Positions 1 to 35,296 of a stretch of 35,296 nt of DNA are shown piece by piece. The notes under the pieces are model-generated. The model was not told where the DNA came from and did not search any database. It worked only from the letters and a program-made list of their open reading frames with translations. The DNA comes from Gemmatimonadota bacterium. GTDB taxonomy: Bacteria; Gemmatimonadota; Gemmatimonadetes; Gemmatimonadales; GWC2-71-9. Every line of letters starts with the position of its first letter. Position 1 is the stretch's first letter. The stretch covers positions 19,968 through 55,263 of the forward strand of contig QHTZ01000052.1 of assembly GCA_003221005.1 (NCBI GenBank). Direction: 5' to 3'. The position numbers and the translations under genes were made by a program.

Positions 1-732
1 CGCCTCGAGCGACGCGACGACCCAGGTGGGCACCTGGCGCGCGGTACGCACCAGCGTTACCCCCGGGTTGAGCATGGCGCGGCGGTCGAACACGACGCGC
101 ACCGGCGGCCGGCGGGGCGTGACGCTGCCGCGCACGGTGAGCTGTGGATTGTCGGTGAGCGCCGTGGTGCCGCCCACGGCGATGGCATCGAACCCGGCCC
201 GCAGCCAGTGCACGTAGTCGCGCGCCGCCTCGCCGGAGACCCACTGCGACCGGCCCGCCGCGTCGGCGATGCGCCCATCGACGGAGGTCGCGAGCTTGAG
301 CGCCACGAAGGGGCGCTCGGAGCGCAGGCGGGCGAAGAAAAACGGCGCGTTGAGCGCCGCCGCTTCCTGCTGCATCGGTCCGAGCACGACGTCTACGCCA
401 GCGCGCCGCAGCACCTCGAGACCGCCGCGGGCCTCGGGGTCGGGATCGCCGATCGCGGCCACCACACGAGCGATGCCCGCCGCGAGAATCGCCTCAGTGC
501 AGGGCGGCGTCTTGCCATAGTGGGCACACGGCTCGAGCGACACGACCAGCGTCGCGCCCCGCGCGGCGGCAGCCGCAGCCGTGAGCGCGACGACTTCAGC
601 GTGGTCCCCGCCGTACTCCGCGTGGAAGCCCTCCCCGACGATGGCGCCCTGCCGCAGCACCACCGCGCCCACGAGTGGGTTGGGCGCGACGCGTCCCCAA
701 CCCCCGAGCGCGAGCTCGAGGGCGCGGCGCAT
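1..732 (-). CDS. ribD: Bifunctional riboflavin biosynthesis deaminase/reductase RibD (3' end beyond window; absent from ORF track)
   Basis: Manual translation from ATG 732: MRRALELALGGWGRVAPNPLVGAVVLRQGAIVGEGFHAEYGGDHAEVVAL...SLEPCAHYGKTPPCTE; PNPxVG, HAE and PCxHxGxTPPC deaminase motifs. Confidence 0.95.
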   Translation of the reverse strand, partial: MRRALELALGGWGRVAPNPLVGAVVLRQGAIVGEGFHAEYGGDHAEVVALTAAAAAARGATLVVSLEPCAHYGKTPPCTEAILAAGIARVVAAIGDPDPEARGGLEVLRRAGVDVVLGPMQQEAAALNAPFFFARLRSERPFVALKLATSVDGRIADAAGRSQWVSGEAARDYVHWLRAGFDAIAVGGTTALTDNPQLTVRGSVTPRRPPVRVVFDRRAMLNPGVTLVRTARQVPTWVVASLEA

Positions 733-742
733 CGCGTCCGCC

Positions 743-1622
743 TCAGAAGGTGAAGCGGAGCCCCAACCCTCCGAAGACATGGCCCGCCTTGGGATCGAAG
801 CCGGTGAAGTTGGTCGTGAGGTGCTGGTCCTTGCCGGTTTGATAGCCCAGCTCAGCTACGAGCTTGGCGGTCGCGAGGTCAAGTCCAGCATCGAGGAACA
901 GGACTTCCCGAGAGTTGTGGAGGTCGAGCGGAATCCGCTGCGGGTTGGTGAGCGGGCGCGTGGGATCGAGGAACGCCACCTCGGCCGTGGAGCTGTAATG
1001 GTCCCACCCCACGCCCCCCGCGAGCTCGAGGAAGGTCGACATCGCCGTACTGGAGCCGGGGAAGATGGCGCCGCATGATGCTGACCGAGACCGCCGGCAC
1101 GCCGAACGCGCCGTGAAACACCCCCACGCGCACCCCGTAGCCCAGCCCGAGGGCCACCTGCCCTACCCGGGCGGCGCCCAGGTCGACCGAGAGGTCACTG
1201 ACGCCGCTCGTGGGCAGCAACGCTGCCGAGGCCAGCGCGTCCACCGAGAGGAAGCCGGTGCGGTCACCCTGAATCAGGCCCAGGGCTCCTTCGACCACCG
1301 GTGCCGGAAGCAACCCCGAGAAGCTCGACGGCACGCTCGTGCGGCTGGCGCTGTCGGGGTTCGGGACGGACACCTTGATCATGTTGACGCGCGCCGACAC
1401 GGAGAGATGCCCGACCCCGCGGAGCGTCTCGCCCGTGCCGAGGACGGGGTTCCCACCGCTCACGATCATCCCCGCGAGGGGATGGAACTGCTTCGCAGCA
1501 TCGACGAAGGCCTGGCAGGCCCGGCCGGCGCTGCCGCTGTAGCCCTGCGCACCGCATTCGGTCTGCGCCGTGAGCGGCGCACCGACCGCCGAGAGCACGA
1601 TCACCACGGGAAAGACACGCAT
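743..1622 (-). pseudogene. Secreted/outer-membrane beta-barrel-like protein, split by a frameshift or internal deletion near 1035
   Basis: The signal-peptide ORF 879..1622 looks protein-like up to RLQYGDV. The C-terminal part (FLELAGGVGWDHY...GGLGLRFTF, terminal Phe typical of OMPs) is in another frame, 743..1042. Confidence 0.6.
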
Positions 1623-1631
1623 AGAACCTCC

Positions 1632-2657
1632 TTACCGCTCGGCGAAGCGCACGCCGGTCCGGCCCGCCTGCACTTCGCCGATGACCCACGTCGCCACGTG
1701 CGCCGGCTCGGCCGCGCGGCAGATCGCTTCGACGTCGTCGCGCGCCGCCACGGCGATCATGCCGACGCCGAGGTTGAACACGCGCCGCATCTCGCCGAGC
1801 GACACGCCGCCCGCCCGCATCAACACGCGGAACACCACCGGCCACGGCCATGCGCCCGCGTTCACCACCGCTTCGCAACCATCAGGCATCACGCGTCCCA
1901 GATTGCCGCCGATGCCGCCGCCCGTGATGTGAGCCAGCGCGTGGACCTGCGTGAGCACCGGAGTCACGGCGGCGGCATAGCTGCGGTGCACGTCGAGCAA
2001 CACCTGTGCCACAGACCGGTCACTGTCGGGGAACGGATCCGCGACGTCGAGACCGAGGCGCTCGAACACGATCTGCCGTGCCAGAGTGTACCCGTTGGTG
2101 TGCAGTCCGTTCGACGCGTAGCCAATCAACACGTCACCGGGGCGGACGCGGTCGCCATGCAACGCGTCCGGCTCGTTCACGACGCCAACGATCGTGCCGG
2201 CGAGGTCGTAGCGGCCCGGCTGATACAGGTCGGGGAGCTGCGCGGTCTCGCCTCCCGCGAGGGTCATCTCGTGCGCGCGGCAGCCGCGCGCCACTCCCGC
2301 CACGAGCGCGGCGGCGACGTCCGGCTCGAGCTTTCCGGTTGCGATGTAGTCGAGAAACGCCAGCGGGCGCGCGCCGTGCACCAGGACGTCGTTGACGCAG
2401 TGGTTGACGAGATCTTCGCCCACCGTGTCGTGGATGCCGGCGCGGGCGGCGACGAGCACCTTGGTGCCGACCCCGTCGGTCGAGAGCACCAGCACCGGCC
2501 GCTCGAGCCCGGGCGGGACGCGGACCATCCCGCCGAAGGCGCCAATCTGCCCGAGCGCGAGCGCCGTGCGGGTGCTGCGTGCGAGCTCTCCGATCCGGCG
2601 CTTGGCTTGCTCGGCGAGATCGAGATGCACGCCAACCGCGCCGTAGCGGTCGGTCAC
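1632..2657 (-). CDS. purM: Phosphoribosylformylglycinamidine cyclo-ligase (AIR synthetase)
   Basis: STDGVGTK, DLVNHCVND, PLAFLDY, GGETA, SNGLHTNGY, HITGGG and VFNLGVG motifs; GTG start at 2657 overlaps the pfkB stop (GTGA). Confidence 0.97.
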   Translation of the reverse strand: MTDRYGAVGVHLDLAEQAKRRIGELARSTRTALALGQIGAFGGMVRVPPGLERPVLVLSTDGVGTKVLVAARAGIHDTVGEDLVNHCVNDVLVHGARPLAFLDYIATGKLEPDVAAALVAGVARGCRAHEMTLAGGETAQLPDLYQPGRYDLAGTIVGVVNEPDALHGDRVRPGDVLIGYASNGLHTNGYTLARQIVFERLGLDVADPFPDSDRSVAQVLLDVHRSYAAAVTPVLTQVHALAHITGGGIGGNLGRVMPDGCEAVVNAGAWPWPVVFRVLMRAGGVSLGEMRRVFNLGVGMIAVAARDDVEAICRAAEPAHVATWVIGEVQAGRTGVRFAER

Positions 2658-3580
2658 GGCGTCTGTCCCCCCTCGTCCACGTCGAAGTGCACGAGCTCTT
2701 TGAACGCACGCACCCGGGCGCGCAGGTCCGCGGCCATGACGTGCTCGAGCCCCTGGATGCCGAACGCCTCCACCGCGAACGACCCCATGGCGGCGCCGTA
2801 CACCATCGCGCGCCGCAGGTTGGCGGGCGACACGTCGTCGGTGCACGCGAGATATGCCATGAACCCTCCCGCAAAGGCATCGCCCGCCCCTGTGGGATCG
2901 AACACCTCCTGGAGCGGGTACGCCGGGACCTTGAACGTGGTCTCGCTGTTCACGAGCAGCGCACCGTGCTCGCCCTGCTTGATGACCGCCATGCGGGGCC
3001 CGCGCGCCAGGACCCACTGCGCCGCGCGATAGATGTTCCAGTCCCCCGAGAGCTCGCGCGCCTCGGAGTCGTTGATCATCAGGATATCGATGTGCCGCAG
3101 CAGCTCGAGCAGCAGATCGCGCTTCGAGTGAATCCAGTAGTTCATCGTATCGCACGCCACGAGCGTGGGGCGGCGGACCTGGTCGAGCACGCCGAGCTGC
3201 AGGTCCGGATCGATATTGCCGAGGAACACGTAACGCGCGTCGCGGAACTTGTCGGGGAGCTTGGGACGGAACTGGGCGAACACACCCAGCCGCGTCTCGA
3301 GCGTCTCACGGCTCGAAAGGTCGTAGGAGTACTTCGCCTTCCAGCGGAACGACTCGCCCGGCACCCGCTCCACGCCCGCCAGATCCACGCCCCGCGCCTC
3401 GAGCGCCTGCAGCACACCCTGGGGATAGTCGCTCCCGACGACGCCCACGATCTGGACCGGATGCAGGATGGCCCCGGCGGCGCTAAAGAACACGGCGGAG
3501 CCCCCGGGTGCGTCCGCCGTTTCGCCGAACGGGGTCGCCACGGAATCGAGCGCGATCGATCCCACCACGAGTAGGCCCAT
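2654..3580 (-). CDS. PfkB-family carbohydrate/nucleoside kinase
   Basis: N-terminal VVGSIALD, GGSA and C-terminal DPTGAGDAFAGG PfkB signature. Confidence 0.93.
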   Translation of the reverse strand: MGLLVVGSIALDSVATPFGETADAPGGSAVFFSAAGAILHPVQIVGVVGSDYPQGVLQALEARGVDLAGVERVPGESFRWKAKYSYDLSSRETLETRLGVFAQFRPKLPDKFRDARYVFLGNIDPDLQLGVLDQVRRPTLVACDTMNYWIHSKRDLLLELLRHIDILMINDSEARELSGDWNIYRAAQWVLARGPRMAVIKQGEHGALLVNSETTFKVPAYPLQEVFDPTGAGDAFAGGFMAYLACTDDVSPANLRRAMVYGAAMGSFAVEAFGIQGLEHVMAADLRARVRAFKELVHFDVDEGGQTP

Positions 3581-3583
3581 CGG

Positions 3584-5227
3584 TCACATCCTGTCGGGGG
3601 CCCGGATCCCCAGGATCGCGAGGCCGTTCGCGAGCACCTGTCGCACTGCGCGCGCCAGCACGAGGCGCGCGGCCTCCTCGGGCTCGGCGAGGACGCGGTA
3701 CTTGTGATACCACGCGTGCGCGATCCGGGCCAGCCCCTCGAGGTACCCTGTGATCCGGTGCGGCTCGTACGTCTCCGCCGACCGCGTCACGATCCCCGGG
3801 AACGCCGCCAGCTCGTTCATGAGCTCGACCTCCTCTGGGGCCGCGAGCACGCTCAGATCCACTCCCGCCGCCGACACGCCGTCGGGCTCGCGCGCGGCCA
3901 CTCGAAAGATCCCGCTCATGCGCGCGTGCGCCATCTGGACGTAGAACACCGGGTTCGCCTCGGTCTGACTCTTCGCCAGGTCCACGTCGAAGACGAGCTG
4001 CGAGTCCCCGCGACGCATCAGGAAGAAGTACCGCGCGGCGTCCACGCCGGTCTCCTGGAACAGCTCCCGCAAGGTGACGATCTCGCCGGTGCGCTTGGAG
4101 AAGCGCACTTCCTCTCCCGCCCGCATCACCCGCACCAGCTGCACGATCTCGGCGTGGAAGAACTCGTCGGGCAGTCCGAGCGCACGCAGCGCCGCGCGCA
4201 CGCGGGGCACGTAGCCATGATGGTCCGCGCCCCACACGTCGATCGCCCGCGCGAATCCCCGCTCGTGCTTGGCGCGATGGTAGGCGATGTCCGGCAGCAG
4301 GTACGTGTACGTGCCGTCGGACTTGCGCAGCACGCGGTCCTTGTCGTCCCCGAACGCCGTCGTCCGGAGCCACAGGGCACCGTCTTGCTCGAACGTGTGC
4401 CCCTGCGCCGCGAGGTCCGCGAGCGCCCGCTCGATCAGCCGCTCGCGGTACAGCTCGGACTCGGCAAAGACGACGTCGAACTTGACGCCGAACTCCCGCA
4501 GGTCTTCGTCCTGCTCCGCCCGCTGCGACAGCAAGGCGATTGTGCGGCAGCGGCGCACCCCCTCGTCCGGCGGCAGGTCGGCGAAAGCGCGCCCCTCGCG
4601 CGCGAGGGCCGCCTGGGCGAGCTCGACCAGGTACTGCCCCTGATAGCCGCCCTCGGGAAGCTCCGCCGCGCGTCCCACCTGCTGTTGCACCCGCGCCCAC
4701 AGCGAGCGGGCGAGCTTGTCGATCTGGACCCCGGCGTCGTTCACGTAGAACTCACGCGTCACCGCGTGGCCGGTCCACTCGAACAGCGACGCCAGCGCGT
4801 CGCCCAACGCCGCCCCGCGTCCGTGGCCCACGTGCAGCGGGCCCGTAGGATTGGCCGACACGAACTCGACGTCCACCTTGAGCCCCCGCCCCGCGTCGCT
4901 CCGCCCGTAGTGCCCGCCAGCCGCAAGGATCTCGTCGAGCACCCCCGCGAGCTGCGCCTCGGCGAGAAAGAAGTTGATGAACCCCGGGCCTGCGATCTCG
5001 ACCTTTTTCACGTAACCCGGTGGCAGCTCGAGCGCCTGCAGCAGCTGTTGGGCGACGTCCCGGGGCTTGCGGCCGAGCAGCGGGGCGAGTATCAGGGCGA
5101 GGTTTGTCGCGGCGTCGCCGTGCGCGGGATCGCGCGGCGCTTCGACTTTGAACTCCGGTACCGGGGACGCGCCGAGCTGCCGCGCCGCACGCGCGAGCGC
5201 GTCGATCAGCGGCTGATGGCGCTTCAC
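3584..5227 (-). CDS. argS: Arginine--tRNA ligase
   Basis: IAGPGFINF, VEFVSANPTGPLHVGHGRGA (HIGH), WGADHHGY, FSKRTG, NPVFYVQMAHAR; GTG start at 5227 overlaps the upstream stop. Confidence 0.97.
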   Translation of the reverse strand: MKRHQPLIDALARAARQLGASPVPEFKVEAPRDPAHGDAATNLALILAPLLGRKPRDVAQQLLQALELPPGYVKKVEIAGPGFINFFLAEAQLAGVLDEILAAGGHYGRSDAGRGLKVDVEFVSANPTGPLHVGHGRGAALGDALASLFEWTGHAVTREFYVNDAGVQIDKLARSLWARVQQQVGRAAELPEGGYQGQYLVELAQAALAREGRAFADLPPDEGVRRCRTIALLSQRAEQDEDLREFGVKFDVVFAESELYRERLIERALADLAAQGHTFEQDGALWLRTTAFGDDKDRVLRKSDGTYTYLLPDIAYHRAKHERGFARAIDVWGADHHGYVPRVRAALRALGLPDEFFHAEIVQLVRVMRAGEEVRFSKRTGEIVTLRELFQETGVDAARYFFLMRRGDSQLVFDVDLAKSQTEANPVFYVQMAHARMSGIFRVAAREPDGVSAAGVDLSVLAAPEEVELMNELAAFPGIVTRSAETYEPHRITGYLEGLARIAHAWYHKYRVLAEPEEAARLVLARAVRQVLANGLAILGIRAPDRM

Positions 5228-5529
5228 TTGTCGCTGGCGGGCTTCTTCTTCGAGCTCTCCGAAGTCTTGGACTCGGGCGCCTTCGACTCCCCCGTCTTCC
5301 CCTCGGCGGGCTTGGAGTCGGCCTCCTTCGTCCCGGGCTTCTCCCCCGCTCGCTTGTAATCGGTGACGTAGAAGCCGGACCCCTTGAAGACGAGCCCCGC
5401 GCCGCCCGAGATCACGCGCTCGGCCGTCGCACCGCAGGTCGGGCACGGCAGGTGCCGGCGGTCGTTCATGCGGGGGTAGAACTTCTCGAAGCTATGCCCG
5501 TTGGGGCACCGGTACTCGTAGGTGGGCAT
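5224..5529 (-). CDS. FmdB-family zinc-ribbon protein
   Basis: MPTYEYRC..GH.FE, CPTCG, FKGSGFYVTDY, then a low-complexity K/E/S tail. Confidence 0.92.
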   Translation of the reverse strand: MPTYEYRCPNGHSFEKFYPRMNDRRHLPCPTCGATAERVISGGAGLVFKGSGFYVTDYKRAGEKPGTKEADSKPAEGKTGESKAPESKTSESSKKKPASDK

Positions 5530-5537
5530 CGGACAAC

Positions 5538-5567
5538 AACTTAAGCAAGCGGCGCGGGGCGGGTCAA
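5538..5567 (-). promoter_or_regulatory. Putative sigma70 promoter of the fmdB-argS-pfkB-purM-ribD operon (TTGACC-N18-TAAGTT), 8 nt from ATG
   Basis: Hexamer match read from the sequence; no SD before the ATG. Confidence 0.4.
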
Positions 5568-5645
5568 TGACGCCGCCGCACGGCGCTCAGCACCCCGCCG
5601 GAAGCGTGAGCGCGCTCGTGATGATGTAGACGACGATTCTGCGGG

Positions 5646-5990
5646 TCACGGGCTCACGTCCCCGTGGGCTCGGACCCAGAGCACGAAGCCGAGCACCGCG
5701 ACCCAGGGAGCGACCGCGAGGCCCGCCACGGCACCAGCCATGAGACGGGCCGTGAGCGCCCCGCGTCCCAACCAAACCGCGCCGGCGAGGGCGCCAGCTA
5801 CGGCTGCGGCGGGGGCCGCGAGGAGCGGCCGGCGCAGTCGCACGAAGCGAGGTGTGAGGAGCGCCAGCGGCACGCCGCAGGCCAGGGCGACGAGCACGCC
5901 GGGGAGCGTGACGATCCAGCCGACCGCGGCCATCGCGATCACGCCCAGGACCAAGGCCCGGCCAGCGCGCCAGGAGAACGTGCCCGCCAC
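5646..5990 (-). CDS. Hypothetical membrane protein
   Basis: 114 aa with several hydrophobic helices; closely follows the Yip1 gene. Confidence 0.6.
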   Translation of the reverse strand: MAGTFSWRAGRALVLGVIAMAAVGWIVTLPGVLVALACGVPLALLTPRFVRLRRPLLAAPAAAVAGALAGAVWLGRGALTARLMAGAVAGLAVAPWVAVLGFVLWVRAHGDVSP

Positions 5991-5993
5991 TCG

Positions 5994-6668
5994 CTAGTTC
6001 CTCGCGCCTCCCCCTTGCAGGGAGGCGAATGCGCTCAGGACCAGGCTGCCCACGAGATAGGAGATGGCCGCCGTCGTGTACCCGGTCGCGCGGCTGGTCC
6101 GGTGCGTCACCGCCACTCCCAGCCCGGCGAGCCACACGCCGTAAACCGAGAACGGGTTCACGCTGTTGAGGAGCGCGCCCAGGAACGGGCTGTCGCCGTC
6201 GTACAGCAGATCGAGCCCCAGGGCCGGGCGCAGATCGTCCATCGAAGTGACGCTCGCGACCCCCCGCAGCCACAGCACCGCCGCCGAGACGACGGCGAAC
6301 AGGACGAAGCTCACGAACGCGTAGACCAGCACGCTCAGCAGCGTGCCGTACCTGGCGTCCCCGGAGAGCAGCGACACGTTCACCCACAGCAGCAGTGCAC
6401 CGACCAGCAACATCACGACCACGTTGAGGGGGAACAGCACCAACCCGATCGTCGCCTGGGTGGCGGCGCTCGGGACGCGCTCCAGCTGTTGCGGGGTGAG
6501 GTGCGACATCGCGGTTTGCAGGCCGGCCTCGTAAAACGGCCGCAGCGACACGGCGACGCCGAACGCGACCACCACGAGCGCCGCGGCCGGGGCGAGCACG
6601 CGGGGCTGCTCCCGCACCCGATCGAACACCATCGCCGGCTCGGAGAATACTCTCAAGAGATCGAGCAC
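5994..6668 (-). CDS. Yip1-family membrane protein
   Basis: VFSEP..VF.RVRE.P N-terminus, about 5 TM segments, NPFSVY..W...G motif. Confidence 0.8.
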   Translation of the reverse strand: MLDLLRVFSEPAMVFDRVREQPRVLAPAAALVVVAFGVAVSLRPFYEAGLQTAMSHLTPQQLERVPSAATQATIGLVLFPLNVVVMLLVGALLLWVNVSLLSGDARYGTLLSVLVYAFVSFVLFAVVSAAVLWLRGVASVTSMDDLRPALGLDLLYDGDSPFLGALLNSVNPFSVYGVWLAGLGVAVTHRTSRATGYTTAAISYLVGSLVLSAFASLQGGGARN

Positions 6669-6678
6669 GGCAGCGCTC

Positions 6679-6981
6679 CTAGGCGCGGCCCCGGATCTTG
6701 GCGAACCACCAGCGGAGCCCGACGAACAGGAATCGCCAATCGTGGAAGAACTCAGGCGGCTTGCCCTCCACGTAGTGACCCGCGAACTGGAAGACCCATC
6801 CCACGACGAAGAGCGCCACCGGGACGGGCCAGAACCGGTGCCAGAAGGCTGCGACGACGAACAGGGGGAGCGACAGCGCGATCATCGGAATGCCGAAGGT
6901 GTGGCACAGCCGGTTGATGGGGTGCTGATGGCTCTGCGAATACTCGGCGATCCACTTCTCCAGCGGCTTGTTGCCCAGCAT
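6679..6981 (-). CDS. DUF962/Mpo1-like membrane protein
   Basis: YSQSHQHPINRLCHTFGIP and QFAGHYVEGKPPEF motifs; AAGGAGG RBS before ATG 6981. Confidence 0.9.
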   Translation of the reverse strand: MLGNKPLEKWIAEYSQSHQHPINRLCHTFGIPMIALSLPLFVVAAFWHRFWPVPVALFVVGWVFQFAGHYVEGKPPEFFHDWRFLFVGLRWWFAKIRGRA

Positions 6982-7050
6982 AGCGACCTCCTTCCTCATC
7001 AAGCGAATAAGCTGCGGGGGCGCCCCGGCCGGCGCAAACCGGCGGCGTCG

Positions 7051-9036
7051 CTACACCGCGCGCGCCGTGAGCAGATCGGTCGCCGCCTTGAGCTGATGCG
7101 GCTCGCCGACCACGACGAGCTCGTCGCCGACGGCCAGCCGGAACGCGGGGGCGGGCGCCGCGATGTCACGCGAGCCGCGCCGCACCGAGACGATGAGCGC
7201 TCCGGTGCGCGTGCGCAGGCCGGTCTGCGCCACGCTCCGCCCCACGAAGGGGGAATGTGACGGGAGTCGAATGCGCGCGGCCGCCATCTGGGGAACTCCG
7301 GCCACCGTCCCGAGAGCGGGACGCTCGCCGCCCCGCAGCGCCTCGTAATGCGAGGCGCGGATCTGATCCTCCAGGCGGTCCACCTCCTGTCGCGAGACGC
7401 CGTATTGCGCCAGCACGCGCGCGAAGATCTCGATGGACGTCTCGAACTCCTCGGGAATCACATCGTTCGCCCCCAGCCGTACGAGCTCGGGAATCTCGAC
7501 GACGTAGCGCGTGCGCGCGATGATGTGCATGGTCGGATTCAGCCCCCGCGCCACGCGCACCATGCGCCGCGTGGCCGCCGGGTCGGAGATCGCGGCCACC
7601 AGCATCCGCGCCCGCTCGGCGCCGAGCGCCCGCAGGATCTCCTCACGGGTCGCGTCGCCGTAGAACGCGGGCTCGCCGCGGGCCCGAGCCTGGCGCACCG
7701 TCTGCGCATTGAGCTCCACTGTGACATAGGGCGCCTGGATGGCGCGCAGGGCCGCCGCGAGGTTGCGGCCATTGAGGCCATAGCCCGCGATGATGACGTG
7801 ATCGGCCAGAGGTTGCGCAGCATCGCTGATGGTGCGCGTCCGGAACCCCGGCAGCAGGCGGTCGAGCGGCGCGACTCGCTCCAGCGCGTCCACCAGCGCG
7901 GGGCCGCCCTGGAGCAAGAACGGCGTCACCAGCATCGTGAACGCGGCCACCGCGAGAAACCCCTGGTACATGCTCTCCGACATCAGTGCCAGCCCCCGCC
8001 CCTCCTTCGCGAGCACGAACGAGAACTCCCCGATCTGGGAGACGAGGAGCGCGGCCAAGACCGCCACGCGCCCGGCGTAACCCAGCAGCGCGGGACCCAC
8101 GCTCGCAACGAGGGTCTTGCCGGCGAGCACCGCAACCACGCCGCCTGCGGCAAGCCAGGGGTGATGCCGGATGAAGTCGAACTGCACGAGCATCCCGATC
8201 GCGACGAAGAACAGCGAGATGAAGACGTCGCGGAACGGCAGCAGCTCCGCGAGCGCCTGGTGGCCGTAGTCCGATTCGGAGATCACGAGGCCGGCGAGGA
8301 ACGCGCCGAGCGCGAGCGAGGCACCTGCAGCGGCGGTGCCCAGGGCCGTAAGCGTGCCGAGCAAGATCACGGCGATGAGAAACAGCTCGCGGCTCCGCGT
8401 CTTCAGGATCTCGGCGAACAGACGCGGCACGACGACGCGCGCCAGCCCGCCGACCGCGACCACGATGATCACCGCCTTCCCGAGCGCGAGGAGGAGGGCC
8501 GGAGCTCCCCCGCCTTCCCGCCCCGCCAGGAACGGCACCACAAGCATGATGGGAACGACGCAGAGGTCCTGAAAGATCAGGATCCCGGTCGCGAGGCGCC
8601 CCTGGGGGGTATCGATCTCCCCCCGGTCCGTGAGCCCTTTCAGCACCAGCGCGGTGCTCGAAAGTGCCACCAGGAACCCGAGAAACAGCGCGACCTGCCA
8701 GCGCAGCCCCAGGACCGCGGCGACGGCCGCCGCCACCCCGATCGTCAGCCCAACCTGCAGCCCGCCGCCGACCGCCGCCTGACGTCCCATCTCGCGCAGC
8801 CGGCTGAGCGAGAACTCGATCCCGATCGTGAACAGCAGCAGGATCACGCCCACGTCGGCGAGTCCCTCGATCTGGTGCACGCCTGTGACCAGTCCAAGGG
8901 CGTTCGGCCCGACCAGCACCCCCGCGACGATGAAGCCGGGCAGCACCGGAAGCCGGAAACGATGGAAGACGAGAATGACGACGAGCGACACCGCGAAGAT
9001 CACGGCGAGGTCTTTGAGGACGACGAGTTGCTCCAT
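7051..9036 (-). CDS. Monovalent cation:proton antiporter-2 (Kef-like) with TrkA_N and TrkA_C (RCK) domains
   Basis: About 12 TM, LLFTIGIEFS, ALSST, LIFQD; IIAGYGLNG Rossmann motif; YGDA. Confidence 0.92.
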   Translation of the reverse strand: MEQLVVLKDLAVIFAVSLVVILVFHRFRLPVLPGFIVAGVLVGPNALGLVTGVHQIEGLADVGVILLLFTIGIEFSLSRLREMGRQAAVGGGLQVGLTIGVAAAVAAVLGLRWQVALFLGFLVALSSTALVLKGLTDRGEIDTPQGRLATGILIFQDLCVVPIMLVVPFLAGREGGGAPALLLALGKAVIIVVAVGGLARVVVPRLFAEILKTRSRELFLIAVILLGTLTALGTAAAGASLALGAFLAGLVISESDYGHQALAELLPFRDVFISLFFVAIGMLVQFDFIRHHPWLAAGGVVAVLAGKTLVASVGPALLGYAGRVAVLAALLVSQIGEFSFVLAKEGRGLALMSESMYQGFLAVAAFTMLVTPFLLQGGPALVDALERVAPLDRLLPGFRTRTISDAAQPLADHVIIAGYGLNGRNLAAALRAIQAPYVTVELNAQTVRQARARGEPAFYGDATREEILRALGAERARMLVAAISDPAATRRMVRVARGLNPTMHIIARTRYVVEIPELVRLGANDVIPEEFETSIEIFARVLAQYGVSRQEVDRLEDQIRASHYEALRGGERPALGTVAGVPQMAAARIRLPSHSPFVGRSVAQTGLRTRTGALIVSVRRGSRDIAAPAPAFRLAVGDELVVVGEPHQLKAATDLLTARAV

Positions 9037-9067
9037 GGCTATGCGACGCCGGCGAATGTTGTGGCGA

Positions 9068-9595
9068 TCATGGCCGTGTAAGCTGCAGCCGATAGCGCAG
9101 CTCGGCGAGGGCCGCCCCCGGTCCGACGGTGTGCACCTGGTGCGCGCCGTCCGGTGTCATCCCTTTGTGTTCGTAGAAGCGCCGTGCCTCGACGTTGCGG
9201 TCGACGACCCAGAGGGTGAGATCGTGCGCACGGCGCTCGCGCCCGAGCGTGCCTGCGGCGGCAAACAGGCGACTCCCGATGCCGCCGCCGCGCCGCGCGG
9301 GAGTCACGTGGAGGTTGTAGATCTCCCACACGGAGCTTGGATCGGCGTCGGCGTCGTGGGTGGGGCCACAGGCGCAGAAACCCAGGAGCCCGGCGGGACC
9401 TTCGTCCAGGAGAACGGTCATCTCCGGAGCGGCGAGCCGCTGCTCCCAAGTCTGCGCGCGCGCGACCGGGTTCTGGGAGTCGAGGAACGCGTCGGACAGC
9501 ATGCCGCGATACGCGGCTTGCCAGCTCGCGATGTGGAGATGAGCGATTGCCGTGGCATCCGCGCCGGTGGCGCGCCGCAGCGCGGACTCAGGCGT
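9068..9595 (-). CDS. GNAT-family N-acetyltransferase (start uncertain)
   Basis: LRRAT..DA.AIA.LH..SW..AY.G, LHV.P..RG.GIG, LWV...N..ARRFYE..G; the fold starts right at the upstream stop. Confidence 0.85.
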   Translation of the reverse strand, partial: TPESALRRATGADATAIAHLHIASWQAAYRGMLSDAFLDSQNPVARAQTWEQRLAAPEMTVLLDEGPAGLLGFCACGPTHDADADPSSVWEIYNLHVTPARRGGGIGSRLFAAAGTLGRERRAHDLTLWVVDRNVEARRFYEHKGMTPDGAHQVHTVGPGAALAELRYRLQLTRP

Positions 9596-9989
9596 CGAAT
9601 CGTCCCTCGAAGGATTCGTCCACCTGGGGCCTGACCCGCTCATAGATCGCCAGCCGCTGGCCAGCGGGATCCCGCACAATGAGACAGGGCCCCTGCGGGA
9701 TCTCGAAGGAGGGTCCCTCCTCCGTCCAGCCGTCGTTCTTCAGGCGGTGTCGCACCGCCGCCAGGCTCGGCACGCGATAGATCCACAGCGCCTGCCCCGA
9801 CTCGAGATGGCTGGCGAGCAGCACCAGCGGGCCTGATCCCGCGAGGCGGACGGCGGCGACCGTGACACCTCCCTCGTGAATGCGCCAGCGTAATTCGCCC
9901 CCGAGGGTGCCCGTGTAGAACCGAATCGAGGCTGCTACGTTCGGTGCGGGAACGTAGAGAAAGTCGAGGGACTCGAACGGAACGGTCGT
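9588..9989 (-). CDS. VOC/glyoxalase-family protein (no canonical start found; ACG at 9989)
   Basis: The frame stays open upstream of the track ORF: TTVPFESLDFLYVPAPNVAASIRFYTGTLGGELRW...FEIPQGPCLIVRDPAGQRLAIYE. Confidence 0.75.
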   Translation of the reverse strand, partial: TTVPFESLDFLYVPAPNVAASIRFYTGTLGGELRWRIHEGGVTVAAVRLAGSGPLVLLASHLESGQALWIYRVPSLAAVRHRLKNDGWTEEGPSFEIPQGPCLIVRDPAGQRLAIYERVRPQVDESFEGRFDA

Positions 9990-9990
9990 G

Positions 9991-10164
9991 TCAGAAGTCC
10001 CGTTTCTTCATCTCCGAGAAGAAGTCACGGCGCTCTGTGTCTTCATCGGTCTCTGGCTGGAGTGTGGCATCATACTGACGGCGCCGCTTGGCTTTCGGCT
10101 TCGCGGCTTTCGCCGCGTTCTTTCGCACCAACGCTGCGAGCTTCTCGTCGTCGGTCTTCGACAC
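9991..10164 (-). CDS. Small charged hypothetical protein (57 aa, not in ORF track)
   Basis: GGGAGG SD 6 nt before GTG; MSKTDDEKLAALVRKNAAKAAKPKAKRRRQYDATLQPETDEDTERRDFFSEMKKRDF. Confidence 0.7.
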   Translation of the reverse strand: MSKTDDEKLAALVRKNAAKAAKPKAKRRRQYDATLQPETDEDTERRDFFSEMKKRDF

Positions 10165-10249
10165 GGTGATCCTCCCGGTGCAGGGCGTCGAGCTCTGTCC
10201 ACCACCATTGAATTCTACATATGGTACGCTGCCGAAGAGTAGGGTTTGA

Positions 10250-11020
10250 CTACCTGCCCGCCAACAGCTCCCCGAGCGCCACGAGATCGATCTGCGCCAC
10301 CCCGTTCACGGACGCCCCCGCCAACACGCGACACGGCCGGCCGGGTTCGCCGAGGTGGTCGAGCACGAGCGCAGCGTCCCGGAAGTCGTGTGTCCGGGTG
10401 TATTCGTTGACGGTGACCACGGTCGCGAGGCCCGCGGCGAGGGCCGCGCGCAGGCCGTTCTCGGAATCCTCGAACGCCACGCACTGGCGTGGCGAGAGAC
10501 CGAGGCGCCGGAGGACGTAGTGGTAGATGTCGGGCGCGGGCTTCTTCGCCGCCACGACGTCACCCGCGGCGATGACGTCGAACCACTGCTCGGCGTCGGG
10601 TGCCAGCGCATGACGCAACAGGGCGCTCACGTTGGCGGGAGTCGTCGTCGTGACGATCGCCAGGCGCACGCCGCGGCGCCGCGCCTCGTCGAGCAGCCGC
10701 CGCACGCCGGGCCGGAGGGGGATCCCGGACTCGGCAAGGAGCGCCGTGTAATGACGCGTCTTCGCTGCGTGCAGCCGGACGATGAGGTCGTCGTAGTCGA
10801 CCGGCGGATGGTAGTCGGGGCGATAGCGCGCGACGTAATGGCGCATCCGCTCTTTGCCGCCGGTGACGGCCAGCAGCTCCCCATACAGCGGTACGTCCCA
10901 CACCCAGTCCAACCCGGCCTCGGCAAACGCCCGGTTGAACGCCACGCGGTGCCCGTCGCGCTCCGTGTCGGCCAGCGTGCCGTCGACGTCGAACAGCAGC
11001 GCCTTGGGGAGCGGAGACAT
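10250..11020 (-). CDS. HAD-superfamily hydrolase, CbbY-like
   Basis: FDVDGTLADTERDGHRVAFN, TGGKERM, KKPAPDIY, FEDSENG. Confidence 0.88.
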   Translation of the reverse strand: MSPLPKALLFDVDGTLADTERDGHRVAFNRAFAEAGLDWVWDVPLYGELLAVTGGKERMRHYVARYRPDYHPPVDYDDLIVRLHAAKTRHYTALLAESGIPLRPGVRRLLDEARRRGVRLAIVTTTTPANVSALLRHALAPDAEQWFDVIAAGDVVAAKKPAPDIYHYVLRRLGLSPRQCVAFEDSENGLRAALAAGLATVVTVNEYTRTHDFRDAALVLDHLGEPGRPCRVLAGASVNGVAQIDLVALGELLAGR

Positions 11021-12297
11021 CAGTCTGCCGTCTCTGCTCGCAACGACAGCGCGAGCACTCCCGCAACCACCAGGCTGGCGGCGAGGACGAAGAGCCCGCT
11101 CTCGAACCGGTGCGTGCGCTCCTTGAGGAACCCCACAACCGTCGGGCCCACGAATCCGCCGATGTTCCCCACCGAGTTGATGAGCGCGATCCCGCCGGCG
11201 GCGGCGGTGCCGCTCAGAAACGCGGTGGGCAGACTCCAGAATGGCCCCAGCGTGCTCCAGATGCCGGTCGCCGCGAGGCAGAGCGCCAGGAACGCGAAAG
11301 TTGGATGACGCTGCACCAGGGCCCCGACGATCAGTCCCACCGCCGCTGCGAACGCCGGCACTGCGACGTGCCGGCGTCTCTCCCCCGTACGATCCGAATG
11401 GCGGGCGACGAGGACCATGCCGACCGAGGCGGCGAGGTAGGGAAGCGCCGAGATCAGGGACGCTGCCGCGTTACTCAGACCGGAGAAACTCTTGACGATC
11501 TGTGGCAGCCAGAACGCCACGCCGTAGAAGCTGATGATCGTGGAGAAGTAGAGCAGGCAGAGTCGCCACACCCGGGCGTGCGTGAGTGCCTGCCACAACG
11601 TGAGGCGGTGCGTCTGCTCCAGGGCCCGCCGCTCCGCCACCAGCGTATCCTCGAGCCACGCCTGCTCCGGTGGCGTGAGCCAGCGCGCCTGGGACGGATG
11701 ATCGGGCAGATAGAATAGGGTGATCACACCCAACACTACGGCCGGCAAGCCCTCGACCAGGAAGAGCCACTGCCACCCGGCCAGGCCGCTCGTTCCGCCG
11801 AGCTGGAGCAGCGCTGCGGAGACCGGGCCGCCGACTACGCCGGCCAGAGCTGTCGATGTGAGAAACAGGGCGAACACGCCGGCCCGGTCCCGGGCGGGGA
11901 TCCAGTTCGTGAGATAGAAGATCATCCCCGGGAGAAATCCTGCCTCCGCGGCGCCAAGCAGGAGCCGCACCACGTAAAAGCTGCCCGGCGCGCGGACAAA
12001 CATCATGCAACAGGACAGCACTCCCCACGTCACCATGATGCGCGCGATCCACCAGCGGGCCCCCACTCGCTGCAGGATCAGGTTGCTGGGGATCTCGCAC
12101 GTCACGTAGCCGGCGAAGAACATGCCGGCCCCCAGTCCATAGACCGCGTCGGAGAGGCCGAGGTCGGCCTTCATCTCCAGCGCCGCGAAGGAGATGTTGA
12201 AGCGGTCGAGGTAATTCACGATGTAGCAGAGAAACAGATAGGGGATGAGCCGGCGGGTGACTCGGCCGGTTACGGCGCGCGGACCAATCATGATCAC
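11020..12297 (-). CDS. MFS transporter, anion:cation symporter (TtuB/RhmT-like) family
   Basis: YLDRFNISFA, EIPSN, LGAAEAGFLPG, GWQWLFLVEGLP, INSVGNIGGF. Confidence 0.92.
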   Translation of the reverse strand: MIMIGPRAVTGRVTRRLIPYLFLCYIVNYLDRFNISFAALEMKADLGLSDAVYGLGAGMFFAGYVTCEIPSNLILQRVGARWWIARIMVTWGVLSCCMMFVRAPGSFYVVRLLLGAAEAGFLPGMIFYLTNWIPARDRAGVFALFLTSTALAGVVGGPVSAALLQLGGTSGLAGWQWLFLVEGLPAVVLGVITLFYLPDHPSQARWLTPPEQAWLEDTLVAERRALEQTHRLTLWQALTHARVWRLCLLYFSTIISFYGVAFWLPQIVKSFSGLSNAAASLISALPYLAASVGMVLVARHSDRTGERRRHVAVPAFAAAVGLIVGALVQRHPTFAFLALCLAATGIWSTLGPFWSLPTAFLSGTAAAGGIALINSVGNIGGFVGPTVVGFLKERTHRFESGLFVLAASLVVAGVLALSLRAETAD

Positions 12298-12346
12298 AGA
12301 CGTCAGACGTCAGACATCAGTGGTCTGACGTCTGATGTCTGATGTC
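12297..12346. repeat. Inverted repeat built from tandem heptamers (CAGAC[G/A]T)x3 / (CTGA[C/T]GT)x3, 22-bp arms, 4-nt loop
   Basis: Arms 12299-12320 and 12325-12346 with 3 mismatches; fills the prx-MFS intergenic gap. Confidence 0.8.
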
Positions 12347-12349
12347 CGT

Positions 12350-12926
12350 CTACGGTCTCGGCTGCGGCACGATGCGCAGATACGGCCGCGGCGCCTTCCA
12401 ACCCATCGGATAGATCTTCTTTGCGTCGTCGTCGGATACGGAGCCCGCGATGATCACGTCCTCGCCCTGCTTCCAATTCACGGGCGTGGAAACCTTGTGC
12501 TTTGCCGTGAGCTGGAGCGAGTCGATCACGCGCAGCACCTCATCGAAGTTTCGCCCCGTGGTCATGGGATACACGATGATGAGCTTGATGCGCTTGTCAG
12601 GGCCGACCACGAAGACGTTGCGCACGGTCTGGTTGTCGGCCGGGGTCGTTCGGCGCGAACCCTTGCGTTTCCTTGATGTCGTTCGACCAGCGCGTGTGAT
12701 TTTCGACTGGATCGACGCTCAGGCCGATGATCTTGGTGCGCCGCTTGTCGAACTCCGGCTTGAGCTTGGCCATGTAGCCGAGCTCGGTCGTGCAGACCGG
12801 TGTGAAGTCCTTCGGATGCGAAAACAGCACCGCCCAGGAGTCGCCGATCCACTCGTGGAAGCGGATGCGGCCCTCTGTCGTCTGGGCCTCGAAATCGGGA
12901 GCGAGATCGCCTATCTGCAGAGCCAT
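12350..12926 (-). pseudogene. 1-Cys peroxiredoxin (Prx6) with an out-of-frame internal deletion near 12650
   Basis: N-half FSHPKDFTPVCTTE...QGFAPN joins directly, in another frame, to TPADNQTVRNVFVVGPDK...TPVNW; the usual YP.I.D....V..LYGM segment is missing. Confidence 0.85.
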
Positions 12927-13006
12927 CGGACACCTCCAGCAGTTGAAAGTCTGTTCATAATCTCTCCGGCCGCCGGGGGCTGTCCAGTAATGGCCACCGC
13001 GAGGTG

Positions 13007-13285
13007 TTAACGCTGGTGGCGCCGCAGGGCGTCCTCGATCTCATCCATGGTAAACGTATTCAGCTGCACGACCTTCGCCGTCGACCGGAAGGCGGGAGGC
13101 ACGATGCCCCGGGCCTCATCCTTGCTCGCGACATCTACGATCATCCATGCTTTGTGGTCACCGTCCACGCACCCCCAGTCGGCGCGCGTGAGAAAGTGCG
13201 ACCCCGTCCTGAGAAACACCTCGACGACGCGGGCGCAGGCGGCTGCGTCCCCTTCATGGGGAACCTCAATGAGGAATCGCGCCAT
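13007..13285 (-). CDS. Hypothetical protein (92 aa)
   Basis: AGGAGA SD, normal composition, co-oriented with its neighbours. Confidence 0.75.
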   Translation of the reverse strand: MARFLIEVPHEGDAAACARVVEVFLRTGSHFLTRADWGCVDGDHKAWMIVDVASKDEARGIVPPAFRSTAKVVQLNTFTMDEIEDALRRHQR

Positions 13286-13299
13286 TCACCGTCTCCTCT

Positions 13300-13956
13300 T
13301 TAGAACAATCTGCGCTTGAGCTGGTCCACGCTGAACTTGGCGGTGTCCGCCGTGGCCATCACGGTCATGACGCCCGCCTGCACCGGGTCGGTGACGACGA
13401 GGTCGGCGGCCGCCGGTACGCTTCCCGCCATGTTGAGGCTCACGACCAGCAGGCCCTGCGCCCGCACTTCGCGCACCGCGCGCTCGATCTCACCGCCCAT
13501 CAACGAGCCCGCCAGCACCAACGCGGATGCTCGAGGGAGGCGCGGCACGGCACGCACGGCATCCGCGAGGGGCTGCTCGCCCACCAGCGGAATCGTGTCG
13601 ACCGAGATATGCTCGCCGCGGATGTTGTGGCGGTCGGCTTCCGAAATGGCGCCGATCGCCACCTGCCCCACCTGAGCGCCGCCGCCCATGATGATGACCC
13701 GCTTCCCGTAGATCACCTGCAGCGTCTTGACGAGGGCCACCTCGCGCACGATAGGGAGGGCTCGGAGCTCCTCGACCAGTCCCTCCGGAGGCTCCGGTGT
13801 CTCGATCTCGAAGTAGATGCGAGCCTCGCCGCCCGCCTGCCCGATGATTTCCACGGTCGAGATGTCGCCCCGGCGCTTGGCGATCACGCCGGTCAGCTGG
13901 TGCAGGACGCCCGGGCCGGAATCGGCCCGAACAGTGACGCCGAACTTTTCCGCCAT
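13300..13956 (-). CDS. ACT-domain plus conserved C-terminal domain protein (DUF5612-like)
   Basis: ACT-like PGVLHQLTGVIA; conserved IYGKRVIIMGGGAQV..VA.GAISEADRHNIRGE.ISVDTIPLVGE block. Confidence 0.8.
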   Translation of the reverse strand: MAEKFGVTVRADSGPGVLHQLTGVIAKRRGDISTVEIIGQAGGEARIYFEIETPEPPEGLVEELRALPIVREVALVKTLQVIYGKRVIIMGGGAQVGQVAIGAISEADRHNIRGEHISVDTIPLVGEQPLADAVRAVPRLPRASALVLAGSLMGGEIERAVREVRAQGLLVVSLNMAGSVPAAADLVVTDPVQAGVMTVMATADTAKFSVDQLKRRLF

Positions 13957-14008
13957 TTCGTTGAACCCCCCTCGGAGACCGCGCCTAAGCTGCTGGGTCT
14001 CGGATCAC

Positions 14009-14569
14009 CTAGCGAGGCCACAGCCAGCCGAAGGTGCCCGCCGTCAGCAGCGCGTAGACCAAGCCGTCCACCGTGCCCTTGAACGTGGTGAGCCAGGAGC
14101 GGCGATACCAGATGGACATCGGCCACAGCGCCGCCGCGTACGCGAGGAAGGCGGTGACGCCGACGAACCGGAACACGCGCAGGTACTCCGCACCGACGCC
14201 CAGCGCGCGCCCCGCCACGTACGCCGCGAAGAAGCTGATAACGACGCAGTAGACGAACCACTGGACCATATTCCTTCCCATCGCCATCGAGCCACCCGGC
14301 ATCACGGTGAACATCATGACCGGGCCCCGCTTGAACTTTTCCATGAACTGCGGTGAGCGCATCTCCTGCCTGCTCAACGGGCGGGGCATCATGTAGTCCC
14401 CAGGGGGAATCCCGAACGGGCGGAGCGCGTCCATCACCCTGTCCTCGTTCGGCACCCCGGGGTAGTCGCTCTTGTGCCACCCCGACAGCATGTGGATGAG
14501 GGAGCTGGCGACGAACACGATCACCGCCGACAGCAGGATGGGGAGCCACAGCGCGGCGAGCCCGACCAT
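14009..14569 (-). CDS. Hypothetical membrane protein
   Basis: AGGAGG SD, 4 TM segments, ends GWLWPR. Confidence 0.8.
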
Positions 14570-14673
14570 GACGACCTCCTGTAGGGGACCAGTCCCGCAA
14601 AGCTGCGGGCCGATCGGCGCCGGCGCCAGAGCGCCGCAGCGGGCGCGCGCGCGCCGCAGTACACTTCGCTCCG

Positions 14674-17430
14674 ATGACCACGAGTCACCAGTTCGCTACC
14701 GTCCCCCTCCCCCCGCCCATCGCGCGGCCAGAGGACGCACCGCTGCGCCAGGACGTGCGCTGGCTCGCGGCCGCGCTGGGCCGCGTGGTGCACCGGCTGG
14801 AGGGAGCAGCCGCGTTCCGAGCCGTGGAGGACATGCGCCGGGCCTGCCGTGCCCGGCGTCTGGGGGCGTCCGGCGCGCCCGACCTGGACGCGCTGCTCGC
14901 GGTCACGCGATCCCTGCCGGTGGCGACCGCCCGGCTCACGGCCCGCGCGTTCACGCTGTTCTTCATCCTGATCAACGCCGCCGAGCAGGCCCATCGGGCC
15001 AGGCGGTCGCGCCACGGCGATGGGTCAGCGGGGGGCGCGCACCGTGGATCGGTCCGCTGGACGCTGCGACGCCTGCGGGAAGCGGGCCGCGGCGCCGCGG
15101 AGGTCGCCCGCGCACTGGAGGCGCTCGACGTCCGGCCGGTGCTCACCGCGCACCCCACCGAGTCTGCACGGCGCACGATCCTCGACCTCCAGGCGCGCGT
15201 GGCGGAGGGTCTCCTGGCACGCGACGGTGCGCCCGAGGCCGAGCGCCGCGCGATCGAGGCGCAGCTGGAAGGAGAGGTCGAGCTCCTCTGGCTCACGGAG
15301 GAGGTCCGCCGCGACCGCCTGTCGGTCATGGATGAGGTGTCGAACGCCCTGTGGTACCTGGAAGATCGTCTGCTCGAGGCCGCGGCACGCGTGCGCGAGC
15401 GGCTGGTCCAGGCGTTCGAGGACGAGTACGCCACCGCGCCCCCTCCCGCGATCCTCCTTACGCTGGGCAGCTGGGTGGGAGGCGACCGGGACGGCAACCC
15501 CTTCGTCACCGCGGACGCCACCCTTGCCGCCGCGCGGCGCGCGCGCCGCGCGGTGCTCAGCCATTACGCGAGCGCCCTGACCGACCTCGGCGCGCGGCTC
15601 TCCGTGTCGGGGCGCCTCGCCGCCCCGCCGCTTGAGCTGCGTGCCTCGCTCGCGCGCGACAGCGCCGAGCTACCGGGCGTCCTCGAGCAACACCGCCGGC
15701 GTGACGTGGACGAGCCACTCCGCCTCAAGCTGAGCTTCATGCACGCGCGGATCGAGGCTGATCCCCCGGGCTACGCTTCGCCACGCGAATTCGAGCGCGA
15801 CCTCGTCCTGCTGGGGGACGCGCTCGACGCCGCGGGGGCGGCGCACGCGAGGCGCGCCCTAGTGGATCCGCTCGTCGCCCGCGTGCGCGCGCACGGCTTT
15901 CATGGCTACCGCCTCGATGTTCGCGAAGACGCGAGCGTCCACACGCGCGCCCTAGCAGAGCTCGCGATGGCGGCGGGACTGAGCCTGGCTGACGGCGCCG
16001 CCATCCGGGGGGAGCTGGCGAGCCCACCCCGGCGCGCGCCGCGCGTCGCTCTCATGGAGTCCACTGAGCGGGTGATCGAGGTATTCCGGGTGATGCGGGC
16101 GATTCAGGACGAGATCGGAGCGGCCGCGGCAGCGACGTATATCGTGTCCCGCACACGGTCCGCCGACGACCTGCTGCGAGTCTTGCTGCTCGCACGCGAG
16201 GCGGGGCTCGTGGACCTCTCGCCTGAGCCGCCGCGCTCGCATATCGACGTCGTCCCGCTGTTCGAGACGCTCGACGACCTGGACCACGCCCCGCGCGTCG
16301 TGGGCGCGCTGCTCGACGACCCGATGTGGCGCCGGCAGCTCGAGGCCCGCGGGCGCCATCAGGAAGTGATGCTCGGCTACTCCGACTCCGCTAAGGACGC
16401 GGGATTGTTGCCCTCGGCGTGGGCCCTCTACCGAGTACAGGAGGAGGTAGCGCGGGCCTGCGCCGGCGCCGGAGTCTCCTGGACGCTGTTCCACGGCCGC
16501 GGCGGCACGGTGGGCCGCGGGGGAGGGTCGCCGGTCGCGCGAGCGCTCACGGCGCTCCCCCCAGGCACGATCCACGGCGGCATCAAGATCACCGAGCAGG
16601 GCGAGGTCGTGTCCCAGACATTCGGACTCCTGTCCATCGCGGAGCGGAGCCTGGAGCTGATGCTGAGCGGCGCCCTGCTCCATCAGTTCGAGGATTGGCG
16701 CGCGGCGCTCGAGTCCGGGGAGGAAGGGCGGTTCCGGGAGGTCATGGATCAGCTGGCGGCGCTGGCGCTGCCCTGCTACCGCACTGCGGTCTTCGAAAGC
16801 TCGCACCTATTCCGGCTGTTCCTCGAAACAACTCCCGTCCGGGAGCTCGAGCACGTGCGCTTCGGCTCGCGGCCCGCCTACCGCGAGCCGGCGGCGGAGA
16901 CGATGGCGGGCATCCGCGCCATCCCCTGGGTGTTCGGCTGGACGCAGACGCGCCTCATGCTCCCGGGATGGCTGGGGGTGGGCACGGCGCTCGACGCGGT
17001 GGCTGCCGAGCCGGGAGGCCTGGACGTGCTCCGCCGCATGGCGCAGGCCTGGCCGTTCTTCGACGACCTGCTCGGGAAGGTGGAGATGGTGTGCGCCAAA
17101 GCTGATCTCGCGATCGCCCGGTTGTACGTGCGGGAGCTGGGTGGGGATGGCGATCTCCGGTTATTCGAGCAGCTGGAGGAGGAGTTTCGCCGCACGATTG
17201 CCGTGCTGCTGCGCATCCGGGAGAGCGACTATCTGATGCGGGACAATCCCATGCTCCAGACGGCGATCGGGCTGCGGAATCCGTACGTCGATCCACTGTC
17301 GCTGCTCCAGATCACCCTGCTGCGGCGCAAGCGCGACGCCGCGCCCGACGACCCGGAGCTCGCTCCTGTGAGCGCGGCCCTCGCCTCGACCCTCAACGGT
17401 ATCGCCCAGGGGCTGCGCAACACCGGCTAA
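14674..17430 (+). CDS. ppc: Phosphoenolpyruvate carboxylase
   Basis: [48 protein letters not shown] and C-terminal GLRNTG. Confidence 0.98.
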
Positions 17431-17571
17431 CGCCGGGCAGACGGGCCATGAGCTGCCGCGCATAGGCCCGAGCGATCGTGAGCGGGTGGGTCAGGGCGGT
17501 GACGAACCGCCCCAGGGCGCCGAGGGGCGCGCACGTGCTCCTCGACGATCCGCAGTCGGGCCGCCAGGTTC

Positions 17572-17760
17572 TCAGCCGCGTTCATCAGCGCTGGGGCCGT
17601 ACATCGACGGCACAGGCACGTCGATAAGACGCAGGTAGACGCTCAGCTGCCCGCGATGATGCACCATGTGGTTGATGTGCATGCGCACAACCGCCCGGCG
17701 CGGCAGGGTCATCGGGACATGATCGCCGTGCTTGAGGGACCAGGGCACGGCGATCGTCAT
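17572..17760 (-). pseudogene. DinB-family protein reduced to MTIA plus the C-terminal part (internal deletion)
   Basis: 62 aa only; NHMVHHRGQLSVYLRL.DVPVPSMYGPSADE is the DinB C-terminus, and such proteins are usually about 160 aa. Confidence 0.75.
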
Positions 17761-17770
17761 ACGGGTCTCA

Positions 17771-18217
17771 TCAGGCGCGCGTGAGGCTGCCCTCCTCGCG
17801 ATGTATGACGTAGACAGTTCTGCCGGGAGGCCGCGCCCCCACCTCCTTCATGCCGAGCTTCGTGGCGATCGATCGAGCCCCCTCGTTGCTATCGTCGATG
17901 CAGGCGAGGACGCGCTCGAGCTTGGCGGTGCCGAAGGCCCAGGCGAGAACCAGGTTGCAGGCTTGCTTGGCAAAGCCGTGCAATTGGGCTTCAGATCTCA
18001 TGGCACAGATGAGCTCGAAGTCATTCCCGTCCAGCGCCTGCGATCGGACGAGGCCCGCGACCCCCAGGCTCGTTTGCCCCTCCGTGACCGCGAACATGTG
18101 GTGGGTATGCTCCGTATCCGGCAGCGGCAGCGTGCCGATGAACTCCCAGACGTCGTCCTGCTCTTCCAGGGCGCTGAGCAGCGCGTCGTCGGATTCAGTC
18201 AGCGGCCGCAGCTGCAT
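17771..18217 (-). CDS. GNAT (RimJ/RimL-like) acetyltransferase
   Basis: LRPL...D, G.A......LAWAF....LERV.A.ID..N..ARSIATKLGM. Confidence 0.85.
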   Translation of the reverse strand: MQLRPLTESDDALLSALEEQDDVWEFIGTLPLPDTEHTHHMFAVTEGQTSLGVAGLVRSQALDGNDFELICAMRSEAQLHGFAKQACNLVLAWAFGTAKLERVLACIDDSNEGARSIATKLGMKEVGARPPGRTVYVIHREEGSLTRA

Positions 18218-18220
18218 GGC

Positions 18221-18736
18221 TCAAGCGGGCCCCTGCGACCACTGGGCCGTGCCGACTGGCTCGGGGCGGAACCGCTTCGCAGCGGCGATGCCCAGTGCGA
18301 CGAACAGCACCATGACGACGACCTGCGTGAACACGAATGGCGGCTCGGTCTGGGTGGGTGCCAGCGTAGACAAGGCCGGCACTCTTCGGAACAGCTGCAC
18401 GATCAAGACGAAGACATTTAGATAGAGGGCGAGCACCGCGCCGACTACGTAGATCCAGCGCCAAGGTCCCGCCAGGCGCCTGGCGTAGAGCCCGAAGGTC
18501 GCAGGAACCAGGACCACGAGCGACACGATGCCGACGGCGTGGGATGGCAGGAAGCGAAAGAACGGGAAGCCGAACCCGGTCACGCTCGTCGCCGCCGTCG
18601 TCGCCAGAAACACCGCCGTCCACGTGCCGAGGCGTCTCGCAGTGAGCAAACCGACAAGGACCACCAGTCCGGAGACGATCCCGACGAGGCTCACCACGAC
18701 GTGGACGAATGTGTACGTCGTCATGCCGAAGATCAT
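18221..18736 (-). CDS. Hypothetical membrane protein
   Basis: Hydrophobic 171 aa from MIFGMTTYTFVHVVVSL; LAPTQTEPPF motif. Confidence 0.8.
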   Translation of the reverse strand: MIFGMTTYTFVHVVVSLVGIVSGLVVLVGLLTARRLGTWTAVFLATTAATSVTGFGFPFFRFLPSHAVGIVSLVVLVPATFGLYARRLAGPWRWIYVVGAVLALYLNVFVLIVQLFRRVPALSTLAPTQTEPPFVFTQVVVMVLFVALGIAAAKRFRPEPVGTAQWSQGPA

Positions 18737-18756
18737 GGAGGGCGTCCTTTCGGCGC

Positions 18757-19092
18757 TTAAGGTGCGGGCGACTCGCCCGCTGGCGCAAGGTCGTCGGGCG
18801 GAAGCTGTACCGCCGCGTCGGGGCCCACAACTGTAGTCCATTCGCGGACTCGCCAGCGTTTGACCAACCCGTGCGTGACGTAGGGGTCGGCGGCCGCGAA
18901 CGCTTCCGCCACAGCCGGCGAGGACCCGCGGAACAGCAGGACCGCTCCATCAACGGGGTGGGCGAGCGCCCCAGCGAGCATGAGCTCGCCCCGAGCCACG
19001 GAGCGCTGAGCGTACGCGAGGTGTGCGGCGCGCAGCGGCAGTCGTCGTTCGGTGTAGTCGGCGACTACATCGTAGAAGAGGAGATAATGCAC
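18757..19092 (-). CDS. YciI-like protein
   Basis: HYLLFYD...Y.ERR...R.AHL, LAGAL..PVDGAVLLF, FAAADPYV..GLV..W.VREW. Confidence 0.9.
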   Translation of the reverse strand: MHYLLFYDVVADYTERRLPLRAAHLAYAQRSVARGELMLAGALAHPVDGAVLLFRGSSPAVAEAFAAADPYVTHGLVKRWRVREWTTVVGPDAAVQLPPDDLAPAGESPAP

Positions 19093-19096
19093 GGGT

Positions 19097-19246
19097 TCAC
19101 GATTCCCCTGACGAGAGTCTCGGCAGCCACCGCCGCACCCGGCGACAGTAGGCGTCGTACTCCTGACCGAAAGTCCGGCGTAGCGTCGGCTCCTCGTACC
19201 ACAGCACGAAGAGGTGGGCGACGAGGAGGAACAGCGCCGTGTGGCC
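19097..19246 (-). pseudogene. C-terminal remnant of an isoprenylcysteine carboxylmethyltransferase (PEMT/ICMT)-family gene
   Basis: Manual translation GHTALFLLVAHLFVLWYEEPTLRRTFGQEYDAYCRRVRRWLPR*; no start and no N-terminal part. Confidence 0.75.
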
Positions 19247-19291
19247 GGCCAGAGGGCTTGACTGGTAATGCCGCGCGCACCAGGACGATCG

Positions 19292-19516
19292 TTAGACGGC
19301 AGCCTCGGTCGCGGCCCCACGGACGTGGAGCGACTGAAACAGCACCTGACCTGCCGCAGCCACATCGCGCACCGCGGCATTGAACGCCGCCTCGTTCGCC
19401 TGCGACGGAGCATGGAACCCACTGATCTTGCGAACGAATTGGAGTGCGGCGTCGTGCAGCTCGTCAGCCGTCGGCTGGCGGTTGGGCTGGCGCAGACGCT
19501 TGATGTTCCGGCACAT
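19292..19516 (-). CDS. DUF2277-family protein
   Basis: MCRNIK.L......T.DE..AALQFVRKISGF..PS.AN..AF..AV. Confidence 0.9.
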   Translation of the reverse strand: MCRNIKRLRQPNRQPTADELHDAALQFVRKISGFHAPSQANEAAFNAAVRDVAAAGQVLFQSLHVRGAATEAAV

Positions 19517-19634
19517 GTTGGAGCCCTTCCTCAGTGTGCGCAGCGATCTCAGGGATCGCGCGTAAGGTGCGGTGCCCTGGCGAACTTGGCAATTCAGTGC
19601 ATGACGGCCGCCAGCGGGCCTACGCGCGGGCAGG

Positions 19635-20087
19635 CTATTGTGGCCCCGCCGGCACGAGGTAGTCGTGGGCGGCGACGATCTGCCAGCGCCCGCCCCGACG
19701 TACCCAAGTATCTGTGAAACGATAGCGGCGACGGAACGGTCCGTTCGCGCCGTGGCCGCTCACGCTCAGCCATCCGGTGACGACCGCCGTCGCACCGAAG
19801 CGATGGACCTGCATGTCCTCGTTGTGCGCCGCCTCCACGGTGTCCGGCCCGGCCACGATATCGTGCAGCACGGCAGCGCGACCGACGGTGCGATCGTTCT
19901 CGCTGTAGATGAATCCGTCCGCGAGGAGTCGCTGAAACACTGCGGCATCGCGCCGGATCAAGGCCACAGCCCAATCGTCCTCCAGGCGGAGCAGCGCGCG
20001 GGCCACCGTGTCCTGCGCGCTGACGCTCTGCGAAGCGGCAACGAGGAGGGCGACGATTACGCTGCGGCGCCAAGAGTGAATGATCAC
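19635..20087 (-). CDS. Secreted NTF2-like (DUF4440) protein (start uncertain)
   Basis: Signal peptide; LE..W..A....D......LLADGF, V..FG.TAVVTG, RFTDTWVRR.GRWQ.VA.H. Confidence 0.85.
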   Translation of the reverse strand: MIIHSWRRSVIVALLVAASQSVSAQDTVARALLRLEDDWAVALIRRDAAVFQRLLADGFIYSENDRTVGRAAVLHDIVAGPDTVEAAHNEDMQVHRFGATAVVTGWLSVSGHGANGPFRRRYRFTDTWVRRGGRWQIVAAHDYLVPAGPQ

Positions 20088-20154
20088 AGGGTAGAATTCT
20101 ACCACAGACGCCGGGCGCCGTCAGCTTATCATGACGAAAAGGAGCAGACGTGCA

Positions 20155-20535
20155 ATGAAGCTGTACACGCATCTCAACTTCGGCGGAAACTGCGAAGCGG
20201 CGTTCCGCTTTTACGAAGAGCACCTCGGTGGACAGATTACGATGATGATGAAGCAGCCGGGCTCGGAGCATGCCGTCGTGCACGCGCGCATGAATGTCGC
20301 GGGCGTGGAGCTGATCGGAAACGACGTACCGCCGAACCACTTCAAACCGGTACGCAGCTCCTATCTGTACCTCGCCGTCGACTCCCCGGGGGCCGCGGAC
20401 AAGATCTATGCGATTCTTGCAGAGGGGGGTGAGATCGGCATGCCAATCGCAGAGACGTTCTTCGCAACTCGGTTTGCCCAACTCCGTGATCGGTTCGGAA
20501 CGCTGTGGACAATTATTCATGAGCGGCCCAGGTAA
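20155..20535 (+). CDS. VOC/PhnB-family protein
   Basis: AAGGAG SD; LNF.GNCEAAF.FY...LGG, HAR, MP..ETFFA..F....DRFG..W. Confidence 0.9.
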   Translation: MKLYTHLNFGGNCEAAFRFYEEHLGGQITMMMKQPGSEHAVVHARMNVAGVELIGNDVPPNHFKPVRSSYLYLAVDSPGAADKIYAILAEGGEIGMPIAETFFATRFAQLRDRFGTLWTIIHERPR

Positions 20536-20558
20536 CCGTGGGTGCTTCCGACCTACGC

Positions 20559-20587
20559 TTGACAGGCGACCGTTTGTGCTTTACAAT
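20559..20587 (+). promoter_or_regulatory. Near-consensus sigma70 promoter TTGACA-N17-TACAAT
   Basis: TTGACA 20559-20564 and TACAAT 20582-20587 in an AT-richer intergenic patch. Confidence 0.7.
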
Positions 20588-20637
20588 GCAAAGTACTTTT
20601 CATGTTGGGGGCACGTGCACATGGCGAGGGGGTTCTC

Positions 20638-20834
20638 ATGAGCATCTCACGCTCGACCGTCCAAGCGCACGATTGCTGCTGGAGAGCTGGAATGATGATG
20701 GTGCGCTGCGGCAGGCTGCCTGGCAAACGCTGGGCGCAATCCGCGCGCATCTTGCGACGGTGCTCATCGCTGCGGCGACTGTAGCAGCCGGAGGCGTCCT
20801 GGCAGTTGTCGGACTGCACATGCTCGCCAACTGA
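20638..20834 (+). pseudogene. Small single-TM protein, apparently frameshifted just after the start
   Basis: The GAGGGGG SD points at ATG 20638, but the frame with the C-terminal TM helix (ending GLHMLAN*) is offset by one base. Confidence 0.35.
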
Positions 20835-20843
20835 CGGACAGCG

Positions 20844-21114
20844 TCAGGGTGGGCTCAAGCGCTCGCCTGCGCGCTGCTTCGCCAGGAGTCGTTCCGCAAG
20901 GTCGACACGCTCTTCCAGCTCACCGAGTCGCCGCTTCAGTTCATCGAGTTCCCCAAGTCGGGTTCTGCACGTCGTCCAGCGCCTGAAGCGGCTCGCCCTT
21001 CACACGACGGCGCCAGTAATCGCGGGGCAAGAGCCGCGCCACCAAGACCTGGAGGACCGCGACCAGCGAGATGATCGCCCCTACACCGACGGCCCACTCC
21101 GGGAGTCCGAACAT
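20844..21114 (-). pseudogene. Small TM plus coiled-coil protein with a +1 frameshift
   Basis: MFGLPEWAVGVGAIISLVAVLQVLV...DDVQN, then after one extra C (AACCCGA) RLGELDELKRRLGELEERVDLAERLLAKQR; length 271 = 3n+1. Confidence 0.7.
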
Positions 21115-21132
21115 CCTAGGCCCGCCTCACTT

Positions 21133-21786
21133 TCAATCGGCGTACAAGAGGACCGCGACGAAATGGCAGCTGCTGCCCGCGAGGACGAGCAGGTGCCATA
21201 CGAAGTGGCTATAGCGCAGCCGTTTGGCGGCGAGAAACGGAACGCCGATGGTGTACGCAATTCCCCCCGCCAGGAGCCAGAGCAGACCAGCCAAGGGCAC
21301 ACGCAGCCACAGGGGCCGGATCGCGATCAGGACCAGCCACCCCATGCCGAGGTAGACACCGGTGGAGAGGCGTGGGTACCGGATTCCTCCCGCCGCCGTC
21401 AGCACTATCCCCAGAACTGCCAGGCTCCAGACCAACCCGAAGAGGGTCCAGCCCCACCCGCCACGGAGCACGCCGAGCGTGAACGGCGTGTACGTACCCG
21501 CGATCAGGAGGAAGACCGCTCCGTGATCAACGATCCGAAACACGCGCTTCGCCCTGGGGCGCGGCAGGGCGTGATACATGGTCGAGGCGAGGTAGAGGAG
21601 CACGAGTGTCGCCGCGAAGATACTTGCGCCGACGATACCGGATGCGCTCCCGCGCCGGACGGCGGCGATAACCAGAAACGGGACTGCGCCGAGCGCTGCC
21701 AAGAGGCCCAGGCCATGACTGACACTATTCGCGATTTCCTCGCCGAGCGACTGCGGAGGATCAGGCGCTGAAGCTGGTTCGTTCAC
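21133..21786 (-). CDS. Hemolysin III (PAQR) family membrane protein
   Basis: EEIANSVSHG, ASTMYH, DH.A.FLLIAGTYTPF, H..WHL.VLAGS..H. Confidence 0.93.
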   Translation of the reverse strand: MNEPASAPDPPQSLGEEIANSVSHGLGLLAALGAVPFLVIAAVRRGSASGIVGASIFAATLVLLYLASTMYHALPRPRAKRVFRIVDHGAVFLLIAGTYTPFTLGVLRGGWGWTLFGLVWSLAVLGIVLTAAGGIRYPRLSTGVYLGMGWLVLIAIRPLWLRVPLAGLLWLLAGGIAYTIGVPFLAAKRLRYSHFVWHLLVLAGSSCHFVAVLLYAD

Positions 21787-22304
21787 GGTTGCGCCGCGTC
21801 CGTCTTCCATTGCCAGAGCCCGTTAGTGGTCGCCCGTGGCAACCGGTGGCCGGTCTGGCGGGCCACCATGACGATCTGCCCGCGGTGATGAGCCTCATGC
21901 GCGACGAAGTAGGCTAGCACATGTGCGACGTCGAGGGACAGGTTGCGCCATACGTACCCCCGTGACGGCGGCACTTCGCCCTCCGACGCAAGACCCAGCT
22001 TGAGAAGAGCCTCGATCCCCTTGCTGCTGCGTTTTAGCGCCGCCACGAGTTGTCGCCGCGCGACGCGGCGATGATCGACGCGCAGCGGAGCCGTGATGCC
22101 GTGCTCTCGCCCGAGTGTTTTGACCCACATACATCTCGCGTTGTGAAGGTGCGCCGCAATCGCTCGGATCGTGCGCTGTGGCGCTCCAGGAACGACGACA
22201 TCCCAGAGCGCAGCTGGCAGGTGCTCGACGAGAGAAACGGTGACTCGGTTGCTCGTCCTCCAGGCGGCCAGGAGTGTTCCTCGTAGATCGGGGGGCGGAG
22301 GCAA
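21783..22304 (-). CDS. DinB-family protein
   Basis: AHLHNAR and YFVAHEAHHRGQ motifs; GGGAG SD before TTG 22304, just downstream of the last attC. Confidence 0.85.
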   Translation of the reverse strand: MPPPPDLRGTLLAAWRTSNRVTVSLVEHLPAALWDVVVPGAPQRTIRAIAAHLHNARCMWVKTLGREHGITAPLRVDHRRVARRQLVAALKRSSKGIEALLKLGLASEGEVPPSRGYVWRNLSLDVAHVLAYFVAHEAHHRGQIVMVARQTGHRLPRATTNGLWQWKTDAAQP

Positions 22305-22334
22305 ACCAGATCTCCCGTCGAGAGTCGCGCTGAG

Positions 22335-22455
22335 GCCTAACGGATCGCTGCGACGGTGAGGAGAAAATTGCGGCGCGTTGGGATCATCGGGCATCTCCGC
22401 AGAAATGAATCCAACGTGGGACACCGCCCCCGGCAGCGTAGGCGCCGTGTTAGGC
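22335..22455 (-). other. attC site (121 bp, divergent, distal-most)
   Basis: GCCTAACGGATCGC...GTTAGGC downstream of the cupin gene. Confidence 0.7.
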
Positions 22456-22464
22456 CGCGAGCAG

Positions 22465-22944
22465 CTACCGCCGCAGTCGTGGGTCGTCGCTCGGATTCAC
22501 GTACGTGAGATCGAAGGGCCCCAGCGCTTCGATCTGATACTCCACTGCCACAGGTGCCCAGTCACTGTGCACCACGTTTGCTGGCATCAGCCGAAAGGTG
22601 CCAGGACCGATGCACGCGGTGTCCGGCGCGACGTTCGTAGCGGTGGTGGCGGCGAAGCAGAGCGTCCCCGACAATACCGTTAAGCGCTCCTCAACCGGAT
22701 GTCGGTGTGGCGCAATCCGATACTTTGCTGGAAGACGAACCCGAAGCGTAAAGGGCCCGGGTTGACTGGGGTTACCTGCCAGAACGGCGCCCTGGGACCC
22801 TGGCTCCAAGGTGGGCGGCCCTGGTTGCCAGATAATGTTAGTAGGGCGAATGACGGTCGGAACCGTGGCGATGCCTTGGGCCCGCGCAATCTCGATGGGA
22901 GCGAGAGCCCAGACAAGTGCGAGGATGAAGCACCGGATCCTCAT
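22465..22944 (-). CDS. Secreted cupin-domain (DUF4437-like) protein
   Basis: Signal peptide; G.P...GPFTLRV..P..Y.IAPH.HP..ERLTVLSG...PG.F...PA...H. Confidence 0.88.
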   Translation of the reverse strand: MRIRCFILALVWALAPIEIARAQGIATVPTVIRPTNIIWQPGPPTLEPGSQGAVLAGNPSQPGPFTLRVRLPAKYRIAPHRHPVEERLTVLSGTLCFAATTATNVAPDTACIGPGTFRLMPANVVHSDWAPVAVEYQIEALGPFDLTYVNPSDDPRLRR

Positions 22945-23015
22945 GTTGGCTCCTCAAGCTAAAGCAACGCTGGGGAAAGAGGTGCATGCGATGGGAAGAT
23001 CGGGCATGGCGAAAC

Positions 23016-23531
23016 CTAATGAGCGAATGCTGCCTTCGTGAGCCCGTAGACCACGCTCTCTCGACCGCTCGCGTCGGGGGCAACGCGGAGGTACACGGCG
23101 CCGATCTTCTCAACCGCGCGCCGCGACCGGCGATTCTCTGGCCCAATGATGAAAAGCACCTGATCGACGGTCGTGAACGCGTGTTGCAGCATCAGGCGCT
23201 TCATCTCGCCGTTGTACCTACCGCCCCAATAGGGACGAGCGAGAAAAGTCCAGCCAATCTCGATAACACGTTTTGCGGCGTCGAAGCTATGGTAACGCGA
23301 CGATCCAATGATCTGCCCGGTAGCACGGTCGATGGCTACTAGTGTGCCACCAGAATCGAGGGCATCAGCAAAGAATTGCCGGAAGACGTCTTCTTTGTAA
23401 CGGTCACAGTCCGGGTGTTGCTCCCAGATGAGCGGATCTGACGCAACGGCAAACAGTGCAGCCCAGTCGTCTGGGCGCAGCGGCCGCAGCTCGAGGAGCT
23501 CGCCCGTAAGAGTCGGCTGAAGATTGAACAT
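23016..23531 (-). CDS. GNAT (RimJ/RimL-like) acetyltransferase
   Basis: LQP.L.G....LRPL, ASDPLIWEQHP, EIGWTFLAR.YWGG.YN.EMK.LML. Confidence 0.9.
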   Translation of the reverse strand: MFNLQPTLTGELLELRPLRPDDWAALFAVASDPLIWEQHPDCDRYKEDVFRQFFADALDSGGTLVAIDRATGQIIGSSRYHSFDAAKRVIEIGWTFLARPYWGGRYNGEMKRLMLQHAFTTVDQVLFIIGPENRRSRRAVEKIGAVYLRVAPDASGRESVVYGLTKAAFAH

Positions 23532-23566
23532 GATAGATCGGACGCTAAGCCAAGCAGGCCGGAGCC

Positions 23567-23592
23567 GGCGCCGCCAGCTTCAGGCGCTTGTT
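23567..23592 (-). other. Degenerate attC half-site (R''/L'' side)
   Basis: GGCGCCGCCAGCTTCAGGCGCTTGTT matches the right arm of intact attCs; core box eroded, other arm absent. Confidence 0.6.
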
Positions 23593-23617
23593 TATCCTGC
23601 TCATGTACGAACTCGAC

Positions 23618-24064
23618 TCAAACGCCGAACTGACGCAGATGATGGTCGAGATGCTTGTGCAGCATCACGCCCCAGCTGGGGCCCGAAATGCGTCCAAAAA
23701 CCCGACTCGCTGGCCAGGCGGCGGCTGGCCCGCGCGCCGCAACGCGCTGCACGAGATCCCGCAACCGATTCACATCCGCCGCCCACGTGGTCGGACGGGT
23801 CGCGAGAAACTCCGGTGGACTCTTCCCTTTTCCTCTCGGCCACGGCACGGCGTGAATCGCGAGCCAATTCAAGGGAAAGTGCGTCAAGGGACCGGAAGGT
23901 GGATCGGTCTCGAGTTCGCCCAGCCCTTGCCGCAGATCGCAACTGATATGGCACACCATTTCGGCAGCGGTGAACCGACCCCAAATTGGCTTTCGATTTG
24001 GGGTCAGCCGCGAGATCCGATCAAGGATCGCGTTTTGAGCGGTTGGATCAAACAGTGAAGCCAT
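23618..24064 (-). CDS. DUF1569/DinB-like protein
   Basis: RI..LT......WG.F...EM.CH, FG......WG....KHLDHHLRQFGV. Confidence 0.88.
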   Translation of the reverse strand: MASLFDPTAQNAILDRISRLTPNRKPIWGRFTAAEMVCHISCDLRQGLGELETDPPSGPLTHFPLNWLAIHAVPWPRGKGKSPPEFLATRPTTWAADVNRLRDLVQRVAARGPAAAWPASRVFGRISGPSWGVMLHKHLDHHLRQFGV

Positions 24065-24084
24065 GCGCCGTTATCGATTCAGCA

Positions 24085-24114
24085 GCCTGACGGATCGCGC
24101 GTAAGCTGCGGCGC
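24085..24114 (-). other. attC half-site (L'/R' side; core mutated to GTCAGGC)
   Basis: GCCTGACGGATCGCGCGTAAGCTGCGGCGC directly after the DUF1801 stop. Confidence 0.7.
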
Positions 24115-24119
24115 GCTCC

Positions 24120-24605
24120 TCAGCTCACCGCTTTCTTCACGAGCGCGCCGATCCTTGCCTCGTCGGCGGCGGTCAGCTCCTTCAACGCGAAGGCGACCGG
24201 CCACACGGTGCCTGCGTCGAGGTTCGCCTTGTCGCTGAAGCCTAACATCGCGTACCTCGCCTTGAACTTGTGCGCGCTTTGGAAGAAGCAGACGACATTG
24301 CCGTCCTTGGCGTACGCGGGCATCCCGTACCAGGTTCTCGGCGAGAGGGCGGGCGCGCTGGCTTTGATGATGGCATGGAGCCGCTCGGCCATGGCGCGAT
24401 CCGGTTTCGGCATCTGGGCAATCTTCGCGAGCACGTCGCTTTCCCCGTCCGCCTGCTTCGCGCGCGGGCCGCGGCGCGCTTCCGCCTTCAGCTCTTGGAC
24501 GCGCTCCTTCATCGCGGCTCGTTCCTCGTCCGTGAATCCCTTGACCGCCTTGCCGATCGCGGTGGTGCTCTTGGCGGACTTCTCCGTTCCTTTCTTTGGG
24601 CTCAT
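24120..24605 (-). CDS. DUF1801 (YdhG-like) protein
   Basis: [39 protein letters not shown]; AAGGAGG SD. Confidence 0.9.
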
Positions 24606-25037
24606 AGACGATCTCCGACCTCCTTGTGATAGGGTCCTCAAGGCCGCGCCGGCGCGTAGATGACAATGACGACGCCATCACCTACCGTCTTCGAATCCAC
24701 GAGCCGCAGACGCTGCTTGTCACTCGTGTCGCCGAAGAGGCGTTTGCCGGTCCCGAGGAGGACCGGGAACACCATCAGCCGCAACTCGTCGACGAGGCTG
24801 TGCGCCAGCAGTGTTTGCACGAGCCGGGCGCTGCCATGGACAACGATGTCCCCTGTCGTCGCCTGCCTGAGCTTCGAGACCTCCTTCACCACGTCACCAT
24901 TGAGGACCGTCGAGTTGTTCCACTGAGGCTTCCGCAACGTAGCAGAGACGACGTACTTCGGCATGCTGTTGAACTTGTGCGCGCTTTGGAAGAAGCAGAC
25001 GACATTGCCGTCCTTGGCGTACGCGGGCATCCCGTAC
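24262..25037. repeat. Exact 69-bp direct repeat, copies 24262-24330 and 24969-25037
   Basis: TTGAACTTGTGCGCGCTTTGG...GGCATCCCGTAC is identical in the DUF1801 gene and inside the DHFR-like gene. Confidence 0.95.
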
Positions 25038-25083
25038 TGACGCCATCAAGTGAGACGAACTCGGTGACGACGATCCTGCCCAT
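24638..25083 (-). pseudogene. Dihydrofolate reductase/RibD_C-family gene whose internal segment is replaced by a DUF1801 fragment
   Basis: [15 protein letters not shown], then out of frame the 69-bp foreign segment, then NSMPKYVVS...GSARLVQTL...[19 protein letters not shown]. Confidence 0.85.
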
Positions 25084-25131
25084 GTTGATCCTCCCTGTTG
25101 CCACCTCAGCGCGACGCCGTGCGCGGAATGG

Positions 25132-26133
25132 TCACGCCACCTTGATGACGACTTTTCCCGTCGCCCGCCCGGACTCGGAATACGCGAGCGCGTCACACAC
25201 GTGCTCGAGCGGAAATACCTTGTCCACCAGCGGTTTGATCGCGCCGCTTTCCACCAGCCGCGTGATTCCTGTCAGCTGTTCTCCGTCGGCTCGCATGAAC
25301 AGGTACTCGTAGCGGGCGTTGTGACTCCGCGCTGCGGCAGTCGCCTTCCGGGACATCACACTGATCGCGAGGACGATGATCGGGTTGAGTCCCCAGCTCC
25401 GCGCAAACGCTGCTGACGGGGTGCTGCCAATGCTGATCACCACGCCCCCGGGCTTCACGCACTCAAAACACCGCACCAGCGTGTCACCGCCTGCGCTGTC
25501 CAGCACGACGTCACAATCTTGGACCACGTCTTCAAAACGCGCGCTACGGTAGTCAATGGGGACGTCCGCGCCCAAACGCTTCACCAGTTCCACATTGCGC
25601 TGCCCCACCGTGGTGAAAACCGTTGCGCCCAGGTGACGGGCCAACTGGATGGCCACGCTGCCGACGCCCCCGCTGCCCGCGTGAATCAACACGCGTTGGT
25701 TGGCGCGCAGCTTTCCAATCTCCACCAAGGCCTGCCATGCCGTCAGCGCGACCAGCGGAAGTGAGGCAGCTTCTTCAAATGTCACGTTGGTGGGTTGAAG
25801 AGCCGCGGCGCCTTCGCGGACCACGGCAAATTCCGCAAACGCTCCAATGCGGTCCCTGTCCAGGCGCGCGTACACTGCATCGCCTTTCTTGAAGCGCGTC
25901 ACCTGCGCGCCCACGTCGGCAACCACGCCTGAGAGGTCATTGCCCAGCACCAGCGGGAACTGGTACTTCAACAGCATCTTCAACTTTCCATCGCGCGTCT
26001 TGACGTCCAGTGGATTCACACTGGCGGCGTGTACTTGAACTAACAAATCCAGAGGGCCCATGAGGGGGAGGGCGATGTCCGCCACGCTGACGCGGTCGTT
26101 GCTCCCGTAGCGGTCGATAAACGCGGCCTTCAT
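25132..26133 (-). CDS. NADP-dependent oxidoreductase (MDR/quinone oxidoreductase-like)
   Basis: AASVNPLD, P.VLGND, AASLPLVALTAWQAL, IHAGSGGVG, GRATGKVVI. Confidence 0.92.
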   Translation of the reverse strand: MKAAFIDRYGSNDRVSVADIALPLMGPLDLLVQVHAASVNPLDVKTRDGKLKMLLKYQFPLVLGNDLSGVVADVGAQVTRFKKGDAVYARLDRDRIGAFAEFAVVREGAAALQPTNVTFEEAASLPLVALTAWQALVEIGKLRANQRVLIHAGSGGVGSVAIQLARHLGATVFTTVGQRNVELVKRLGADVPIDYRSARFEDVVQDCDVVLDSAGGDTLVRCFECVKPGGVVISIGSTPSAAFARSWGLNPIIVLAISVMSRKATAAARSHNARYEYLFMRADGEQLTGITRLVESGAIKPLVDKVFPLEHVCDALAYSESGRATGKVVIKVA

Positions 26134-26166
26134 GGAGCGCCTAGTTTTCGTCTGAGACTTGCGGTC

Positions 26167-26268
26167 GCCTAACGGATCGCGCTTAAGCTGCGGCGCCGGC
26201 TAGAGGATCTCACAAATAGAAGACTACCTCAGCAAGACGGCGCCGCCAGCTTCAGGCGCACGTTAGGG
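26167..26268 (-). other. attC site (102 bp)
   Basis: GCCTAACGGATCGCGCTTAAGCTGCGG...CCGCCAGCTTCAGGCGCACGTTAGGG. Confidence 0.88.
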
Positions 26269-26300
26269 CGGCGCACCGAGCCAAGGGTCCTCTTCCCCGC

Positions 26301-26855
26301 TCAGCGCGGTGCGTAATCCGTGAAGACGTAGTCTCTCGTCTTCGCGATCGTATGGCACTGGAATCCACACTTGGCGTCGTTCCCCTGCGGCGGCGTGGCG
26401 GCCGCGGTGGCGGGCGTGAAGGTACCGGACGCGGTGTCATGCTCAAACGCCGCCCATCCCCACCCGCCGCTGTCCGGGAACCGCTTGCTGTCCTTTACCA
26501 TGAAGTCGACGTCATGCTGCGCACCCGGCACGGTCGCGGCCGGGAATATCGCCATCTTTGTCGGAATCCAATGGATCTTCGCCATCTTGGAGCCGTCGGG
26601 GAACGGCTTGCCGTTCCCGGGAACGCCCGCCCGATAGGCCTCGATCATCACGGGATTAGCGAGGATCGCAGCAATCGCCGGTCCGTCCTGGCTGATGGAC
26701 ACAAGTTGCCAGGCCTCGTATCCCCTGAACTCCGAGAACGCAAGCCCACCCGGCACCTTCAAGCTGTATTTGTCTTGGGCGAACAGGGCGCTGCCACCCA
26801 AGGTACTGACGAGTGCCGTCATGATAGCGATCGTTCGCATGCGGTTCCTCTTCAC
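26301..26855 (-). CDS. Cytochrome P460-family protein
   Basis: Signal peptide; FPDGSKMAK, MVKDSKRF..SGGWG.A.F, C-terminal CGFQCH...RDYVFT. Confidence 0.88.
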   Translation of the reverse strand: MKRNRMRTIAIMTALVSTLGGSALFAQDKYSLKVPGGLAFSEFRGYEAWQLVSISQDGPAIAAILANPVMIEAYRAGVPGNGKPFPDGSKMAKIHWIPTKMAIFPAATVPGAQHDVDFMVKDSKRFPDSGGWGWAAFEHDTASGTFTPATAAATPPQGNDAKCGFQCHTIAKTRDYVFTDYAPR

Positions 26856-26929
26856 CAGTTCCTCCTTTGTCCAGGTTAGCGGCTTTGACTTCCTTCCGGA
26901 TGGTGTCTACAAAAGTGAGGGAGGTTTCC

Positions 26930-26955
26930 CCGCCAGCTTCACGCGCTTGTTAGGC
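26930..26955 (-). other. attC half-site (R''/L'' side only)
   Basis: CCGCCAGCTTCACGCGCTTGTTAGGC with no partner arm. Confidence 0.7.
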
Positions 26956-27049
26956 GGCCCATTTGGTTGCAATAGATCCTGAAGCAACCCTCAATCAGAT
27001 TGAAGGTAACGACTCGGCTCAGCCCTCCGCGCATCCGCACGTAGAAAGG

Positions 27050-27721
27050 CTAGCGCGGGCGGCCGCCGGTTGTCCGCGTGATTGCGCTGATCAGATCCTC
27101 GCCGTGCAGCACCAATGCTGGCACAACAATGACCTGTGACGATCGCACGCCGAGCGCCGAACGGTCGTAGAATACGCCGACCTCGGCGCTCACGCCCAGC
27201 TGCTCCTTGCCGATCCGAAGTCCCAAGAACCCACCCGCAGTTGGTGAATCCGACGCTGCTTCTCGTGACAACGGCAAGACCTGTCCCACGCGCAGGCCGC
27301 CGTAGGGCGTCAGCAGTTTCTGGCGACCGGAGGCGATCAGCGTCAGCTCGAAGTCCGCGTGGTTGCCCCAGTTCACCAGCCCCCCGCCCCCCATAACGGC
27401 GATGGCGGGCGCTTGCCGGTCCCGGTTGGTGGAGAGGCGGTACTTGTAGGTCACCACCACCCCGCTGGCTGAAGGGATCCGAATGCCCACATCCGCGCGA
27501 TCGCTGACCCCGATCCGTGTTTCCGCGTCGATCCCCAGCCACGCGATGCTACTGTCGCGCAGGACTTCGATGCCGTTGGGGATCGCGTACCAGACGAGCG
27601 TCGGAGCGACTTCGCCGACCGGGACAGGCTGCGCGGTCGTGGCGACCGTGTAGGGGACGCATCCCGCTACGCTGAGGACCACCAGCCAACCCGACCAGAT
27701 CAGTTCGTGTGGGTGGCGCAT
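27050..27721 (-). CDS. Hypothetical lipoprotein
   Basis: Lipobox VAGC after a hydrophobic stretch; beta-strand-rich; GAGGAG SD. Confidence 0.8.
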   Translation of the reverse strand: MRHPHELIWSGWLVVLSVAGCVPYTVATTAQPVPVGEVAPTLVWYAIPNGIEVLRDSSIAWLGIDAETRIGVSDRADVGIRIPSASGVVVTYKYRLSTNRDRQAPAIAVMGGGGLVNWGNHADFELTLIASGRQKLLTPYGGLRVGQVLPLSREAASDSPTAGGFLGLRIGKEQLGVSAEVGVFYDRSALGVRSSQVIVVPALVLHGEDLISAITRTTGGRPR

Positions 27722-27847
27722 CGTCAGTTCTCCTCTGGCATGCTGAGGCGCTTGTTGGATTGTGGTGAGACCGCCAGCGATGCTACACTCCTTTCATCTG
27801 GCTTGTTGCGAAGCCGTGGGTGCTGGATGCGAGTGCGTGGCCCGACT

Positions 27848-27878
27848 GCCTAGGACCGCGCCTGAAGCTGACGGCGCC
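27848..27878. other. Degenerate attC arm following a truncated cassette ORF (MCFEILGAV...)
   Basis: GCCTAGGACCGCGCCTGAAGCTGACGGCGCC resembles attC arms. Confidence 0.45.
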
Positions 27879-27905
27879 CAGTATCTCGAAGCACATTGAG
27901 CGGCC

Positions 27906-28007
27906 GCCTAACGGACCGCGCTTGAGCTGCGGCGCACCAGCTCGGTGATCACAAATGGAATTGTACCATGACAACCACGCGCCGCCAGCTTCAAGCGCTT
28001 GGTAGGC
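27906..28007 (-). other. attC site (102 bp; R'' mutated to GCCTACC)
   Basis: GCCTAACGGACCGCG...CTTCAAGCGCTTGGTAGGC. Confidence 0.85.
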
Positions 28008-28017
28008 AGCAGCATCG

Positions 28018-28221
28018 CTATGAAGGCGTCTCGCCGGGTTGGTCCGCGCGCTCACCCGCCGCTGGCAGGGCACGGCCACTCTGGTTCTTCTGAGCAACCA
28101 GGGCACGCTCGAGGAAATCGAGCCGTTCTTGCATGGCATCGAGTGCATCACGAAGGTCCCCGATTGCCGGATCAGGCGGCGCAACAATGGGAGGGCGGCG
28201 TTCAAGCCGTTTAGCCTCCAT
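28018..28221 (-). CDS. Small coiled-coil hypothetical cassette protein
   Basis: The only ORF between two attCs; LDAMQERLDFLERAL motif. Confidence 0.6.
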   Translation of the reverse strand: MEAKRLERRPPIVAPPDPAIGDLRDALDAMQERLDFLERALVAQKNQSGRALPAAGERADQPGETPS

Positions 28222-28261
28222 CGGTTCGGCTCCGGCCTCAAAGACTCGTGATACTGCTGCT

Positions 28262-28364
28262 GCCTAACGGATCGCGCGTAAGCTGTGGACGCACCAGCTC
28301 GGTGATCACAAATGGAATTCTACCCTGACCGCCACGCGCCGCCAGCTTCACGCGCTTGTTAGGC
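28262..28364 (-). other. attC site (103 bp)
   Basis: GCCTAAC...GTTAGGC; central region nearly the same as attC 27906. Confidence 0.9.
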
Positions 28365-28392
28365 GGTAGCCTCCATGGCACGACAGCGCTCG

Positions 28393-28779
28393 TTAGTAGC
28401 ACCCGCACGCCGCGACGCCGATCAGAAACGCCCCGTACGCGAGCGCGGCCATGCCCACGCCGAGCCCTAGTGTACGGCCTGCGCTAAAGCCCCGAGTGGC
28501 CACCTGTCGTACGTCGGTGAGCGGAATGCGCACCTCATCTTGTCCAGTCGAGCGCGGCCTGGTGCCTGAGAGTGTATCTCCTCGCAGCACCGGATGCTCC
28601 AGGACGATCTGCGTGCCGTCGGTGCGAGTGACCCAGAGTTTTGCGGGGTGGCGAGTCGCGAGAAGGAACTCTGGCGCAACGCGCTCTGTGCGCCATACCT
28701 CACAGGCCGAGCCGCAGAGCACGGTTATGAGCAGGGTAGCGGCGAGACGCGGGCGAACGCGATGCGTGGTAGGACACAT
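28393..28779 (-). CDS. Hypothetical lipoprotein (cassette)
   Basis: GSAC lipobox-like motif, C-terminal TM helix. Confidence 0.8.
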   Translation of the reverse strand: MCPTTHRVRPRLAATLLITVLCGSACEVWRTERVAPEFLLATRHPAKLWVTRTDGTQIVLEHPVLRGDTLSGTRPRSTGQDEVRIPLTDVRQVATRGFSAGRTLGLGVGMAALAYGAFLIGVAACGCY

Positions 28780-28805
28780 ATGCCCTCGAGCCCTGCTGTG
28801 CTGCC

Positions 28806-28907
28806 GCCTAACGGATCGCGCTTAAGCTGCGGCGCATACTCTGAGTCATCACAAACGCAATTCTACTTCGACAAGACGGCGCCGCCAGCTTCAGGCGCAT
28901 GTTAGGC
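28806..28907 (-). other. attC site (102 bp)
   Basis: GCCTAAC 28806, GTTAGGC 28901-28907. Confidence 0.92.
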
Positions 28908-28924
28908 CGACGCCCAGGCCACCC

Positions 28925-29296
28925 TCAGTACGTGGGCTGACATCGGCTGTCGCCGCACACAATGAGGTAAGTCACCCCCAGCGCCACGGCGGGGACTCCG
29001 ATGACCACACCCAAGGTGCGTCCCAAGTTCAGGCGTTCGCGTTCTAACTGTGTGATCTCGGCGATTGGCACCGCCACTGTGTCCCCGTGCACTCGTCCAT
29101 ACAGTGTATCCGCCCGCACAAATGGCGCGGTAAGAGCTACCCGGGTGCTGTCCTGGCGCGTCAGCCGCAGCCGGTGTGGGAGGGACTGTCCCGCACCGAG
29201 TGCCGGGTTGGTATCGAAGGGCCGCCAAGTAGCACACCCGGCTACGGCAAACGCCAGAACAACGAGAAGGGAATAAGGGCGTCGAGTTTGCAGCAT
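28925..29296 (-). CDS. Hypothetical lipoprotein (cassette), paralog of 28393..28779
   Basis: VAGC lipobox; shared TR.D.T...L..P....DTL.G ... GRTLG plus TM. Confidence 0.82.
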   Translation of the reverse strand: MLQTRRPYSLLVVLAFAVAGCATWRPFDTNPALGAGQSLPHRLRLTRQDSTRVALTAPFVRADTLYGRVHGDTVAVPIAEITQLERERLNLGRTLGVVIGVPAVALGVTYLIVCGDSRCQPTY

Positions 29297-29320
29297 AGGT
29301 CCTCGTTGGCTGCGCGAGCG

Positions 29321-29461
29321 GCCTAACGGCTCGCGCTTAAGCTGCGGCGCCCCACCCGGCCGGGCGCCCCGATGATCAACGGCTCCACAGATGGATGCTG
29401 GCGCACAAATGCAATTCTACCTCGCAGTGACCACGCCGCCAGCTTCACGCGCTTGTTAGGC
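29321..29461 (-). other. attC site (141 bp)
   Basis: GCCTAAC 29321, GTTAGGC 29455-29461. Confidence 0.92.
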
Positions 29462-29474
29462 CGCACAGCCAGGA

Positions 29475-30368
29475 TTAGGAACACCCCCCGACGTAAGCCA
29501 CAGCAGACCAAAGGCCGGCCCGATACATCATCACCTTCGTCTCGAACGTCTGGAAGAGCAACCGATAGGCCCCGTTTGACGAATCCTGTGGCACGTAGAT
29601 GAGAAGGTTCCTGCTCCACCGTGCGTCGGGGGCGTCGGGGAGTGGCTGGACCTCGATGCGCCCAGGGTACAGTGCTTTCACCTCGGCTTCTGTGGATTTG
29701 AGGCTAGCGCCGCTGATGGTGGCCGCCGGACCTGCGTGAACTTCCACCCCCTCCACCACGCTGTCGATGACCAGTAACGACACACCCCAGGGCGCCGCGG
29801 AGGGCTGCACGTATCCACACTTTTCCCCGGGGGTCGTCTCGACCTCTAGGGTCTCCCCGAGGACGCGCGAAGCCTCCGCTAGCGTCATCCCGTAGCGGAT
29901 GGGGCCGGCCCCTCGTAGTCCAATTTTCCAGACAACGCGATCAGCCACGGGTGCTCGATTGGCGTCGCCCAGCCGTTCGGCGAAGACCATGCGGGGTAGA
30001 CGGAACCCCCACCGATTACTGAAGCGCCCAATCAGGGTGTCCCCCCTGACCCTACCCGTAAAGGGACTGATATCCTTGTAACTCCCGTCCGTGAAGTTGA
30101 TGGTAATGCTGTCGCCATCAACTGTGACTGGTGCAAGCGTCGGTTTACTGGGTACGCCCTCCGCGGTCTGCACAAAGGCGTAGTACTGAATGCCCGTTTC
30201 GCCCCCGGCATAGGAGATGAAGATCGTCGCGCCGCCGATGTCACCCGTTTTCGAACTAACGTACATGTCGCTAAAGAAGCCAGTAACGCCTCCTTGTTGC
30301 GCACAGACACGTGCCGTCGGAAAGAAGGCGTCGAGAACCATCAGGAGAACGAATGTCTTGGCCGTCAC
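29475..30368 (-). CDS. Secreted two-domain hypothetical protein (cassette)
   Basis: AAGGAG SD, signal peptide, fills the cassette; C-domain G.GPIR.GMTL.EA...LG. Confidence 0.8.
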   Translation of the reverse strand: MTAKTFVLLMVLDAFFPTARVCAQQGGVTGFFSDMYVSSKTGDIGGATIFISYAGGETGIQYYAFVQTAEGVPSKPTLAPVTVDGDSITINFTDGSYKDISPFTGRVRGDTLIGRFSNRWGFRLPRMVFAERLGDANRAPVADRVVWKIGLRGAGPIRYGMTLAEASRVLGETLEVETTPGEKCGYVQPSAAPWGVSLLVIDSVVEGVEVHAGPAATISGASLKSTEAEVKALYPGRIEVQPLPDAPDARWSRNLLIYVPQDSSNGAYRLLFQTFETKVMMYRAGLWSAVAYVGGCS

Positions 30369-30388
30369 TGCGGGACTCCTTTGGTGCG

Positions 30389-30530
30389 GCCTAACGGATC
30401 GCGCTTAAGCTGCGGGCGACTGGCCTGCCGGCGCAACAGTAGTGGACGACAGTCCACGCCCGCCGGGGCGCCAAACACTCCGCTTCCCTTAACGCGATCC
30501 CTGCCCGGCAGCTTCAAGCGCTTGTTAGGC
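30389..30530 (-). other. attC site (142 bp)
   Basis: GCCTAAC 30389, GTTAGGC 30524-30530. Confidence 0.92.
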
Positions 30531-30756
30531 TGCGCCCTCTGCGAGCGGGCTTCCACTTCAGGGCCAGCTTCCGGCCGCTCGCGGCGCAGTCCCGCAGATA
30601 GAGGTTGATGAGCGTCTGGTAGGGAATCTCGAGCTCCGCGGCGAGCCTCTTGAAATACGCCACCGCCGTCGAGTCGAGTCGGATCGTCACCGACTGCTTG
30701 AGACGACTGGCGTAGGGATTGCGACGAGCCTTCGAGAAGTCGTATTCGCGTCTCAT
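30514..30756 (-). CDS. brnA: BrnA-family antitoxin
   Basis: MRREYDFSKARRNPYA..LK..VTIRLD.....YFK.LA....IPYQTLINLYLRDC; ATGA overlap with the toxin stop. Confidence 0.88.
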   Translation of the reverse strand: MRREYDFSKARRNPYASRLKQSVTIRLDSTAVAYFKRLAAELEIPYQTLINLYLRDCAASGRKLALKWKPARRGRSLTSA

Positions 30757-31047
30757 CGATGCCACCTCGCGTCGTACTGCTGGCGCTCGACCTTGGTCGC
30801 CTTCCGTGCCGAAATGATACGGATGATGTCGTCGTGTGCGCGGTAGGTATGGACGACGACCAGCACTCCAAAGGCGGCGCTCAGGCCGAGCAGAATGAAC
30901 CGCTCTTCATCCCCGGAGTGGTCGGGATCGTCGAGGAGGCGAGCGTACTCGTCAGCAAAGGGTCCTGGCTTCCTCGAAGGCGATCCTACGCTTGCGCTGA
31001 TTCTCGGCGTCCTTCCGATGGTCCCACTCGAACCGGGGCGCCGCCAT
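30753..31047 (-). pseudogene. brnT: BrnT-family toxin, frameshifted near 30960
   Basis: MAAPRFEWDHRKDAENQRK..IAFEEART, then a frame change to FADEYA...DPDHS..EERFILLG...RIISARKAT..ER; length 295 = 3n+1. Confidence 0.85.
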
Positions 31048-31052
31048 GGACC

Positions 31053-31082
31053 AATGTATGTACGATGTATGTACGCCGTCAA
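31053..31082 (-). promoter_or_regulatory. brnTA promoter (TTGACG-N18-TACATT) overlapped by an 11-bp direct repeat (putative operator)
   Basis: ATGTATGTACG x2 at 31054-31075; -10 lies 5 nt before ATG 31047. Confidence 0.6.
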
Positions 31083-31096
31083 GTCTGGGTGGCGCA

Positions 31097-31236
31097 GCCT
31101 AACGGATCGGGCCTAAGCTGCGGGCGACTCGCCCGCTGGCGCAAGAGTGTGGAACGTTAGTCAATCCGCGTCCGCGCAGAACACTCCGATTCCCTTAGAA
31201 CGATCACCGCCCGCCAGCTTCAAGCGCTTGTTAGGG
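31097..31236 (-). other. attC site (140 bp) with IS1595 inserted in R''; original GC end displaced to 32900-32901
   Basis: GCCTAAC 31097 ... CTTGTTAG|GG, where GG is the IS terminus. Confidence 0.9.
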
Positions 31237-31302
31237 CAATAACACAGTTGACACACCTTGTTAGGAGCCTTAGTTATGGAACATAATGGGTGCGATCCGG
31301 CA

Positions 31303-31689
31303 TTAGGTGAACAATCCGATCCTGCGGGCCTCGCGCTCGATTTCCGTAAGCGCGCGAGTGACCTCACCGAGACAGACCCTGAGGAAGCTGCTAGCGCGTT
31401 GTCGCGCGATTTTGCCGACTGGACCTATCGCTACTTGCACATGAACTTGGAAGTTGTATTGCACTGTCTCTCCGTGCGGGACGGCTGCGATTATCATCTC
31501 ATCCTTCGCGCTGTCCCAGACGGGTGGCCAGGTCTTAATCGGCGGACCAATGACGTGATTCCATCCGGTGATGAGGGCGACCGGGATGGTGATTTCGTGT
31601 TTCACTGAACCCGGCGATTTCCCGCTCAAGGTCCTGAATCTCTCGCTGGGCGTGGTCGATGCTATATCGTGAGTCAGCGAGTGGGTCAA
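31303..31689 (-). CDS. IS passenger ORF, unknown function (competing antisense ORF 31276..31608 +)
   Basis: Two overlapping antiparallel ORFs fill the passenger region; which one is real cannot be decided from sequence alone. Confidence 0.4.
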   Translation of the reverse strand: MTHSLTHDIASTTPSERFRTLSGKSPGSVKHEITIPVALITGWNHVIGPPIKTWPPVWDSAKDEMIIAAVPHGETVQYNFQVHVQVAIGPVGKIARQRASSFLRVCLGEVTRALTEIEREARRIGLFT

Positions 31690-31697
31690 TCACTACG

Positions 31698-31832
31698 TTA
31701 GCGGTGCTTGGGTTTGGCTTTCTTCTGTTTGGAAACCTCCGACTTCGGCACGGCGACCAAACGTCGTGTAAGTGTGATCATCCGCCTGAACTTCTCACGC
31801 GGCGTTGGCTCGCGCTCTGGCTTTGGGGTCAT
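31698..31832 (-). CDS. 44-aa basic ORF directly downstream of the transposase
   Basis: MTPKPEREPTPREKFRRMITLTRRLVAVPKSEVSKQKKAKPKHR*, purine-rich GGGGGAAA upstream. Confidence 0.6.
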   Translation of the reverse strand: MTPKPEREPTPREKFRRMITLTRRLVAVPKSEVSKQKKAKPKHR

Positions 31833-31868
31833 CGGCGCCGTTTCCCCCGTAATAGGTGGCGCCGACTC

Positions 31869-32843
31869 TTAGCCTTGCGTCGTCGCGGGGCTCAGGTTGG
31901 CGCCGATCAGGTCCGCGTAGGTAAGGCGCTTGCCCACGATAGCAGCCAGCACGCTCACGAAGCGACCCCGGTCATTGGTGCCCCGGTGATTGAACCGATG
32001 CACCTGTTCGTCAACATACCGGAACAGGTGAAAGGGGTCAACGCTGATGTAGGTACCCTTGATCGCCCGCTTGAGCAAACTCCAGAAGTTTTCCAGGCTG
32101 TTCGTGTGCACCTGCCCGCGCACATATTCCTTGGCGTGGTTGATCATCGCGTGCTGATACAGCTTGGGCAGCTTCCCCTTGCCGTACTGCTGAGTGGTAT
32201 CGGTGTAGAGGTTCGCGCCCTTCTCCACGGCCGCGATGACGTGCCCGTGCAGGCTCCGCTTGCTCACGTTCTTCACGACGACGGCGCGCACGCGGCTGTG
32301 CTTCCCATCCCGGCCGCGCTCCAAGATGCCGAGCACCGGAGTCTTGTCCATGCCGCCAGTCCCGCGAATGACGCGCTTCCGCTTGCTCGCGTGCATAAAC
32401 TTCGCCGCGCCCCCAATGAAGGTCTCGTCCGCTTCGACGGACCCGCGCATCTTAGCGAAGCTCCGGCTCTGCATGGCGAGCCGGATGCGGTGGAGCATGA
32501 ACCATGCAGTCGCCTGCGTCACACCGAGCGCCCGGCCCAACTCGTAGGAGCTGATGCCGTTCTTGGAATTGGCGAGCATCCACACGGCGGGCAGCCATTT
32601 TTCCAATCCAATCGGGCTATCCTCGAAGATTGTACCGAGCTTCACCGAGAACTGCCGCCCACAGTCGCGGCACTTCCAGATACGGCGGGTCTTGAGGAAG
32701 CTGGGGTTCTTCGCTTCGCACGCGACGCAGGATACGCCGTTCGGCCAGCGGAGCGCGGCGAGGAAGGTCAGCGCGCTATCCCGATTGGCGAAATAGCGGA
32801 TGGCTTCATGGAGCGAATTGGGGAAGGCATGGTGTTTGGACAT
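31869..32843 (-). CDS. tnp: IS1595-family DDE transposase
   Basis: RWPNG..CVAC...WKCRDC zinc ribbon, HTH (GISSYEL.RALGVTQ.TAWFMLHRIR), VEADETFIGG, LYTD, HTNSLENFW, YVDE...RFN. Confidence 0.96.
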   Translation of the reverse strand: MSKHHAFPNSLHEAIRYFANRDSALTFLAALRWPNGVSCVACEAKNPSFLKTRRIWKCRDCGRQFSVKLGTIFEDSPIGLEKWLPAVWMLANSKNGISSYELGRALGVTQATAWFMLHRIRLAMQSRSFAKMRGSVEADETFIGGAAKFMHASKRKRVIRGTGGMDKTPVLGILERGRDGKHSRVRAVVVKNVSKRSLHGHVIAAVEKGANLYTDTTQQYGKGKLPKLYQHAMINHAKEYVRGQVHTNSLENFWSLLKRAIKGTYISVDPFHLFRYVDEQVHRFNHRGTNDRGRFVSVLAAIVGKRLTYADLIGANLSPATTQG

Positions 32844-32849
32844 GCAGAA

Positions 32850-32878
32850 AATCTACCCTAGAGGGCTTGGTGTGTCAA
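32850..32878 (-). promoter_or_regulatory. Transposase promoter TTGACA-N17-TAGATT; -35 lies inside the IR, ATG 6 nt after -10
   Basis: Hexamers read directly from the sequence. Confidence 0.7.
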
Positions 32879-32918
32879 CTGTGTTATTGCCCTTGTTAGG
32901 CCACAGCCTAACGCGCCA

Positions 32919-33443
32919 CTATTTGAACTTCTTCCGCAGTCCACCGATGTCGGCCGACTGGTGGAACAACCAGGTTGTGTGCTCTTGGGCGACGGGCTGC
33001 ATTTCCCGTCCGATTCGCGCCTTCACCAGGCGATTGTTGTCGAGGATGAGGGTCGAGAACCAGTTTTGGGCTAGGTTCACCCACGTAGAATCGAAGGAGC
33101 GACCGACCTTGCCTTCCAGCGTTGCCCGCGCCTGCTCAAGGAGCACCGTCGACGTATCGTGCTCCGGGAGCGCGAGGGTGAGGTGCCGCTCGCTTGCGAT
33201 CCGTTCGAGCTTCTGCCGTGCCTCACGATGGGCGCTCACGAGCTTCTCGGCCGCCTTGCGCACGTCGCCATCGGCCCCGCGTTCCGTGGCGAGGGTCGCG
33301 AATGCGATGGTCATAGCATGACGCTTGGCGTAAAGCGAATAGAGCGCGCCCTCGCTCAGGCTGCCGCCAGGGGCCTGAGCTGCTACAGGTGGCGCAAAGC
33401 TCAAACTGCTGATCAGAAGCCAGAATGTGGCGCAAGACTTCAC
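32919..33443 (-). CDS. Secreted DUF4142-like protein (cassette)
   Basis: Signal peptide; A.LA.ERG....VR..A..LV..H......L..IA, L....G..FD..W. Confidence 0.75.
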   Translation of the reverse strand: MKSCATFWLLISSLSFAPPVAAQAPGGSLSEGALYSLYAKRHAMTIAFATLATERGADGDVRKAAEKLVSAHREARQKLERIASERHLTLALPEHDTSTVLLEQARATLEGKVGRSFDSTWVNLAQNWFSTLILDNNRLVKARIGREMQPVAQEHTTWLFHQSADIGGLRKKFK

Positions 33444-33482
33444 GTGATCTCCCCGTTCGCAAGACTGTGGTAAACCGCCGCG

Positions 33483-33623
33483 GCCTAACGGCGCGCGCGT
33501 AAGCTGCGGCGCCCCGCCCAGCAGGGCGCTCCGCCTATCGAGCTGCTCACAAATGAATGCGGGCGCACAACCGCAATTCTACTTCGACTACACCGCGCCG
33601 CCAGCTTCACGCGCTTGTTAGGC
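33483..33623 (-). other. attC site (141 bp; same sub-family as 29321)
   Basis: GCCTAAC 33483, GTTAGGC 33617-33623; the upstream gene's TAA lies in R''. Confidence 0.92.
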
Positions 33624-34136
33624 GCCGGCCCCCGGCACGAAGCGAGGAGGAATGACGGGCGCGCCGCACTCGGCGCAAAACTTCGCATCCGGTGGCACTT
33701 CGTGACCATTCTGACAACGCCACTCGATGCCCTCATCTTCTCGGCGCATCGCGGCATACGCCACACCCCATGCCGCGCCATAGAACACCATGGCGTGGCC
33801 AGAAGCCATGCGCCAGAACCCGGGACCTTCCATTGAGTAAACGCCAAGGAAACCGAGGCCGAAGTTGATGACGGCGTAGACGACGATCCCTTGCAGGAGG
33901 GGGTACAACCAATCCGGCCCCCCTGCGAGCCAGACCTTCCAGCTCCTCCGACCCTGCCCTGTCGTTGAGTCGAAGCGCCGGAGGTAGAACACGGTCGGGA
34001 ACCACACGACGAAGATCCCGATGAAGAGGACTGTTCCTCCCGGACCCAGAAGGTCGTGATGGAAGAGCAATCCTACGTGCCAGGCCGCACTCAGTAGGAG
34101 GCCAATGAACGCAACGGGGGCAAGGAGGCGAGGCAA
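33618..34136 (-). CDS. Membrane protein with C-terminal zinc ribbon (cassette)
   Basis: GGAG SD before TTG 34136; 4 TM segments; CQNGH......KFCAECGAP. Confidence 0.8.
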   Translation of the reverse strand: MPRLLAPVAFIGLLLSAAWHVGLLFHHDLLGPGGTVLFIGIFVVWFPTVFYLRRFDSTTGQGRRSWKVWLAGGPDWLYPLLQGIVVYAVINFGLGFLGVYSMEGPGFWRMASGHAMVFYGAAWGVAYAAMRREDEGIEWRCQNGHEVPPDAKFCAECGAPVIPPRFVPGAGA

Positions 34137-34165
34137 AGCGCGGGCTCCGAAGGGTGGGGCTGTGC

Positions 34166-34306
34166 GCCTAACGGATCGCGCGTAAGCTGCGGGCGACTCG
34201 CCCGCCGGCGCACCCGTCGTTGAACGATAGTTCGTGCGGGCTAGGGCACAACACTCCGCTTCCCTTAAAGCGAGCACCGCCCGCCAGCTTCAAGCGCTTG
34301 TTAGGC
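34166..34306 (-). other. attC site (141 bp; sub-family of 30389/31097)
   Basis: GCCTAAC 34166, GTTAGGC 34300-34306. Confidence 0.92.
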
Positions 34307-34310
34307 GGCG

Positions 34311-34580
34311 TCACAGCCGCGCCACGAGGTTGTCGTAGTCCGCGTGCGACCCGATCCAGAACCAGATCACCGCGTCCCCTTCCCTGACCGCAAGTGCTCG
34401 ATACCCGAGGCCGACCCGCGCCGAGAAAATGGGCCGTGTGGGATGGATCTGTTTGAATCGGACGCTTGGGTGAAACGGGTCGCGGCGAAACAACCGGTAG
34501 GCCAGACGGGCTTGGGCTTGAATCTGCAGCGGCAAGGCGGCGAAGGCCTCGCGAAACCGCGCGGTCGTGTGCGAGGTCAG
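34311..34580 (-). CDS. RelE/ParE-superfamily toxin, probable CTG start
   Basis: (L)TSHTTARFREAFAALP..IQ..AR.AY.LF..DP.HPS.RFK.......S.RV...YRAL.......WFWIGSH.DYD. Confidence 0.85.
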   Translation of the reverse strand: MTSHTTARFREAFAALPLQIQAQARLAYRLFRRDPFHPSVRFKQIHPTRPIFSARVGLGYRALAVREGDAVIWFWIGSHADYDNLVARL

Positions 34581-34795
34581 AGCTCGTCAGGCTCGAGGCG
34601 ACGCGTACGGCCAGCACGGTGCTCCTGCAAGGCTTCGTCAGCCAACTGCTCGAGCGCCCGAGGCTTGGCTGCAAACGAGGCGTCCCAAAGCCCGTCGACC
34701 TTCACCTCTTCGAGGATGGCCGCCGCTAGGGCGTCCTGGTCCGCGGGCGGGAGCTTAGAAGCAGCTTCGAAGGCCTTCTTGAGCTGGTTGGTCAT
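34577..34795 (-). CDS. Putative antitoxin paired with the downstream toxin
   Basis: 72 aa, acidic; L.KAF....KLP...QD..A..IL.E......WD..F......LE.LA.EAL.E; stop overlaps the toxin start. Confidence 0.82.
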   Translation of the reverse strand: MTNQLKKAFEAASKLPPADQDALAAAILEEVKVDGLWDASFAAKPRALEQLADEALQEHRAGRTRRLEPDEL

Positions 34796-34843
34796 GGGAC
34801 AAATCTATGGGAGGCCTGTCCGCAACGCCAAGTGTGCGACGCC

Positions 34844-34933
34844 GCCTAACGGATCGCGCTTAAGCTGCGGCGCGCTGAAGAAGAATTCATTCTCTAATCT
34901 ACGCGCGCCGTCAGCTTCAAGCGCTAGTTAGGG
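34844..34933 (-). other. attC site (90 bp) with a second IS inserted in R''
   Basis: GCCTAAC 34844 ... CTAGTTAG|GG. Confidence 0.88.
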
Positions 34934-35296
34934 CAACAACATACTAGACACACCAAGCCAGGGGCGCTACCCTAATGGCACATGCCATCGGGGGCCTCCG
35001 TGATATCGTCCGTGGTGTCTTTCCCGGCCGCGCATTGCTGCCGCCAGTGGTAGCAGTCGCAACCTATTTCGATGACAGTAGAAAGGGCGGTATTTACGCG
35101 GTCGCTGGATATGTCGGCCATGTTGATGCGTGGGATGAAGTGTTCGCGCCACAGTGGAAAGCCTCAATCAAGCAGGCCCCCCACCCGATCACTGAGTTCG
35201 CGGCGAGTGATTGCGGCAACGGCCTTGGCGAGTTTAGGCCACCATGGACCAAACCTGAGCGCGACTCGCTAACTGAGCGACTTGTATCGCTCATTA
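34932..35296. mobile_element. Left end of a second, distinct IS1595-family element (truncated by the window edge)
   Basis: GGCAACAACATACTAGACACACCAAGCC matches the first element's right end GGCAATAACACAGTTGACACACCAAGCC at 24/28. Confidence 0.8.
34975..35295 (+). CDS. DUF3800-like (RNase H-fold-like) protein, partial; IS passenger (start uncertain)
   Basis: Manual translation ...VATYFDDSRKGGIYAVAGYVG...WDEVF..QW......ITEFAASDC.NG.GEF...W....R..L...LV.LI; open to the window end. Confidence 0.7.
   Translation, partial: MAHAIGGLRDIVRGVFPGRALLPPVVAVATYFDDSRKGGIYAVAGYVGHVDAWDEVFAPQWKASIKQAPHPITEFAASDCGNGLGEFRPPWTKPERDSLTERLVSLI

Follow-up and report, generated by a model that had tools for sequence, protein, structure and literature searches.

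The two mobile elements carried by the window (the whole stretch of 35,296 nucleotides analysed here) are probably, at a rough probability of 0.8, different members of one cargo-carrying clade of the IS1595 family, whose DDE transposase would select a single site within duplex attC DNA. This reading was obtained by comparing sequences, and the clade is presumably ISNwi1-like. The precise insertion position, the target duplication, an empty site, insertion in both orientations and a single clade of targeting elements were all observed directly.

The host genome, a member of the Gemmatimonadales with 69% G+C content, contains a real integron. Its integrase gene (C10:4933-5808 of the window's genome assembly, G000) matched TIGR02249 with 378.5 bits (cut-off 265) and had one in-frame TAG, and two attC sites of the same type as those of the window adjoin it (C10:6510 and 7152). 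C10 is not joined to the window's cassette array in the assembly; integrase and array are on the same genome. Conserved-arm matching combined with folding revealed ten attC sites in the window, 89-141 nt long with the form GCCTAAC...GTTAGGC and hairpins of -39 to -70 kcal/mol. R''/R' boxes (RYYYAAC/GTTRRRY), imperfectly complementary L''/L' arms, variable length and one site per cassette, the features by which attC sites are recognised, were all found. Both element junctions lie within the ...CAGCTTCAAGCGCT(T/A)GTTAG|GC end of attC sites. The arm at the junction carries an extra base in the L box, and such a base belongs to the '' arm of attC; because of this base, and because a minus-strand cassette ORF lies upstream of each attC, the junction arm could be assigned to the R'' end.

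Direct reading of the sequence placed element 1 at 31235-32891 (1657 bp), with perfect 23-bp inverted repeats (IRs) and a perfect 8-bp target site duplication (TSD), CTTGTTAG, at 31227-31234 and 32892-32899. The attC site that it struck (31097-31234, minus strand, which is the cassette sense) has its R' box, GCCTAAC on the plus strand, at 31097-31103 and its R'' end, ...AAGCGCTTGTTAG, at 31222-31234, while its final GC was displaced past the element to 32900-32901. Folding of this site gave an imperfect hairpin of -49 to -56 kcal/mol, and its architecture is that of the nine other attC sites of the window. The IR at the cargo end, GGCAATAACACAGTTGACACACC (31235-31257, plus strand), is the IRR by transposase orientation, and the IRL at the transposase end (32869-32891, minus strand) is its exact reverse complement over 23 bp. 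The transposase gene (31869-32843, minus strand) encodes 324 aa with an N-terminal zinc ribbon and a DDE domain, matching PF12762 (E 1.1e-34; 120 bits, cut-off 27), PF12760 (E 1.8e-11) and NF033547 (172.7 bits, cut-off 75), the last of which was also matched by the transposase of element 2. Residues D139, D215, E251 and K258, the DDE triad and the K, were invariant in the transposase alignment. Element 1 thus combines the zinc-ribbon DDE transposase of the IS1595/ISXO2 type with the terminal IRs and 8-bp TSD by which the IS1595 family is defined. Its cargo ORF (31258-31608, plus strand) spans 116 aa from a TTG and contains an ATG at 31277 with AGGAG just before it. A Pfam search assigned this ORF to no family; judged by sequence, it seems to be a shortened member of a recurrent cargo family, sharing 31% identity with the cargo of locus L152 across 99 aa.

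Element 2 begins at the equivalent nucleotide of another attC site (34844-34931, minus strand; intact length about 90 nt), directly after the target 8-mer CTAGTTAG at 34924-34931. Its cargo-end IR, GGCAACAACATACTAGACACACC (34932-34954, plus strand), is followed by the 5' part of a DUF3800-like cargo gene (34975-35296, plus strand), which ends with the contig at window base 35296, so that the element is incomplete in G000. The metagenome contig L126, which is identical to window positions 34810-35296 (100% over 487 nt), carried the whole element of 2102 bp with its own transposase, the DUF3800 cargo gene, an IRR identical to the window IR, and the target 8-mer repeated at the far end (TSD CTAACTAG). 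The transposase, second IR and CTAGTTAG duplication that the original prediction had named as its check were thus all present. The full-length cargo protein of L126 has 288 aa (PF12686, E 6.5e-06 for this protein), and the window part is 100% identical to it over 107 aa. The uninterrupted target was found in contig L084 as a near-identical attC copy (98.9% over 92 nt), which continues into the flank seen beyond the far side of element 2 in L126. The IRs of elements 1 and 2 differ at 4 of 23 positions and their transposases are 78% identical, which bears out, by direct reading, the claim that two distinct IS1595-family elements occupy the identical attC nucleotide. No further copy of the IRs or the transposase was found in G000.

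The insertion sites of the 80 closest transposase relatives (66-100% identity) were collected from metagenome loci. At least one element end was available in 77 loci, and together with the two window elements these were conservatively merged into 50 site clusters. The same R''-end attC position, marked by one and the same 8-mer or by an 8-mer differing from it in one base, was used in 45 of the 50. In cassette sense the target is CTAACAAG, consisting of the final five R''-box bases plus the three-base spacer. Both attC arms were present, 89-146 nt apart, in 24 of these 45 clusters, and in 12 the cassette-side flank alone was on the contig. In the aligned view, CGCTTGAAGCTG stood beside the 8-mer in every cluster with any interior flank (33/33). 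A perfect 8-bp TSD could also be observed in most close relatives having both ends. Genomes of the same family provided two further cases in attC, L169 (79% identity, TSD CATGTTAG) and L170 (73% identity, TSD CTTGTTAG). Exceptions within the clade were L120 (CTAGATTG) and L140/L159 (flank GATAACTC), and L104 had an attC-type flank at one end and an unrelated one at the other. On these sequences, a shared position by chance is excluded by the relatives, with 45 of 50 independent sites; the clusters are conservative rather than proven independent and come from short metagenome contigs, possibly of few communities.

Phylogenetic analysis of 145 transposases revealed one clade of 73 rows (SH-aLRT 98), among which 70 had the attC 8-mer. 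The attC label was clustered on the tree, requiring 14 changes compared to 47 in shuffles, and none of 500 shuffles was as low. Distant relatives (52-64% identity) rarely lie within attC and have a loosely defined palindrome, ccCTWRYWAGgg, as their target. As indicated by these sequences, attC homing is a property of one clade (roughly 68% identity or more) and not of the whole family. The predicted attC-homing lineage therefore stands for a well-supported clade and falls for the wider family, which has a generic AT-rich 8-mer preference. Ten clade-specific transposase residues are candidates for target specificity. In nearly all of about 135 delimited elements, cargo of 0.6-3 kb lay downstream of the transposase gene.

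The strongest competing explanation, although unlikely, is that there is no special homing to attC, and that a generic CTWRYWAG preference finds its best matches in attC because genomes are G+C-rich and arrays large, with selection removing the remaining insertions. CTAACAAG fits the outgroup consensus perfectly, and the weight matrix of the outgroup ranks attC sites within the top ~0.0001% of all positions in G000. The exact 8-mer has 13 copies in G000, of which 10 are attC-derived (9 distinct sites, one doubled by duplication) and one lies inside element 1; being nearly confined to attC, it would make plain 8-bp specificity yield mostly attC insertions already. Outgroup elements of Gemmatimonadota hosts (L010, L014, L028 and L052) also occur at such 8-mers. 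Three of these (L010, L014 and L052) form a separate small group with the TSD CTAACAAG, and by eye only the site of L014 is attC-like; this 8-mer can therefore be struck outside attC. However, the outgroup is loose, and many of the 58 loci (among 80) with a perfect 8-bp TSD and usable flanks depart from its consensus, whereas the clade keeps to one 8-mer or its one-base variants. When a weight matrix built from 52 non-attC outgroup sites was applied to G000, only 0.3-0.7% of insertions were predicted to fall in attC. Strict CTWRYWAG occurs 49 times in G000, about 10 times in attC (expected share about 21%), and the probability of at least 45 of 50 at 10/47 is 4e-25. Large cassette arrays in the hosts would raise the chance expectation; at an assumed 70% for hosts with very large arrays, the probability was still 7e-4. 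The commonest consensus 8-mer in G000 by strict matches, CTTGCAAG, was used in none of the 50 clusters. The variant 8-mers of the clade (CTAACTAG, CTAACCAG, CTGACAAG and TTAACAAG) occur 36 times in G000 with one occurrence in attC, yet all four variant insertions with a testable interior flank were in attC. These four events, set against one background genome, suggest that recognition extends past the 8-mer. Survivorship may also inflate the attC share, since gene insertions would be purged and attC insertions tolerated; single-nucleotide precision would not be produced in this way.

It is considerably less probable that the transposase, like the integron integrase and group IIC-attC introns, reads attC as a single-stranded folded hairpin or as a cruciform. 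Folding does show the targets to be structured, and outgroup targets tend toward the centres of short palindromes (2.22 complementary flank pairs of 6 compared to 1.70; 0/2000 shuffles as high). However, if a hairpin were recognised on one particular strand, a single orientation would be expected, and the 45 attC sites showed no significant bias (27 vs 18, p 0.23). An 8-bp duplication requires staggered cuts in both strands of a duplex, insertion occurs at the base of the attC stem rather than at an apex as in the outgroup palindromes, and the 39-nt mini-attC struck in L088 retains the sequence with little stem left. The 8-bp duplications and the use of either orientation suggest that sequence is recognised on double-stranded DNA, with the palindromic outgroup consensus as a further sign of symmetry. 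The original prediction had left open sequence or folded hairpin, and the former is now favoured. It had also placed the passenger end on the same side, which is true of both window elements, with their cargo ends on the left, and does not extend to a rule. That one ancient insertion was merely spread by the integron integrase has a negligible probability: next to the element the attC is preserved almost whole, and cassette order shifts at attC sites between near-identical strains (L084), but different 8-mers (CTAACTAG, CTGACAAG, TTAACAAG and CATGTTAG) are exactly duplicated on both sides, distinct elements, with their own cargo and with transposases of 68-100% identity, occupy separate attC sites whose cassette-side flanks differ, and element 2 has an empty site.

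Under insertion by a duplex-reading transposase, staggered cuts at CTAACAAG would generate the 8-bp duplication. A symmetric transpososome may read the target as duplex sequence, with CTWR recognised per half, and recognition may reach into the flanking attC arm. The attC habit would then be a sharpened form of the looser palindromic preference of the family, and attC sites would offer harmless landing pads that are themselves horizontally mobile. As the terminal ...GCC of the element adjoins CTAAC, one side would keep a nearly complete attC (CCCTAAC, not GCCTAAC), and the upstream cassette together with the element could still travel as one large cassette.

Siguier, Gagnevin and Chandler (2009) reportedly defined ISNwi1/ISNwi1+ as a cargo-carrying IS1595 subgroup. 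In the ISfinder classification its features are a DDEK motif, ends of the type GGnnATTAT and passenger genes in the '+' forms. The present elements share with it the zinc-ribbon IS1595 transposase, 8-bp duplication, IRs starting GGnnAT.AT, D-D-E...K motif and downstream cargo; D139/D215/E251/K258, the IR consensus GGCAATAATATAC and the passengers were compared with the criteria of this classification, so that membership of the subgroup is presumptive. No target specificity is known to us for this subgroup, and full-text literature searches returned neither a target specificity nor a link to attC for it. The same searches gave no report of attC-targeting IS1595 elements, in agreement with the original statement that no such group was known.

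To our knowledge, IS1111-type elements and group IIC introns are the sole known attC parasites. IS1111-attC elements, as Tetu and Holmes (2008) and Post and Hall (2009) are said to have described, lack such terminal IRs and the 8-bp duplication and have a fixed orientation. According to PMC11187229, the IS1111-attC group (ISPa21, ISKpn4, ISPst6 and others of the IS110/IS1111 families) is located at one end of the attC sites of integron cassettes, and a seekRNA guides its DEDD transposase. The present elements share this niche of a harmless mobile landing site but differ in their DDE transposase, 23-bp IRs, 8-bp TSD, two orientations and cargo genes. Membership of the IS1111-attC group was rejected, as the elements contain only one kind of transposase, an IS1595-type DDE enzyme and not a DEDD enzyme with a guide RNA. 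Group IIC-attC introns are likewise specialised on attC (PMC3001079 and PMC9229058). They are retroelements, with a ribozyme and a reverse transcriptase, and their insertion is confined to one strand and to a fixed orientation with respect to the cassettes (PMC9229058), unlike the DDE transposons described here, which insert in either orientation. The IS1202 family, according to PMC10132070, comprises DDE insertion sequences with IRs at dif/pdif sites (XerC/D), in a single orientation and 5 bp from the site. It resembles the present elements in that DDE elements with IRs target a site-specific recombination site; it is a different family, its XerC/D target is not attC, and the present elements use both orientations.

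Integrons are usually thought to acquire genes only as cassettes via the integrase. It is possible, though put forward tentatively, that these elements form the first DDE insertion sequence lineage specialised on attC, that the R''-L'' arm is read as duplex, and that they offer a second, integrase-independent entry of genes into arrays, from where the integrase may later move them as a composite cassette, since the attC next to the element stays nearly complete. Candidate anti-phage genes such as PDC-S33 (a RelA/SpoT-like protein) and DUF3800 are among the cargo of the clade. The cargo-carrying clade occurs in soil Gemmatimonadales. The attC site would thus have been colonised a third time and by a quite different mechanism, a DDE lineage that uses one nucleotide position in either orientation and brings 0.6-2 kb of cargo. 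Within one transposase family, this would be a natural example of a loose palindromic target preference sharpening into site specificity, and non-cassette genes, candidate defence genes among them, may in this way enter the chromosomal integrons of abundant soil bacteria.

The window carries two cargo-bearing IS1595-family elements, and direct reading of its sequence confirmed both the coordinates of the original prediction and its observation that the two occupy the same position of an attC, the integron recombination site. Element 1 (31235-32891) consists of 1657 bp with perfect 23-bp terminal inverted repeats (IRs) and is flanked by the duplication CTTGTTAG. It encodes a 324-aa transposase with an IS1595 DDE domain and a zinc ribbon, and a 116-aa ORF points inwards from the end opposite the transposase. 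Element 2 starts at 34932, is preceded by CTAGTTAG, and its IR differs from that of element 1 at 4 of 23 positions; the contig end cuts it after 365 bp. No further copy of its IR, transposase or cargo is assembled elsewhere in the genome carrying the window. The entire element 2 could be recovered from a metagenome contig (L126), which matches window positions 34810-35296 at 100% over 487 nt. There, the element is 2102 bp long with an IR at each end and CTAACTAG flanking both, and it encodes a 323-aa IS1595-type transposase, which shares 78% identity with the element 1 transposase, together with a 288-aa cargo protein with a DUF3800 match. A second metagenome contig (L084), which agrees with the window at 100% along a 1699-nt stretch around element 1, has elsewhere an uninterrupted attC with 98.9% identity to the target attC of element 2, followed by CTAGTTAG and then the exact 13 nt seen beyond element 2 in L126. 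The two contigs provide a clean comparison of filled and empty site, so that the transposase, right IR and target-site duplication sought for element 2 were all found in L126 and the empty site in L084, an outcome in favour of the original prediction. Against window positions 34700-34931, the L084 sequence parts in mid-attC and continues with other cassettes, which shows cassette reshuffling among near-identical strains.

The genome assembly comprises 2.79 Mb in 141 contigs with 69% G+C, and the window is occupied over its right third by an integron cassette array. In it, ten attC sites, 89-141 nt in length (approximately 26168 to 34931), follow the pattern GCCTAAC...GTTAGGC, with imperfectly complementary arms that fold as hairpins. 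For a further right-hand attC arm at 26934-26953, no left box lies within 200 nt, and a degenerate last arm (CAGCTTCAGGCGCTTGTTTA, 23575-23594) apparently represents the distal array end. The minus-strand ORFs of the array include a DUF4142 protein, a zinc-ribbon membrane protein and a ParE-like toxin (PF24732, E 4.8e-12), which forms with an upstream 72-aa partner ORF a toxin-antitoxin pair within one minus-strand cassette (34311-34795). An integron integrase was located on another contig of the same genome (C10:4933-5808; TIGR02249, 378 bits against the NCBIfam cut-off of 265), where two attC sites of the same type adjoin it and it appears to run in the same direction as the adjoining cassettes. 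One in-frame TAG within the match may indicate a pseudogene or a match overrunning the gene end.

The attC end hit by the elements is the R'' end, since a minus-strand ORF precedes each of the ten delimited attC sites and the L box of the hit arm contains the additional base that marks the R'' side. In the sense of the cassettes the target reads GC|CTAACAAG|CGCTTGAAGCTG; therefore the duplication comprises the last five R'' bases and a three-base spacer.

Thousands of relatives of the element 1 transposase were found in soil metagenomes, and the few named ones belong to Gemmatimonadota and Terriglobales; among PLSDB plasmids, no relative above 41% identity could be found. Two sets of relatives were fetched by peptide patterns lying within the transposase, so the selection of loci was independent of their flanks. 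The close set consisted of 80 metagenome-contig loci with 66-100% identity, from a search matching 599 stretches, 442 of them relatives. At least one element end could be located in 77 of the 80 (none in L137, L142 and L160), and these together with the two window elements gave 79 insertions in 50 site clusters. Insertions were merged when the similarity of either flank reached 85% outside the conserved arm, which is conservative because different elements in similar 90-nt attC sites get lumped. The duplication was CTAACAAG or a one-base variant in 45 of the 50 clusters: by hand count, 38 were exact, two had CTAACTAG, three CTAACCAG, one CTGACAAG and one TTAACAAG. Both conserved attC arms were present 89-146 nt apart in 24 clusters, and for 12 the contig included the cassette-side flank only. 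In the aligned view, CGCTTGAAGCTG stood directly behind the 8-mer in all 33 clusters with any interior flank, and GC preceded the 8-mer in 39 of 41. The five exceptions were L120 (CTAGATTG), L140/L159 (flank GATAACTC, the other flank missing), L163 (GAAAAGCT), L104 (an attC-type flank on one side, an unrelated one on the other) and L155 (7 nt of flank only, cttgtta). The right flank of L088 holds an approximately 39-nt mini-attC with two directly abutting arms (CTAACAAGCGCTGCAGCTTAAGCGCGATCCGTTAGGC), possibly a deletion product, which still served as a target.

Among 300 additional genomes from the family to which the window belongs, relatives were present in 8. The two full-length matches above 70% identity (L169 at 79%, L170 at 73%) both lie in attC and are flanked by CATGTTAG and CTTGTTAG duplications, respectively, and the flank of a partial 77% match (L174) reads ...GTCTAACCAC. 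The family relatives at 58-64% identity lie outside attC. The lineage homing to attC that was originally predicted is, on comparative grounds, well supported for a defined clade. One 6.4-Mb genome of the family (G283) contains a 61%-identical relative in three copies (L171, L177 and L178) with equal match scores; they occupy non-attC sites with the duplications TCTACTAC and GAAAAAAA, and this outgroup element has been active recently. The locus of another family genome (L173) was 100% identical to the outgroup locus L026.

The outgroup was represented by 80 loci (L004-L083) from species-representative genomes of many phyla, with 52-64% transposase identity. Nearly all of these elements measure 2.0-4.0 kb, show the IR consensus GGCAATAATATACTTGACTCACC and contain 1-3 kb of cargo behind the transposase gene. 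In 58 of the 80, the flanks were usable and showed a perfect 8-bp duplication; the targets give the palindromic consensus ccCTWRYWAGgg, from which many sites depart. Flank complementarity amounted to 2.22 of 6 pairs compared to 1.70 in shuffles (0 of 2000 as high), and sub-lineages prefer particular 8-mers, with CTAATTAG or CAAATTAG recurring about eight times. To our knowledge, no target specificity has been described for this IS1595 subgroup. Among the outgroup, only L028 lies clearly in attC, with L014 assigned by eye and L052 and L013 doubtful; a folding filter revealed an R-box partner for L028 and L052 only.

A phylogenetic tree of 145 transposases was constructed by a quick search under LG+G4, leaving out rows shorter than 260-285 aa, with internal stops or without a flank. 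The window transposase fell in a 73-row clade with an SH-aLRT branch support of 98, in which 70 rows had an attC-type 8-mer and the remaining three were L120, L140 and L159; L163 and L013 branch just outside. The attC label required 14 changes on the tree compared to 47 when shuffled (0 of 500 as low), a clustering that near-copies inflate. The clade has ten fixed residues that are rarely found elsewhere, six of them within the N-terminal 100 aa containing the zinc ribbon; they are regarded as a lead only.

The main alternative is that the clade has a generic 8-mer preference and does not recognise attC as such, and it was weighed with three null models, all on the genome carrying the window as background. 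A weight matrix from 52 outgroup sites that are not attC-like predicted 0.3-0.7% of insertions in attC; the same matrix nonetheless ranks attC sites with the very best positions in the genome. Strict CTWRYWAG occurs 49 times, with approximately ten occurrences at distinct attC sites and one within element 1, and the probability of at least 45 of 50 clusters was 4e-25 at a chance rate of 10/47 and 7e-4 at an assumed 70%. The exact 8-mer has 13 copies, 10 of which are attC-derived, so exact 8-bp specificity alone would yield mostly attC hits; this count is the chief weakness of the claim that attC as such is recognised. The one-base variants used by the clade together occur 36 times in the genome, once in attC, and all four variant events with a testable interior flank were in attC. 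Since the variants were hit only in attC despite this 1/36 background, the neighbouring attC arm is suggested to contribute to recognition, on the strength of few events and one background genome.

That a single folded strand is recognised, as by the integron integrase and attC-specific introns, is disfavoured because both orientations relative to the cassettes occur (27 vs 18, p 0.23, no significant bias). A single ancient insertion spread by the integrase was rejected as the source of the shared position. The 8-bp duplications and 23-bp IRs point to a DDE transposase that works in the ordinary way, through cut-and-paste or copy-in with staggered duplex cuts, and the transposase most likely reads duplex sequence, with a reach extending past the duplicated 8 bp. 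Directly inside the cargo-end IR of element 1, TTGTTAGGAGCC (31257-31268) forms with the last C of the IR a repeat of the target 8-mer CTTGTTAG. It includes the AGGAG ribosome-binding site of the cargo gene and recurs at the corresponding place in at least 12 further elements (e.g. L091, L102, L105, L108-L110, L113 and L152); it may be a target mimic, a relic or a coincidence.

The cargo gene points into the element from the IR at the end away from the transposase gene, and the two genes are convergent. A total of 157 cargo ORFs of at least 180 aa could be classified into 56 families, the largest being DUF3800-like with 35 members. These families are few, recurrent and common to the attC clade and the outgroup; they are old companions of the transposase and not captured integron cassettes, a reading rejected because the same families occur in distant relatives outside integrons. 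An internal TTGTTAGG beside the IR, considered as a cassette start, is in the wrong sense, which also speaks against captured cassettes. A RelA/SpoT-domain family (Pfam E 4e-14; L129:4956-6122, minus strand, with related cargo in L010, L026, L028, L048, L050 and L058) matched the PADLOC defence candidate PDC-S33 (E 1.8e-93), and the trypsin-like cargo of L117 weakly matched PDC-S45. PADLOC and NCBIfam searches gave no match for the element 1 cargo ORF or for most cargo families. The short ORF of element 1 resembles only the first third of one cargo family (31% over 99 aa), and this partial ORF and the small size suggest that element 1 is a deletion derivative.

Cargo-carrying IS1595 elements such as ISNwi1+ and ISPna2+ are known. 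Published attC-specific mobile elements comprise the IS1111-attC group and the group IIC-attC introns (PMC11187229, PMC9229058, PMC8876359, PMC3001079), and the one study that looked at IS1595 elements in arrays found none in attC (PMC9229058). Full-text literature searching revealed no IS1595/ISNwi1 element reported as attC-specific; an unpublished or database annotation of that kind may exist. Both kinds of element are known separately; their combination is new.

CTAACAAG equals CTAA followed by the complement of CTTG and is a perfect instance of the palindromic consensus with two CTWR half-sites. In the simplest history, one lineage would have narrowed a loose symmetric preference down to a repeat that is abundant and harmless in its hosts. 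After insertion, the terminal ...GCC of the element abuts CTAAC; therefore the attC on one side is altered solely at the outermost R'' base, and the composite of cassette, element and residual attC may still be movable by the integrase.
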